A stretch of 31,224 nt of DNA, from IMG/VR virus record IMGVR_UViG_2974516482_000001, positions 1 to 31,224 of that record; one strand, given 5' to 3'. Shown here one piece after another: positions 1 through 31,224 of the stretch. How positions within the stretch are numbered: position 1 is the first letter of the stretch; each line of letters opens with the position of its first letter. The notes beneath the pieces were generated by a model that was not told the origin of the DNA, searched no databases, and worked only from the letters and a program-made list of their open reading frames with translations. The position numbers and the translations under genes are program-made. Origin of the DNA: a virus (Duplodnaviria > Heunggongvirae > Uroviricota > Caudoviricetes > Ackermannviridae).

Positions 1-650
1 CATCAAAGTTGTGTCCAAACGTTACAACTCGCATTCAATGTCTTCGTCACGCCGAATACTTGTCCTCTACGCTCGGACCAAACGAGGCTGGCCGACAGAA
101 ACATAACACCACTCATCACTAGAGCGAGGATGTGGTTGATAGCCACGATGTTACATCTCTGTCGAAGAGTGATCACACTTGTCAGATGATCACTGTTTTG
201 CGAACTCGAGAATACTGCGCCTGTCTCGGGTTTCCCCTTAGTTCGGCCTCTCATTGTTCATCCGGTCAGGGAGCTACCCTTGATGACCAGCTTATATTGA
301 GATCTTCGCCAGCGCCCACCAGTGTCTAGAATGTGTAGGCGTCGAGGTCTGCAAGGCATTGCCCTATTTCATACAACGCTCTCTCAAGTACGCAAATCGA
401 AGTTCTCTGGGCTTAACAGGTTCGACCCAACATGTTGTATATCGCCTAACTTACTCATGGGACGGCCACTTCTGTGTACAGACCTTGAGGGTTAAAAGAT
501 ATACCCAAAGAACTTCGATTTGCGTTGTGGGGGCAAACCCCCACACGGCTACTTCTTTGACAGGGATTGCTAGCCCTGGGGATTCCACTGTTTAAGGCTT
601 TATCCCATAACGCCTGAGGCGCGTTTTAACTTATTGAAGCTTGCATAACT
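1..650 (-). ncRNA. Putative large structured ncRNA of unknown class (continues beyond the window start)
   Basis: No credible ORF. 22-bp stem 390-411/504-525 and 18-bp stem 93-110/147-164; their 5 non-Watson-Crick positions are G.U only on the minus strand. Further helices at 168-175/187-194, 264-288, 526-545 and 561-578. Pseudoknot-type pairings 371-377/434-440 and 383-388/484-489. Boundaries are approximate. Confidence 0.6.
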
Positions 651-656
651 GCAAAC

Positions 657-1020
657 TGATGCGCTGTGAGACACATCTGGGAGGGCACTCTGTGGATTCA
701 TTTTACAGCATCCCGTATAGCGGATACCGACCTCGATCAAGTGCCCTCTCAGATGTCGGCGGGAGCTTATTAATCACACCCTCCCGCCTATTTTTAGTGC
801 GCCGAATTTTGTTATGAGGAATCGGAAGACCTCACTGACTTATAGGCTATTACGCCGCCATCAGAACTTCGGAATCATTAGCAGTTATTTGCTTGGTCAG
901 TTTCTAAAAACCCGCAAAGTCGCATCCAACGAGAACGAAAACCTGTTTGAGTCCTAAACCTACCTGTCTTGGTCTCACATCGCTATGAGTGGCCAGGACT
1001 CAAACAGCTTGCCGTTCAGT
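657..1020 (-). ncRNA. tmRNA-like RNA (mRNA-like domain with tag frame; tRNA-like domain non-canonical)
   Basis: Minus strand 882->850 reads GCT AAT GAT TCC GAA GTT CTG ATG GCG GCG TAA (then TAG) = ANDSEVLMAA**. It is preceded by AAAUAACU and has no start codon or SD. Helix over the stop (GGC-GUAAUA-GCC), pseudoknot-like element at ~802-834, promoter at 1027-1052, length ~364 nt. Confidence 0.65.
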
Positions 1021-1026
1021 GAGTTA

Positions 1027-1052
1027 ACTATACTTTGTAACCCGTTATTGAT
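1027..1052 (-). promoter_or_regulatory. Putative early-type promoter ATCAAT-N14-TATAGT driving the tmRNA-like RNA (TSS ~1020)
   Basis: Same spacing as the TTCAAT-N14-TATAAT motif at 2403-2428; AT-rich upstream tract. Confidence 0.6.
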
Positions 1053-1070
1053 AAAACCTTTTATTTTTGT

Positions 1071-1137
1071 TGACGAGGGTGTGGAATCGAACCACACTTC
1101 TGAGCGCTACCCCGTGTCACCAATGCACCACCTCGCC
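1071..1137 (-). ncRNA. tRNA-like element with truncated anticodon arm (not a decoding tRNA)
   Basis: Minus strand GGCGAGG-TG-GTGCATTGGTGACAC-G-GGGTAGCGCTC-AGAA-GTGTGG-TTCGATT-CCACAC-CCTCGTC-A: 7-bp acceptor stem, D-loop GG, canonical TTCGATT T-loop, 11-nt anticodon arm instead of 17, no encoded CCA. Confidence 0.75.
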
Positions 1138-1539
1138 ATCGATTTGCCGGAACTTACGCATCCGGCCTCGTCCTGTCGGTGTTCTTCTGAATCCGGGAAG
1201 ATCAGCAGGAACTATGAATCAAGTTAATTCAACCAACAGGAATCCTCGTGTTGCCCTTTGACGCAACATTATGAACCCTCTATGAAGACTCATAATGTTG
1301 TCGGCGTGATGGAGATTAGCGCCCCCGACCTCCCCTTATATGTTGGTGTCGACTTGCCAACGGGGTGCTCTCTGATTCTGAGATAATCACGCTACAACAG
1401 GGAGTTTCGTTCTCCGACGGTCAAGTGCGTCCACTGACACCAGCGAGGTGGATATTGACTTATGGAGCCGGAGTCCTCGTCCTAGGACTGTGCTTGGCCT
1501 CAGCCTTTACACCGCTGGTCGCCCGACTCTTTACACCAT
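1138..1539 (-). ncRNA. ~400-nt structured RNA with RNase P RNA-like layout (degenerate core)
   Basis: GAGGACUCCGGCUCCAUAAG (1459-1478) resembles GAGGAAAGUCCGGGCUCCAUAGG. CACCGACAGGAC..GCCGG (1161-1181) resembles CACGACAGAACCCGG. P4-like UCCGGC/GCCGGA, P3-like hairpin 1501-1517, CAGAGAGCACCCCG (1361-1374), 11-bp stem 1264-1274/1290-1300. Comparison is from memory of E. coli M1 RNA. Confidence 0.4.
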
Positions 1540-1546
1540 AAAATTT

Positions 1547-1575
1547 ACTATACTACAGCCCAGCTAATTTGAAAA
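1547..1575 (-). promoter_or_regulatory. Putative promoter TTTTCA-N17-TATAGT (TSS ~1539)
   Basis: Sigma70-like spacing; same TATAGT -10 hexamer as the 1027-1052 promoter. Confidence 0.55.
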
Positions 1576-1592
1576 GTCCTCTCCCCTTTGAG

Positions 1593-1739
1593 CTACACTG
1601 CCCACAGCAGTGCGGACGAACCTTCACTCAAAACCGGATGCGCCGAAGTGGGCAACTGTTTACCGGACTGATCGGGTAGACCCAGGAGAGAGCAGGTAAT
1701 CCCGATCAGGAGGATGAGGAGTAACATCATGTAAAACAT
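1593..1739 (-). CDS. 48-aa small hydrophobic protein (MFYMMLLLILLIGITCSLLGLPDQSGKQLPTSAHPVLSEGSSALLWAV)
   Basis: Below the ORF-track cutoff and translated by hand. Strong SD GGGAGGG 6 nt before ATG; N-terminal ~20-aa hydrophobic helix; TAG at 1593-1595. Confidence 0.55.
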   Translation of the reverse strand: MFYMMLLLILLIGITCSLLGLPDQSGKQLPTSAHPVLSEGSSALLWAV

Positions 1740-1796
1740 AGTGTTCCCTCCCTTCCATGCAACTAACTTTACTACAATTATTTATTGAATAAAGCG

Positions 1797-2366
1797 TTAT
1801 TTTAACACTTCTAACTTCACAACACGACGCAGAAGGTAAACATATTCGCCAGCAGCTTCATGCGTCATATAATGGGTAGAAGGTGTGGAATGATTGTTCT
1901 GGGTTTCTTTTAACCCAACGCGTTCAGCCCAACCATTAATAGAGTTCCCATAGAAACCGATAATCGCGCCGAAATAAATGCGCTGGCTCTCTGGTTCTAA
2001 AATATAGTTGACAGTGAAACAGATGTCAGAACGAATAGACTCCAGTTTCATACCAACACGACCTTCGGAGAATTCGTTACGAACATATAAATGACGGAAA
2101 CGATCGCGCCGCGCTTGTGATGATTCTTCCAATTCTTGTCGGAGTGAAGAAGTTACGTCAATATTAAATGAAAATGTTGGATTTTGTAAATCGGAACGGG
2201 CCAACTCTAACGCAGATTCAACAACGCGACGGAAATTGATACTTTTACCTGTCAGGCGTTTCACTTCATCTGTGATTGTTCCAAAAGGGATTTTCGTGGC
2301 GCGTTCCCCTTCGTATTTTGCCAATAAAGGAATAATGTGTTTCATGATTGCTGTGTTAATGTGCAT
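1797..2366 (-). CDS. Hypothetical protein, 189 aa
   Basis: Long ORF with SD GAGG and its own upstream promoter; no family recognised. Confidence 0.85.
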   Translation of the reverse strand: MHINTAIMKHIIPLLAKYEGERATKIPFGTITDEVKRLTGKSINFRRVVESALELARSDLQNPTFSFNIDVTSSLRQELEESSQARRDRFRHLYVRNEFSEGRVGMKLESIRSDICFTVNYILEPESQRIYFGAIIGFYGNSINGWAERVGLKETQNNHSTPSTHYMTHEAAGEYVYLLRRVVKLEVLK

Positions 2367-2402
2367 TCCGGAGCCTCACCGAATTGATTAAATGTCTCCA
2401 TT

Positions 2403-2428
2403 ATTATATTGGAGATACGTTTATTGAA
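2403..2428 (-). promoter_or_regulatory. Promoter TTCAAT-N14-TATAAT
   Basis: Exact motif on the minus strand; matches the motif I recall being described for Vi01-like phages. Confidence 0.75.
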
Positions 2429-2682
2429 TATAAACGCAGGAATGGCCAATAAAATAATGACAGTGATTATTAATAGGTAAAAACTACTTTTCTACAACAT
2501 CAAGAAACTGTATCTTAACGCGGTGCCCTTCGAGTTGTGAGTGTTAACGAACAACGAGAAGCAGCCTCCATGGCTGCGGAATGGGACTGCCTGTCAAGGC
2601 GGTGTTACGAGCGAGGGCGTCAGCCCCCTCGCGAGTATATTCGAATAAATTAAACGCGCGCGAGCGTTTTGATTCCCGTTGG

Positions 2683-2689
2683 CTAAATA
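2683..2689 (+). promoter_or_regulatory. Late promoter CTAAATA (gp6)
   Basis: The motif recurs upstream of seven structural genes; variant of the T4 TATAAATA late promoter. Confidence 0.7.
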
Positions 2690-2729
2690 TCTTCAACACC
2701 ATATTCAAACTCAGGTGATGGAGATTATC

Positions 2730-4511
2730 ATGGCCACGCAAACAGTTCCTTCACTCGACGTCAGAGCATTTGAATACATTATTAAACAGCGAATGAAAGC
2801 TGATCCCACCTTTAAAGATTATGACTTTGAAGGTTCTGGTCTTAGTGCGATTATTCGTTTGTTGGCATCTGACGCGAACGCCATAGCCTTTATGCAAAAC
2901 ATGCTTAATGGTGAAGGCCATTTGAAGACAGCAAATCAACGTTCAAACGTCGGTTTATCTGCTGCATTTCTTTCCTACACGCCTGACAACTATCGGGCAG
3001 CATACATGTATGTCAACATCAAAGTTACGCCTTATGACGCCAGCACAGCCCCCAATGAGATCATCATGGATCGGCGCGTAATGTTCGTTGGGGCAAAAGA
3101 CGGCAGTTCCTACAACTTTACTGTTGAGAAACCAGTGTCGGCAACGTTGACTGCAGACGGTTATTACATGTTCAACAATGTAAAGTTGGTACAGGGGAAT
3201 TGGTTGTACAAGACATATGATGTTGAAGGAAGCGCGATTTCAACATATACGATTCCTTCTGGGAATGTCGATATCAATCATATGGTCGTGCAAGTACAAG
3301 AATCAGAGTCTTCCGACGTTTCGACGACATATCAACGTTACAACAGTCCATTTGATCTGAGCCAATATGCCTACCTGTATTTCGTAGAATTGGGTATTGA
3401 TGGTCTGTATGTGTTTGAATTCGGAGATGGTTATCTTTCGCGTCGAGTAGAAGATGGGAACGTCATATTCCTTCAATACTTAGAAACTTCTGGTGCTGAT
3501 GGGAATGATATCACAAGCCTGTCATCAGCGTCATCCATAGGCGGGTTTAACCAGGTCGATGTAGAATTGGTTTCCGAACGTAGCGCAGGTGGAGACGATC
3601 CGGAATCTATTGAGGACACTAAACGGCTGGCTCCTTTAGCTTATCAGGCTGATGGTGCTGCGGTTACAGAAACAGATTATGGTGTATTGACTGAAAGGTT
3701 ATTCTCCAACGTCTCCCGAGCTAAATCATATGGTGGTGACACGCTGTCTCCTCCTGATTCTGGCTATGTTTACATCGCTGTTATACCTTCTGTTGGTGAG
3801 ACACTTTCGGACGCTGAGAAGGCCGATATCGTTGCTGCTCTGGACAAGTATAATGTGGGATCTATCACCCCCAAAGTGGTAGATTCCGAGATCACATATA
3901 TCCAAGTCTCAACGACTATATTTTGGGATCCTACTTCTACAGTCTACGTTGAAGAACAGATGAAAGTTGTTGTTGGAAACAGTATCGTTAAATGGGGTGA
4001 AAATAATCTCGGCGGATTTGACCAATTGTTTGACAAAGAAATATTGCAGGAAGCAATTACAAAAATGGAGCGTTCTATTAACTCGAATATTACTTCGGTT
4101 GGTTATAAACGCCATTTCAAACCCGATTATGGAGTCTTAGACAGTTTTACATTCAGTTATGGAAGAAGTATCAAACCTGGTTCTGTGAAAATAACGGGGT
4201 TCAAACCGCTTCCTGCCGAGGTGGATTTCACTTACTACATGCGCGACAATAATGGCGATTTGAACATGTATAAAGTGAATAACAATGACACGACAAAAGA
4301 GTTTTTAGTTCAAAAAACAGGGGTTGTAGATTATGCAAATGGGGTTGTAGACCTTCAGCAGATCACGGTCTCTAACTATAACCCTGAAGGGGTGACCATA
4401 GTCGTGTTACCGGATGGACTGAACCAGAACATACAGGCTACACAAAACCAAGTATTCAAGATTGGTGATGTGGTTGTTAAGCCAGAGGTGCGCTATGTCC
4501 AAAGATCTTAA
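2730..4511 (+). CDS. gp6: Baseplate wedge subunit, T4 gp6-like (593 aa)
   Basis: DYDFEGSGLS and GGDDPESIED..LAP..YQ motifs of gp6/Baseplate_J. Start moved to ATG 2730 (SD GGAG, downstream of the late promoter). Confidence 0.92.
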   Translation: MATQTVPSLDVRAFEYIIKQRMKADPTFKDYDFEGSGLSAIIRLLASDANAIAFMQNMLNGEGHLKTANQRSNVGLSAAFLSYTPDNYRAAYMYVNIKVTPYDASTAPNEIIMDRRVMFVGAKDGSSYNFTVEKPVSATLTADGYYMFNNVKLVQGNWLYKTYDVEGSAISTYTIPSGNVDINHMVVQVQESESSDVSTTYQRYNSPFDLSQYAYLYFVELGIDGLYVFEFGDGYLSRRVEDGNVIFLQYLETSGADGNDITSLSSASSIGGFNQVDVELVSERSAGGDDPESIEDTKRLAPLAYQADGAAVTETDYGVLTERLFSNVSRAKSYGGDTLSPPDSGYVYIAVIPSVGETLSDAEKADIVAALDKYNVGSITPKVVDSEITYIQVSTTIFWDPTSTVYVEEQMKVVVGNSIVKWGENNLGGFDQLFDKEILQEAITKMERSINSNITSVGYKRHFKPDYGVLDSFTFSYGRSIKPGSVKITGFKPLPAEVDFTYYMRDNNGDLNMYKVNNNDTTKEFLVQKTGVVDYANGVVDLQQITVSNYNPEGVTIVVLPDGLNQNIQATQNQVFKIGDVVVKPEVRYVQRS

Positions 4512-5349
4512 TAATGGACACAACGGGGTTAAGTATGAAACTCCGTTGTTCTACCAGAATGATTTCCCTCTGTTCATAGAATTTATGGACACGTTCTTCA
4601 ATTGGCTGTATAGACAGCAGGGGTTCACTCAAGAAGAGATCTTGGCATATCTGGCAGATACGTCTAGTTGGATGAATCCCGAGAGTGAAGATTCTCCAGT
4701 TAAACAGCTGATTGATTTAAAGGCTGACAAGACCCCAGGCTCAGAGGCCAAGGATTATTTGTCTGATAAATTCTTGGTTCGTACCTTTGAGAACATGATG
4801 GCTCTGGACGCCGAAGAACTTTTAGATGCTGACGGAAGGCCGCTACTGTCAATAGAAGATAAGAACAAACAGATAGATGACTGGTATAATGATTTTGGTT
4901 TCCAACGAACTGTTGATAAATCATTTCAGGAATTTGGTCATTTTATCCCAGTTGGTTCGGATTCTTTATTGACGGCCACGGGCGATACGTTCTCTGTTTA
5001 TATCGAAGGAACTAAACGAAGAACTCTGGATCATCCGCGTTGGTTGAAACTGTTAAAACATATCTATAAAATCCGCGGAACCAAGAAAGCAATTGAATTG
5101 TTCTTTTGGATGTATTTCGGTTGTCCAGTCAGCGTCTATTTTACGAAAGAAGACATAGGCGGTCTGGACGGAAATTTTGAATGTGACGGCACGACAGGGA
5201 TGCGTGATGATTACTATTATGATGAATACACTTATGTTATAGGAGTCCCAGGCGACGTATCTGATTTTGAAGGTGTGTTTGAGCGCGTCTTCCGTCAGCA
5301 TTTCCATCCTGCTGGATTTACTGTATTCCTAGAAAGCACAAGGAGCTAA
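4495..5349 (+). CDS. Baseplate wedge subunit, gp7-like (284 aa)
   Basis: Follows gp6; HIYKIRGTKKAIELFF and HFHPAGF motifs typical of gp7/P2-I-like wedge proteins; SD GAGG before ATG 4495. Confidence 0.7.
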   Translation: MSKDLNNGHNGVKYETPLFYQNDFPLFIEFMDTFFNWLYRQQGFTQEEILAYLADTSSWMNPESEDSPVKQLIDLKADKTPGSEAKDYLSDKFLVRTFENMMALDAEELLDADGRPLLSIEDKNKQIDDWYNDFGFQRTVDKSFQEFGHFIPVGSDSLLTATGDTFSVYIEGTKRRTLDHPRWLKLLKHIYKIRGTKKAIELFFWMYFGCPVSVYFTKEDIGGLDGNFECDGTTGMRDDYYYDEYTYVIGVPGDVSDFEGVFERVFRQHFHPAGFTVFLESTRS

Positions 5350-5351
5350 AA

Positions 5352-6542
5352 ATGGCCGATTTCCTGAGTCAATATACAGGTCAGCAGATAGATCAGATAT
5401 TGGGTTCTGTTGATGACAAAGTAAGTAAAAATGACGTTATTAACGATTTTGAAGTTAACGACCCATTGTTTCCGCCATCTGCTCGCCTGACATACGAGTT
5501 GAAAAGATCTGTTGACACAATCAATGATACTTTGGCCAACAAAGTTATTCGGACAGATAGTGGTGAACAAACAATCAATGGCAAAAAGACTTTCAATGCG
5601 TTGTTGGTGACCAATGGGGGCATACAAGTTCCCGCCGGAAAATCCGTTTCAATCACAGATGAACCAACGAACTCGACAGATGGTGTTAACCTGAGTATGT
5701 TGAGAAAGCATGGCGTCAGTGAAGACACTACCCCGCCTGGTTCTGGTTTGGCTGGGGAGTTGTTGACATCCGGATATTACAAATTCAATTTGGATTTCAC
5801 CAGATTGTCTGCGTATACCGGACCAACGTTGCCGACTTCAGTTCCAGTACAAACAGATTCTGGAGCGCATTATTGGACAATGACTGCATTTTTTGATGCG
5901 TTGTTTGCAGATAACCGATTTAATGGGTATGTGACAACGACAGCGTATGACGCAGATATGCTGAGTCTAGAGTCCCAGATTAATAACATCAACACGTCGT
6001 TGAACGGGAAAGTCAACACATCGACTTACAACACTAAGATGGCGTCGTTGGATTTGAGTATCTCCAATATCAATACGTCTCTGGGTAATAAAGTCGAGGT
6101 CAGCACATATAATACGAAGATGACTTCCTTGGACGGCAGTATCAGTTCTCTCACGACTGGTAAGGTCGATGTATCAACGTATAATGCCAAAATGACCACA
6201 ATTGATAACAGTTTAGGGAACGCAGTTTATCGCACAAAAACAAACTTGTCGTCATATACGGTTTCGGCTTCTGGAACGACGGCTCTTCCAGATTTTGATT
6301 TGGTGAACCTTTGTCAAATACTGGTAACTGCGCAATGGGGGACGGGTAACGTTGTTGACACATATCGAGTAACCATAACTCGTGACGGAACGATCAAAAC
6401 AGAGTTGTTGGTTCAGAAAAGTACGAGCGGTACAGTGACGTTCACAGGGGCTGTGGTGGGTGGTAAATTGAGAATTTCCGTTGTTAATGCAAATACGACA
6501 ACTGCTTGTTCTGTCGACTATTCTATTGCAGCTTCTTTCTAA
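5352..6542 (+). CDS. Putative fibre/baseplate-associated structural protein (396 aa)
   Basis: QTINGKKTF fibre motif, neck-like PTNSTDGVNLSML, three K-V-x-x-STYNxKM coiled-coil repeats. Confidence 0.7.
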   Translation: MADFLSQYTGQQIDQILGSVDDKVSKNDVINDFEVNDPLFPPSARLTYELKRSVDTINDTLANKVIRTDSGEQTINGKKTFNALLVTNGGIQVPAGKSVSITDEPTNSTDGVNLSMLRKHGVSEDTTPPGSGLAGELLTSGYYKFNLDFTRLSAYTGPTLPTSVPVQTDSGAHYWTMTAFFDALFADNRFNGYVTTTAYDADMLSLESQINNINTSLNGKVNTSTYNTKMASLDLSISNINTSLGNKVEVSTYNTKMTSLDGSISSLTTGKVDVSTYNAKMTTIDNSLGNAVYRTKTNLSSYTVSASGTTALPDFDLVNLCQILVTAQWGTGNVVDTYRVTITRDGTIKTELLVQKSTSGTVTFTGAVVGGKLRISVVNANTTTACSVDYSIAASF

Positions 6543-6544
6543 AA

Positions 6545-6555
6545 CTAAATACCCC
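6545..6555 (+). promoter_or_regulatory. Late promoter CTAAATACCCC overlapping an RBS-occluding hairpin (6548-6584)
   Basis: Motif plus 14-bp inverted repeat 6548-6561/6571-6584. Confidence 0.75.
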
Positions 6556-6588
6556 TAGATGACATGAATACATTTAGGGGTATTACAA

Positions 6589-9500
6589 ATGGCCAACAAA
6601 CCAACACAGCCTCTTTTCCCTTTGGGTTTAGAAACTTCTGAGTCTTCGAACATAAAAGGCTTCAACAACTCCGGCACTATTGAGCATTCCCCTGGTGCCG
6701 TAATGACATTTCCTGAAGATACTGAAGTTACAGGTCTTCCATCTTCTGTGCGTTACAATCCTGATAGTGATGAATTTGAAGGTTATTACGAAAACGGTGG
6801 TTGGTTGTCTTTGGGGGGTGGTGGAATACGCTGGGAAACGCTCCCTTACGCTCCCTCTAGCAATTTGTTAGAAGGTCGTGGCTATCTCATTAATAATACA
6901 ACAGGGACATCTACAGTGGTTCTCCCTTCCCCTACGCGTATTGGGGATTCCGTTACTATTTGTGATGCTTATGGGAAATTTGCCACTTACCCATTGACCG
7001 TGTCTCCTTCTGGAAATAATTTGTATGGCTCCACTGAAGACATGGCTATAACAACTGATAACGTATCAGCAACGTTCACTTGGTCTGGACCTGAACAAGG
7101 TTGGGTTATCACATCCGGCGTCGGTCTTGGCCAAGGCCGTGTCTACAGTCGTGAAATCTTTACACAAATTTTGGCGTCTGAAACAAGTGCTGTCACTCTC
7201 AATACTCCACCAACAATCGTGGACGTGTATGCTGACGGAAAACGTCTTGCGGAATCCAAATATTCACTAGATGGGAATGTAATCACTTTCAGTCCTTCTT
7301 TGCCAGCCAGCACAGAACTTCAGGTGATTGAATATACTCCTATTCAATTGGGTAATGGCGGTGGTTCTAGTTCTTCTACGATTACTTGGGTCTATAATGG
7401 GGGTTCAGCGATTGGTGGTGAAACCGAAATCACGTTAGACGTCGTTGTTGATGATGTTCCGGCTATTGATATAAACGGAAGTCGCCAGTATAAAAATCTG
7501 GGGTTCACATTCGATCCATTAACCAGTAAAATCACTCTTGCGCAAGAACTGGATGCAGAGGATGAAGTTGTTGTAATTATCAATGGAACGCCAAACATCT
7601 ATAATCAAATTGATTATACTTTGCGGGAAGTGGCTCGTGTAACCAATGTTAAAGATACAGAGGTCGTTTATTTTAGTGTTGGTGCTGTGTTAAGCGGGTA
7701 TAAAGTTATCTATGATAAAGTAACACAGAGATCATATTTTATTCCAGAGTTACCGACTGGAACCACGGCAGTCAGCCTTAGTTCTTCGGCTGTGCTTGTA
7801 CATTCTGCTGGTAGTGTTGATCTGGGCGCATTAGCTGTATCTCGTGAAGAATATGTTACCTTGGCTGGGACATTTGATTCTGGTGCTGTCATCAATACTA
7901 AAAATGAATTACTCACCCATACTGATGGAAAGTATCGTTGGGATGGTACACTTCCTAAAACTGTAGCTGCTGGCTCAACTCCAGCAACAACTGGAGGCGT
8001 TGGTTCGGGAGCGTGGTTGAGTGTTGGTGACGCAGCATTTAGACAGGAAGCCAACAAAAAATTCAAATATTCAGTAAAGTTATCTGATTATTCTACATTA
8101 CAGGATGCAGCGACAGCAGCCGTAGATGGATTGCTTATTGATGTTGACTACACTTTTACTGCAGATGAGAGTGTAGATTTTAGCGGTAAAGTTTTAATCA
8201 TTGAATGCAAAGGAAAATTCATTGGCGATGGTATGTTGGTTTGGAATGGTTTGGGTGCGGGTTCAGTAATTAAGAAACCGCACATGCATACTAAAACTAC
8301 GCCGTATACTGTTTACCGATTCGATGCAAACGGTAATTGGGTTACAGACCCAACACAAGTTCTGGCATCTGTTCAGCAGCGTTTGGATGTTGGATATAAG
8401 CCAAATATTAACGATTTAGATATTTGGGACGACCTTCCTGATAATGTAAAAAATCAGGTTGCTGGTGCTACTTTGCGAATAATGAGCGGCGATAATATCA
8501 TCGTAGAGAACCCAGAAGCTACATTTGGTGGTTATCTATTTACTTTATGTAATAGGATTCTTGTTAAGAATCCACGCAATTTTATTGCTTTGGAATCGGG
8601 TATTACATTTGAGAACCATCATACAACTGCATGGGGTACTGGCAACTGGGTTGTTGGGGGTGAGATTAAATATGGCTCTGGTTCCGCTGTACTGTTCATT
8701 CGCAATGATGGTGGTACAGACCATGATGGTGGAGTAAGAGATTTAATCTCATACCGTGTTGGAGAATCAGGTATTAAAACCTATCAGAACGAAATTGGAG
8801 GTCGTTCAGCCAGGAACTACCGTTTAGTGTTCGACAATATAACTACAATCCAGTGTTACTATGATGGTATTGATGTTAATGCTGACACAGGGTCGCCAAC
8901 TGAACGTGTGGATGACTACTCACTCGCAGAGTATCCATGGTTCCACCTACCTACCCAACATATCATCCGTAATATTATTACTCGTGATTGTATGGGGATT
9001 GGTGCTTGGTGGGATGGTCAGAAAAATATTATTGATAATGTTGTTACTTATGAGGCCCATAAGGAAGGCGTCTTCGATAGGGGTACTAACAATGATATTA
9101 CTAACATTACTGTAGTAGGTGCGAATAAGGATTTAACTAACTTAAATCAGCTTACCTGTGAGGGAGGTAGTAGACTTCGTGGTATTAACATCCATGCATA
9201 TACTACACAAGGTTACGCTATATACGCTCCGTCTTCAGAAGTAAGTAATGTTTCCTGTGCTGGTTCCGGTACTAAGAAATTACTATGTACCTATATAAGC
9301 GATATTCAGGGAGGTAATATCAATGTTCAGCATAGTGCCAACCAAATGACACTTGCAATGCAACCTGCTATGGGTGGTACTACAAACCCATCTTTGCTTA
9401 TGACGGCAGATTGCCAGGTTGCTACACCAGGGGGTGAGGCAAGTATTGTCAAGCTTTCGGCAATTCAGGAGGGTGTACGTGTAGGTGAGTTTCAGCTTAA

Positions 9501-9663
9501 CCGCTTAGGCTTTAAGCATATGAGTATACCTGCTGCCCCTTTACAATTACCAGAGAGCGCTCTGGAACATAATTCATCTATAGGATTCTTCTTCGGAAGT
9601 GACGGAGCATTGAGGTTGCTTGCTAAAAAACCAGATGGAAGTTATGTAACATACACACTTTAA
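6589..9663 (+). CDS. Tailspike TSP4-type (anchor + XD1-3 + TD1-2) with a P22-tailspike-family receptor-binding domain
   Basis: The N-terminus MANKPTQPLFPLG... matches CBA120 TSP4 as recalled. From ~aa 487, KKFKYSVKLSDY.TLQDAA.AAVDGLLID matches the P22 gp9/Det7 endorhamnosidase beta-helix. Confidence 0.92.
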   Translation: MANKPTQPLFPLGLETSESSNIKGFNNSGTIEHSPGAVMTFPEDTEVTGLPSSVRYNPDSDEFEGYYENGGWLSLGGGGIRWETLPYAPSSNLLEGRGYLINNTTGTSTVVLPSPTRIGDSVTICDAYGKFATYPLTVSPSGNNLYGSTEDMAITTDNVSATFTWSGPEQGWVITSGVGLGQGRVYSREIFTQILASETSAVTLNTPPTIVDVYADGKRLAESKYSLDGNVITFSPSLPASTELQVIEYTPIQLGNGGGSSSSTITWVYNGGSAIGGETEITLDVVVDDVPAIDINGSRQYKNLGFTFDPLTSKITLAQELDAEDEVVVIINGTPNIYNQIDYTLREVARVTNVKDTEVVYFSVGAVLSGYKVIYDKVTQRSYFIPELPTGTTAVSLSSSAVLVHSAGSVDLGALAVSREEYVTLAGTFDSGAVINTKNELLTHTDGKYRWDGTLPKTVAAGSTPATTGGVGSGAWLSVGDAAFRQEANKKFKYSVKLSDYSTLQDAATAAVDGLLIDVDYTFTADESVDFSGKVLIIECKGKFIGDGMLVWNGLGAGSVIKKPHMHTKTTPYTVYRFDANGNWVTDPTQVLASVQQRLDVGYKPNINDLDIWDDLPDNVKNQVAGATLRIMSGDNIIVENPEATFGGYLFTLCNRILVKNPRNFIALESGITFENHHTTAWGTGNWVVGGEIKYGSGSAVLFIRNDGGTDHDGGVRDLISYRVGESGIKTYQNEIGGRSARNYRLVFDNITTIQCYYDGIDVNADTGSPTERVDDYSLAEYPWFHLPTQHIIRNIITRDCMGIGAWWDGQKNIIDNVVTYEAHKEGVFDRGTNNDITNITVVGANKDLTNLNQLTCEGGSRLRGINIHAYTTQGYAIYAPSSEVSNVSCAGSGTKKLLCTYISDIQGGNINVQHSANQMTLAMQPAMGGTTNPSLLMTADCQVATPGGEASIVKLSAIQEGVRVGEFQLNRLGFKHMSIPAAPLQLPESALEHNSSIGFFFGSDGALRLLAKKPDGSYVTYTL

Positions 9664-9676
9664 TTTATCTTGAGCA

Positions 9677-9702
9677 AAAACCCCGCTTTGGCGGGGTTCT
9701 TA
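9677..9702 (+). terminator. Rho-independent terminator CCCCGC-TTTG-GCGGGG
   Basis: GC stem with a preceding A tract and a short T tract. Confidence 0.75.
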
Positions 9703-9736
9703 TTATACCTTTGTTCATAAATTTTATTAGTTCAGA

Positions 9737-9747
9737 CTAAATACCCC
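9737..9747 (+). promoter_or_regulatory. Late promoter CTAAATACCCC overlapping an RBS-occluding hairpin (9740-9774)
   Basis: Motif plus perfect 11-bp inverted repeat 9740-9750/9764-9774. Confidence 0.75.
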
Positions 9748-9779
9748 ATATTGGCAAATCCTTTATGGGGTATTTTCAA

Positions 9780-12008
9780 ATGACCAGAAATGTAGAAGAA
9801 TTATTCGGCGGCGTAATCACAGCTCCCCACCAGATTCCTTTCACGTATAAATCAAATGTCGGTGGAGAAACTTTTCTTTCCTTGCCGTTCTATCCCGTCA
9901 CTGGTGTTATCACAATCAACGGTGGTATGCAAGTTCCGTTAGACAACTTTGAAATCGAAGGAAATACGTTGAATCTCGGACGCGCATTGTCCAAAGGCGA
10001 TGTTGTGTATTGCTTATTCGATAAAATTCTTTCACCAGAAGATACAGCCAAAGGTATCCGCATATACAAATTTCAGGCCGTAGGAGGGGAAACCGAGTTT
10101 ACTCCTGATTTCACATCTTATGGAGTCCAATCTCTTTATATTGGTGGCGAGTACAAAACACCCGAAATTGAATATTCCTATAACAGCACGACAGGGAAAG
10201 TGTCTTTGCAAACTGCACTGACTGCAGGCGTTTGGGTAGTCGCTGAAATGTCTGTTAAACAACCGAATATCAGTCCGGCGTTTGACCGAAGTATTCAAGA
10301 AATCGCCCGTTCTGCTAATGTGAAAGACTCTGAAGTCATCGTTAGTACGGACACCATATCTTTGTTGGATGGGAAGAAAGTTGTTTATGACATAGCGACG
10401 CAAACCAGTTATGGTTTACCAACCATTCCTGATGGTTCTGTCATTTCTACGATCTCAGACGGGAAATTGAATTACAACCCAGGTGATGTGCAGGTTGATC
10501 TCTTACCATTACCAGATTCTTCTCAGGCGGTTAAATTATTCTATTTACAACCAAGCGGCGCAGAAAATATTAAAGTTTCCAGTGGAGACACAGTACAAGA
10601 TATTCTGAATAATATCAATAAACACCGTGTCGTTGGTAGTATGGCAGAACTTTTGAATGTGTCTCCAACTGAAACGACCTTCGTGTTTGTGACTTCTTTC
10701 CACCCATCAACCAATTATGGTGGTGGTTTCTTCCGTTGGGATCCTTCTGGGAACAAGGCTGCTCACAACGGCGGCACGATCATCGATCCTGGTAAAACGT
10801 TCCCGACTTGGGACAGCGCAGGGAAGACTTCTTGGTTTACCGCAAGCGGGACAGGTACTGGAGTTTGGCGTCGTCAAGACGTGATGGGTCATTACCGCGC
10901 TGAAGACTTTGGTGCGCTTCCTTGGAACGTCGGGGACGCGCATGACAGTACCAAAGAATTCCAACAAGTGGCCAACGTGGCATATCGGGGCGGTTGCTGG
11001 AGATGGACAGGTCGCCATCGCATTACGAGTTATATTGATATTCCCAATAAACAGACTTTTGGTTCATACGCCCAAATGACTTCTGTTTATTCTGAACTAT
11101 TCCAGCCCAGCAATTTCCAGGGGGTGCACGTTATTTCTGATCCTTCTTTAGCGCGTTCTGTACAAAATGCTGTCTTCTTTGATGCTGCGACTGGAGAAGC
11201 ATTCCGTTGTGGTGAAGGTGCATCACCAACAGATTGTTTGGTGTACGGAAGAGGGTTTACAACTACTGGGATGGATTTGGCGACATCATTACCTTCGGCG
11301 GCTTCGTATTGTGACACCCAAGCATTCCGTCATGGAAAGGCCATTAACGTGCGAAATGTTACTGTGGCGCTTATGAAGTACGCGTTGGATTCTAATCCAT
11401 GGGATGCCAGCAAAGGTGATTATTATTCCACTACGGATCATATGACGATTCTGTATTGTTATTGTATTAGTCGTGTTCCATCTGGACAGGATATAACATT
11501 CAATACCAAGCATATCAATATGCGTGCTTATGTAAACCAGATTGGCGATTATGGATTGGCGGTTCGAAATGTGGTGTTCATCGGCGGTTCGATCGAAGGG
11601 TATAACACTTCAACATACTTACGTTCCAGTACTCAACTTTCTTTCAAAGGGACATATTTTGAAACGGGAGATACAGCATTCAATGGTACTGTATTCAGTC
11701 TTGTTGGTTGGTGTACTTTGAACTTTGAAGAATGTCTCGTTTATTTGAATAATACCACAAACTTCGTGTCTTCGGGTGGTTCAGGACAGTCTGCTGGCGT
11801 CTTAGGTTTAACAATTAAATCTCAAGGTAATGTGTGGCGCAAAACTGACGTGGGAACAACTACGGTGTTTGCAGTTGATCCGGTCACTAATAAGCAAGCC
11901 TTGCTTGGATCCGAAATATTGAATGCTGTGAGTGGGGCAACTATCGCATATTGGGCTGGCGCCGTCCCACCTGGCACATACACAGCTCCAATCAGTGTTG
12001 CATTTTAA
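9780..12008 (+). CDS. Tailspike TSP2-type (742 aa)
   Basis: MTRNVEELFGG... XD2/XD3/TD1 N-terminus as in Kuttervirus TSP2; GGGFFRWD..NGGTII head motif followed by a beta-helix-like region. Confidence 0.9.
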   Translation: MTRNVEELFGGVITAPHQIPFTYKSNVGGETFLSLPFYPVTGVITINGGMQVPLDNFEIEGNTLNLGRALSKGDVVYCLFDKILSPEDTAKGIRIYKFQAVGGETEFTPDFTSYGVQSLYIGGEYKTPEIEYSYNSTTGKVSLQTALTAGVWVVAEMSVKQPNISPAFDRSIQEIARSANVKDSEVIVSTDTISLLDGKKVVYDIATQTSYGLPTIPDGSVISTISDGKLNYNPGDVQVDLLPLPDSSQAVKLFYLQPSGAENIKVSSGDTVQDILNNINKHRVVGSMAELLNVSPTETTFVFVTSFHPSTNYGGGFFRWDPSGNKAAHNGGTIIDPGKTFPTWDSAGKTSWFTASGTGTGVWRRQDVMGHYRAEDFGALPWNVGDAHDSTKEFQQVANVAYRGGCWRWTGRHRITSYIDIPNKQTFGSYAQMTSVYSELFQPSNFQGVHVISDPSLARSVQNAVFFDAATGEAFRCGEGASPTDCLVYGRGFTTTGMDLATSLPSAASYCDTQAFRHGKAINVRNVTVALMKYALDSNPWDASKGDYYSTTDHMTILYCYCISRVPSGQDITFNTKHINMRAYVNQIGDYGLAVRNVVFIGGSIEGYNTSTYLRSSTQLSFKGTYFETGDTAFNGTVFSLVGWCTLNFEECLVYLNNTTNFVSSGGSGQSAGVLGLTIKSQGNVWRKTDVGTTTVFAVDPVTNKQALLGSEILNAVSGATIAYWAGAVPPGTYTAPISVAF

Positions 12009-12012
12009 TTTC

Positions 12013-12033
12013 CCCCTCCTTCGGGAGGGTTTA
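12013..12033 (+). terminator. Weak terminator-like hairpin CCCTCC-TTCG-GGAGGG-TTT
   Basis: UUCG hairpin with a short U tract between TSP2 and the next tailspike. Confidence 0.5.
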
Positions 12034-12055
12034 TTAGAAAAACAGGAGATTCATC

Positions 12056-14368
12056 ATGAATCCGCAATTTGCTCAACCAAAAGGTTCTACTTCAAAAGAA
12101 TCGAACAAAGATAGTATTGCCCGTAAATTTGGGTGTAAAAAGTCGGAAGTCGTTTATGCCAAAGCGGGACAGTCATTGTCTGGTTATAAAGTGATCTACG
12201 ATAAGTTGTCTCAACGTGCCTACGCTCTCCCTTCTAACATTGGTGCTGTAACGGTCACCAGTTTGGTCGACGGCATCCTCACACACTCTGGAGGCACTGT
12301 AGATTTGGGTGCGCTGGCCGTATTGCGTGAGGAATACGTCATTCTGATAGAAAATTTCACTTCTGGATTTACGATTCGTGTCAAGAACGAAGTCGTGAGC
12401 GATGGGGTGAGTCTATATCGTTGGAATGGTGCATTACCTAAAGTTGTTCCTGTTGGTTCAACTCCTGCATCAACTGGTGGCGTTGGCTTAGGTGCTTGGC
12501 GGTCAATTGGAGTTTCTTTGCCTAACGGCACTGTCAACGACGCCATTAAATATGTCACTCCTGAAATGTTCCGACTGGATACGGATACCAATGATGACCA
12601 AATGTTTCAGCGCATGTGGGATTTTGCAATTCCTGCCAACGCCAACATAATTGGTGATGGTGAGTATCACTTAGCCAATACCTATGAAGTTCCGGAAGTG
12701 CATACACCTCCTGTGCGTTATGACTTCAATGTGATGACCATCAAATTGCGCAAGGTGGTATACACAGCAGCAACAGGAGTTGCATTTGTCAACAGGTCTC
12801 CTGGATGTGTGTTTGAAATTGGTGAGCTAGCTGGCAAGATATTTGAGATCGCAGAAGAGGCTGGCACACTGGATTCTGTAGTTATCGATGAAACAATTGG
12901 ATTTCAGTTAATGGGGCAAGGAAGAATCCCTAACGTTATTCACGTAGTACATGGATTTGCAACCAATGTGAAACTGGATACTTGTTTCACCAGAGCCATC
13001 TATGTGGGCGAATGTTATGATTCATTGCGTGGCGTAAGATGCGTAGTGGCTAACGCTAACCGTATCTTCGGTAAGATTGGTGGTGGCTTTAGTAATGCCG
13101 AGATTGACCCGTCTACCTGCGAAGTTGGTATTACTTTTGATACCAGTTCTAACACTAATGAAGTGTATGCCAATATTGAGTATTGTCGTCGTACAGTAAA
13201 CTCACGTCCATTTGTAGATGATGGTTCTACTAACGTATTCTTCGGTTATATCGAGTCCTGTAACTCACCTGGCCTGGTGAATGGCCCTTATGCCCGTTAC
13301 CAGATTAAGAACGGGGGTAATAATACTCGCTCACAGTTTGGATATGAAGTTGGTGGTATGCAGTCTCAGATTGAGATGTTGGATGATGTAGTTGATAACG
13401 GTGTTCCTGTTACTGTAGGTAACTCCACCATTACCTATAAGAACTTGCAATCTGCTCTGTCTAAGTCGAATCAGGCTGAAGTAATTGGTAAAGGTAGTCG
13501 TGAGATTATTGCTCAGGGGAAGGTGAATCAGTATATCGTAAGTTCCAATGACTTACTGGCACCACAATGGAACTTGGCTGTTGGTGGAGCTGCGCAGACT
13601 AGTGACCTGTCTATTACTTCCGGTTTGCTGAATGGCGGTGCTTCTACACAGTATCGTTATGGGTCTCGTATTGTTGCTAATCGAGAAGCCACCGAATCTG
13701 ATTATTACGTGATTAGTCAAAACGTTACTGCAGCCTTCCTGCGTGAAGTGTCTTTCGGGATTGCATTGCGTATGGTTGAGGAAGTCGGTTATCCTGGAGA
13801 TGCAGAATTTTTGCTGAAGATTCAGGCTATTACTGGTAATATCCTTTACAGTAAAGCGTTCCGTTTAACTGGTGGTAGTAAGATTGTTGAGCATTTCCAC
13901 AGTGTTCCTACTCAATTTGTTGACAGTGATACTTATAGTGTTCAGCTCCATATTCGTACATGGAAGATGTCAAAAATTGATATCTTTAATATTCATCTAT
14001 GTAATGGGGCTAACATTGAACGTGCTCCTGCTAGTGTTGGTACTGGACCCACCCCATTCCAACCAATAGACAAGAATGCCATAGGGTTCCTGCCTAAGCG
14101 GATATGTAAACCAATTTCTGCGCCGTTAACTTTGAAACAATATGAATTTGACACATATATTGTTGAGGGTACTGGTAATATTACCTTACACGCTGGGTAT
14201 GATGGGCAGACTGTTACCTTCATCCGTAATGGTGCCACTGATTTCAATTTATTATCTACAGAAACAATCGATGGTGCAGGTTTGACTCCAATGACTGATG
14301 GTATGAAAATTACAATTCAGTTCATTGAGCAATTAGGAAGGTGGGTTACTTTATCAAAGGTATCATAA
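12056..14368 (+). CDS. Tailspike at the TSP1 position (770 aa)
   Basis: Short helical N-terminus plus TD1/TD2 (GYKVIYDK..., YRW.G.LPK.V..GSTP..TGGVG.GAW), YVTPEMF neck, beta-helix, and a C-terminal domain that may be carbohydrate-binding. Confidence 0.9.
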   Translation: MNPQFAQPKGSTSKESNKDSIARKFGCKKSEVVYAKAGQSLSGYKVIYDKLSQRAYALPSNIGAVTVTSLVDGILTHSGGTVDLGALAVLREEYVILIENFTSGFTIRVKNEVVSDGVSLYRWNGALPKVVPVGSTPASTGGVGLGAWRSIGVSLPNGTVNDAIKYVTPEMFRLDTDTNDDQMFQRMWDFAIPANANIIGDGEYHLANTYEVPEVHTPPVRYDFNVMTIKLRKVVYTAATGVAFVNRSPGCVFEIGELAGKIFEIAEEAGTLDSVVIDETIGFQLMGQGRIPNVIHVVHGFATNVKLDTCFTRAIYVGECYDSLRGVRCVVANANRIFGKIGGGFSNAEIDPSTCEVGITFDTSSNTNEVYANIEYCRRTVNSRPFVDDGSTNVFFGYIESCNSPGLVNGPYARYQIKNGGNNTRSQFGYEVGGMQSQIEMLDDVVDNGVPVTVGNSTITYKNLQSALSKSNQAEVIGKGSREIIAQGKVNQYIVSSNDLLAPQWNLAVGGAAQTSDLSITSGLLNGGASTQYRYGSRIVANREATESDYYVISQNVTAAFLREVSFGIALRMVEEVGYPGDAEFLLKIQAITGNILYSKAFRLTGGSKIVEHFHSVPTQFVDSDTYSVQLHIRTWKMSKIDIFNIHLCNGANIERAPASVGTGPTPFQPIDKNAIGFLPKRICKPISAPLTLKQYEFDTYIVEGTGNITLHAGYDGQTVTFIRNGATDFNLLSTETIDGAGLTPMTDGMKITIQFIEQLGRWVTLSKVS

Positions 14369-14370
14369 TA

Positions 14371-14398
14371 AAAACCCCGCTTTGGCGGGGTTTTTATT
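14371..14398 (+). terminator. Rho-independent (possibly bidirectional) terminator
   Basis: AAAACCCCGC-TTTG-GCGGGGTTTTT; 22 bp identical to 9677-9698. Confidence 0.85.
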
Positions 14399-14421
14399 TC
14401 TATCTGTTTGTTGGTTGTATA

Positions 14422-14428
14422 CTAAATA
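14422..14428 (+). promoter_or_regulatory. Late promoter CTAAATA (vriC)
   Basis: Motif match upstream of the gene start. Confidence 0.7.
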
Positions 14429-14461
14429 TCTCTATAAAATGGCACTCGATGGAGCATCAAA

Positions 14462-17400
14462 ATGCAATCTACAAATTTAAACCGTCGCCCGTATTGGGAT
14501 GACTGGAATCCTGGGAAACGTTTTTCACGGATTCTTTTTCGTCCGATGCCTATCAAGGTTCAGACTCGCGAACTGAACCAGATGCAGACTATTCTTCAGG
14601 ATCAAATTGAAAAACTGGGCAACCATTTGTTCAAAGATGGTTCTATGGTTATCCCTGGCGGTCTGACGATTACCAATGCCGCAGTCTCTTTGAAATTCAC
14701 TTTGGCTGGTGGTACTGAATTCACTGATCTGGAAGGTATTTCTGAACTCTACGTTTTGGGGAAGGACAATAATGCCAAAGCGCGTGTGTTGTCTCTTGAA
14801 CGTGATCTGTCTGCTCCTGATACGATGCTGGCTATCCTTGAGATGACTGAAGCGGGTAATGCTGACGGATTCCATGTTAACGATAATCTGTATTTCCAGA
14901 CTTACGATGTGAATGATAATTTCATTCGTATTGGTTATGGTATCGCAGCTGCGGTGACTGGTTCTATCGTCGCTCGTATGACGAAAGGCGTTTACTTCAT
15001 TCGTGGGATGTTCCTAGACGTTGATGACGCAACTCTTATCGTTGATAAAACTTCTAACATCACTTCCCACCGCATCGGATTTAAAGTCACCGAAACTATT
15101 GTCACCGAAACAGAAGATGAATCCCTTTATTCAAATGCTCAGGGAACGATTAACTCCAAAGCCCCAGGCGCTCATCGTCTTCGAATAGATCTGGTCTTAT
15201 CTCGATTTGATTATGATGCTGTGGTTGAAGACTTTGTTGAACTGGCCAAAGTTCGTGATGGTAAAATCCAGTCTATGGTGACTCAGTCCACCTATAATAT
15301 TCTGGAAGACACGTTGGCCCAACGGACGTATGAAACCAACGGCGATTACAACGTTTCAACGCACCAGATCGACATCCGCGAACACCTGAAAGTCAATAAC
15401 AATGGCGGGGTATTCAATGCTGCTGATGGCGGTGACGAAAGTAAATTCGTGTCTGTGATGAAACCAGGTATTTCCTATGTTCGTGGTCGCCGTATCGAAA
15501 ACGTCGGGGAAGAGTTGGTGATCGTTGATAAGGCGCGGGATACCGATGCCCTGAATAACACCCCTGTTGCGGTGGCCACAGGCAATTATCTGGTCACCAA
15601 GAATTCTAAAGGTGTGCCAGTGATATCCCGCACCGTTCGATACAAATTACTGAATGCTTCAGGCGTTACCCAGGCTACAGCACTTTGTATATCAGCTGAA
15701 CGTAATTCAACAGAATTTCGTCTATATATGCGCGACCTGGTCGTTACTGGCGATGCATCCACTATCACCAAAGTGTCTTACGAAGAAAGCGGTATCACCA
15801 TGTTCTCTGCTGAACTTGAATCCAATCAGTTTAACCAGAGTTCTATGATAGATCTAATCTTCTCTCTTCCGGTATTCGGTGTCAAGACTTTAGCACCAAC
15901 TGGCTCCGTGGATATCAACTACACTGTTCTCAGAACGTATAAAGTGACGTTGGACAACAGCGGCGCGGGTTCTATTTCTGCCCCATTGGGATATAGTTTT
16001 TCCCCAGAATTTTCGTTGTACTCTGCAGCGAAATCAGATGGTTCGGAAGCGCAGTTCGATATCTCTGGTTCTTTGTCTTTGACTGGTTCTCCGGTCGGTT
16101 CGGCGCTGCAGATTTCTCTGGGCAGTGGTAATGCTAACCAGTCAATCAATTTGCTGGCGCTGATGATTCGTACCACGGCCACAATCAAAACGAAGACCAT
16201 CACTGAAACAACTGAAACAGTGACGTTCACCTCGCAGACTAGCCGTCCTTTGGCGAATCACGATGGTTGGAAATTGGTATCGGTCAAAAACGATACTGGC
16301 GCAGACGTGACCTCCAGCTTCGTCCTAGATGGCGGACAGCGTGATGCAGGGTATTACAAGTCTAACTTGTTATCCAGCGCTGGAGCAATCTCAGGGACGT
16401 ATACAGTGGTGTATCAATACTTCGCCCACAGTTCCGGTGATTTCTTCTCTGCTGATTCGTATACTTCGATGGATTATAAAGATATCCCGAATTATACATC
16501 TTCTACATCAGGCGCGGTGTACGGCCTGGCAGATAGTTTGGATTTCCGTCCGAAAATCACCAACGGAACTTCTGACACAGATATGGTTCGTCCAAACACT
16601 GCAGTTATTCTGGACACAGAATATTATCTGCCGCGTATTGACGCGATTTATCTGGCAGACAACGGTGTGTTTGGTGTGGCTCGAGGCATTAGTTCTAACA
16701 ACCTGGCTTCTCCAGCAATCCCAGCGAACGCCATGCGTTTGTATGAATTGTTGATCCCTCCGTATACACCGAATATTGATGATATCCAAATTCGAACTAT
16801 TGACAATCGTCGTTATACGATGCGCGATATCGGTAAACTGGAAACCCGTATTTCCAATGTTGAATACTATACCTCCCTGTCACAGCTGGAATCTTCAGCG
16901 ATGACACAGCAAGTGTTCGACCCCATCACGGGTAATCCCCGTTTCAAAAATGGTATTGCGGCTGATCCGTTCAAGGACTTCCGGTTGATTGATGACTTGT
17001 CTGAAGATTGGATGGGTTCTATCGATACCGAAAACGGACGTCTGCGCCCGTTTGTACAACAAAACGTTGTTGACATGACTCCTGTTGGCTGGAACAAAGT
17101 GATGGATGGGATGGTGGTTTGCAATTACACGCCTGAAATCTCAGTGAACCAAGAATATGCGACGACGACGATCAACGTTAACCCGTATGCAGTATTCAAT
17201 TGGGAAGGTTTCTTGAAGATTAACCCGACCACAGACTACTGGTTCGAAAACTATTATGTTGCACCGCGTATTATCAATGAAACGATCAACACCCGTGGTA
17301 CTGTACAAGAAGGTTCAGTGTACGGAACATGGCGTACTGTTTCTGTTTCTGATCGTGTTTGGGAACCGCATGGTGCTGGTGGTGTGTGGTGGGGATATCG

Positions 17401-19300
17401 TTACCGCACGACTGTTTCTGCCCGTGATGTCACCACATATACATACACGGACAAAACAACCACGACCATGACTGGTGAACAGATTGTGGAGACGCAAGTT
17501 ATCCCATACATGCGCGAGATCGATATTTCTTTCGACGCATCTGGGCTGCGACCTTTCACTCGTATGTATGCGTTTTTCTCTGGTCGTGACGTTAATCTGT
17601 ATTGCAAACCGAATGGTGGTAATTTCGGAGACCCAATCACCACTGATGCCAATGGTGCTGTTAAAGGTGTATTCCGCGTTCCACAGAACGATACAATCAA
17701 GTTCAACACAGGCGACAACGTGTTCCGCTTAACGGATAGCCCTGTTGACAGTAAATCTGCGGATGATACACTGACCAATGCAGAAATTGTTCATAAATCT
17801 TTCGGTAAGAAACAAGGTATTCAAAAGACCTTTGTCAACACTCGTGTCCTGGGTTACACTGCTAGTACTCGCACCGAAACCAGCACTTCTGAAGTTGTGG
17901 TCGACCAATGGCGTGATCCGATTGCTCAATCGTTTATGGTGGCGACTAAGAATGGCGGCGAGTATATCGAAGGCGTGGAAGTATTCTTCTCTACCAAGTC
18001 ACGTGATGTTCCGATCACTCTGGAAATTCGCGAGATGGAGAATGGCTTACCTTCTCACACAGTCATTACTCGTAAGACTTTGAACCCATCTGAAGTGACG
18101 ATCTCTACAGACTCTTCCGGCGGTACGAAGTTCACCTTTGATTACCCGGTGTATCTGCAAGCATCTACTGAGTTTGCTATCGTTTTGTTGGCGAATACTC
18201 AGGATTACAACGCGTATATCGCGGAAATGGGCAAGAAAAACCTTCTGTCCAACGAATATATCGCCAAACAACCGTATACAGGGGTGTTCTTCACTTCTTC
18301 AAACGGTTCAACTTGGTCTCCGAACCAAATGGCCGATATGAAATTCCGCATATATCGTTGCAACTTTGCGGCTGGTCAGAACGTTGTAACATTTGATCCG
18401 AAGCTCGGGCCAAAACAACGTCCGTTGGGATTGAACACTCTGAACTGCGTAAGCGGGTCTTCTGTTGTGACTGTGTTTGCACCTGGTCATGGTTTGGTTG
18501 CTGGGAACAATGTTACTCTTTCTGAATTGACAGGCGGTTGTGGCTTTACTCCTGAACAACTTAACAAAACGTTTACTGTGACAGATGCGAGCTATACTTC
18601 ATTCAAGATTGACGTCGGTACGGCAGCAGACAGCAATGGACAAATCGGTGGGGATAATGCTTCTTTCTTGGGCAATTATCTGGTTGATATGTTCTATGCC
18701 AGCGTTACCAATTCGGCTCTGGAAGGTTCAATTCTGAAATTGGAATACCGTTATCGCGATGCCACTTCAAATTCTATGTCTGATTGGGCTGAGTTTGAAA
18801 CTGACACTGACGTGGCGTTACCGACTGAAGGTATCTATCGTCAGGTTGGTGACTTCCAGATTCGTGCTACTATGACTCGTAGTGAAAACAACGTGTACAC
18901 TGCTCCAATGATTGATGGCGATGACCTGAGCGTAATCTTCAACTCATACGGTGTGGATCCATTTGAAGATGTCTTCAAATACGTGACAAAGGACATCGGA
19001 TTTGATAATCCGTGTTCTACTGTGAAGTTGTTCTTTGGTGCAATGCTCCCATCTCAGTCTTCGATGAAGGTGCAGGTGAAACTTCTACGAGCAGGGCAAG
19101 AGATGGATAGTGTGGCTTGGGAAGACGTCGCCCCAACTTCGCCTTTGGTTAACGACGGTTCCACATTCTTTGAATATGAGTATGACAAGACTGTGGCAAG
19201 CAACAATCCGTTCGTTGGACTAAAAGTCAGAGCACTTGTAAGGGGGAACCGAGTTGCTCCTCCTTCATTCAAAGACTTCCGTCTTATTGCTCTGGCATAA
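14462..19300 (+). CDS. vriC: VriC/VrlC-like large virion structural protein (DUF4815 family, 1612 aa)
   Basis: N-terminal PY.DD....K.F.RILFRP...VQTRELNQMQ motif of DUF4815/VrlC; conserved position flanking the TSP cluster. Confidence 0.85.
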   Translation: MQSTNLNRRPYWDDWNPGKRFSRILFRPMPIKVQTRELNQMQTILQDQIEKLGNHLFKDGSMVIPGGLTITNAAVSLKFTLAGGTEFTDLEGISELYVLGKDNNAKARVLSLERDLSAPDTMLAILEMTEAGNADGFHVNDNLYFQTYDVNDNFIRIGYGIAAAVTGSIVARMTKGVYFIRGMFLDVDDATLIVDKTSNITSHRIGFKVTETIVTETEDESLYSNAQGTINSKAPGAHRLRIDLVLSRFDYDAVVEDFVELAKVRDGKIQSMVTQSTYNILEDTLAQRTYETNGDYNVSTHQIDIREHLKVNNNGGVFNAADGGDESKFVSVMKPGISYVRGRRIENVGEELVIVDKARDTDALNNTPVAVATGNYLVTKNSKGVPVISRTVRYKLLNASGVTQATALCISAERNSTEFRLYMRDLVVTGDASTITKVSYEESGITMFSAELESNQFNQSSMIDLIFSLPVFGVKTLAPTGSVDINYTVLRTYKVTLDNSGAGSISAPLGYSFSPEFSLYSAAKSDGSEAQFDISGSLSLTGSPVGSALQISLGSGNANQSINLLALMIRTTATIKTKTITETTETVTFTSQTSRPLANHDGWKLVSVKNDTGADVTSSFVLDGGQRDAGYYKSNLLSSAGAISGTYTVVYQYFAHSSGDFFSADSYTSMDYKDIPNYTSSTSGAVYGLADSLDFRPKITNGTSDTDMVRPNTAVILDTEYYLPRIDAIYLADNGVFGVARGISSNNLASPAIPANAMRLYELLIPPYTPNIDDIQIRTIDNRRYTMRDIGKLETRISNVEYYTSLSQLESSAMTQQVFDPITGNPRFKNGIAADPFKDFRLIDDLSEDWMGSIDTENGRLRPFVQQNVVDMTPVGWNKVMDGMVVCNYTPEISVNQEYATTTINVNPYAVFNWEGFLKINPTTDYWFENYYVAPRIINETINTRGTVQEGSVYGTWRTVSVSDRVWEPHGAGGVWWGYRYRTTVSARDVTTYTYTDKTTTTMTGEQIVETQVIPYMREIDISFDASGLRPFTRMYAFFSGRDVNLYCKPNGGNFGDPITTDANGAVKGVFRVPQNDTIKFNTGDNVFRLTDSPVDSKSADDTLTNAEIVHKSFGKKQGIQKTFVNTRVLGYTASTRTETSTSEVVVDQWRDPIAQSFMVATKNGGEYIEGVEVFFSTKSRDVPITLEIREMENGLPSHTVITRKTLNPSEVTISTDSSGGTKFTFDYPVYLQASTEFAIVLLANTQDYNAYIAEMGKKNLLSNEYIAKQPYTGVFFTSSNGSTWSPNQMADMKFRIYRCNFAAGQNVVTFDPKLGPKQRPLGLNTLNCVSGSSVVTVFAPGHGLVAGNNVTLSELTGGCGFTPEQLNKTFTVTDASYTSFKIDVGTAADSNGQIGGDNASFLGNYLVDMFYASVTNSALEGSILKLEYRYRDATSNSMSDWAEFETDTDVALPTEGIYRQVGDFQIRATMTRSENNVYTAPMIDGDDLSVIFNSYGVDPFEDVFKYVTKDIGFDNPCSTVKLFFGAMLPSQSSMKVQVKLLRAGQEMDSVAWEDVAPTSPLVNDGSTFFEYEYDKTVASNNPFVGLKVRALVRGNRVAPPSFKDFRLIALA

Positions 19301-19352
19301 ATAATGTTGAAAGGTGGGCGTAAAGCCCACCAAACTAATAGAGGATAAAAAT

Positions 19353-19601
19353 ATGCGTGGAGTGAAAGTACAGGGGCACGCATCCATGTTGAGAAGCAGT
19401 TCTTGCCCTGGCGCGATTATTTGCACCGATCACGCCGCTGGCATGGCTGCATTGCAAGCCCGTCAACGCAATGAAACCCGTGAAGCCACCATTGTTGAAC
19501 AATCAAACCAGATATCTAATCTGGAGGCGACAATCAAAATGATGGCCGAAAAGTTGGGGATCGAAATCCCCGAAGGAGGTCAGAATGGCGACGCAAGCTG
19601 A
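19353..19601 (+). CDS. Hypothetical protein (82 aa, C-terminal coiled coil)
   Basis: SD GAGG before ATG 19353; overlaps the next gene. Confidence 0.75.
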   Translation: MRGVKVQGHASMLRSSSCPGAIICTDHAAGMAALQARQRNETREATIVEQSNQISNLEATIKMMAEKLGIEIPEGGQNGDAS

Positions 19602-19926
19602 AAGAACGGGGCTTGACATCCGTGGTATCTTAACCGCTGTCGTGGCTTCTGCATTGGTCTCGGCAGCATCGTTCCTTTGGTTCATGGGCGGGATGGAAAC
19701 GCGCGTGAATGTATTGGAACGAGATTCCAACAAGATGGATCAAGTTCTTCAGAAAGTGAATGACATGAGTGAACGTATGGCGATCATGAATACTGACCTC
19801 GCATATGTCAAACAAAACATGGCTGAGTTAAAACTCAATAGCAGCAGTCTTTCAGATGATGTTCGCACACTGCGGATTACTGTATCTGATTTGCAGCAAA
19901 AGGGGAATAACAATGGCCGTCAATAA
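19585..19926 (+). CDS. Single-TM + coiled-coil membrane protein (113 aa)
   Basis: SD GGAGG; hydrophobic segment GILTAVVASALVSAASFLWFMGG followed by heptad repeats. Confidence 0.8.
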   Translation: MATQAERTGLDIRGILTAVVASALVSAASFLWFMGGMETRVNVLERDSNKMDQVLQKVNDMSERMAIMNTDLAYVKQNMAELKLNSSSLSDDVRTLRITVSDLQQKGNNNGRQ

Positions 19927-20665
19927 GATTCGAGACAAAAAATCTTTTATGAATTATGTCTTGCGTAAATTGGGCGCTCCCGTGATCCAAATTAACCTTG
20001 ACAGTTCACAAGTCGAAGATGCAGTCGATGATGCTCTGCAGAAATTTTGGGAATATCATCGTGATGGTAGCCAAGATGCGTTCTTCCTGTACCAAGTTAA
20101 ACAAGAAGATATCGACAAGGGATATATAGAATTCCCCGATGATATTGACGATGTGATTGAAGTTATCCCTGGACCTCCTATTGAGTCAATCGGAAACTGG
20201 GCAACTCCTCAATGGCAAATGGCTCAAGCAATGCTTGTCCCCAAAGCAGCGCTGGTTTCTATTCGTCTCATTGATTATGTTTCCATGCAACAACGCCTGT
20301 CGGATATCACAAGCGTCTTAAATGTTCGCCGTAATTTTGTGTACAAGAAGTTCCAGCGACGCCTTTACCCGCAGTTTGCTGCCATTGTTGATGAAACTCT
20401 GGCTTTTCGTTGTTATCAAAATATCGACCCCGAATCGGAAGAAAACGCTGAAGCATGGAATGATATGTGGTTGAAAGCGTATGCGACTGCATTGGTCAAG
20501 CGCCGTTGGGCAGAGGTGCTTAAGAAGGCAAGAGGCATCCGTCTCCCTGGTGGTATCGAACTGGATGGTGATAGTATGTTCAGTGAGGCTGAGACCGAGA
20601 TAGAGCGGTTGGAGGAAGAATTGCGTACTGGTCAGCAATACCCTATCGATTTTATGATGGGATAA
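19913..20665 (+). CDS. gp13: Neck protein, T4 gp13-like (250 aa)
   Basis: YVLRKLGAPVIQINL...QVEDAVDDAL and LPGGIELDG motifs. Confidence 0.92.
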   Translation: MAVNKIRDKKSFMNYVLRKLGAPVIQINLDSSQVEDAVDDALQKFWEYHRDGSQDAFFLYQVKQEDIDKGYIEFPDDIDDVIEVIPGPPIESIGNWATPQWQMAQAMLVPKAALVSIRLIDYVSMQQRLSDITSVLNVRRNFVYKKFQRRLYPQFAAIVDETLAFRCYQNIDPESEENAEAWNDMWLKAYATALVKRRWAEVLKKARGIRLPGGIELDGDSMFSEAETEIERLEEELRTGQQYPIDFMMG

Positions 20666-20695
20666 GAGAAGGCGGGTTATCCCGCCTTTCTTTTT
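20666..20695. terminator. Bidirectional terminator between gp13 and the convergent small gene
   Basis: GAAGGCGGG-TTAT-CCCGCCTTTC followed by a T tract. Confidence 0.75.
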
Positions 20696-20906
20696 ATAAC
20701 TTGATGTCGCGTCCGGAAGGATCTGAATTTGCTAGAATATAACCATCAACCACGTTCTTTTCGTCCCACCATTCAATAAAATCATTACCCTTTTCGTCTT
20801 TGATAAGACCCACAATGTTATATGAACCATCGGCGATTTTAGCATCTACACAGATAATTCTCACACGCCTTCCGTCACGAGTTTCTTTAATATCTTCAAC
20901 ATTCAT
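20694..20906 (-). CDS. Hypothetical protein, 70 aa, antisense within the neck operon
   Basis: SD AGGA before ATG; fills the gp13-gp14 gap; TRDGRRVRIIC motif. Confidence 0.75.
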   Translation of the reverse strand: MNVEDIKETRDGRRVRIICVDAKIADGSYNIVGLIKDEKGNDFIEWWDEKNVVDGYILANSDPSGRDIKL

Positions 20907-20937
20907 TTATCAATTCCTCAAAAGAATTAATGATTGA

Positions 20938-20944
20938 CTAAATA
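20938..20944 (+). promoter_or_regulatory. Late promoter CTAAATA (gp14) with hairpin 20943-20962 over the SD
   Basis: TACCTTCAA/TTGAGGGTA inverted repeat. Confidence 0.7.
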
Positions 20945-20967
20945 CCTTCAAAATTGAGGGTAAAGTC

Positions 20968-21609
20968 ATGGCTACTTCAAAATATTTCAACTATACAGCA
21001 CACCAAGGTACTCAAAAATTAATTGATGACTTGGTGGTCGAGATGATACAATTGCGTGGGATTGATGTCAAGTATATTCCACGTTCTATTGTTGAAAAAT
21101 ACCCAATTTTAAACGAGGCCGAACACAAATTCGACCAAGCGTTTGACATCGAAGTGTACATGCAGGATTATCAAGGCTTCAACACACAGATGTGGGAAAA
21201 GTTCGGCGGTATCCAATTACAAGATGAAGTGACCTTCACTATTGCTCGTCGTCGTTTTTCAGAAGTTATTGGTAATGGTCCAGGCCTTGAACAAATGCCT
21301 CAAGAAGGTGATTTGATATATCTGCCTATGGCTAACAAAATATTTAAAGTGAATAACCCGAACAATGATGAAGAATTCATGCAATTTGGGAAATGGTACA
21401 CATATTCCCTACCATGTACGTTGTTCCAGTACGGTAACGAAGATTTCGATACAGGTGTATCCGAAATAGACGATATCGATAAACGGTTGCAGGATCTGGA
21501 AGGAGACGGTGTGTACAAAGACGCCAGCCTGCAAACGGATAACCAATTTGCGGACGAAATAGAGAAAGATCTTTCGCCCAATAAAATGAAGATAGACTTC
21601 GGGGAATAA
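20968..21609 (+). CDS. gp14: Neck protein, T4 gp14-like (213 aa)
   Basis: KFGGIQLQDEVTFTIARRRF and PQEGDLIYLPM motifs. Confidence 0.93.
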   Translation: MATSKYFNYTAHQGTQKLIDDLVVEMIQLRGIDVKYIPRSIVEKYPILNEAEHKFDQAFDIEVYMQDYQGFNTQMWEKFGGIQLQDEVTFTIARRRFSEVIGNGPGLEQMPQEGDLIYLPMANKIFKVNNPNNDEEFMQFGKWYTYSLPCTLFQYGNEDFDTGVSEIDDIDKRLQDLEGDGVYKDASLQTDNQFADEIEKDLSPNKMKIDFGE

Positions 21610-21611
21610 TC

Positions 21612-22310
21612 ATGGCCAGACCATTTGAAAAATATTTCTATCATGAATCATTGTTGAAATACATACATGTGTTCAACGCTATCATGTCAGATTTAAAAGT
21701 CAAAACCGAACGTGGCTTGATGGAAATCCCGCTGCATATGGCCATTGGCCGCCGTAATGACCTCAACAGGAACGTGCCAGCCAATATGCTACCATTTGCA
21801 ACAATGTCCTTTGGTCAGTTCGAAATCAATAAACAGGTGACGAAGTCATACCACAACCAAATATCGACCGCTACGGCACGGTCCAAACAACGCATTCCGA
21901 TCATTATAGATTTTGAATACAATATCAGAACTAAAAAATTGGTCGAAATGTTGCAAGTATTAGAACAAATTTATTCTGTGTTCACTCCTTCTGTTGACTG
22001 TCAGATAAAGGACAACGATACTTTATCTCAAGATCAGAACGTGAAGATAATGTTGGTAAATCACACGATTTCTGACAACTGGGAAGGGGACGCAACAGAA
22101 TCACCACACATAGATTGTTCATTCAATTTTCAATTACATGGTCACATCTATGGAGAAGATTATTGGGTTGATGATGGTTCGGGCGGTGGGGATCCAAACG
22201 TCATCAAAGAGATAATTATTGAAATGTCTAATGATTTGAACATGCCATGGTCGGAACTTCCTGAGTGGTTCCGAGTTGATAAAGACGGCATACATCATCC
22301 GGAGGATTGA
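21612..22310 (+). CDS. gp15: Tail sheath stabiliser/terminator, T4 gp15-like (232 aa)
   Basis: YFYHESL.KYI..F N-terminus, LPFATMS, position after gp14. Confidence 0.88.
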   Translation: MARPFEKYFYHESLLKYIHVFNAIMSDLKVKTERGLMEIPLHMAIGRRNDLNRNVPANMLPFATMSFGQFEINKQVTKSYHNQISTATARSKQRIPIIIDFEYNIRTKKLVEMLQVLEQIYSVFTPSVDCQIKDNDTLSQDQNVKIMLVNHTISDNWEGDATESPHIDCSFNFQLHGHIYGEDYWVDDGSGGGDPNVIKEIIIEMSNDLNMPWSELPEWFRVDKDGIHHPED

Positions 22311-22312
22311 TC

Positions 22313-22993
22313 ATGAGCAATATGTCAGAAAGGTTACTCGCCACGCTTGATGCAGTGACCGCCAGAGACGAAGTCGGGAAGGAGGCGATGGAGGCTGTCG
22401 CCCCTCGTCCAGGTATTGACTTCGATGAAAATACAGGTGAATGGTTTGGTGAACGTCCGGAAGGGTATCAGCCGATTCCTGAACCGCCTTCATTGGAGGA
22501 TATTGCTTCCAAGGAATCCAAAGTGCCTGAGTTTGCGGACACTGATGCTACAACGGATTACAAACGGATACGCGACACAACATATGCCATGCAAGAAGCC
22601 ACAATGTTCATGATGGGACAAGCCGCTAAATTGGCTGCATCCACAGAAGCTCCGCGAGCATTTTCTGTTTTCCGTGAATTGGGTGAACTCATGCGCGGTC
22701 TGAATAAAGACTTGATGGAAAACCAGAAAACCATCAAGGCAGTAACAGGTGATAAAGAACCACCTGTTGATGACACGACAGTGGATGTTACAACTTCACC
22801 AGACGGAACAACAACAGTATCGGTTGGGAAAAAGGCGCGATCTTCTCGCGATTTACTGAAGACGATTGAAGATGCTCGCCGTCGCGCTGAAGAAAGATCA
22901 CAAGCAAAGGCCGCACAACAACCAGAAGATGAAATCATTGATGGTGAAACAGTTGATGTGAAGGAAGAAGACGATGGCGTATCAGAAGCGTGA
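22313..22993 (+). CDS. gp16: Terminase small subunit, T4 gp16-like (226 aa)
   Basis: DY...RD..Y...EA.....A...EAPRAFSVF.EL helical core; SD GGAGG; lies upstream of TerL. Confidence 0.85.
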   Translation: MSNMSERLLATLDAVTARDEVGKEAMEAVAPRPGIDFDENTGEWFGERPEGYQPIPEPPSLEDIASKESKVPEFADTDATTDYKRIRDTTYAMQEATMFMMGQAAKLAASTEAPRAFSVFRELGELMRGLNKDLMENQKTIKAVTGDKEPPVDDTTVDVTTSPDGTTTVSVGKKARSSRDLLKTIEDARRRAEERSQAKAAQQPEDEIIDGETVDVKEEDDGVSEA

Positions 22994-25184
22994 TATAGAA
23001 TATGCCCCAATTAAAACGGGGTTCAAAATAGACGATGTGAAATTGCGTATGGACCAAACGTTTATGCGCAAACCTTCTGTGCGTGCTCCTCGAGTCGAGT
23101 TAATGCTGACAGATGAACAAGAAGACGAATTCGTTGAATGTTCTATGGATGCACACTACTTCGCCGCCAACTATTACAAGATAACCACGATCGATAAAGG
23201 CTTTATCCTTTTCGATATGCATGATTATCAGAAGCAGTTGTTCCATGACTTTCAGGACTATCGATTCAATGCGGTCGTCCAGGCTCGTCAGTCTGGGAAA
23301 TGTGTAAAAGGCGACACGCTTGTCACAGTTTACGATACTCTCAGCCAAGAGGAGTTGCTCCTGACTATAGGGGAGCTTCACAGCCGCTTCGAGGACGTCA
23401 ACCACGCTGTGCCGCTGAATACCATTGGCAACCATGACAAGTTCGTGGACAGCCGCTTCGGCAAACGTTACTTTGTACAATCCGATAGTGGCTGGGTTCC
23501 GGTTATCGCAGCGCATAAGACGAAGAAATATGCGGAATTCGTTATTGTCACCGTTACCGGAAGGCGAATTAACGTGGCCGATGAACATATGTTCTTCACT
23601 CCGGACATGAAGGAGATATTTGCCAAAGACCTGAATGCTGGGTCATACATCATGACGACAGAAGGTCCAGAAGAAATCCGTGAGATTTGGCAGACTGGTG
23701 AATATCACCATATGTACGATCTTCAGGTCAAATCTAGTGATCAACGTTATTACACGAATGGCTTTCTCAGTCATAACACGACCGTGGTGGCGGCGTTTCT
23801 TCTTTGGTACGCGATGTTCCATTCTGATAAGGAAATCGCAGTACTGGCAAACAAAGAGAAACAAGCGATAGAAATTCTTGATCGTATCAGAAAGGCATAC
23901 CAAGACCTTCCATTCTTCCTTCAGCAGGGTTGTGAGAAGTTTGGTTCTACCCTGATAGAGTTTGAGAATGGTTCTAAGATATACGCTTATGCAACGTCTT
24001 CGGACTCTATTCGTGGTCGTTCTGTATCTCTCTTGTACGTGGACGAAGTCGCGTTCATCGAAAATGACTTTGAATTTTGGGAATCAACATTCCCAGCGAT
24101 CGCATCTGCTGATACTTCACGTTGTATCCTGACCAGTACTCCGAAAGGCCAGCGAGGGTTGTTCTATGATATTGTCACCAAAGCAGACCCACGCCATCCA
24201 CAATACAACGACTTCCATCTTACCGAAGTCCCTTGGTACAAGGTTCCGGCGTACACCAAAGACCCTGATTGGGAAACTAAACAACGCGCCCGTCTGGGGG
24301 ATGCTCGTTTCGATCAAGAATTTGGCATCAAGTTCCGTGGTTCGGTGGGTTCATTGATTCCGGCCAAATGCTTAGATAAAATGACGTCCAAGTTGTATCG
24401 GGAACCTAATGAATTTACCAAGATTTATAAGGAATACGACCCACAACGTCTCTATTTTGGGATAGCAGACACTGGGAAGGGGGTGGAAGGAGATTATTCT
24501 GTCTTAACAATTCTGGATATAACTGAATATCCGCATGTAATAGCAGCCAAATACAGGAATAACACGATACCTCCTATGATGTACGCGTACACGATAGCTG
24601 ATATGTGCACCGAATATGGGGAATGCCCTGTCCTTGTTGAAACAAACAACGACGTCGGCGGTCAGGTTATTACAATTCTTTATCAAGAGATAGAATATCC
24701 AGAAATCATATTCACATCAACAGATAACAAAGGGACGGGGAAACGGATTGGTGGACGTAAACCGGAACCTGGTATCAATACCAACAGAAAAGTCCGATCT
24801 ATCGGTTGTGCTAACCTGAAAGCGCTCATTGAGAAAGAAATGTTGGTGATAGAAGACCAGGACACGATAGATGAACTCAGTACATTTGTGTTCAAAGGTG
24901 CTCGGTATGAAGCCGATGACGGTTGTCACGATGACTGTGTCATGCCGTTGGTCTTATATTCATGGGCGGTAAAACAAGAATGGTTCAGTGATTTGACATC
25001 TACAAGTATTTCTCAGGACATGAGAAACCGAATGTCTTCAACTGAATCTCAGCAGGTATTCCCATTTGGTGGTTTAGTCGTTGGAGACACCCCATCCGAA
25101 ACTGAGCATTTGCCTGGTTTCGGGGGTATTCAAGTTTTCAACGAAATGTCAGGGATGACCATGGATGAGTGGTTTAAGAATTGA
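22974..25184 (+). CDS. gp17: Terminase large subunit, T4 gp17-like, with in-frame mini-intein (736-aa precursor)
   Basis: ARQSGK|TT Walker A split by the intein; YVDEVAF Walker B; LTSTPKG; nuclease ADTGKG..DYS and HDDCVM motifs. Confidence 0.96.
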   Translation: MAYQKRDIEYAPIKTGFKIDDVKLRMDQTFMRKPSVRAPRVELMLTDEQEDEFVECSMDAHYFAANYYKITTIDKGFILFDMHDYQKQLFHDFQDYRFNAVVQARQSGKCVKGDTLVTVYDTLSQEELLLTIGELHSRFEDVNHAVPLNTIGNHDKFVDSRFGKRYFVQSDSGWVPVIAAHKTKKYAEFVIVTVTGRRINVADEHMFFTPDMKEIFAKDLNAGSYIMTTEGPEEIREIWQTGEYHHMYDLQVKSSDQRYYTNGFLSHNTTVVAAFLLWYAMFHSDKEIAVLANKEKQAIEILDRIRKAYQDLPFFLQQGCEKFGSTLIEFENGSKIYAYATSSDSIRGRSVSLLYVDEVAFIENDFEFWESTFPAIASADTSRCILTSTPKGQRGLFYDIVTKADPRHPQYNDFHLTEVPWYKVPAYTKDPDWETKQRARLGDARFDQEFGIKFRGSVGSLIPAKCLDKMTSKLYREPNEFTKIYKEYDPQRLYFGIADTGKGVEGDYSVLTILDITEYPHVIAAKYRNNTIPPMMYAYTIADMCTEYGECPVLVETNNDVGGQVITILYQEIEYPEIIFTSTDNKGTGKRIGGRKPEPGINTNRKVRSIGCANLKALIEKEMLVIEDQDTIDELSTFVFKGARYEADDGCHDDCVMPLVLYSWAVKQEWFSDLTSTSISQDMRNRMSSTESQQVFPFGGLVVGDTPSETEHLPGFGGIQVFNEMSGMTMDEWFKN
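23301..23777 (+). mobile_element. Mini-intein (159 aa, no homing endonuclease) in the TerL P-loop
   Basis: Block A CVKGDTLV, block B-like VADEHMF, block F MYDLQV, block G FLSHN followed by Thr+1. Removal restores GKTT. Confidence 0.92.
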
Positions 25185-25187
25185 TCA

Positions 25188-25194
25188 CTAAATA
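25188..25194 (+). promoter_or_regulatory. Late promoter CTAAATA (gp18)
   Basis: Motif match upstream of the gene start. Confidence 0.7.
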
Positions 25195-25236
25195 TCTTTC
25201 AAATTGAGCGAAACTCTACCGAGAAGGAATGATATT

Positions 25237-27132
25237 ATGGCAACTCAAAGCTTCAGCGTTGCGCCGTCCGTTCAGTGGACTGAGCGTGATGCCACGCTTC
25301 AGACGTCCCCGTCCGTTGTTGTTCAGGGCGCGACCGTCGGCAAATTTCAATGGGGTGAAGTTGAACTTCCAGTGCTGGTGACTGGTGGTGAGACAGGTTT
25401 GGTGAAGAAATTCTTCAAACCCAACGACAGTACTGCGACCGATTTTCTTGTAATCGCGGACTTTTTGTCTTACAGCTCTATGGCATGGGTGACCCGTGTT
25501 GTTGGTCCTCTGGCCAAGAACTCTGTTACCAAAGGTCAGACAGCGATTGCGATCAAAAACAAACTGGATTTTGAAACAGCAAGTCCTTCGGCGTCCATCA
25601 CTTGGACTGGTCGTTATCCAGGTTCCCTGGGTAATGATATTGCTATCAATGTTTGTGATGCTGCTGGGTTCCCTACTTGGGAATTCCGTAACAACTTTGC
25701 ATACGCACCTCAGTCTGGTGAATTCCATGTAGTTGTCGTAGACAAAGTTGGTCGCATTACCGACTCTGCTGGCGCGGTCGGTCAGGTTGACCGTATCTCC
25801 GTTTCTGGTACGGCTACTGCTGCTGGCACCATCAGTGTGGCAGGTGAAGATATCGCATATCTGGATACTGATACTCCAGCCACTTTGGCAACCAAAATCG
25901 GTACAGCGCTAACTTCCCTGACAAGTGTTTATTCTTCTGTTGTCGTGAAGTCCAACACTGTCGTCGTGACACATAAAGCTATCGGTCCTCAGGCCGTTAC
26001 AGCTATTGTTCCAGATGATAAGGGGCTGACTGCAACCGCCGTGATTACCACTGTTGGCGCATCTGGTTCTATTATCGAAAAATACGAACTCATGCAGAAC
26101 ACACAGGGTTCCAAAAAGTCCGATGGCGCGAATGCGTACTTCAAAGATGTCATCAATGATACATCAAATTGGGTGTACACCTTCGCTACCGCTCTGTCCG
26201 CAGGTGTTGTTGAATTAGAAGGCGGCGTAGACGACTACAATATCAACCGTGTCGCGGCTATCCAAGTTCTGAACAATGCCGAAGCATATGATGCGAAGCC
26301 AGTATTTGCATACTGTGAAGAGTTGATTGAACAACAGGCATTAATCGACTTGTCTACCGAGCGAAAAGACACCGTTTCCTTCGTGTCGCCTTTGCGTGAT
26401 ACTGTGGTCGGCAACCGTGGCCGTGAGATGGACGATGTCGTTGCTTGGCGTGAAAGCCTTGTTCGCGACTCTTCTTATTTCTTCATGGATGATAACTGGG
26501 CATACGTGTACGACAAGTACAACGACAAAATGCGTTGGATTCCGGCTTGTGGTGGCACCGCAGGTGTTTGGGCGCGAAGCATTGAAATCGCGGGTATCTA
26601 CAAATCTCCGGCGTTCCACAACCGTGGTAAATACAACAACTATAATCGAATGGCGTGGTCTGCGTCTTCTGATGAACGTGCTGTGTTGTACCGCAATCAG
26701 ATCAACAGCATCGTAACCTTCTCCAATGAAGGCATCGTCCTGTATGGTGACAAAACTGGCCTGACCCGCCCGTCGGCGTTTGACCGCATCAACGTTCGTG
26801 GTCTGTTCATCATGGCTGAGCAGAACATCGCCGCAATCGCCAAATACTATCTTGGTGAGAACAATGACGCGTTTACACGTAGTCTGTTCAGCAATGCGGT
26901 TCGTCCATATATCCGCCAGCTGGCAAATATGGGCGCGATTTACGATGGTAAAGTCAAGTGTGATGAAGATAACAACACTGCTGATGTTATTGCATCAAAT
27001 CAGCTCGTCGCGGGCATTTGGCTCAAGCCGGAATACAGCATAAACTGGGTGTACTTGGATTTCATAGCCGTTCGACCGGACATGGAATTTTCAGAACTCG
27101 AATCTGGCGGTGGCATCGTAGCTGCTTCCTGA
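25237..27132 (+). CDS. gp18: Tail sheath protein, T4 gp18-like (631 aa)
   Basis: GKFQWG, YDKYNDKMRWIP, LYGDKT...PSAFDRINVRGLF motifs. Confidence 0.96.
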   Translation: MATQSFSVAPSVQWTERDATLQTSPSVVVQGATVGKFQWGEVELPVLVTGGETGLVKKFFKPNDSTATDFLVIADFLSYSSMAWVTRVVGPLAKNSVTKGQTAIAIKNKLDFETASPSASITWTGRYPGSLGNDIAINVCDAAGFPTWEFRNNFAYAPQSGEFHVVVVDKVGRITDSAGAVGQVDRISVSGTATAAGTISVAGEDIAYLDTDTPATLATKIGTALTSLTSVYSSVVVKSNTVVVTHKAIGPQAVTAIVPDDKGLTATAVITTVGASGSIIEKYELMQNTQGSKKSDGANAYFKDVINDTSNWVYTFATALSAGVVELEGGVDDYNINRVAAIQVLNNAEAYDAKPVFAYCEELIEQQALIDLSTERKDTVSFVSPLRDTVVGNRGREMDDVVAWRESLVRDSSYFFMDDNWAYVYDKYNDKMRWIPACGGTAGVWARSIEIAGIYKSPAFHNRGKYNNYNRMAWSASSDERAVLYRNQINSIVTFSNEGIVLYGDKTGLTRPSAFDRINVRGLFIMAEQNIAAIAKYYLGENNDAFTRSLFSNAVRPYIRQLANMGAIYDGKVKCDEDNNTADVIASNQLVAGIWLKPEYSINWVYLDFIAVRPDMEFSELESGGGIVAAS

Positions 27133-27137
27133 TAAAC

Positions 27138-27166
27138 AAACCCCGCTTCGGCGGGGTTTTTATTTG
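27138..27166 (+). terminator. Rho-independent terminator after gp18
   Basis: CCCCGC-TTCG-GCGGGG-TTTTT. Confidence 0.9.
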
Positions 27167-27189
27167 TCCAGATTATTTTATTGAATTAC

Positions 27190-27218
27190 TTTACTTCTTC
27201 AATATCCTTCCCTATACT
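27190..27218 (+). promoter_or_regulatory. Sigma70/early-type promoter TTTACT-N17-TATACT
   Basis: Consensus-like hexamers with a 17-bp spacer upstream of the 120-aa ORF. Confidence 0.65.
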
Positions 27219-27265
27219 TCAATTCATAGCAGCACAACATCAAATTGAAACGAAGGAACTATATC

Positions 27266-27628
27266 ATGACCAAGACCGAAATTAACGCTATCCTGAAAGA
27301 AATCGGCCTCTGTAACCTGAAACGCCGCAGCGATCCTTACTCTTACCAGCCTGCAAAGCCAGTACGCGACTGCCAGGGAAAGATGATAAAGGGGATCTAC
27401 TGTGCAGAAGTTGGCCCAATGACGGTGACCAGCCCACACGTTGACAGATTTAACGCTATCGTTGAGGAGTTTTGTGATAAGGTTCTGGGTGGACTGGCTA
27501 AGGATTTATGCTCCCCGGATACCAAAGTTGTAACTTTCGGGAGTCACCTCGTCGCCTTCCACCTCACCAGCTTCCGTGTCCACGGTGATTATCATGGGTA
27601 TTACGCCCAGGTTAGCATTCGCAAATAG
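27266..27628 (+). CDS. Hypothetical protein, 120 aa (inserted cassette)
   Basis: SD AAGGA before ATG 27266; own promoter and terminator. Confidence 0.8.
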   Translation: MTKTEINAILKEIGLCNLKRRSDPYSYQPAKPVRDCQGKMIKGIYCAEVGPMTVTSPHVDRFNAIVEEFCDKVLGGLAKDLCSPDTKVVTFGSHLVAFHLTSFRVHGDYHGYYAQVSIRK

Positions 27629-27634
27629 CAGTTT

Positions 27635-27661
27635 ACCCCGCTTCGGCGGGGTTTTTATTTG
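27635..27661. terminator. Terminator; 27-bp direct repeat of 27140-27166
   Basis: ACCCCGCTTCGGCGGGGTTTTTATTTG; contains the stop codon of the convergent endonuclease gene. Confidence 0.88.
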
Positions 27662-29430
27662 GATAATTCATACCGGATAAGACCACACCCCCAGATACGC
27701 CCCAACCCGGCTTCTACCGACAGCATATCCTCTGTTTTACCTTCTATCTCGTATCCAAGTTCAAGGAATTTCTCTTTCCTAAAATTGAATTTGTGTACAC
27801 GTAAGTAAGAGTCTGGGGTCACATATTTGTAATCTGGGGGGAGTATTTCCCTTTCAACAAATCCGTTATTCAGGTAAACATTTTTCAGACGACTGACAAC
27901 ACAACGATCACCAAAAGAATATACTGCCTCACCCCGATGTCGAGCGATATAATATTTCAGCAAGCGTGAGAATGCACCATGACAACCGTTAGAAGCAAAT
28001 CTCACCAATTCAATACCATGCACCCGTTTGGTAAACAGCATCACCGCCTGGATGTTCCCAGTTTTGTCTACAAGGTGTATGTAATCTGTTGCCACTGCAC
28101 CGCCTTGTATATGGAATCGGTCGAGAAAGTCCTTGGACGTCCTATAGGATCCTTCTGCAATGGTATGTTGGCGAGCGTACGACAACGGTTTCCCTATCCC
28201 CAATTTTGCTTTAAGGAGTGATTTAACCACTTCCTGTTTGTCACGCCACTCATCTTCCCAGATGTGGATTAACTGAATACCCTGGGCTTCACAGTACATG
28301 GTCTTTTCAAGATGGTAGTCTTTGTATCGATATTTCTCTGAATGCCAATACAGCCCATTGAATTCTATCGCAAGTTTGTGTTCCGGGCAATAGATATCGA
28401 TTTGTCTAGTGGCAACCCTCCCACCGAACATTTTGCCTTTCAAGATAGAGAAATTACCAGATTCGCAAATAACACCCAATGACTCCAGATATGAACATAT
28501 TTCTATTTCCGGTTTTGAGTGCTGTATGTTTGTGTTGAAAGAGTTAACATAATCCCTGATAATTGGATTGTTGATGATGTTTTCCACACCGTACCGCAAC
28601 AAATTAGTTGCTTTAATTTTTTCGCGAACTGACTGGTCAGACAACGGGTGGTTCACCCCTCTTCTTTCTAAGTTGGTCTTTTCCAACCTTGTATAAACCA
28701 TTTCTGTTTTCATGGGGTGGTCTACGCCATATATTCTTAACCAAGTGGCTTTCATTCTGGCCCTAACAGAAGGGTTCTGAGTAGGATGACCGAACCCTGT
28801 TCTTTCCAAATAAGTGGCCTTGGTTTTGGATTTTATTTCTTCCGATTTCATGGGATGGTCTACCCCATATTTCTTCTTAATAGTTTCTCTTGACTTTTGT
28901 TTTACTTCTTCCAGCTGGAATGTGTTAGAAACGCCATATTTCTCTGTTATGGAGTTTTCTAGGTTGGTCCGTTCTGAACCTCCTGCCTTCATTGATTCTC
29001 GTTGACATTCTTCGGAACAAAACTTTTTGTATCTGGGTGGTTGGGCTTCCATTTCTAAACCGACGTCAGCACCGCAAGTGGTACACTGCGACTTCGGAAT
29101 ATCGTACAGCCAAGCAGTTATCGCTTGTGGTTCTTCTAATAGATCGTTGTGAGACACCACGTATCCAACGACATCAACCCCAGTATGGGCCGTGAGTAGG
29201 TGATGGGAGATAAGTTTGTAGTTCAGCGAACCATCCTTTTTCCTGAGTTTACTATCAACCCAAGAGCGGCATTCGGTTTCGGTCGTCGGAAGATTGACCA
29301 ACAAATCCGGGTTGCGTTTCAGTGTACCGAGCATAAATGTTTTACAGTCGTCACCACAATACAACGCAGCCTTCCTGGTTGGGGTGAACGGTTTATGGCA
29401 GCATGAACAATTTTTATCAGGGAATGGCAT
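27655..29430 (-). mobile_element. Free-standing Hef-like homing endonuclease (591 aa)
   Basis: Two CxxC...CxxxC Zn modules, YG(V/F)xHPxK-like repeats, IDIY.PEHKLAIEFNGLYWHS PD-(D/E)xK/Vsr-like core; antisense insertion between gp18 and gp19; SD GAGG before ATG 29430. Confidence 0.78.
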
Positions 29431-29477
29431 AATAAATATCCTCACTTTAGAATATTCTAACCCCATTTATTTCAAAA

Positions 29478-29484
29478 CTAAATA
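29478..29484 (+). promoter_or_regulatory. Late promoter CTAAATA (gp19)
   Basis: Motif match upstream of the gene start. Confidence 0.7.
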
Positions 29485-29510
29485 TTTACACTATTCAGAG
29501 GAGAACGACC

Positions 29511-30044
29511 ATGGCTACAGTTAATGAATTCAGAGCAGCTATGTCACGCGGGGGCGGCGTTCAGCGCCAACACCGTTGGCGTGTGACTGTTAACTTCCCT
29601 TCCTTCGTGGCTGGAAGTGACACTATCCGTGATGTTTCGCTGTTAGCAGTGACCACAAACACCCCAACAGGCCAGCTGGGCGAGATACTTGTACCATGGG
29701 GAGGACGTGAACTTCCATTCCCTGGCGACCGTCGTTTCGAAGCACTGCCTGTAACATTCATTAACGTTGTGAACAACGCGCCGTACAACGCATTTGAAGT
29801 GTGGCAGCAATTCATCAACGGTAGTGAAAACAACCGCGCCAGCGCGAATCCAGATGATTATTTCCGTGATATCATCATGGAACTTCTGGACGCGAATGAC
29901 AATGTCACCAAGACATGGACTTTGCAGGGTGGCTGGCCTCAAAACCTCGGCCAATTGGAACTCGATATGTCGGCAATGGACTCTTACACTCAGTTCACTG
30001 TCGACTTGCGTTATTTCCAAGCCGTTTCTGACAAGTCATTGTAA
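29511..30044 (+). CDS. gp19: Tail tube protein, T4 gp19-like (177 aa)
   Basis: PWGGRELPFPGDRRF..LPVTFIN and WP.NLGQLELD motifs. Confidence 0.95.
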   Translation: MATVNEFRAAMSRGGGVQRQHRWRVTVNFPSFVAGSDTIRDVSLLAVTTNTPTGQLGEILVPWGGRELPFPGDRRFEALPVTFINVVNNAPYNAFEVWQQFINGSENNRASANPDDYFRDIIMELLDANDNVTKTWTLQGGWPQNLGQLELDMSAMDSYTQFTVDLRYFQAVSDKSL

Positions 30045-30111
30045 TGTCCTCGGTGCTGGGGGAATATGATTCCCCCTCACTAATTACAAGAAAATGTTGA
30101 GGACTTAGATC

Positions 30112-31224
30112 ATGGCTGGATACGGCAGAGGGTTCTTCGGTTTGTTTGGCGGCGGCGGTTTAGTCAATGCCAAAGTCGACACCGATAAGTTAGCCCAAAA
30201 ACAAGATGAATTGTTGCTCACCAAGGCGACAGTTGTTGCTCTGGACGATGCTCAAGACGGTTCTATAATCCTTCAGGGCGGTGCAAACACCTACAACTAT
30301 GTTGGCGTTGAAAGTGAACTTCTCAGCGTTAAAACAGTTGTGGAAGAATATCAGTCCATGGCTCAACAGCCTGAAATTCGCAAAGCGGTGGACATTATTG
30401 TCAATGATGTTGTCACCTGTGAGGAAGATGAAACTCCGGTGACAGTCAATCTTGACAAAGTTGATGGTATTTCTGAATCAGTCAAAGAATCTATCACCGA
30501 ATGTTTCAAAGAAGTGATTCATTTGATGGATTTTGAAAATACGGCGTATCAAAAAATTCGGAAATGGTATGTAGATGGTCGACAAGCGTATCATGTGATT
30601 GTTGACCCAACGAATAAGAAGGGTGGGATCAAGAAATTGGTCATGCTGGATTCTCGTTGTATTCGTCCTGTGTACATCGTTGAAAAGGCAATGCGTGAAG
30701 GCGGTATTGAAGCAATAGAATCTGTAACATTGAAGTATTATTACAACCCGAATTATAATCGAAACCAATTCACTGGCCAATCTGGTACTTCCCAGAACTT
30801 CCAGCCTTCACAGCAAGAACTCGTATTCGATGACGAAAGCATTGTTTACATCGATAGTGGTGAAGAGCCATTGGCCAATGGTATTGTCCCAGGCCTTTTA
30901 AATCCTGCTATCCGTCCGTTGAACAACCTGGTTACGACTGAAGATGCGACTGTAATTTATGCCATCACTCGCGCCCCTGAGAAACGCGCATTCTATCTTG
31001 ACGTCGGTACTCTCGGTAAGAAATCTGCCGAAGAATACATGACCATGATGATGGGCAAATTCAAAAACCGTAACGCATATGACCGCACCACTGGTAAAAT
31101 CACAGGCAACGCCCATCTTATGGGTATTGCAGAAGATTATTGGTTGCCGCGCCGCGAAGGTCAGAATGCTACAGAGATCGCGACTGTTGGTGGTGGGAAT
31201 CAATTGGGCGAAATGGATCACGTG
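30112..31224 (+). CDS. gp20: Portal vertex protein, T4 gp20-like (3' truncated by the window end; absent from the ORF track)
   Basis: Hand translation: MAGYGRG...YQSMAQQPEIRKAVDIIVND...RKWYVDGR...EDATVIYAITRAPEKRAFYLDVG...EDYWLPRREG. Confidence 0.95.
   Translation, partial: MAGYGRGFFGLFGGGGLVNAKVDTDKLAQKQDELLLTKATVVALDDAQDGSIILQGGANTYNYVGVESELLSVKTVVEEYQSMAQQPEIRKAVDIIVNDVVTCEEDETPVTVNLDKVDGISESVKESITECFKEVIHLMDFENTAYQKIRKWYVDGRQAYHVIVDPTNKKGGIKKLVMLDSRCIRPVYIVEKAMREGGIEAIESVTLKYYYNPNYNRNQFTGQSGTSQNFQPSQQELVFDDESIVYIDSGEEPLANGIVPGLLNPAIRPLNNLVTTEDATVIYAITRAPEKRAFYLDVGTLGKKSAEEYMTMMMGKFKNRNAYDRTTGKITGNAHLMGIAEDYWLPRREGQNATEIATVGGGNQLGEMDHV

Follow-up and report, generated by a model that had tools for sequence, protein, structure and literature searches.

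What does the beginning of this phage sequence encode, on the strand opposite to the baseplate genes? The window, i.e., the whole stretch of 31,224 nucleotides that was analysed, starts with a region of which 1.7 kb is recorded in phage-therapy genomes as intergenic or as spurious small ORFs. A sequence-only reading had seen there about 1.75 kb poor in ORFs, opposite to the virion genes and with at least two promoters, and had taken it for an operon of RNA mimics, RNase P-like, tRNA-like and tmRNA-like, with a gene for a 48-aa membrane peptide and one for a 189-aa protein upstream. The layout was borne out. In positions 1-1750 of this Salmonella phage, a Kuttervirus, the longest ORF was at most 83 aa, the GC content was about 0.49 vs 0.41-0.43 in the flanking genes, and the block, opposite in strand to the baseplate genes, is kept across Ackermannviridae genera, with covariation in its structured RNAs. 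Both upstream genes were found on the same strand, and two promoter candidates were recovered. The cluster lies 3' of the two small protein genes and 5' of the phage tRNA genes.

1797-2366, minus strand: gene of the 189-aa protein, phrog_3788 (E 4e-102), a family without assigned function
1593-1739, minus strand: gene of the 48-aa membrane peptide, with GGAAGGGAGGG as a strong ribosome-binding site
1547-1575, minus strand: promoter candidate P1, sigma70-like (TTTTCA, 17 nt, TATAGT), kept between genera
1027-1054, minus strand: promoter candidate P2, sigma70-like (TTATCA, 16 nt, TATAGT), for the module transcript, kept between genera

The 48-aa peptide matched phrog_8415 (E 2.5e-33), likewise a family without assigned function, and its hydrophobic N-terminal half was conserved at the protein level; the 189-aa protein had no Pfam family match. 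The stretch around P2 was kept even in the Dickeya phages of Limestonevirus (aligned query 995-1067). No Rfam family was matched at gathering score in the window, and ARAGORN found nothing in it. Among the models that the sequence-only reading had proposed for sub-threshold searches, those of tmRNA gave matches, and those of RNase P, tRNA, GOLLD and ROOL gave none. The minus strand of positions 1-1750 carries clustered phage RNA genes that are conserved and structured and had gone unannotated. Of the suggested mimics, an RNA derived from tmRNA without a chargeable domain and a tRNA look-alike were retained, and the RNase P member was not supported.

tmRNA is a universal bacterial quality-control RNA, which rescues ribosomes and supplies the degradation tag of unfinished proteins. 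The centrepiece of the cluster, at about 1020-660 with its core at 947-745, is best described as a headless tmRNA, which derives from the message part of an enterobacterial tmRNA. We refer to it as the module, and its parts are as follows.

745-947, minus strand: module core of about 200 nt, with antisense arm, tag frame, stop-codon helix and two pseudoknots
853-882, minus strand: tag frame of 10 codons, ANDSEVLMAA, without a start codon
847-852, minus strand: tandem stop codons UAA UAG
835-861, minus strand: helix over the stop codon (helix-5-like), CUGA 861-858 with UCAG 838-835
797-834, minus strand: hairpin Pb and pseudoknot PKa (loop CCGA with downstream UCGG; helices 2 and 3)
758-801, minus strand: hairpin Pc and pseudoknot PKb (CGCAC with GUGUG in the Pc loop; helices 4 and 5)

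The core was aligned over 745-947 in 56 non-redundant copies. Its helices were paired in 95.7% of cells, with compensatory change in 16 of 22 pairs; none of 500 shuffles equalled the observed values, and slid controls gave 26-48%. The stop-codon helix (helix 1) was paired in 98.6%, with compensatory change in three of its four pairs. PKa occurred in the variant pairs CCAG/CUGG (HK620), CCAA/UUGG (CHB7) and AGUCG/CGACU (P1-like), and compensatory variants of Pc and PKb were seen in Erwinia, Pantoea, Aeromonas-labelled, P1-like and 7-11 copies. Two message-flanking pseudoknots, both with compensatory change, stand 3' of the tag. No PK1 of the module's own was found upstream of the tag, where the arm occupies that place.

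The tag frame showed a clear coding signature. Its length was constant at 10 codons (no indels in 56 copies), though the flanks have indels, and the 18 distinct peptides among 99 unique copies all fit A-N/K-D/E-x-x-(V/M/F/Y)-(L/M/R)-(A/M/V)-(A/V)-A. Codons 1, 2, 3 and 10 varied in the third position only, the residue class at position 6 was conserved, and the stop codon was invariant. The tag is under protein-level selection. A frame conserved as a peptide could also be an ordinary small gene with normal initiation, the likeness to tmRNA being a relic. We regard this as extremely improbable, as no AUG, GUG or UUG and no ribosome-binding site were found for the frame, an in-frame UAG stands seven codons upstream (by eye), and the frame and its context obey tmRNA rules: it lacks a start, the resume codon has an upstream determinant (U at -5 and A at -4, both conserved), and the stop lies inside the helix-5-like stem.

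The ancestry of the module is suggested by Rfam matches that recur, below threshold, in four unrelated phages, to the permuted, alpha and beta tmRNA models (RF04321, RF01849, RF01850). These two-piece models are the best Rfam matches of the module, scoring 20.7 bits for the copy in the window and 28.3 bits for that in Sa179lw vs the gathering score of 47 for RF04321. The coding piece of a two-piece tmRNA is similarly a separate message RNA that needs pairing with an RNA supplying the tRNA-like end, which for the module is proposed. However, the two pieces come from one gene and are joined via acceptor and P2 helices, while the proposed partner of the module is a complete host tmRNA, paired at its message region. 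To the one-piece tmRNA of Enterobacterales (SsrA, RF00023) the module is alike in the length and pattern of the tag (ANDENYALAA in SsrA), in the alanine resume codon with U at -5 and A at -4, in the tandem stops in a helix-5-like stem and in H-type pseudoknots 3' of the tag. It differs in size (about 200 nt vs 363), in an arm antisense to host tmRNA, and in tags ending LMAA, LAVA or LAAA vs ALAA. It also lacks an acceptor stem, a T arm and a D loop, and is therefore incapable of charging or of SmpB/EF-Tu binding by itself; the acceptor stem with G3-U70, the T arm and the 3' CCA that mark RF00023 are missing. ARAGORN reported no tmRNA for the window or for any of 25 related loci, and the complete records of Sa179lw, CS01 and HK620 gave no tRNA-model match at E<=1. 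In several phages the promoter and the terminator or next gene leave no room in the transcript for a tRNA-like domain. The module was built headless, i.e., it never had a tRNA-like domain in any phage family carrying it. The tmRNA-like unit of the sequence-only reading thus survived in its tag frame (882-853) and stops (852-847), but it is not about 360 nt long and contains no damaged tRNA-like domain. The idea that every unit had shed the part on which its canonical function depends does not describe an RNA that was headless from the start, became widespread and gained an antisense arm.

The module of about 200 nt was present, unannotated, in 767 phage records, the carriers including P1, HK620, CBA120, Felix O1-like, T1-like and N4-like phages. 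It also occurs, again unannotated, in about one in eight of the complete E. coli genomes. By BLAST it was not found in the 28 genomes searched of the genus of a Yersinia locus or in the 151 of the family of a Rodentibacter locus, where only short chance matches in coding sequence were obtained. Copies were located within tRNA gene arrays (in Ounavirinae between true tRNA genes), in lambdoid phages in the late leader between promoter pR' and its terminator, and in P1 behind the C1-controlled ban promoters. Such sites suggest that the module would be transcribed and cut out. The sole public run labelled RNA covered the whole phage at even, genome-wide depth (about 43-49x over 8 kb), and three raw single-cell RNA runs contained no phage reads. 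In the literature on phage tmRNA-like RNAs and tmRNA mimics, we found no description of a headless module.

A missing tRNA-like domain could in principle be supplied by the neighbouring tRNA-like element.

1071-1137, minus strand: tRNA-like element of 67 nt without anticodon arm

This anticodon-less unit, noticed already in the sequence-only reading, has a 7-bp acceptor stem, GG in its D arm, UUCGAUU in its T arm and no encoded CCA, and 16 nt substitute for the anticodon arm. Covariation is seen in UPM2146 for the acceptor, D and T stems, and in phage SeKF_64 it carries a tRNA-Ala annotation; RF00005 gave no match to it up to E=10, and ARAGORN was silent. A conserved alanine identity was considered and rejected: a G-U pair is found in the window and in CBA120 (2:71, or 3:70 with a one-base register shift), and in four relatives (SeKF_64, UPM2146, L072 and L107) its position is G-C, so that G3-U70 is not conserved. 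The same substitution speaks against a tmRNA split into two phage parts, in which the element would be charged and act in trans with the tag module. This arrangement would agree with the acceptor stem, T arm and D-loop GG, with the G-U pair where it occurs, and with the position of the two units 54 nt apart on the same strand, a spacing constant in Kuttervirus. Nevertheless, we find it very improbable. The element is absent in IME250, L090 and L110 and replaced in L043 by another tRNA-like element, T1-like phages and HK620 have the module and no tRNA-like gene anywhere in their records, and in the N4-like phage Pollock the tRNA genes are just four ordinary ones (Leu, Arg, Met, Pro), with neither an alanine-type nor an anticodon-less element among them. 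Furthermore, complementarity between element and module is limited to one 9-mer, and a promoter candidate lies between them. The element is an optional cassette and not a fixed partner of the module. tRNA-like processing signals are known from the mascRNA of MALAT1 and from the tRNA punctuation of polycistronic transcripts. By analogy, the 67-nt element most likely is such a signal: like the T-arm cassettes, it sits between RNA units, and cuts by RNase P or RNase Z would set their ends. It differs from the known signals in having no anticodon arm.

The part of the module that points to a partner is its conserved 5' arm, which it has instead of a tRNA-like domain and which is collinearly antisense to nt ~65-108 of host tmRNA, a target spanning the PK1 3' side, the resume codon and tag codons 1-6.

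935-944, minus strand: arm segment H1, antisense to host tag codons 3-6 (E. coli tmRNA ~nt 97-106)
918-924, minus strand: arm segment H2, antisense to the resume codon of host tmRNA and to the bases preceding it (E. coli tmRNA nt 86-92; 7/7)
905-918, minus strand: arm segment H3, antisense to the PK1 3' side and A-rich linker (E. coli tmRNA nt 68-81; 13/14)

In E. coli phages H1 was complementary to E. coli tmRNA nt 97-106 at 10 of 10 positions, and in the window nine positions of H1 are pairable with host tmRNA whether it has AAC-UAC or ACC-UAC (by eye). The ACC-UAC variant of tmRNA was present in one family genome, and it is no better a match to the window arm than the E. coli form. When the arm was aligned against whole tmRNA, the best antisense alignment started at nt 65-80 and ended at nt 104-132 in all 56 copies, with 22-40 Watson-Crick matches and z at least 3.3 in 55 of them (median about 7); against the phage's own tag region it scored at background. 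The region was also compared, in 45-nt pieces, since large segments had no power, with ssrA, rnpB, ssrS and ffs in both senses, and the single outlier of 704 comparisons was 940-896 vs ssrA antisense. Arm sequences differ in Ounavirinae, phage 7-11, Chaseviridae and P1, and the target site is the same. The arm is conserved across hosts because the host target is nearly invariant in Enterobacterales, and for the same reason arm-target covariation rests on one Pantoea case, where the phage arm has AAG vs UAG in coliphages and matches CUU in a Pantoea tmRNA. Duplex energies were moderately extreme relative to shuffles (z -2.1 to -4.7), a weaker test than the alignment as A/U-rich shuffles also pair with tmRNA. 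In whole-molecule cofolding of module and tmRNA, where pseudoknots are outside the model, the intermolecular pairs varied between phages. The arm shows extended, conserved complementarity to one accessible target site, and judged from this match it is an antisense part which the module has gained and which appears aimed at host tmRNA.

With structure, coding constraint on the tag, lack of the tRNA-like domain and antisense match established, we infer that the module is transcribed, pairs in the cell and has its tag used. In the reading to which we incline slightly, the module would dock on host tmRNA by its arm and mask or replace the host tag template. The arm would base-pair with the accessible message region, covering the host resume codon and first tag codons, and tether the phage template next to SmpB and the tRNA-like domain of the host tmRNA. 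Ribosomes under rescue would then add no host tag or, provided that the tethered template enters the mRNA channel, would switch to it and add ANDSEVLMAA. The tag-coding region is the target of the classic anti-ssrA oligonucleotide. In cell-free systems, the action of tmRNA is suppressed by complementary DNA oligonucleotides (PMC3384345), which we count in favour of docking; like the arm, they are antisense to tmRNA, and they stop the release of stalled ribosomes, but they are synthetic DNA that inhibits without a replacement template. The same block (PMC3384345), together with the antisense match of the arm, would equally suit a pure inhibitor that shuts off host tmRNA, either by masking it or by making it a target of RNase III, the tag never being translated and the tmRNA-like remainder only stabilising the RNA or mimicking tmRNA to bind its partners. 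There is a precedent in the DS6A-type RNA, consisting of the tRNA domain only and reported to inhibit tmRNA (PMC4131195). This mycobacteriophage mini-tmRNA (PMC4131195, PMC11915505) is also a phage-borne half with proposed interference with trans-translation, yet the opposite half, with tRNA-like domain and no tag, and it is thought to titrate SmpB and not to pair with tmRNA. We consider pure inhibition unlikely, as third-position variation, fixed length, invariant stop and the conserved residue class at position 6 of the tag are hard to explain if it is unread, and the two bases of the resume context (at -5 and -4) are likewise retained.

Under the docking reading, a mobile phage RNA might re-programme host ribosome rescue, using the charged host tRNA-like domain and SmpB with a phage-specified tag, and the cluster might be a toolkit of RNAs acting on host RNA machinery; we put this wider proposal forward with some doubt. 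Phages were previously known to carry whole tmRNAs or, in one case, an inhibitor made of the tRNA domain only. Template replacement in trans would, if true, be a new viral takeover of a host RNA machine. The module sits unannotated in hundreds of phages, laboratory workhorses included, and is directly testable with existing strains.

Two stem-and-insert units flank the module.

933-1017, minus strand: unit A, long stem (1017-995 with 955-933; inverted repeat I2) around a 39-nt insert, directly 5' of the arm
673-756, minus strand: unit B, stem (756-740 with 689-673; inverted repeat I3) around a variable insert, directly 3' of the module
661-983, minus strand: long-range pairing (inverted repeat I6) of the unit A loop 983-972 with the unit B 3' flank 672-661

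The stem equivalent to unit A covaries in other phage families (GGUAAGAGCA/UGCUCUUUCC vs GUUUGGGCA/UGCUCAAAC). Its base overlaps arm segment H1, so that the arm may have to be processed or unfolded first in order to pair. Unit B holds 331 nt instead of its insert in a near relative, and T-arm-bearing inserts in CBA120-type phages. Two readings of unit A were rejected. It does not have the acceptor stem and CCA arrangement of a two-piece tmRNA; nor is it a permuted tRNA-like domain, being a generic cassette without acceptor stem whose insert differs between relatives. The T arms in some inserts stand in tRNA order and not in permuted order (by eye). Inverted repeat I6 is complementary at 11 of 12 positions and is predicted to give the module the form of a closed ring; in relatives another pair occupies these places (ACACUUCGAU/AUCGAAGUGU).

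The remainder of the cluster was occupied by two further RNAs.

1141-1458, minus strand: structured RNA of undefined class, about 320 nt, ending in a hairpin at 1167-1146
190-530, minus strand: second structured RNA of undefined class, about 330 nt (525-196; inverted repeat I1)

An RNase P-like unit had been proposed, and this was not upheld. Neither RF00010 nor RF00011 matched positions 1-2800 of the window up to E=10, and likeness to E. coli rnpB stayed at background, the best score (36, z 2.9) falling at 1020-976, outside the claimed stretch. Without RNase P likeness, an operon of passive decoys, in which mimics of RNase P RNA, tRNA and tmRNA soak up host defence nucleases or processing enzymes, appears quite improbable. 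Shapes like tRNA and tmRNA are indeed present, and the equivalent arrays of other phages commonly contain cassettes with a T arm, but a decoy needs neither a directed antisense arm nor a frame under coding selection. The arm points instead to docking, followed by blocking or rewriting of the tag. GOLLD (RF01998) and ROOL (RF03087) are likewise large structured phage RNAs beside tRNA genes; they gave no match up to E=10, and their hosts and architecture differ. The RNA at 1458-1141 had no Rfam match up to E=10 and no match in E. coli genomes. It is near-invariant between genera, with compensatory change in nine of 89 predicted pairs, and the sole large length difference is an insertion in UPM2146 at a predicted consensus hairpin loop. 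The 67-nt element, this RNA and the one at 525-196 are separate structured RNAs, and several conserved structured RNAs of undefined class are located in "empty" stretches beside phage tRNA genes. The second structured RNA consists of a 16-bp stem (525-504 with 411-390) and a domain closed by a 13-bp helix, and its covariation is strong: among seven sequences from three genera compensatory change was found in 23 of its 85 predicted pairs.

The RNA block, positions 1-1750 of the window on the minus strand, has the gene of a 189-aa protein on one side and the phage tRNA genes on the other. The source record is a linear phage of 159 kb, whose initial 31 kb make up the window; the record ends cut through the block, and tRNA genes for Met, Asn, Ile and Ser are found at the opposite record end on the same strand, a placement beside the block that is the same in SeKF_64 and CBA120. 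Positions 1-2700 were 93-99% identical to many Kuttervirus phages (Mansal, GG32, Det7, CBA120), and the block is kept at 72-77% identity out to Taipeivirus and Agtrevirus. Its GC content is about 0.49 vs 0.41-0.43 in the adjoining genes, and annotation in relatives leaves 1.7-3.3 kb empty or fills it with "hypothetical proteins" of 30-70 aa. The sequence-only reading had described about 1.75 kb without long ORFs and at least two promoters opposite the virion genes. Both descriptions held: the longest ORF in 1-1750 has at most 83 aa, and the minus strand carries two conserved candidates:

1575-1547, minus strand, sigma70-like promoter candidate P1 (not phage P1), conserved
1054-1027, minus strand, sigma70-like promoter candidate P2, conserved

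Directly after the first candidate, close relatives have either of two versions of the stretch 1459-1546 that are unrelated to each other, one shared by the window and locus L024 and one of CBA120 type, with both flanks near-identical; this is a mosaic replacement. The 3' part of the block (1-189) is conserved within Kuttervirus only, and contains a 16-nt inverted repeat (93-108 with 149-164) plus a weak terminator-like site (127-109). Records labelled Pseudomonas phage Pa-sanjiao and Enterococcus phage (MN871475.1 and others) match this region, Pa-sanjiao at about 97% identity; these host labels are probably wrong.

In the window, no Rfam family reached its gathering score and ARAGORN made no call. 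The Rfam check proposed earlier, when run permissively, gave a tmRNA_permuted match below threshold at 1000-850 on the minus strand, whose alignment showed the frame GCU AAU GAU ... GCG GCG UAA UAG, i.e., ANDSEVLMAA. Sub-threshold tmRNA matches appeared independently in three other carrier phages, and a distant BLAST search placed copies of positions 796-942, 71-84% identical, in gaps that annotation leaves in unrelated phages. We refer to this tmRNA-derived RNA of about 200 nt (core 947-745, minus strand) as the module. With one distant copy as the query, it was found in 767 phage records, in at least 119 IMG/VR contigs, and in 656 of the 5426 complete E. coli genomes, where 150 of its places are on chromosomes and 554 on plasmids. 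It was also found in 603 plasmids, 587 of them non-mobilizable, and the single one inspected was IncY, P1-like. Carriers include Ackermannviridae, T1-like Drexlerviridae, N4-like Schitoviridae, Felix O1-like Ounavirinae, Chaseviridae, phage 7-11, HK620-type lambdoids and P1.

The structure was tested on an alignment of 56 non-redundant copies, with the fold read from the sequences. In this fold the stop codon lies within a helix, and two hairpins each come with a pseudoknot, the first of which forms between the hairpin loop and the downstream strand. Pairing was kept in 95.7% of cells and compensatory changes were present at 16 of the 22 pairs; none of 500 shuffles matched these values, and slid controls were 26-48% paired. 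The tag frame has zero indels in all copies, while its flanks have them. Among 99 unique copies there were 18 tag peptides of one pattern, where codons 1, 2, 3 and 10 (Ala, Asn/Lys, Asp/Glu, Ala) vary in third positions only. The stop codon is always UAA or UAG, no in-frame start codon for the tag was found, and U at -5 and A at -4 ahead of the resume codon are conserved; these correspond to U85 and A86 of E. coli tmRNA, which help to set the resume frame. Fixed length, third-position variation, the kept stop and resume context and the missing start codon together read as the signature of a frame translated via the tmRNA route. Tags may differ strongly within one genus: that of the window (853-882), ANDSEVLMAA, and that of CBA120 (L127), ANDNTFLAVA, have a wholly different middle and end, and each type also occurs in unrelated phage families, which suggests that recombination has exchanged module variants. 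Coliphage copies read ANDDVVLMAA, and the tag of host tmRNA is ANDENYALAA.

The sequence-only reading had seen here a tmRNA-like unit with a damaged tRNA-like domain. Derivation from tmRNA stands, on the recurring sub-threshold Rfam matches; damage to such a domain does not, since the module is built headless. ARAGORN gave zero tmRNA calls in any related locus, the tRNA model matched nothing at E<=1 anywhere in the genomes of Sa179lw, CS01 and HK620, and the RNA limits in Pollock, CS01 and Sa179lw (250-500 nt, bounded by promoter, terminator or next gene) enclose no T arm. Membership of the tmRNA class was rejected, because the tRNA-like domain is a defining feature of it.

The conserved 5' part of the module, the arm, turned out to be complementary, not similar, to E. 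coli tmRNA:

944-905, minus strand, arm, antisense to host tmRNA

It has three segments, which in the window are H1 (935-944), H2 (918-924) and H3 (905-918). In the comparison with E. coli tmRNA they were collinear complements of nt 97-106 (10/10 in E. coli phages, 9 positions in the window), 86-92 (7/7) and 68-81 (13/14), a span that takes in PK1 on its 3' side, the linker, the resume codon and the first six tag codons. For all 56 copies the best antisense alignment with the whole 363-nt tmRNA began at nt 65-80, ended at nt 104-132 and contained 22-40 Watson-Crick matches; z was at least 3.3 in 55 of them (median about 7). When the 1.8-kb region was set against four host RNAs, sense and antisense (704 comparisons), the arm was the one outlier; its score against the tag region of the phage itself was at background level. 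Divergent lineages have different arm sequences for the same tmRNA site, which is near-invariant across Enterobacterales. A Pantoea phage has AAG in the arm vs UAG in coliphages, fitting CUU of a Pantoea tmRNA. Oligonucleotides complementary to tmRNA switch it off in cell-free systems (PMC3384345).

On these grounds we lean towards a reading in which the arm would dock the module on host tmRNA and mask the host tag template, after which the phage template would probably be read. Docking is favoured because a coding-selected frame needs a charged tRNA-like partner, the phages are without one, and the arm is aimed at the host RNA that has it. Two points are weak for docking: H1 lies within the base of a neighbouring stem (unit A, below) in this phage, and cofolding of module and tmRNA gave inconsistent results. 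Pure inhibition of host tmRNA is the main rival, though we regard it as rather improbable. The block also contains a 67-nt tRNA-like element (1137-1071, minus strand), with which the module could form a split tmRNA of the phage alone; this is unlikely, as the G-U pair of the element is not conserved, relatives lack the element or have another in its place, and most module carriers have nothing equivalent to it. Published phage tmRNAs are either complete (mycobacteriophages, Bacillus phage G) or of the DS6A form (PMC4131195); the latter is a tRNA domain only, whereas the module is a message only, directed at tmRNA. The 2025 update of the tmRNA database lists 79 unique phage sequences, collected by ARAGORN, Rfam tmRNA models and BLASTN to known tmRNAs (PMC11915505). 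No account of a phage RNA that is message-only and directed at tmRNA came up in our literature search.

The module is framed by two cassettes:

1017-933, minus strand, unit A, stem-and-insert; stem covaries between phage families
756-673, minus strand, unit B, stem-and-insert; stem covaries between phage families

Even among close relatives the inserts of both units are exchanged, with the stems acting as constant frames around them. Pairing joins the loop of unit A to the sequence that flanks unit B on its 3' side; relatives have another pair at those places, and this pairing is predicted to close the module into a ring. In a near relative from a metatranscriptome assembly, the 60-nt insert of unit B (694-755) is replaced by 331 other bases within the same stem, and in CBA120-type phages it has two T-arm motifs.

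In phage P1 the module, itself unannotated, begins at the end of the annotated "dicF-like region" (L314:1110-1400, NC_005856 68791-69081), downstream of the C1-controlled P1ban and P2ban promoters and upstream of tRNA-Asn and tRNA-Thr. Two lambdoid copies belong to the late leader, with the Q-dependent pR'/qut before them and the late terminator after them:

L005:2001-2177, module, late leader of HK620
L006:3001-3179, module, late leader of the E. coli 55989 prophage

Given this position, the module could be made in lysogens, within the short constitutive transcript. In the 55989 leader, a tRNA-like fold was noticed by eye 3' of the module (L006:3240-3375), with a 7-bp closing stem UGUGGUG/CGCCACA, a D arm GCUC-AAUGGC-GAGC, a T arm GCCGG-UUCGAUU-CCGGC and an insert of about 75 nt replacing the anticodon arm; ARAGORN made no call on it. 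In Ounavirinae the module sits among tRNA genes, and in the Felix O1-like phiEa21-4 and CHB7 it occupies the sole large gap of the tRNA gene array (L283:250-667, L285:419-669), so that its ends would be set by tRNA processing enzymes.

The remaining RNAs of the block are Ackermannviridae-specific and match no known class. The RNA at 1458-1141 is near-invariant between genera, and its fold has a long-range helix and 9 compensatory pairs; an insertion in UPM2146, at a hairpin loop predicted by the consensus, is the one large difference in length. It had been read as RNase P-like, a claim we had to drop: Rfam scan and rnpB comparison showed no RNase P features, nor was a counterpart found in the E. 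coli genomes searched. The proposed 67-nt tRNA-like unit was recovered as a look-alike with covarying acceptor, D and T stems, the fold being no more stable than shuffles. The RNA at 525-196 has two domains and compensatory changes at 23 of 85 pairs; a "reverse transcriptase domain-containing protein" annotated over it in the vB_SenA_SM5 record looks spurious. The genes proposed for a 48-aa membrane peptide and a 189-aa protein were both confirmed; they belong to PHROG families without assigned function and had zero Pfam family matches. The peptide has a conserved hydrophobic half and a strong ribosome-binding site, GGAAGGGAGGG (1737-1756), which is unusually long, purine-rich and invariant across genera.

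What the first reader, a model, noticed from the sequence alone, without database searches (positions are those of the whole stretch)
1..650. Large pseudoknotted RNA of unknown class running off the window edge
Dense long helices (22 bp and 18 bp) whose wobble positions are G.U only on the minus strand, which argues for selection at the RNA level. Two loop segments inside the 22-bp stem pair with sequence just outside it (371-377/434-440, 383-388/484-489). A self-complementary 10-mer CAACAUGUUG (428-437) could mediate dimerisation. Large ornate phage RNAs near tRNA loci (GOLLD, ROOL) are known to multimerise, but I cannot assign this one to either family.
Basis: partly seen in the sequence, partly recalled or inferred. 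Interest (0 to 1): 0.72.

Follow-up and report, generated by a model that had tools for sequence, protein, structure and literature searches.

The report
Stem-closed structured RNA cassettes, phage tRNA operon
The flagged stretch of this Salmonella/E. coli Kuttervirus phage holds real folded RNAs kept by compensating mutations, but they form a string of separately inherited cassettes made with the phage's tRNAs, not one giant knotted RNA, and their function is unknown.

Summary
The window opens a 159-kb Kuttervirus (Ackermannviridae) genome. Positions 1-650 lie in an ORF-free, minus-strand RNA island between a 189-aa ORF and the phage tRNA genes.

The 22-bp and 18-bp helices are real. The fold is far more stable than shuffled controls. 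G.U pairs occur on the minus strand only (84 cells against 3).

The core is a ~330-nt two-domain RNA at 525..197. D1 is a 22-bp stem closing about 92 nt. D2 is a five-way junction. Across 17 homologues from four lineages, 96.8% of cells pair and 23 pairs show double compensatory changes (0 of 500 shuffles reach this).

No Rfam family matches, GOLLD and ROOL included.

D2 is an optional arm: full, cut to 51 nt, or replaced by an 11-nt hairpin in relatives. Homology breaks fall exactly at the cassette ends.

The window edge cuts a roughly 25-bp hairpin, and the contig lacks about 57 nt there.

My best reading is stem-closed RNA cassettes co-transcribed with the tRNAs, probably released at RNase III-type stems. 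Function is untested.

This scan has already flagged the same island on other phage genomes.

The parts
391..525 (-). D1, the first domain of the core RNA ('unit A'). Helix P1 (21-22 bp) closes an interior of about 92 nt.
   Evidence: Present in Kuttervirus, Taipeivirus, Agtrevirus and unclassified Aglimvirinae. It is kept even where D2 is lost.
504..525 (-). P1 5' arm, pairing with 390-411.
   Evidence: Nine of 22 pairs show changes on both sides, and 96.2% of cells pair. In Agtrevirus four consecutive pairs are swapped.
390..411 (-). P1 3' arm. Its last six bases (396..391) can alternatively pair with the tail 202..197.
415..436 (-). H3, a hairpin inside D1 with a GGG-containing loop.
   Evidence: It is the MFE of this segment in every lineage, with different stem sequences. 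84.8% paired under MAFFT columns.
482..492 (-). H1, a short 3-bp hairpin inside D1. Weakly supported.
   Evidence: 84% paired, no covariation. The rest of the D1 interior could not be resolved to one consensus.
197..389 (-). D2, the second domain: a five-way junction. P2 is 382-389/204-211. Arms are P2a 356-379, P2b 309-347, P2c 250-301 and P2d 219-247 (GAAA tetraloop). The tail is 197-202.
   Evidence: 47 consensus pairs, 13 with compensatory changes. Helices pair in 96.5-100% of cells. The single-sequence MFE recovers P2, P2b, P2c and P2d.
165..197 (-). 11-bp hairpin directly after the unit A tail.
   Evidence: I12. Present in the Kuttervirus and Agtrevirus types and replaced in Taipeivirus.
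93..164 (-). A second stem-closed cassette. The 18-bp helix 93-110/147-164 encloses two hairpins. One of them (132-146) has an invariant 7-nt loop, CUAUCAA.
   Evidence: The stem of the 132-146 hairpin differs in five genera while the loop stays the same.
58..92 (-). Ultra-conserved 35-mer, 94-97% identical across five Ackermannviridae genera whose flanks are unalignable.
   Evidence: Found only in Ackermannviridae-sized contigs in IMG/VR, plus one 526-bp stray scaffold in GTDB genomes. The few substitutions are wobble-compatible with a 6-bp hairpin.
1..20 (-). 5' arm of a roughly 25-bp hairpin that the window and contig edge cuts through. The 3' arm is at the contig's far end.
   Evidence: The contig termini are inverted copies of the same 18-mer. 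Mansal, CBA120 and fGh-Ecl02 carry about 57 nt more between the arms.
526..694 (-). Upstream module X: several hairpins, ending in an 8-bp GC hairpin at 526-545.
   Evidence: Present only in some Kuttervirus and in Agtrevirus. It varies too little to test the predicted fold.
1027..1052 (-). Promoter-like site that could drive the tmRNA-like module, unit A and the tRNAs. It lies outside the finding.
   Evidence: Sigma-70-type scan. It is a 2-mismatch match to the TTCAAT-N14-TATAAT motif reported for these phages (PMC7283392). I found no terminator-like site on this strand before the one after the tRNA cluster.

Best explanation
Positions 1-650 are part of a minus-strand, protein-free RNA operon. 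It runs from a 189-aa ORF through a tmRNA-like module and several folded cassettes into the phage tRNA genes.

The largest cassette, unit A (window 525..197, about 330 nt), is a two-domain structured RNA. D1 is a Y-shaped domain clamped by a 21-22-bp perfect helix. D2 is a five-way junction attached one base after that helix.

I infer that the whole array is transcribed as one precursor. The long perfect stems (22, 18 and about 25 bp here) would act as folding insulators and as RNase III-type cutting sites that release the cassettes. After a cut in P1, the freed 3' strand (UUUGCG) could re-pair with the tail (CGCAAA), giving D2 a 14-bp terminal clamp.

Shown here: the RNA-level structure, the strand, the modularity and the optional status of D2. 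Inferred: co-transcription, RNase III cleavage and the re-pairing step. What the mature RNAs do is unknown. My guess is that they bind a host or phage protein as a decoy or scaffold rather than base-pair with a target.
For: - Genome context: Kuttervirus, with tRNA-Met, Asn, Ile and Ser on the minus strand just beyond the window edge.
- No conserved ORF. Indels are not multiples of three.
- Stability above shuffles, better on the minus strand.
- Covariation on 17 homologues: 96.8% of cells paired, 23 pairs with double changes against 12.1 in shuffles (0 of 500), score 0.244 against <=0.053 for slid partners.
- G.U 84 against A.C 3.
- Homology blocks break exactly at 525/526 and 196.
- D2 is full-length, 51 nt, or an 11-nt hairpin in different phages.
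- The tail pairing is 100% kept in 17 of 17 sequences, with one compensatory column.
- P1 length is held at 21-22 bp in all lineages.
- A promoter-like site lies upstream, and no terminator-like site appears until after the tRNAs.
Against: - There is no expression data. The only RNA-labelled run held whole-phage contigs at flat depth and says nothing about transcripts.
- RNase III cleavage is inferred from helix length alone.
- The covariation rests on about four or five lineages, so independent events are few.
- D2 is missing in several viable phages, so it is not essential.
- The tail pairing and the P1 base share one covarying column, so a single historical event could explain both.
- The interior fold of D1 is unresolved.
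Confidence: 0.55

Rival explanations
1. This is one large ornate RNA (more than 650 nt) of the GOLLD/ROOL kind. It would fold as a single pseudoknotted molecule and multimerise through the self-complementary 10-mer.
For: - Dense structure beside tRNA genes in a phage.
- The palindrome and both loop pairings exist in this sequence.
- There is a GAAA tetraloop and a possible CCC/GGG long-range contact in D1 that never varies and so cannot be tested.
Against: - No GOLLD or ROOL match, even at E<=10.
- The pseudoknots and palindrome are not conserved.
- The modules are inherited independently, and D2 is deleted or replaced in relatives.
Confidence: 0.08
2. Unit A is a cis-acting conformational switch. 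P1-base and the tail compete for the same six bases, and the outcome tunes processing or read-through into the downstream tRNAs.
For: There are two mutually exclusive helices, both kept. The tail pairing is 100% conserved, and a comparable alternative exists even in the D2-less Gloob and EspM4VN versions.
Against: - No riboswitch family matches.
- No terminator or ribosome-binding site is under its control.
- One covarying column cannot separate 'switch' from 'sequential refolding'.
Confidence: 0.12
3. The inverted repeats act at the DNA level, as recombination, replication or packaging signals or as protein-binding palindromes. The RNA folds would be incidental.
For: - The breakpoints of module exchange coincide with the stem bases.
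- The assembly broke inside one palindrome.
- Perfect repeats of 18-25 bp are unusual in ordinary ncRNA.
Against: - The 84:3 excess of G.U over A.C is expected only for a minus-strand RNA.
- A five-way junction with 13 compensated pairs has no DNA-level rationale.
- The GenBank 'repeat_region' features are only the 21-nt stem arm, not terminal repeats.
Confidence: 0.07
4. These are decaying remnants of tRNA, tmRNA or intron sequences with no present function.
For: - D2 and other modules are dispensable in some phages.
- tRNA-like fragments are nearby.
- An HNH endonuclease gene is inserted in this region in CBA120 and KpS110.
Against: - Pairing is preserved by compensatory and wobble changes at 74-80% sequence identity across genera.
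- Long invariant loops and junctions are kept.
- ARAGORN and Rfam see no tRNA or intron relic in 1-650.
Confidence: 0.1

Closest known systems
Phage T4 stable RNAs C and D (species 1 and 2; rnaC, rnaD) in the T4 tRNA gene cluster
   Same: Both are non-coding, folded RNAs of unknown function, encoded among phage tRNA genes on the same strand and made from the same precursor. From my own knowledge, T4 species 1 RNA was reported to be cut by E. coli RNase III in vitro (Paddock et al. 1976).
   Different: Unit A is 330 nt, against about 120-140 nt for the T4 RNAs. It has two multi-helix domains and an optional arm. Expression and stability of unit A are untested.
RNase III processing stems (rRNA operon stalks flanking 16S and 23S; phage T7 early-region sites)
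   Same: Both are uninterrupted helices of about two turns (21-22 bp) formed by sequences that flank a functional RNA. Here they sit at the boundaries of units within a polycistronic transcript.
   Different: Cleavage has not been shown. P1 encloses a conserved 92-nt domain of its own. T7 sites usually carry an internal loop.
GOLLD and ROOL large RNAs (Rfam RF01998 and RF03087, accession numbers from memory)
   Same: They are large, ornate RNAs that no function explains, often in phages or prophages next to tRNA genes.
   Different: There is no covariance-model match. Unit A is smaller, restricted to three Ackermannviridae genera plus unclassified Aglimvirinae, and modular. No conserved self-complementary element for multimerisation was found.

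Membership tests
GOLLD / ROOL (Rfam) | Match to the family covariance model at or near its gathering score | tested here: not met
   cmscan against all 4227 Rfam 15 families gave 0 hits at gathering over the whole window. At E<=10 over 1-3000 it gave only three weak hits, all outside 1-650.
GOLLD / ROOL (Rfam) | One large RNA that is inherited as a unit | tested here: not met
   The modules occur in different combinations, and D2 is full, miniature or absent.
RNase III processing stem | Uninterrupted dsRNA of about 20 bp or more, maintained by selection | tested here: met
   P1 is 22 bp here and 21-22 bp in all lineages. Nine pairs are compensated.
RNase III processing stem | Lies at the boundary of separately functioning units of one transcript | tested here: met
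   Homology breakpoints fall at 525/526 and 196. No terminator-like site lies inside the island.
RNase III processing stem | Staggered cleavage by RNase III in vivo or in vitro | not testable with these tools
   No raw RNA reads cover the region. The one lay gave contigs only.
T4 rnaC/rnaD-type stable RNAs of phage tRNA clusters | Non-coding structured RNA within the phage tRNA gene cluster, on the same strand | tested here: met
T4 rnaC/rnaD-type stable RNAs of phage tRNA clusters | Accumulates as a discrete stable RNA during infection | not testable with these tools
   No usable transcript data.
tmRNA / permuted tmRNA | Covariance-model match, tag reading frame, tRNA-like domain | tested here: not met
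   The only weak tmRNA_permuted hit (20.7 bits against a gathering score of 47) is at 850-1000, outside the finding. ARAGORN finds none.
Protein-coding small ORFs (as annotated in some GenBank records) | Reading frame conserved among homologues | tested here: not met
   The longest frames differ in phase and length between lineages, and indels are 1, 5 and 8 nt.

The most novel reading that the evidence does not exclude
Unit A is a trans-acting phage RNA of a new structural class. In this reading the conserved D1 core, with the add-on D2 five-way junction, binds and neutralises or redirects a host RNA-handling or defence protein. Its neighbours would do similar jobs: the ultra-conserved 35-mer, and the hairpin with the invariant anticodon-loop-like CUAUCAA. 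The Ackermannviridae RNA island would then be an RNA-based counter-defence or host-takeover toolkit, not a set of processing spacers.
Probability: 0.2. Interest if true: 0.8.

Novelty: new variant of a known kind. Interest (0 to 1): 0.5.

Why it matters
Ackermannviridae such as CBA120, Det7 and Vi01 are well-studied phages used in biocontrol and therapy. Yet 2-4 kb of their genomes beside the tRNA genes is annotated as empty or as spurious small ORFs.

This work shows that the largest piece in 1-650 is a 330-nt RNA with a covariation-supported two-domain fold. Nature also supplies a deletion series for D2: full, miniature and absent. Together these give a concrete, testable object. One can map its ends in wild-type and RNase III-deficient hosts, delete D1 or D2, and pull down partners.

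If the cassettes turn out to act on host proteins, they would extend the short list of phage-encoded functional RNAs. If they are only processing scaffolds, they explain how these phages insulate and swap RNA genes.

Tried and rejected
- **Rfam:** no hit at gathering. At E<=10 nothing fell in 1-650.
- **ARAGORN:** no tRNA or tmRNA in the window.
- **Expression:** the run search returned mostly phage DNA assemblies. The one metatranscriptomic run held whole-phage contigs at flat depth, so it is no evidence either way. Literature searches found no Ackermannviridae transcript maps.
- **Host origin or mimicry:** no blastn match of 1-760 in 5,426 E. coli genomes. No antisense or sense match above chance to E. 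coli 16S, 23S, 5S, tmRNA, RNase P RNA or three tRNAs.
- **Terminal-repeat idea:** the GenBank 'repeat_region' features are only the 21-nt P1 arm.
- **Wider family:** nhmmer and the D2 covariance model found nothing in the Limestonevirus, Miltonvirus or Nezavisimistyvirus islands. An exact D2 motif occurs only in Ackermannviridae contigs in IMG/VR. Scans with the neighbouring ORF added few new loci.
- **Neighbouring ORF189:** no Pfam or PDB relative. It matches PHROG 3788, of unknown function, and the protein atlas was blank. I did not fold it.
- **Resemblances from memory that no tool supported:** cobalamin-riboswitch motifs, Y RNA (the UGGUCCGA run in the 35-mer), a retron msr, the 11-nt GAAA receptor, and permuted or class II tRNA for the 35-mer region.
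- **D1 interior:** no single consensus fold could be derived.
- **Module X (526-694):** too invariant to test.

Full report
**Where the window lies**

The window is the first 31 kb of a single 159,128-bp contig. Downstream genes encode a gp6-like baseplate wedge, a P22-type tailspike and further TSP-N tailspikes. The first 2.7 kb is 92-99% identical to Kuttervirus phages such as Mansal, GG32, CBA120 and Det7.

No ORF of 120 aa or more lies in 1-1796. ARAGORN places tRNA-Met, Asn, Ile and Ser on the minus strand at the far end of the contig, which is just past the window's left edge on the circular map. Mansal shows the same order without a break.

So 1-650 sits in a minus-strand, protein-free island between a 189-aa ORF (1797-2366, minus strand) and the tRNA genes.

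**The observation**

The 22-nt inverted repeat 390-411/504-525 is there, with others. Positions 1-650 fold to -238.2 kcal/mol on the minus strand (z -7.45) and -203.4 on the plus strand (z -4.51). For 196-525 alone the figures are z -4.39 and z -2.38.

The 18-bp helix is 93-110/147-164. Four of its pairs are G.U in the minus-sense RNA.

Over all consensus pairs in 17 homologues there are 84 G.U cells and 3 A.C cells. The transcript is therefore minus-sense, and selection acts on RNA, not on DNA palindromes.

**Anatomy of the core, unit A (525..197)**

A blastn module map shows that 196-525 is the block shared most widely. It is 74-80% identical in Taipeivirus (K751, KpS110, IME250), Agtrevirus MK-13 and unclassified Aglimvirinae, while the flanks are replaced.

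D1 (525..391) is closed by P1.
- Nine of P1's 22 pairs carry changes on both sides.
- In Agtrevirus, four consecutive pairs are swapped.
- P1 stays 21-22 bp long in every lineage.
- Inside D1, a hairpin (436..415) with a GGG-bearing loop forms in every lineage from different sequences.
- The rest of the interior holds invariant motifs, but I could not reduce it to one fold.

D2 (389..197) starts one base after P1. Its 8-bp helix P2 closes four arms, P2a to P2d. P2d ends in a GAAA tetraloop on an invariant 23-nt stretch. D2 has 47 consensus pairs, 13 of them compensated, and almost none broken.

On the joint alignment:
- 96.8% of cells pair, against 90.7% in shuffles.
- 23 pairs have double changes, against 12.1 in shuffles (0 of 500 reach the observed value).
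- The covariation score is 0.244, against at most 0.053 when partners are slid by 1-3 columns.

No reading frame is conserved.

Both loop pairings (371-377/434-440 and 383-388/484-489) are complementary in this phage. They are not better than shuffles across homologues, and their central pairs fail in 8-10 of 17 sequences. The second also competes with P2.

The 10-mer palindrome shows no compensation. It is broken in Agtrevirus and in the fGh-Ecl02 type.

GOLLD, ROOL and all other Rfam families give nothing in 1-650.

**Modularity**

D2 is an optional arm.
- In Klebsiella phages RCIP0012 and May it is cut to 51 nt: P2 plus a tetraloop hairpin.
- In Agtrevirus Gloob and EspM4VN an 11-nt hairpin stands in its place.
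- One IMG/VR Kuttervirus contig has D1 fused through a truncated D2 to the next hairpin.

Homology breakpoints recur exactly at 525/526 and at 196.

Module X (526-694) and the hairpins in 93-197 are present in some lineages and replaced in others.

The stretch is thus a string of cassettes, most of them closed by long perfect stems. It is not one molecule's worth of architecture.

**An alternative pairing**

The last six bases of P1's 3' strand (396..391) are complementary to the tail (202..197) as well as to the 5' end. The tail pairing extends P2 to 14 bp. It is intact in 17 of 17 sequences, and its one variable column is compensated (CG in 9, UA in 8). The competing P1 pair is mismatched in 3 sequences. 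A comparable alternative exists even in the D2-less versions.

I read this as refolding after P1 is cut. A switch is the rival reading. One covarying column cannot decide between them.

**Transcription and processing (inferred)**

A perfect TTCAAT-N14-TATAAT motif lies at 2428-2403 on the minus strand, before the 189-aa ORF. This motif is described for these phages in PMC7283392. A 2-mismatch copy, which is also a sigma-70-like hit, lies at 1052-1027 before the tmRNA-like module.

I found no convincing terminator on this strand until a strong one after the tRNA cluster. One precursor is therefore plausible.

Helices of 18-25 uninterrupted pairs are the size RNase III needs. Their position at cassette boundaries fits a processing and insulating role. 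None of this is shown: the only RNA-labelled public run held whole-phage contigs at flat depth.

**The window edge**

The contig's two ends are inverted copies of one 18-mer. Mansal, CBA120 and fGh-Ecl02 carry about 57 nt more between the arms, forming a hairpin of roughly 25 bp. The window edge therefore cuts a hairpin, and the assembly probably lost its loop.

**Function**

I found no similarity or complementarity to E. coli genomes or to host stable RNAs. The neighbouring ORF gave no clue either.

The family is confined to Kuttervirus, Taipeivirus, Agtrevirus and unclassified Aglimvirinae. The Limestonevirus, Miltonvirus and Nezavisimistyvirus islands lack it.

I commit to processed, stem-closed stable RNAs, with protein binding as the most likely activity. 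That last step is a guess.

**Earlier notes of this scan**

The same island has been flagged and followed up several times on other phage genomes, with the same general reading of stem-closed cassettes, the RNase III analogy and the comparison to T4 rnaC/rnaD.

New in this report:
- the two-domain model of unit A, with formal pair counts;
- the natural D2 deletion series;
- the competing tail helix;
- the rejection of the pseudoknots and of the dimerisation element;
- the cut hairpin at the contig edge.

Noticed in passing
window 58-92 (minus strand): This 35-mer is 94-97% identical in Kuttervirus, Taipeivirus, Agtrevirus, Limestonevirus (LIMEstone1) and Nezavisimistyvirus (Bue1), while the surrounding sequence is unalignable. 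It is by far the most conserved element of the island. Its rare substitutions are wobble-compatible with a 6-bp hairpin. Function is unknown.
   Followed up: partly
window 132-146 (minus strand): This hairpin's 4-bp stem differs in five genera while its 7-nt loop CUAUCAA never changes. It looks like an anticodon loop reading AUC. The EspM4VN paper (PMC7283392) lists a 'tRNA-Asp (GAT)' that ARAGORN does not find. It may be this element, but I did not verify that.
   Followed up: partly
window 1-18 and contig end (L002:2612-2629): The contig termini are inverted copies of the same 18-mer. Relatives have about 57 nt between them. The assembly seems to have broken inside a palindromic hairpin and lost its loop.
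   Followed up: yes
window 2403-2428 (minus strand); 6545-6555 and 9737-9747 (plus strand): A perfect TTCAAT-N14-TATAAT motif lies upstream of the 189-aa ORF. Perfect CTAAATACCCC motifs lie upstream of two tailspike genes. Both motifs are reported for this phage group in PMC7283392.
   Followed up: partly
L002:2409-2437 (minus strand; genome about 158908-158936): A TTGACA-17-AATAAT site (11 of 12 matches) ends only 3 nt before the 5' end of tRNA-Met. That is too close for a normal leader, so either it is not used or the tRNA is made almost leaderless.
   Followed up: no
L041:6746-6985 (IMG/VR contig 3300045988_107072): This is a natural deletion variant. D1 is intact, and D2 is cut after about 20 nt and fused to the terminal hairpin. 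All of window 1-370 has no counterpart there.
   Followed up: partly
GenBank records OR844942.1 and others; L050: Records labelled Enterococcus, Pseudomonas and Acinetobacter phage carry near-identical Kuttervirus or enterobacterial-phage sequence. A 526-bp scaffold in a Flavobacterium poyangense assembly holds the 35-mer. These are probably mislabelling or contamination.
   Followed up: no
L003:787-1200 and L005:395-808: In CBA120 and KpS110 an HNH homing endonuclease gene abuts, and slightly overlaps, tRNA-Met. It is absent from this genome.
   Followed up: no
window 1797-2366 and 1593-1739 (minus strand): The 189-aa and 48-aa ORFs upstream of the RNA island are conserved across the family (PHROGs 3788 and 8415). 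They have no known function and no Pfam or PDB relative.
   Followed up: partly

Follow-up and report, generated by a model that had tools for sequence, protein, structure and literature searches.

The window analysed here, a stretch of 31,224 nucleotides with which the 159-kb genome of a Kuttervirus (Ackermannviridae) begins, carries on its minus strand, from about position 1020 to 755, a non-coding RNA that is derived from the mRNA-like half of tmRNA and has no tRNA-like half of its own (Table 1). That this is a real tmRNA-derived tag RNA we consider highly probable. With it the phage is likely to block, or else rewrite, the tag that marks unfinished proteins for degradation, and we infer that the RNA anneals to host tmRNA in vivo, that its tag is used and that the phage benefits.

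The preliminary description of this DNA had pointed to a ten-codon minus-strand frame, ANDSEVLMAA followed by UAA UAG, within a span (850-890) that reaches from an upstream motif across the tag to the first stop. This frame is present: its codons are GCU AAU GAU UCC GAA GUU CUG AUG GCG GCG, and AAAUAACU precedes the GCU. It was also rightly said to lack an initiation codon, the frame offering no ATG, GTG or TTG from which it could start; because, in addition, an in-frame TAG lies eight codons upstream of the GCU, ordinary initiation of the tag frame is excluded. Likewise, the asserted resemblance to a resume-codon context holds, with U at −5 and A at −4, which correspond to E. coli tmRNA U85 and A86, residues whose role in frame setting rests on published mutagenesis. 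The proposed helix-5-like stem over the stop is present as well, its outer and inner pairs placing the first stop in the helix-5 loop. The tandem stops call for a qualification: UAA UAG is found in the window, but the UAG is not kept in relatives, which read TAACGG, TAAGAA or TAACAG.

Table 1. Features of the tag-RNA locus and its surroundings. Positions are those of the window unless a genome position is given; tmRNA numbering refers to the E. coli K-12 ssrA sequence, with which the arm was compared.
Feature	Position	Strand	Details
Upstream tRNA-like element	1138-1071	minus	67-nt; perfect T arm 1096-1080, 190 nt upstream of tag
Sigma-70-like promoter (predicted)	1027..1054	minus	TTATCA 1054-1049, 16 nt, TATAGT 1032-1027
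Long 5' hairpin A	944..1008	minus	stem CUGUUUGAGUCCU / AGGACUCAAACAG
Antisense arm	895..943	minus	four colinear blocks against E. coli tmRNA
Arm block a	943-934	minus	GGUUUUCGUU; tmRNA nt 96-105
Arm block b	924-918	minus	UGCGACU; tmRNA nt 86-92, covers resume codon G90
Arm block c	918-906	minus	UUUGCGGGUUUUU; tmRNA nt 69-81, 3' strand of pseudoknot 1
Arm block d	900-895	minus	CUGACC; tmRNA nt 57-62
Single-stranded spacer	883..894	minus	12 nt, AAGCAAAUAACU; U at −5, A at −4
Tag frame ANDSEVLMAA	882..853	minus	10 codons, GCU resume codon, no start codon
Tandem stops UAA UAG	UAA 852..850, UAG 849..847	minus	directly after tag
Helix-5-like stem-loop	835..864	minus	CUGA 864-861 / UCAG 838-835; GGC 856-854 / GCC 847-845
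PK2-like pseudoknot	802..834	minus	UGAGG 834-830 / CCUCA 818-814; loop CCGA 825-822 / UCGG 805-802
PK3-like pseudoknot	758..801	minus	CGCAC 801-797 / GUGUG 779-775; loop GGCGGGAG 788-781 with CUCCCGCC 765-758
Long hairpin B	673..756	minus	ACAUCUGAGAGGGCAC / GUGCCCUCCCAGAUGU, variable insert
Tag-less tmRNA-like tRNA-domain RNA	genome 157829-157668	minus	2.4 kb downstream of tag RNA, past tRNA genes

Is the tag frame read? A DNA search matched about 128 nt around the tag (796-923) to unrelated phages at 72-85% identity, among them Shigella phage DS8, the N4-like phage Pollock, the Felix O1-like phage phiEa21-4 and Klebsiella siphoviruses; aligned relatives encode tags such as ANDDVVLMAA, ANDAQFLAVA and ANEEMYLAVA, with the frame kept. 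A pattern scan of IMG/VR added at least 119 further loci, so that the comparison set comprises at least 125 loci and 86 distinct versions. Every one of the 86 distinct versions among the matches listed, from phages and prophages, has exactly ten codons of the form AN[DE]xx[hydrophobic]L[AM][AV]A and then a stop. Changes at the conserved codons of these listed versions are nearly all synonymous. Ala1 varies only between GCA and GCT, Leu7 only between CTG and TTG, and Ala10 only among GCC, GCT and GCG; Asn2 is AAC or AAT with one exception in 86, AAA (Lys), and position 3 is Asp or Glu. The stop is TAA in 82, TGA in two and TAG in two of the listed versions, and the tag frame is free of indels while nearby loops differ in length. 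Synonymous change, the exchange of stop for stop and the absence of indels are together the signature of a translated peptide, and selection at the peptide level implies that the frame is read. Both the conservation of the frame and the synonymous pattern in related phages, named beforehand as a test of the idea, are thus present in the 86 listed versions. In addition, UAA occupies positions −5 to −3 before the resume codon in all of the commonest upstream variants listed.

A chance open frame in non-coding DNA is one reading to set against this. By our own rough estimate AA followed by two stops occurs about 0.5 times per 31-kb window, and very many windows were scanned; however, the frame, its length, its context and its flanking structure are kept across unrelated phage families, and these relatives refute a chance origin, the likelihood of which we put at practically nil. 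The earlier judgement that the frame is hard to explain as chance was therefore sound, the same-pattern ten-codon frame being found in 86 of 86 distinct versions from at least 125 loci in unrelated phages.

The phage tags keep the initial AND and a hydrophobic residue at position 6, and they end in L-[AM]-[AV]-A rather than A-L-A-A; because of this ending, their recognition by ClpX, ClpA and SspB may differ from that of the host tag.

The structure around and behind the tag is also conserved. The helix-5-like stem and the two pseudoknots all covary: when 25 pairs were scored on 55 sequences, 96.2% of cells were paired, as against 31-44% with the partners slid, and 138 cells were changed on both sides, compared with 42 ± 6 in shuffles (none of 500 as high), with compensatory change in 11 of the 25 pairs. 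For example, helix 1 of the helix-5-like stem is 99% paired and exchanges G-C for A-U in 23 sequences, and stem 1 of PK2 shows compensatory changes at three of its five pairs. Stem 2 of PK2 was fixed by the search pattern, but it reads CCAG/CUGG in VLCpiS10a and GUCG/CGAC in P1, both compensatory. Similarly, the PK3 loop and its downstream partner occur as eight distinct complementary types, and all four counted pairs of PK3 stem 2 are compensatory. The fold z-score for 1020..655 on the minus strand is −6.1. The outer parts of the RNA are less constant: the place of hairpin A is taken in other lineages by a different long hairpin or by none, and hairpin B has a counterpart of different sequence in DS8, prophages, Pollock and P1. 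Similarity among Ackermannviridae often ends near 754, and the 3' end of the RNA is putative.

Does the gene also encode a tRNA-like half? The preliminary description had taken the locus for a phage-encoded tmRNA derivative and had proposed that ARAGORN and the Rfam tmRNA models be run on it. As regards descent from tmRNA this view stands, given the resume context, a tag that starts and ends with Ala, the stop in helix 5, the two covarying pseudoknots and the selection on the peptide; as regards a tmRNA sufficient to act by itself it does not. ARAGORN, run with its tmRNA search, reported neither a tRNA nor a tmRNA for the window; 125 related segments and the whole genome likewise gave no tmRNA. 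At gathering thresholds Rfam reported nothing in the window and only tRNAs in 12 related loci; at permissive settings its best match was to tmRNA_permuted (RF04321), which scored 20.7 bits at 1000..850 (cut-off 47), mostly in the tag region, and RF00023 matched nothing but a T arm elsewhere in the genome, at 13.6 bits. An acceptor stem with G3-U70, a T arm and a 3' CCA, the marks of an alanine-accepting tRNA-like domain, were not recognised by either program within the tag-RNA gene. A 3' module of the prophage copies, GUUGUGGUG...GCCGG AGUUCAGCA CCGGC CACCACAA, was weighed as a possible tRNA-like domain; it has acceptor-like and T-like helices, but neither a G-U pair nor CCA, and its loop is 9 nt long.

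The locus could still be a complete tmRNA, standard or circularly permuted, that the programs missed, with the upstream element at 1138-1071 as its acceptor part. Beyond its perfect T arm, this element, when read from U1138, has an acceptor stem with G3-U70 and A73, and one record labels it tRNA-Ala; the weak RF04321 match points the same way. However, G3-U70 occurs in only four of 11 counted copies of the element (five distinct forms), the other seven having G-C, and the element has no encoded CCA and no equivalent of an anticodon arm. The RF04321 score stems from the tag region, a promoter-like site separates the element from the tag RNA, and DS8 and locus L098 lack the element altogether and have a promoter directly before their copies. 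We regard a complete tmRNA as very improbable and largely refuted, and the element is not counted as part of the tag-RNA gene. The interval from the upstream T arm to the tag was searched for a 5' acceptor strand, as a permuted tmRNA would have; none was found, and the permuted reading was rejected.

What takes the place of pseudoknot 1 upstream of the phage tag? No conserved partner for 943-895 was found within the RNA. Instead, the 50-nt arm before the spacer is colinearly antisense to nt 57-108 of host tmRNA, where pseudoknot 1 and the single-stranded resume region lie together with the resume codon and the first six tag codons. Each of the 73 distinct arms has a block of 7 bp or more on tmRNA nt 96-105, and many arms form 10-11 Watson-Crick pairs there (AGUUUUCGUC with GACGAAAACU). 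The pairing has been extended independently, to 14 bp on nt 95-108 in phiEa21-4-like phages, to 13 bp on nt 80-92 in locus L024 and to 11 plus 12 bp in locus L010. By our own reading by eye, the phiEa21-4-like arm appears to fit the codons of the host tag and not those of its own. The duplex of the window's arm has an energy of −44 kcal/mol, compared with −27 ± 4 for 200 dinucleotide shuffles, none of which was as low, and against full-length tmRNA the arm scores z −3.7 in the window and z −4.8 in a T5-like copy. The gapped antisense score lies about 3 sd above shuffles, and 52 of 70 arms beat all of their 25 shuffles; part of this signal is composition, since arm and target are both rich in U and A and the background is high. 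The complementarity to host tmRNA is nonetheless extended, is kept across lineages and goes beyond composition. The target stretch is almost invariant across 120 Enterobacterales genomes, with which the conservation of the arm is in keeping; the same invariance leaves no host-matched covariation to be read. Of 80 distinct versions, 67 have a spacer of exactly 12 nt between arm and tag; the distance from pseudoknot 1 to the resume codon is 11 nt in E. coli tmRNA. A second possible contact with host tmRNA, UGAUUAA against nt 236-242 (85 of 90 versions), was set aside as a 7-mer that chance can give.

The antisense arm, which the preliminary description does not mention, is the feature that says most about the RNA, and it suggests that the tag is used through, or against, host tmRNA. 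For a frame with no start codon, we know of no route to being read other than resumption after trans-transfer. Since the frame is read although it has no start codon, and since host tmRNA is the only partner that every lineage is built to bind, we favour docking on host tmRNA, a mechanism that we judge, as a whole, to be about evenly balanced between right and wrong. We propose that the arm would anneal to the exposed mRNA-like region of host tmRNA, opening pseudoknot 1 and hiding the host resume codon. The phage resume codon would then be placed 12 nt from the end of the duplex, comparable to the 11 nt between pseudoknot 1 and the resume codon in the host. Ribosomes rescued by host alanyl-tmRNA-SmpB either could not read the host tag or would read the phage tag, in which case stalled proteins would end in (A)ANDSEVLMAA instead of (A)ANDENYALAA. 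More tentatively, and as something short of an even chance, we suggest a hybrid two-piece tmRNA, in which the phage would supply the template and the host the alanyl tRNA-like domain together with SmpB, so that stalled proteins would receive a phage tag with different protease and adaptor recognition. Against docking it counts that, to our knowledge, no tmRNA works with a template that is given in trans to an already complete one-piece tmRNA. It also counts against docking that a hybrid of this kind would leave the tmRNA ring unclosed.

The arm would also suit a pure antagonist, an antisense inhibitor or decoy of host trans-translation whose tag is never translated and whose tmRNA features are mimicry. 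It spans the resume codon of the host together with tag codons 1-6, pseudoknot 1 would come unfolded, and docking alone would account for no tRNA-like domain being needed. RNA mimicry does not, however, predict ten fixed codons with synonymous changes and stop-for-stop exchange, which mark a translated peptide, and we think this explanation unlikely. The target sequestered by such an antagonist might be the tmRNA template, or else SmpB, S1 or the ribosome.

The main rival to docking on host tmRNA is a split phage tmRNA, in which the tag RNA would be the coding piece and the tag-less RNA at genome 157829-157668 the acceptor piece, the two associating and acting with host SmpB and EF-Tu. The tag-less RNA has a covarying 7-bp acceptor stem (GAGUGUG/CGCACUC, GGGUGCG/CGCACUC, GGGCGUG/CGCGCUC and GGGUGAU/GUCACUC), a canonical T arm, a GGG start in most lineages, a U-CCCA tail in four of the five forms observed (UCCCU in one Klebsiella phage) and a loop, AAGGUGUGCAUGCC, similar to tmRNA nt 38-49. 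It is kept in 231 Ackermannviridae records; a homologue follows the tag core after only 146 nt in eight loci (T5-like and three other phage types), and the RNA lies 2.8-3.2 kb behind the core in five Kuttervirus loci. Several observations nevertheless speak against this pairing of pieces. The tag-RNA arm scores only z −0.3 in the window and z −2.1 in the T5-like copy against the tag-less RNA, as opposed to −3.7 and −4.8 against host tmRNA. The alanine identity pair is not kept, the tag-less RNA having G-U at 2:71, a G-U at 3:70 only when a further U-U layer is included, and A-U in the window's genome. The Rfam tmRNA model matches only its T arm, at the 13.6 bits given above. A motif search of flanks of varying length, which does not prove absence elsewhere, found the tag-less RNA in 13 of the 125 tag-bearing loci listed, and it did not find it in the DS8, Pollock, Felix O1-like, prophage or P1 loci. 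The tag-less RNA cannot be the general partner of the tag RNA, and a split phage tmRNA seems to us quite unlikely. It should be said that a tag-less tRNA-like RNA lying, in some phages, directly behind the tag RNA may mean a different partner, which counts against docking.

Where does the tag RNA sit, and how far has it spread? Positions 1-2680 are nearly without ORFs and, on the minus strand, lead into phage tRNA genes for Met, Asn, Ile and Ser. The start of the RNA is predicted to lie near 1020, downstream of the sigma-70-like motif of Table 1. A promoter consensus scan gave this single match, which is not in excess of shuffled sequence (mean 1.7); the motif is kept in the alignment of other Ackermannviridae, where the first hexamer of relatives is TTGTCA, and in DS8 and phiEa21-4 TTGACA-17-TAGATT or TAATCT stands directly before the copies. 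The core is present in 759 of 50,697 phage records, from Ackermannviridae, Felix O1-like, N4-like, T1-like and T5-like phages, P1 and D6, with Salmonella, Escherichia, Klebsiella, Erwinia, Shigella and other enterobacteria as hosts. Among complete E. coli genomes, 689 of 5,426 carry it as well, for the most part on P1-like plasmids; in 137 of the 689 there are nearly full-length copies. The P1 copy, with the tag ANDDLMMVAA, follows dmt and precedes the phage tRNA genes, and the phiEa21-4 copy is embedded in the tRNA array and shares its strand with the tRNAs. The tag RNA carried no annotation in the records examined, some of which overlay it with small hypothetical ORFs. Four of the 24 public sequencing runs listed were compared; they consist of assembled contigs, some of them 18 kb long and probably DNA, so that they are silent on transcription and RNA ends. 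In a wastewater run the depth peak at 811-900 reflects the many phages that share the core, not expression.

The usual view of tmRNA is that of a self-contained molecule. A template-only derivative aimed at host tmRNA would, if true, be a new form of viral takeover of translation quality control, and if the hybrid reading is true, phages of many families would reprogram ribosome rescue with one small RNA. The tag RNA is common: about 1.5% of sequenced phages have it, as do many prophages of E. coli and P1-like plasmids, and its carriers include P1 and Felix O1-like, N4-like, T5-like and Vi1-like phages used in therapy and biocontrol. Its place within phage tRNA clusters or next to them suggests that it acts when ribosomes are stalled by host defences or by phage nucleases. 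Furthermore, it provides a natural scaffold on which degradation tags could be rewritten. No publication describing this tag RNA was found in the open literature searched. A 2025 tmRNA database, with 79 phage entries, was built with ARAGORN, BLAST to known tmRNAs and tRNA-domain models, and by these methods would miss it.

Finally, the tag RNA can be set beside the known systems that it most resembles. With the one-piece tmRNA of Enterobacterales (SsrA, RF00023) it shares an Ala resume codon without a start codon, with U at −5 and A at −4; a ten-codon tag that begins with AND and ends with Ala (ANDENYALAA in E. coli); and a stop in the helix-5 loop followed by H-type pseudoknots. In contrast to that tmRNA, the phage gene has no acceptor stem, T arm or CCA, an arm antisense to host tmRNA stands in the place of pseudoknot 1, the tag ends in L-[AM]-[AV]-A instead of A-L-A-A, and the RNA falls far below the Rfam cut-off and is missed by ARAGORN.

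In two-piece permuted tmRNAs (RF01849, RF01850, RF01851, RF04321), which are found in alpha- and beta-proteobacteria and cyanobacteria, the pieces are held together by the pairing of the acceptor stem and helix 2. As in these, the tag template of the phage is on an RNA apart from the 3' CCA end, so that function would depend on base pairing between two RNAs, and the best weak Rfam match of the phage RNA is to the permuted family RF04321. In permuted tmRNA, however, one precursor yields both pieces, and the coding piece, which has the 5' acceptor strand at its start, pairs with the acceptor piece that belongs to it, whereas the arm of the phage RNA is aimed at the template of a complete host tmRNA and not at a tRNA-like domain. 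No 5' acceptor strand begins the tag RNA, and its arm does not pair with the tRNA-like RNA of the same genome (z −0.3). A permuted tmRNA is also reported in a marine methylophage (PMC9004378).

Mycobacteriophage DS6A carries a tag-less form of tmRNA that is thought to interfere with host tmRNA (PMC11915505). Like it, the tag RNA is a phage-borne tmRNA fragment that holds one functional half, but the halves are opposite: the DS6A form has the tRNA-like half and no tag, and the phage RNA described here keeps the tag half without the tRNA-like half. The closer analogue of the DS6A form in the window's genome is the tag-less RNA at 157829-157668. Similarly, the tag RNA resembles the trans-acting antisense sRNAs of phages and prophages in presenting a conserved single-stranded seed for a host RNA. 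It differs from them in that its target is a stable RNA of the translation machinery and in that a structured, translatable tmRNA module of about 130 nt is joined to its arm.

What surrounds the tag core, that is, the tag frame with its helix-5-like stem and PK2-like and PK3-like pseudoknots? Long hairpins flank it in the window and in the compared segments L081, L020, L014 and L099. In the prophage copies both hairpins have the identical stem sequence, GGUAAGGGCAUU / CAGUGCUCUUUCC, while their inserts are variable and some are tRNA-like. Since the same stem is combined with variable inserts, the hairpins may form alternative pairings or belong to a cassette-like array; their candidate roles are processing sites or ring closure. 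The prophage and DS8 copies of the tag RNA also contain a 3′ domain beyond the core. A conserved hairpin, GCCGG AGUUCAGCA CCGGC, lies immediately 5′ of its closing strand, and its layout is tRNA-like, with neither the G-U pair nor CCA.

Features near the tag core and in related loci (G000, whole genome of the window's phage; L250, part of that genome; other L-numbers, compared segments)
Feature	Location	Strand	Remarks
Long, almost perfect hairpins either side of tag core	window 944-1008 and 673-756	minus	
3′ domain after core	~+130 to +260 in L081, L039, L095, L098; also L003		closed by GUUGUGGUG / CACCACAA
P1 copy of tag RNA	L248:895-1110 = MH445381 ~32160-32375		tag ANDDLMMVAA
tRNA-like element	window 1071-1138	minus	67 nt; T arm and acceptor stem
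Sole sizeable ORF of RNA island	window 1797-2366	minus	189 aa; hypothetical protein in relatives' annotation
Further tRNA-shaped element	G000 ~157840-157925, outside window	minus	directly 3′ of tRNA-Ser
Tag-less tmRNA-like tRNA domain	G000:157668-157829 = L250:1484-1645, outside window	minus	~160 nt

Copies in other phages differ in setting. The P1 copy is unannotated and lies between dmt and the P1 tRNA genes, immediately after a terminator. In some siphovirus and prophage copies, among them L098 (region ~-130 to +530) and L003, a strong sigma-70-type promoter (TTGACA, 17 nt, TAGATT) immediately precedes the arm, the segment antisense to host tmRNA; three tRNA genes follow the tag RNA in L098.

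The tRNA-like element of the window has a perfect T arm (1096-1080) and lacks an anticodon arm and an encoded CCA. The alanine identity pair G3-U70 is present in the window, but in only four of the 11 counted copies in relatives; the counterpart in phage SeKF_64 is annotated as tRNA-Ala. The further tRNA-shaped element has an acceptor stem (UGCUUCA/UGAAGCA), a D arm, a T arm and an oversized anticodon region; it lacks CCA and drew no ARAGORN call.

Two short segments of the tag RNA match host tmRNA (E. coli numbering). For the conserved linker UGAUUAA (window 771-777, minus strand), complementarity to nt 236-242 holds in 85 of the 90 versions. The window's PK3 strand CUCCCGCC (758-765, minus strand) is identical to nt 346-353, which form the T arm's 3′ strand. 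At these short lengths, either match could arise by chance. The tag-less tRNA domain is conserved in 231 Ackermannviridae records, in some of which it is annotated as tRNA-OTHER, tRNA-Leu or tRNA-Ile. A homologue occurs 146 nt downstream of the tag core in T5-like phages and three other phage types. This domain comprises the acceptor stem GAGUGUG/CGCACUC, the T arm UCGGG UUCGAUU CCCGA and the tail U-CCCA, and its hairpin loop AAGGUGUGCAUGCC is similar to tmRNA nt 38-49.

What the first reader, a model, noticed from the sequence alone, without database searches (positions are those of the whole stretch)
930..1020. tmRNA-like RNA looks circularly permuted, with its tRNA-like domain zipped shut
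The transcript 5' end (GAACGG..CUGUUUGAGUCCU) pairs with the segment resembling the tmRNA D-loop/helix-2a strand (AGGACUCAAACAGG..UCGUUC). The perfect 13-bp core is 943-955/995-1007. It encloses only 39 nt, containing a T-arm-like hairpin and an ACCA but no G3.U70 acceptor stem. The distal GAUGCG/CGCAUC pairing (921-926/658-663) may close the mRNA domain. No canonical T-arm-CCA end is visible downstream. It could be an uncharged decoy for SmpB, S1 or tmRNA-cleaving toxins, or an mRNA-like domain used in trans.
Basis: inference. Interest (0 to 1): 0.75.

Follow-up and report, generated by a model that had tools for sequence, protein, structure and literature searches.

The report
5' hairpin of headless phage tmRNA
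The flagged long stem is a real, conserved hairpin at the start of an unannotated phage RNA that copies only the tag-coding half of the bacterial ribosome-rescue RNA (tmRNA). It is not a rearranged tRNA-like head but a variable front module that folds back over the RNA's conserved leading arm.

Summary
The window is the first 31 kb of a 159-kb ViI/Kuttervirus-type (Ackermannviridae) phage, and the feature lies on the minus strand.

**Observation: confirmed.**
- The 13-bp core (1007-995 / 955-943) extends to a 23-nt arm pair.
- The fold has z = -5.1.
- 99.4% of cells are paired across 13 distinct Ackermannviridae sequences.

**Interpretation: partly supported.**
- The RNA is tmRNA-like. Its 10-codon tag, ANDSEVLMAA, is kept in frame with synonymous changes across phage lineages.
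- I found no chargeable tRNA-like domain.
- "Circularly permuted, tRNA-like domain zipped shut" fails:
  - ARAGORN and Rfam at curated thresholds find nothing. Weak tmRNA_permuted hits score on the unpaired tag region only.
  - ACCA, the T-arm-like hairpin and the distal GAUGCG/CGCAUC pairing are not conserved.
  - An Erwinia relative has a plain short hairpin.
  - T1-like phages start the same RNA about 5 nt before GUUUUCG with no hairpin.

**What it is.** The hairpin belongs to a long-stem module with a hypervariable cap that abuts GUUUUCG at fixed spacing in many lineages. Its base pairs that conserved motif, which is the first of three collinear blocks complementary to host tmRNA nt 68-104.

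**Likely role (inferred).** 5'-end protection or processing, and masking of that arm.

This scan has reported the same RNA family before on other phage DNA.

The parts
1027..1054 (-). Sigma-70-like promoter TTATCA-16-TATAGT. The expected start is near A1020, 3 nt before the hairpin.
   Evidence: The -35 and -10 hexamers are conserved in all Ackermannviridae compared, including Dickeya phage PP35 and Erwinia phage Ea2809. The start site is inferred, not mapped.
930..1017 (-). The flagged 5'-terminal long hairpin: 5' strand 1017-995, 39-nt cap 994-956 with two small hairpins, 3' strand 955-930.
935..942 (-). GUUUUCGU, block 1 of the conserved 5' arm. It is complementary to E. coli ssrA nt 97-104 (tag codons 3-5). 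Here it is paired in the base of the hairpin.
   Evidence: (conserved, with rare variants, in every lineage listed, with or without the hairpin).
905..924 (-). Blocks 2 and 3 of the arm: UGCGACU (924-918), complementary to ssrA 86-92 (resume codon context), and UUUGCGGGUUUUUA (918-905), complementary to ssrA 68-81. Block 3 also forms the 5' side of a local PK1-like hairpin.
847..882 (-). Tag reading frame GCU AAU GAU UCC GAA GUU CUG AUG GCG GCG UAA UAG (ANDSEVLMAA plus two stops).
759..835 (-). Two pseudoknot-like folds after the tag. The first has stems GUGAGG/CCUCAU and CCGA/UCGG. The second has stems CAC/GUG and GGCGGGAG/CUCCCGCC.
   Evidence: The stems covary between lineages (GUGAGG/CCUCAU against GCAAGG/CCUUGU; GGCGGGAG/CUCCCGCC against GCCC/GGGC against GUCCCUGA/UCAGGGA). 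Pairings were read from the alignment by eye.
673..756 (-). Second long-stem module after the pseudoknots (ACAUCUGAGAGGGCACU ... AGUGCCCUCCCAGAUGU), the same module type as the 5' hairpin.
1071..1137 (-). Separate 67-nt tRNA-like RNA upstream of the promoter, with a stub in place of the anticodon arm. It is not part of the hairpin and lacks G3.U70.
   Evidence: acceptor, D-stem and T-stem covary in Klebsiella phage cp21; the element is replaced by an ORF in Serratia phage IME250.

Best explanation
The stretch is the 5'-terminal stem-loop of an unannotated, promoter-driven phage RNA. That RNA keeps the messenger half of tmRNA (arm, resume signal, 10-codon tag, pseudoknot-like folds) but has no tRNA-like half. 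The hairpin is one copy of a recurrent long-stem module with a hypervariable cap. The module sits at a fixed 6-nt spacing before the conserved GUUUUCG motif in many phage lineages and recurs after the pseudoknots. It is not a permuted tRNA-like domain.

Shown: the stem exists and is maintained. The cap varies freely. The hairpin is dispensable, since T1-like phages lack it. The base of the stem pairs the transcript's first nucleotides with GUUUUCGUUC.

Inferred: the hairpin (a) protects or defines the 5' end, because a stem 3 nt from the start is a known RNase E/RppH shield, or it could be an RNase III site. It also (b) holds block 1 of the arm paired to a strand that resembles the host tag codons (GAACGAAAA-type against host GACGAAAAC). 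Blocks 2-3 would then be left free to dock on host tmRNA nt 68-92. The tag frame would then act in trans on host trans-translation.

The confidence of 0.6 is for the whole statement. That the hairpin is not a permuted tRNA-like domain I put at about 0.85. The specific protect-and-mask role I put at about 0.4.
For: - Stem statistics and covariation.
- Promoter 3 nt upstream, conserved family-wide.
- Homology to the general module: the Agtrevirus-type strands GGGCAUUAG.../...GUGCUC-AAACAG-GUUUUCG match GAGCAUUG.../...GUGCUC-UUUCCA-GUUUUCG of other lineages with identical spacing.
- Caps differ completely between lineages.
- In L021, L041, L043 and L053 the base also pairs G(G/A)CGAAA with UUUUCGUC.
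- GUUUUCGU stays conserved in lineages that have no hairpin, so its conservation does not come from the stem.
- Three collinear blocks complementary to ssrA 97-104, 86-92 and 68-81.
- Duplex -35.8 kcal/mol against -27.8 +/- 3.0 for shuffles, with 1 of 200 as good.
- Co-folding keeps the hairpin closed and pairs only the arm 3' of it with ssrA. Hairpin-less arms pair from block 1.
- The tag is always 10 codons, with synonymous variants: GCA AAC GAT AAT ACG against GCT AAT GAT AAC ACG, both giving ANDNT.
- No tmRNA by ARAGORN or at Rfam gathering thresholds.
Against: - Only one independent compensatory event supports the upper stem (Kuttervirus type against Agtrevirus type). The basal stem varies on the 5' side only.
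- The start site, any processing and RNA stability are unmapped.
- Complementarity to ssrA is modest by energy. 2.3% (this arm) and 0.6% (the L021 arm) of 1,676 enterobacterial 363-nt background windows pair as well.
- Block 3 may be complementary merely because it is homologous to a PK1 strand.
- The host site is nearly invariant in Enterobacterales, so phage-host covariation cannot be tested.
- Co-fold gains are small (-3.5 to -17.8 kcal/mol) and ignore pseudoknots.
- GUUUUCG could instead be an RNase E site (RN|WUU) or a protein site.
- Cap motifs CGAUGUGA and CCARGACA are shared by both Ackermannviridae types and remain unexplained.
Confidence: 0.6

Rival explanations
1. The hairpin is helix 2 of a circularly permuted tmRNA. 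The cap is a vestigial tRNA-like domain (T-arm-like hairpin plus a closed acceptor remnant) acting as an uncharged decoy for SmpB, S1 or tmRNA-cleaving toxins.
For: The topology (long stem, then a hairpin with a UUCGAU loop in Agtrevirus-type phages, then a second small hairpin) matches the order P2, T-arm, closed acceptor. Permuted-tmRNA models give the best, though sub-threshold, Rfam hits. One lineage (L043) carries a genuine D-arm plus T-arm in the cap.
Against: The Rfam score comes from the tag region, and the tRNA-domain pairs are mostly non-canonical. There is no 7-bp acceptor and no G3.U70. ACCA is not conserved, and the loop is GCGA in this window. Ea2809 has no cap hairpins. T1-like members have no hairpin. 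The L043 cap has tRNA order, not permuted order.
Confidence: 0.08
2. The hairpin is mainly an RNase III (or other double-strand) processing site. It cuts this RNA out of a long co-transcript of the RNA island, as in rRNA operons and T7 early RNAs.
For: The duplex is about 22-24 bp with small internal mismatches. Like modules flank the messenger core on both sides in many phages. No intrinsic terminator lies on the minus strand between the hairpin and the tRNA cluster about 1.3 kb downstream, apart from one weak terminator-like site at 127-109. The convincing terminator lies after the tRNAs.
Against: A conserved promoter sits immediately upstream, so no 5' cut is needed. No cleavage data exist. 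Stems in other lineages are shorter and mismatched. This rival is compatible with the main explanation rather than exclusive.
Confidence: 0.2
3. The hairpin is a binding site for a phage or host protein or for another RNA. Candidates include the co-oriented 189-aa protein at 2366-1797, or a kissing partner for the conserved cap motifs.
For: Cap motifs CGAUGUGA and CCARGACA are conserved between the two Ackermannviridae stem types although the stems differ. The neighbouring protein belongs to a phage family of unknown function (phrog_3788) and has no Pfam match.
Against: Caps are unrelated in other phage families that carry the same core. The one candidate intramolecular partner I found (UGUGAGAC with GUCUCACA near 672-665) does not covary in Agtrevirus-type phages, read.
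Confidence: 0.12

Closest known systems
One-piece tmRNA (SsrA) of Enterobacterales, Rfam RF00023
   Same: Resume context AUAAAU-GCN, a 10-codon AND...AA-type tag, double stop UAA UAG followed by CCU, then pseudoknot-like folds.
   Different: No acceptor stem, D-loop, T-arm or CCA joined to it. The 5' end is a closed hairpin plus an arm antisense to the host's own nt 68-104. Not detected by ARAGORN or at RF00023 gathering score.
Two-piece (circularly permuted) tmRNAs of Alpha-/Betaproteobacteria and cyanobacteria (RF01849, RF01850, RF01851, merged as RF04321; PMC11915505)
   Same: A structured element precedes the coding part. The tag region aligns weakly to these models.
   Different: Permuted genes carry a full T-arm, acceptor 3' strand and CCA upstream, and an acceptor 5' strand at the start of the coding piece. 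None is present in the cap. Scores are 15-33 bits against cut-offs of 47-84.
CDS-less tRNA-like-only tmRNA of mycobacteriophage DS6A (cited in PMC11915505 as inhibiting host tmRNA when expressed in E. coli)
   Same: A phage keeps only one half of tmRNA and may interfere with host trans-translation.
   Different: It is the opposite half: DS6A keeps the tRNA-like domain without a tag, and this RNA keeps the tag without the tRNA-like domain.
5'-terminal stem-loop stabilisers of bacterial RNAs (for example the ompA 5' UTR; from general knowledge, not checked here)
   Same: A stable stem within a few nt of the 5' end.
   Different: Here the stem also occludes a conserved motif and carries a variable two-hairpin cap. 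The stabilising effect is untested.
Phage T4 stable RNAs C and D in the tRNA cluster (from general knowledge)
   Same: Unannotated structured RNAs co-located and probably co-processed with phage tRNAs.
   Different: Neither is known to carry a tmRNA tag frame, to my knowledge.

Membership tests
Circularly permuted (two-piece) tmRNA | Acceptor piece with T-arm (5-bp stem, 7-nt T-loop), 7-nt acceptor 3' strand and NCCA upstream of the coding piece | tested here: not met
   The cap 994-956 has a 6-bp hairpin with a GCGA loop and a 3-bp hairpin. ACCA is not conserved. ARAGORN, which also searches for permuted genes, finds none.
Circularly permuted (two-piece) tmRNA | Acceptor 5' strand with G3.U70 at the start of the coding piece | tested here: not met
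   No complementary 7-nt strand pair lies in or around the cap.
Circularly permuted (two-piece) tmRNA | Score at or above the Rfam gathering threshold (RF04321 47 bits; RF01849 50; RF01850 84; RF01851 gave no hit) | tested here: not met
   20.7 bits here and 22-33.5 bits in relatives. The score lies in the unpaired tag region.
tmRNA (any form) | Tag reading frame with resume codon, ending in hydrophobic residues plus alanine, then a stop, conserved as coding sequence | tested here: met
   All 43 tags I read across the loci are 10 codons, with synonymous variants for the same peptide.
tmRNA (any form) | Alanine-accepting tRNA-like domain in the same RNA, or in a base-paired partner encoded by the same genome | tested here: not met
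   None lies within about 1 kb downstream. The 67-nt tRNA-like RNA at 1137-1071 has G2.U71/C3-G70, lies upstream of the promoter and is absent in IME250. The tRNA-like RNA at the far end of the island has G3-C70.
tmRNA (any form) | Pseudoknot PK1 just upstream of the resume codon | tested here: inconclusive
   A hairpin CUUUG...CAAAG (UUUGC...GCAAA here) with possible GGGU/GACC pairing is kept. A pseudoknot was not demonstrated.
Long-stem, variable-cap module flanking the headless tmRNA core (defined here) | 3' strand ...GUGCUC/GGACUC + 6 nt + GUUUUCG; a complementary 5' strand; a cap free to vary | tested here: met
   The Kuttervirus type reads AGGACUC-AAACAG-GUUUUCG, the Agtrevirus type GUGCUC-AAACAG-GUUUUCG and other lineages GUGCUC-UUUCCA-GUUUUCG.

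The most novel reading that the evidence does not exclude
The hairpin is a built-in mask, a natural toehold switch. Its 5' strand copies the host tmRNA tag codons (GACGAAAAC-like) and keeps block 1 of the phage's anti-tmRNA arm closed. The arm opens only when blocks 2-3 dock on the resume region of host tmRNA, or when a nuclease opens the stem. The phage RNA is then tethered to the host's charged tRNA-like domain, and its own tag frame is read in place of the host's.
Probability: 0.15. Interest if true: 0.85.

Novelty: new variant of a known kind. Interest (0 to 1): 0.6.

Why it matters
tmRNA is taken to need its tRNA-like and messenger halves together, in one piece or two. Here hundreds of unrelated enterobacterial phages keep a messenger half alone, under coding selection. 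Examples are ViI-like, T1-like, N4-like and Felix O1-like phages and a lambdoid prophage. In many of them a closed hairpin stands where a tRNA-like head would be expected.

Showing that the hairpin is not a hidden or permuted head removes the easy explanation. It sharpens the open question of how a headless tag template is used. The candidate answer, docking on host tmRNA through the adjacent arm, would be a new way for phages to tamper with ribosome rescue and protein tagging.

The result also matters for annotation. These RNA islands are left empty or given spurious small ORFs in GenBank records.

Tried and rejected
- **Standard detectors.** ARAGORN found no tmRNA on the window, the whole 159-kb genome or about 50 related loci. 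Rfam at gathering thresholds found nothing.
- **The 67-nt tRNA-like RNA (1137-1071) as the missing head.** I considered this because Shigella phage DS8 and the E. coli 55989 prophage carry a tRNA-like cassette with a T-arm downstream of their cores, sharing the motif CGAUGGCGAGGU. I rejected it as a dedicated partner. It lies upstream of the promoter, lacks G3.U70, and is replaced in IME250 and L117. Such cassettes sit at variable distances from the core.
- **Long-range pairing of the upstream module's 3' strand with the downstream module's 5' strand, as a helix-2-like closure.** This is possible where the two modules are duplicates (L002). It is impossible in this window and in DS8, where the stems differ. 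The hairpins are therefore local.
- **Distal GAUGCG/CGCAUC closure.** It does not covary.
- **Cap-to-downstream kissing (UGUGAGAC with GUCUCACA).** It does not covary.
- **Intrinsic terminator or attenuator reading of the hairpin plus UUUUCGUU.** The scan does not call it, and the U-tract is only 4 nt.
- **Phage-host covariation of the arm.** Not testable, because ssrA nt 68-104 is almost invariant in 120 Enterobacterales and Pasteurellales species.
- **Sense similarity of the arm to ssrA nt 14-31 (UUCG...UUUGCG).** Too short to weigh.
- **Literature.** No paper was found for these tags, for phage tmRNA mimics, or for Kuttervirus non-coding RNAs. The held supplements of the tmRNA database paper do not list its phage entries.

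Full report
**Context**

The window is bases 1-31,224 of a 159,128-bp virus record. The flagged region is 99.8% identical to Salmonella phage SilasIsHot and 94-97% identical to Det7, CBA120 and PhaxI. The neighbouring genes are baseplate, tailspike and terminase genes, so this is a ViI/Kuttervirus-type member of the Ackermannviridae.

The feature lies on the minus strand, in a stretch of roughly 3 kb without credible genes. That stretch continues across the record ends into a cluster of four tRNA genes (Met, Asn, Ile, Ser), followed by the only convincing terminator.

- The arms 933-955/995-1017 are the second-longest of the 11 inverted repeats reported within 120 nt in the window.
- The fold has z = -5.07.
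- Across 13 distinct Ackermannviridae sequences, 99.4% of cells pair, against 32-50% when partners are slid.
- Two pairs change on both sides between the Kuttervirus type (GAGUCCU/AGGACUC) and the Agtrevirus/Taipeivirus type (GGGCAY/GUGCUC).
- This amounts to one independent compensatory event. The covariation support is real but thin.

**What the RNA is**

A sigma-70-like promoter (TTATCA-16-TATAGT, 1054-1027) lies just upstream. It is conserved in every Ackermannviridae genome compared and places the start near 1020, 3 nt before the stem.

After the hairpin come, in order:
- a conserved arm (942-905);
- a resume context;
- the frame GCU AAU GAU UCC GAA GUU CUG AUG GCG GCG UAA UAG (882-847);
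- two pseudoknot-like folds whose stems covary between lineages.

The core, about 130-150 nt, recurs at 72-85% identity in several unrelated phage groups:
- T1-like phages (Shigella phage DS8);
- N4-like phages (Pollock);
- Felix O1-like phages;
- a lambdoid prophage of E. coli 55989, between the Q antiterminator and holin genes.

In all 43 tags I read across the loci, the tag is exactly 10 codons of the form A-(N/K)-(D/E)-x-x-(V/F/Y)-L-(M/A/I)-(A/V)-A. The same peptide is written with different codons in different lineages. The messenger half is therefore under coding selection, and "tmRNA-like" is justified.

**Why it is not a permuted tRNA-like domain**

- ARAGORN finds no tmRNA, and Rfam finds nothing at gathering thresholds.
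- The weak RF04321 hits (20.7 bits here, up to 33.5 bits in Erwinia phage Ea2809, cut-off 47) take their score from the unpaired resume and tag columns. The modelled tRNA-domain pairs are mostly marked non-canonical.
- The cap has no 7-bp acceptor stem and no G3.U70.
- Its ACCA reads ACCC or AUCC in the other Ackermannviridae type.
- Its first hairpin has a GCGA tetraloop here and a UUCGAU loop there.
- Ea2809 has only a plain short hairpin.
- In DS8 a TTGACA-17-TAGATT promoter ends 12 nt before GUUUUCG, so the RNA starts about 5 nt before the arm with no hairpin. L052, L070, L108 and L036 read the same way.
- The distal GAUGCG/CGCAUC pairing does not covary.

**What the hairpin is instead**

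Many other lineages carry a long stem with consensus GGUAAGAGCAUUG...cap...CAGUGCUCUUUCC. Its 3' strand ends 6 nt before GUUUUCG, which is the same spacing as in the Ackermannviridae, and it shares GUGCUC and GRGCAUU next to the cap. These lineages are L019, L021, L041, L043, L053, L072 and the E. coli prophage.

The same module type recurs directly after the second pseudoknot-like fold. In this window that copy is at 756-673.

Caps are unrelated between lineages. In L043 the cap is itself an anticodon-less tRNA-like unit, with the long stem taking the place of the acceptor stem. That is the opposite of permuted-tmRNA order.

Dickeya phage PP35 keeps the promoter and the first half of the hairpin but has lost the rest of the RNA. 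This suggests that cap regions are recombination breakpoints.

**How it may work**

The base of the stem pairs the first transcribed nucleotides with GUUUUCGUUC. The 5' strand reads as follows:
- GAACGG in this window;
- GAACGAAAA in the Agtrevirus type;
- G(G/A)CGAAA in other families.

GUUUUCGU stays conserved in lineages without any hairpin. Its conservation must therefore have another cause.

Following a lead from earlier notes of this scan, I compared the RNA with E. coli ssrA. Three collinear blocks are complementary to the host RNA:

| Block | Window (minus strand) | Host ssrA nt | Host region |
|---|---|---|---|
| 1 | 942-935 | 97-104 | tag codons 3-5 |
| 2 | 924-918 | 86-92 | resume codon context |
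| 3 | 918-905 | 68-81 | 3' side of pseudoknot 1 |

The statistical support is moderate:
- The duplex is -35.8 kcal/mol against -27.8 +/- 3.0 for shuffles.
- 2.3% of 1,676 background genomic windows pair as well.

Block 3 could be complementary simply through homology to a PK1 strand. The variants of block 2 seen across lineages (GCGAC, GUGAC, GCGGC, GUGGC) are all transitions that would keep pairing with the host through G.U. That is suggestive, not proof.

Co-folding keeps the hairpin closed and pairs only the part of the arm 3' of it with ssrA. Hairpin-less arms pair from block 1 onward.

My reading is that the hairpin is a 5' protective or processing stem that also masks the first block of the arm. 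The tag frame probably acts in trans on host trans-translation. These last steps are inference.

**No hidden head elsewhere**

- The 67-nt tRNA-like RNA at 1137-1071 is a real, covarying structure. It lies upstream of the promoter, lacks G3.U70 and is optional.
- Most Kuttervirus relatives (CBA120 type) carry 333 nt in place of window 753-695. That insert holds two cassettes with a T-arm and a CCA-like end (CUCCAAUCCCA and AACGGCUCCA). This window lacks them, and neither has an alanine identity pair.
- A large tRNA-like RNA at the far end of the island has G3-C70.

**Literature**

I found no description of these tags or of headless phage tmRNAs. The tmRNA database paper reports 79 phage tmRNAs and the opposite case, the tRNA-like-only RNA of phage DS6A (PMC11915505).

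Earlier notes of this scan describe the same RNA family in several other phage genomes. I treated them as leads only.

Noticed in passing
window 1071-1137 (-): A 67-nt tRNA-like RNA with a 7-bp acceptor stem, D-arm and T-arm, but a 3-bp/5-nt stub for the anticodon arm. It has A73 and no encoded CCA. Acceptor, D-stem and T-stem covary in Klebsiella phage cp21. It is replaced by an ORF in Serratia phage IME250 and by a different T-arm cassette in L117.
   Followed up: partly
window 695-753 (-), against L005 (CBA120) 2046-2378: CBA120-type Kuttervirus phages carry 333 nt here in place of 59 nt. The insert holds two stem-closed tRNA-like cassettes with canonical T-loops and CCA-like ends (…CUCCAAUCCCA and …AACGGCUCCA). 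This window, which is Det7/SilasIsHot type, lacks them.
   Followed up: partly
window 390-411 and 504-525: A 22-nt, 95% complementary inverted repeat, the longest in the window. It closes another structured unit of the same minus-strand RNA island.
   Followed up: no
L001 about 1490-1650 (-), roughly G000 157,675-157,835: A large tRNA-like RNA after the four tRNAs. It has acceptor GAGUGUG/CGCACUC, T-arm UCGGG-UUCGAUU-CCCGA and tail UCCCA. It gives the only RF00023 hit in the genome (T-arm only, 13.6 bits). A like cassette (…GUCACUCUCCCA) follows the tag RNA in L036.
   Followed up: partly
L002 (E. coli 55989 prophage) 3850-4380; L003 (Shigella phage DS8) 2990-3130: Downstream of their headless tmRNA cores these elements carry a tRNA-like cassette with a D-arm, a long insert, a T-arm and an 8-9-bp closing stem GUUGUGGUG/C(G/A)CCACAAC. 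The E. coli copy ends in CCCA. RF00023 scores it at 20 bits. The strand GUUGUGG can pair either with the preceding long-stem module or with the 3' end.
   Followed up: partly
L043 upstream module (about -215 to -95 from the pattern site): The cap of the long-stem module before the tag RNA is an anticodon-less tRNA-like unit: a 4-bp D-arm with GG in the loop plus a T-arm GGGUUCGAAUCCC. Modules therefore nest inside one another.
   Followed up: partly
L009 (Dickeya phage PP35) 1800-1900: This Limestonevirus keeps the conserved promoter and the first half of the hairpin (GAACGAAAGCUGUUAGGGUACUUGACAAACAC). It has no arm, tag or pseudoknots, so the tag RNA was lost by a break inside the cap.
   Followed up: no
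GenBank hits: Records named Enterococcus phage Efm 3-10 (OR844942) and Pseudomonas phage Pa-sanjiao (MN871475) are about 96% identical to Kuttervirus over this region. They are probably mislabelled or contaminated records.
   Followed up: no
window 1797-2366 (-): A 189-aa protein co-oriented with the RNA island. It belongs to phrog_3788 (unknown function) and has no Pfam match.
   Followed up: partly

Follow-up and report, generated by a model that had tools for sequence, protein, structure and literature searches.

A 67-nt non-decoding, tRNA-like RNA gene at a modular site beside the tRNA genes of ViI-type phages

The locus and its neighbours

The window analysed here, a stretch of DNA of 31,224 nucleotides considered over its whole length, corresponds to bases 1-31224 of a linear virus record of 159,128 bp. 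Open reading frames at 2679-14368 encode baseplate wedge proteins of the gp6/gp7 type and tailspikes (TSP1/Gp66 N-terminal domain, P22-type head), and the first 1.8 kb has matches in 259 phage records, almost all from Ackermannviridae of Salmonella, E. coli, Shigella and Klebsiella. The source phage is of the Salmonella/E. coli ViI type. On the minus strand of this first part, a gene for a 189-aa protein is followed by one for a 48-aa membrane peptide, a promoter-like site, a structured RNA of about 400 nt, the small tRNA-like element that is the subject of this work, a second promoter-like site, and a tmRNA-like tag RNA. The features of the element and its immediate surroundings are as follows, in coordinates of the window.

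1547..1575, minus strand: promoter-like site TTTTCA-17-TATAGT (consensus scan only), which would drive a transcript ending in the element
1138..1540, minus strand: upstream structured RNA region, which holds a second tRNA-like unit at about 1392..1303
1063..1141, no strand assigned: 79-nt presence/absence unit, comprising the element with 5 nt on its upstream and 7 nt on its downstream side, with a 4-nt microhomology at its bounds
1071..1137, minus strand: 67-nt anticodon-less tRNA-like RNA gene ("type A" shell), defined by its fold, ARAGORN -ps80, covariance model R1 and nine covarying variants
1131..1137, minus strand: 5′ strand of the acceptor stem, GGCGAGG, pairing with 1072-1078
1114..1128, minus strand: D arm with a stem of 3-4 bp and a 7-nt loop, A14 and GG invariant, changed in phage K751
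1102..1112, minus strand: 11-nt stub (3 bp and a 5-nt loop) in the place of the anticodon arm, with a variable loop and a middle pair that is G.U or G-C
1079..1097, minus strand: T arm with a 6-bp stem and the loop UUCGAUU, stem changed in phage K751, loop invariant
1071..1078, minus strand: 3′ strand of the acceptor stem and discriminator A, followed by ACAAAAA
1027..1054, minus strand: promoter-like site TTATCA-16-TATAGT of the tmRNA-like tag RNA (consensus match), starting 17 nt past the element

The two promoter-like sites, which like all promoters mentioned here are consensus matches only, have the hexamer TATAGT in common, and the one at 1054-1027 is conserved in relatives with and without the element. 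The consensus scan of the minus strand between 1547 and 1137 yielded no promoter-like or terminator-like site. The tRNA-like unit within the upstream RNA carries a hairpin extension of about 20 nt in its anticodon loop, and its copy in phage SenM2 scores 26.6 bits against the tRNA model RF00005. The upstream RNA is conserved across loci, with its tRNA-like unit recognisable as far as Serratia phage 2050H1. Four true tRNA genes (Met, Asn, Ile, Ser) lie on the strand of the element just downstream across the ends of the record, at 157928-158905, an adjacency which assumes that the linear record of 159,128 bases is read as circular. Two further canonical T arms, uncalled by ARAGORN, are found after these four tRNAs.

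The tag RNA is real. It aligns weakly to permuted tmRNA with cmscan over positions 1000..850 (minus strand), and features a tag frame reading ANDSEVLMAA followed by two stops; the same tag is retrieved by ARAGORN at low threshold. The low-threshold "permuted tmRNA" that ARAGORN draws over 759-1233 takes its tRNA domain from other segments and was rejected, the program making many calls of this kind at that threshold. The tag RNA or its promoter is found without the element in phages bering, May and Menlow and in Dickeya phage XF4, and a homologue of the tag RNA occurs by itself in siphovirus Sa179lw (83.6% identity over 128 matching nt).

Two protein-coding candidates at the locus were considered. 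The 189-aa protein (1797-2366, minus strand) matches no Pfam family, and its sole match is PHROG 3788, of unknown function; with an unusable single-sequence AlphaFold model (pLDDT 35), it was set aside as a candidate RNA partner, and its gene is found in relatives with and without the element. The plus-strand open reading frame 985-1227, annotated in some relatives, was rejected as a gene, its frame being broken by the natural 79-nt indel.

Anatomy and conservation of the 67-mer

The element reads from 1137 to 1071, with position i of the 67-mer (raw numbering) corresponding to window position 1138-i. Its acceptor stem (raw 1-7/60-66) has 7 bp, including in this copy a wobble pair G2.U65 in raw numbering, equivalent to G2.U71, and its 5′ strand is followed by U8 and G9. 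The D stem (raw 10-13/21-24) consists of 3 bp and a C.A mismatch, and closes the 7-nt loop AUUGGUG. A single spacer G of the G26 type separates the D arm from the stub, which has 11 nt against the 17 nt of the anticodon arm normally found in this place and is followed by AGAA. Acceptor and T stems together provide a stack of 13 bp (7+6). A73 is present; the bases that follow it are ACAAAAA, so that CCA is not encoded, unlike in all four true tRNAs (Ser, Ile, Asn, Met) of the same genome. The folding energy is ordinary, with a z score of -0.94. The original prediction, made from the letters of this stretch, is thus borne out for the acceptor stem, the D-loop GG and the TTCGATT T-loop, all of which are seen on the minus strand at 1137..1071, as well as for the 11-nt anticodon arm, the 13-bp acceptor/T stack and the missing CCA. 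The G2.U71 wobble that it also listed exists in this copy, but is not a conserved feature, as it occurs in only 3 of 9 variants.

Standard tools pass over this RNA. With default settings ARAGORN calls no tRNA or tmRNA in the window, and nothing in Rfam matches the 67-mer at gathering score. At lax settings the best match within the tRNA clan is tRNA-Sec, with 15.6 bits against a cut-off of 47 and over the acceptor and T arms only; the beta_tmRNA and tRNA-Sec models match the T arm, and tmRNA models reach 9.7 bits on the T arm only. The proposal to run ARAGORN at relaxed cut-offs had a mixed outcome. With -ps80 the program calls a tRNA at exactly 1071-1137, with a 2-nt "anticodon", yet it makes 14 calls in 5 kb at that threshold, many of them spurious, and the call by itself proves little. 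The covariance model built here for the element (R1) scores the 67-mer at 98.5 bits.

As in ordinary phage tRNA genes (RF00005), a 7-bp acceptor stem, U8, A14, G18G19, the loop UUCGAUU and a position in a tRNA island are all present, and U8, A14, G18G19 and a T-loop of the UUCRANY type occur together with acceptor, D and T arms in all nine variants. The differences from such genes are the 11-nt arm, a U33 equivalent that is not conserved, the 13-bp acceptor/T stack and the unencoded CCA. Instead of a 5-bp anticodon stem, a 7-nt loop, U33 and a usable anticodon, the element offers a 3-bp stem and a 5-nt loop. A decoding tRNA was therefore rejected: the stub is too small for an anticodon loop, the position of U33 drifts, CCA is unencoded, and scores fall below the thresholds of Rfam and default ARAGORN. 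Since the 67-mer has no anticodon loop, the "tRNA-Ala" features annotated in phages EP75, vB_Sen_ST2 and SeKF_64 appear to be annotation artefacts.

A search with 91 nt around the element gives 164 matching phage records, 160 of them over the full length. Among the 60 matches listed, lengths are 90-92 nt, except for four shorter or partial ones and two of 98-99 nt; the latter, from phages Mansal and FEC14, contain an 8-nt tandem duplication of the 5′ acceptor strand and no longer anticodon arm. The short arm was seen in every copy examined, from the genera Kuttervirus, Agtrevirus and Taipeivirus. Homologues with a normal 17-nt arm, which would have made of this copy a decayed pseudogene or an assembly deletion as the original prediction had allowed, were not found among these copies. 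Nine distinct variants of the 67-mer align without gaps. In this alignment 94.4% of the cloverleaf cells are paired, compared to 36-59% after a shift of the 3′ partners by one to three columns, and U8, A14, the D-loop GG and the whole T loop are invariant. Acceptor pairs 2-71, 3-70 and 6-67 vary yet remain paired in 8 of the 9 variants; pair 3-70, for instance, is C-G in four variants, U.G in four and U.U in one. The letters of the stub loop drift (UAGCG, UGGCG, CAGCG, CAACG), including at the position equivalent to U33, and the sixth pair of the T stem, G41-C59, never varies, so that covariation neither supports nor contradicts it. The U directly 5′ of G1137 is kept in all aligned copies, even where neighbouring bases have changed.

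The most informative copy is that of Klebsiella phage K751 (Taipeivirus), which is 82% identical to the 67-mer and, judging from flanks that are themselves 87-89% identical, has diverged in place. Nine of its 12 differences fall in stems, and all 20 of 20 pairs are kept. Three pairs in raw numbering, 6-61, 11-23 and 43-57, are changed on both sides, all of them in this copy. In its D stem U11-A23 has become C-G and the mismatch C13.A21 has been replaced by C-G, and in its T stem G43-C57 has become A-U and U42-A58 has become U.G. When 12 substitutions were placed at random with the observed transition bias, the probability of at least three compensated pairs was 0.004, and that of all 20 pairs remaining intact 0.01, for a covariation signal that comes essentially from this one diverged lineage. 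The copy of FEC14 has two stem mismatches. The compensated changes in K751, together with the invariant U8, A14, GG and T loop, indicate that the fold is under selection and that the short arm is old. In particular, the K751 copy with its 20 of 20 pairs and three double compensations shows the 67-mer to be no assembly error, and no pseudogene of recent decay.

A search of IMG/VR for diverged copies returned near-identical Kuttervirus copies only, and pattern scans of metagenomes and GTDB genomes returned only chance matches, in GC-rich soil contigs and Planctomycetota MAGs, covering the T arm or a few columns. The origin of the shell was also looked for among bacterial sequences. No match was obtained by blastn against all complete E. 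coli genomes. In E. coli K-12, R1 ranks the initiator tRNA genes first, at 23 bits, and alignments of the two halves of the sequence rank E. coli tRNA-Leu(CAG) first, within a small and biased panel enriched for tRNA-Leu. The 67-mer is a real, non-decoding, tRNA-derived RNA gene which keeps the upper half of a tRNA, i.e. the acceptor, D and T arms and the D/T elbow.

A site of interchangeable tRNA shells

The element is cleanly absent in phages bering (Kuttervirus), May and Menlow (Taipeivirus), where the 79-nt unit 1063-1141 is missing and the flanking RNAs persist, and the identical 79-nt skip (1063-1141) is seen as a joint in a metagenome run (X16). In one IMG/VR genome (L018) an internal deletion has left only the outer halves of the acceptor stem. 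Phage SenM2 is a recombinant in which the 5′ part belongs to type A and the rest to another type of RNA, type B, i.e. an element half replaced. In 39 records, among them those of Vi01, Marshall and Maynard and of many Klebsiella phages, the same site is occupied by this type B, a different RNA of 146 nt. An insert of about 85 nt sits within its own set of acceptor stem, D arm and T arm, and one pair of the acceptor stem differs between phages Marshall and pSal-SNUABM-02, with U-A exchanged for C-G. Part of the type B insert recurs in unrelated phages of Pectobacterium, Enterobacter and Escherichia. Phage pSal-SNUABM-02 has types B and A in tandem, 16 nt apart, and Serratia phage 2050H1 has a tRNA-like unit of 92 nt with a 38-nt middle in the same place, directly before the promoter of the tag RNA.

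Type B, the tandem of B and A, the 92-nt shell and the unit within the upstream RNA together point to a site that is punctuated by tRNA-like units. The element is an optional member, and the one with the smallest middle, of an array of tRNA-shell RNAs located between structured non-coding RNA genes and true tRNA genes.

Possible roles of the element

No description of this RNA, or of small-RNA mapping in Ackermannviridae, was found in the literature. The closest described things are RNAs C and D of phage T4 and mascRNA, which are like the element in anatomy and share no homology with it. The reading favoured here, though at slightly less than even odds, is that the 67-mer may be an element of the mascRNA or T4 RNA C kind, excised from a read-through transcript by RNase P and 3′ trimming. 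Transcription from the promoter-like site at about 1575-1547 would read through into the element and place it in the 3′ part of the transcript. Host RNase P would cut between U1138 and G1137, a step that would also trim the 3′ end of the upstream RNA; the A-rich trailer would be trimmed by host 3′ nucleases, after which the host CCA-adding enzyme may add CCA. As a result, the upstream RNA would be parted from the tmRNA-like tag RNA, and a small, stable mini-tRNA would be released.

This processing reading is favoured because the conserved parts of the element (7-bp acceptor stem, T stem-loop and D/T elbow) are those that maturation enzymes read, and because a U precedes G1137 in every copy and the A-rich trailer lacks structure. 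The putative RNase P site has U at -1 (U1138) and G at +1 (G1137). Bacterial RNase P cleaves many tRNA-like substrates that are not tRNAs, and recognises the region of the T stem-loop and a 3′ RCCA (PMC11143913). The latter counts against the processing reading, since the 3′ RCCA used by RNase P of the E. coli type is present in the four tRNAs of the phage and missing in the 67-mer. The only metatranscriptome with this region (X1) provides assembled contigs of 18 kb and 11 kb with flat depth, and is uninformative on transcription, ends and CCA.

The anatomy of the mascRNA type is nevertheless found in silico, with a cloverleaf of reduced arm and no CCA lying directly 3′ of a longer non-coding RNA in one transcription unit. 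The counterparts at the 3′ ends of MALAT1 and NEAT1, mascRNA and menRNA, are likewise cloverleaves, about 60 nt in length, whose anticodon arm is reduced and whose CCA is not encoded, and lie directly 3′ of a longer structured non-coding RNA, so that cleavage by RNase P would create the 3′ end of the latter. MALAT1 and NEAT1 mature via the tRNA-processing machinery (PMC12941219). In contrast to the 67-mer, mascRNA is eukaryotic and nuclear, and the two share no homology, the 67-mer having no Rfam hit. Moreover, the 67-mer is not needed for the 3′ end of the upstream RNA, which relatives keep without the element, and cleavage is putative here. The element being absent in bering, May and Menlow, deleted in L018 and half replaced in SenM2 while the flanking RNAs persist, any role in processing would be dispensable. 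Of the mascRNA-style processing tag first suggested for this sequence, the anatomy therefore holds (strand, no intervening promoter or terminator, U-1/G+1, intact elbow), and the notion that the upstream RNA requires it does not.

Within phages, the nearest comparison is with the tRNA cluster of T4, where RNA C (species 1 RNA, rnaC, 139 nt) and RNA D (rnaD, 119 nt) are small, non-decoding neighbours of tRNAs, on the same strand and without anticodon. The rnaC gene (NC_000866), inside this cluster, has a canonical T arm near its 3′ end closed by terminal pairing, and RNA C is probably likewise released by processing of the tRNA type. There is no homology between rnaC or rnaD and the 67-mer: with filters off, R1 finds in the T4 tRNA region only the T arm of rnaC, at 8.2 bits. 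RNA C contains large internal hairpins, whereas the 67-mer, known here from sequence, consists of a complete D arm and a minimal stub; in this respect rnaC is closer to the type B shell, of 146 nt, found in relatives.

The main rival of processing, and one inseparable from it in silico, is that the 67-mer may act in trans, as a mimic of the top half of a tRNA which titrates a host factor reading the acceptor/T half, with processing merely the way in which the RNA is made. Such a factor might be EF-Tu, a synthetase or the CCA-adding enzyme, among others, or else a defence toxin directed at the acceptor stems or 3′ ends of tRNAs, which it would modify or cut. This is possible rather than probable. 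The element goes beyond a minihelix, in that its full elbow (D arm and T loop) is conserved and covarying, and both its presence/absence polymorphism within genera and the existence of several shells for one site are typical of accessory counter-defence genes. Since anticodon nucleases and the sensing of uncharged tRNA at the ribosome need an anticodon, which is missing, both are excluded as targets, and a decoy would be limited to factors that read the acceptor/T half. Charging has been considered for leucine in particular. The leucyl-tRNA synthetase of E. coli (LeuRS) charges tRNA-Leu variants without anticodon and variable arms if A73 and the D/T-loop pairs are intact (PMC9976931). From this minimal set the 67-mer has A73, GG (G18G19) and UUCGA with the corresponding T-loop pairs, and thus matches it in part; its position 15 is U, however, so that the determinant A15-U48 is absent, as are A20a and an encoded CCA, and charging is not predicted. 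No CCA-adding enzyme of family PF01743 is found in the phage genome, which also weighs against a mimic.

A wider proposal takes in the other shells as well: phage tRNA-chassis RNAs would form a widespread class, so far undescribed, with a constant upper half and a stub or a variable insert for the anticodon arm, and the 67-mer would be its "empty-chassis" member. Matured with CCA, and perhaps chargeable, such a top-half mimic would titrate a factor reading acceptor ends, e.g. a defence toxin, and would thereby constitute an RNA counter-defence gene. We consider this wider proposal speculative and rather doubtful.

That the element is a functionless relic, i.e. a tRNA gene of the island whose anticodon arm was long ago shortened by 6 nt, whose CCA was lost, and which has been drifting until deleted, is unlikely. 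Its repeated loss, internal deletion, half-replacement and 8-nt 5′ duplication in relatives are what such a history would leave, as are the two stem mismatches in FEC14 and the ordinary folding energy, and the conservation of the structure reaches modest P values (0.004 to 0.01). Drift accords poorly, on the other hand, with a K751 copy in which, after 18% divergence, no pair is broken, three are double-compensated and a mismatch has been repaired, with the invariance of nucleotides involved in tertiary interactions, and with retention in three genera, where flanks and element have diverged to the same degree. On the strength of these compensatory changes a relic seems less likely, even though they come from one lineage and the element is often lost.

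The suggestion that the 67-mer is the separate tRNA-like domain of a two-piece tmRNA, alanylated and cooperating in trans-translation with the headless tag RNA (ANDSEVLMAA), is very improbable, and already contradicted on its defining features. The 67-mer does lie on the strand of the tag frame, about 180 nt upstream of it, and shares with tRNA-like domains of tmRNA (SsrA; RF00023 and two-piece forms) an acceptor and a T arm, A73, a tag RNA as neighbour and the lack of an anticodon and its arm. It differs from them by its regular D stem, by closing on itself without helix 2, both acceptor strands lying inside the 67-mer so that no helix can join the tag RNA, by its unencoded CCA, and by lacking in all nine variants G3.U70, the bacterial alanine determinant (PMC9976931), in place of which C-G, U.G or U.U is found. 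The duplexes that RNAduplex predicts for the stub with the tag RNA do not surpass those of shuffled controls (p = 0.41), and those with the upstream RNA (p = 0.11) come down to a 6-nt match with the loop of the other tRNA-like unit, which shows no covariation across 30 loci. The tmRNA models of Rfam, as noted above, do not extend beyond the T arm, and the tag RNA is not co-inherited with the element, as it occurs without it in many Ackermannviridae and in an unrelated siphovirus.

Phages of the ViI type, among them Vi01, Det7 and CBA120, have been the subject of much study and serve as candidates for biocontrol and therapy. About 2 kb beside their tRNA genes has been left unannotated, or filled with spurious small open reading frames and a false "tRNA-Ala". 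The annotation is corrected here to a structurally maintained, non-decoding tRNA look-alike, with interchangeable tRNA-shell RNAs at the same site in relatives, and the idea that the 67-mer is the missing tRNA head of its tmRNA-like neighbour is removed. The natural 79-nt presence/absence allele makes this locus a compact test case, and one that bears on a question as old as T4 RNAs C and D, namely the role of non-decoding tRNA-like RNAs in the tRNA clusters of phages.

Shells at the site of the element and in the upstream RNA

The place occupied by the 67-nt anticodon-less tRNA-like element in the window holds other RNAs built on a tRNA shell in relatives, and further tRNA-like units lie within the structured "400-nt RNA" upstream and beyond the tRNA-Ser gene.

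L016 (Salmonella phage Marshall) 5231-5376: "type B" tRNA-shell RNA, 146 nt, at the same site as the element
L021 (Serratia phage 2050H1) 4580-4671: 92-nt tRNA-like unit directly 5' of the tag-RNA promoter
Window 1303-1392, (-) strand: second tRNA-like unit, inside the upstream "400-nt RNA"
G000 C1 (full record) 157847-157863 and 157685-157701, (-) strand: two canonical T arms just beyond the tRNA-Ser gene

In the type B shell, an insert of ~85 nt is enclosed by acceptor stem, D arm and T arm. Besides Marshall, 38 records carry this shell, Vi01 among them. Pectobacterium phage Amona and two Enterobacter/Escherichia phages of ~95 kb share part of the insert, which therefore moves between unrelated phages. 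The 2050H1 unit combines a perfect 7-bp acceptor stem and a canonical D arm with a non-canonical middle of 38 nt; it is followed by ACCC, and is called by ARAGORN as tRNA-Cys(ACA) with mismatched stems.

Acceptor stem and D arm are both present in the unit within the upstream RNA, and a hairpin of ~20 nt lengthens the loop of its anticodon stem; its T loop departs from the canonical form, and it lacks CCA. Against RF00005, whose cut-off is 29 bits, the copy in phage SenM2 reaches 26.6 bits; in the window copy, a D-stem G is replaced by T. No match to RNase P RNA was found in window 1-2000. The two T arms beyond the tRNA-Ser gene have the loops TTCGAAT and TTCGATT, respectively, and the tRNA-like units that hold them are left uncalled by ARAGORN at default settings; the first, which lacks CCA, is called as tRNA-Ser(gga) at -ps80 only.

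Relatives of the tag RNA and a neighbouring shell

L003 (Escherichia siphovirus vB_EcoS Sa179lw, Buchananvirus) 2501-2628: homologue of the tmRNA-like tag RNA
L007 (Salmonella phage vB_SenM-2, SenM2) 2240-2370: further tRNA shell, 3' of the tag RNA's pseudoknot region

In Sa179lw, an unrelated siphovirus of 47 kb, the homologue (83.6% identity over 128 nt) is found in the gap 5' of the major tail protein gene. It has a promoter-like site of its own (TTGACA/TAGATT), and two stops follow its tag, ANDDVVLMAA. In the SenM2 shell, a 6-bp terminal helix encloses both an insert of ~85 nt and a T arm of tmRNA type that matches RF00023 positions 349-361 at 10.5 bits. GGCUCCA follows the shell; the window sequence differs at the matching place.

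Coding sequences around and within the RNA island

Window 1593-1739, (-) strand: 48-aa hydrophobic peptide, PHROG 8415
Window 1797-2366, (-) strand: 189-aa protein, PHROG 3788, no Pfam family
Window 985-1227, (+) strand: 80-codon ORF, antisense to the element
L007 1522-2043, L008 1479-1955 and L025 6448-6861 (relatives): HNH homing-endonuclease genes

In the Ackermannviridae loci examined, the peptide and the 189-aa protein are encoded 5' of the island and on its strand. Within Kuttervirus, the 189-aa protein forms two allelic classes of ~65% identity. Some relatives have the antisense ORF annotated as a "hypothetical protein". It is unlikely to be a gene, since its reading frame is disrupted by the 79-nt indel that occurs in nature; the same doubt attaches to several more of the small CDS that annotations of relatives place in the island. 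The HNH genes vary among relatives in their insertion points in the island, and in SenM2 and SNUABM-02 one separates the tag-RNA promoter from the tag. Such insertions may drive mosaic exchange of RNA modules.
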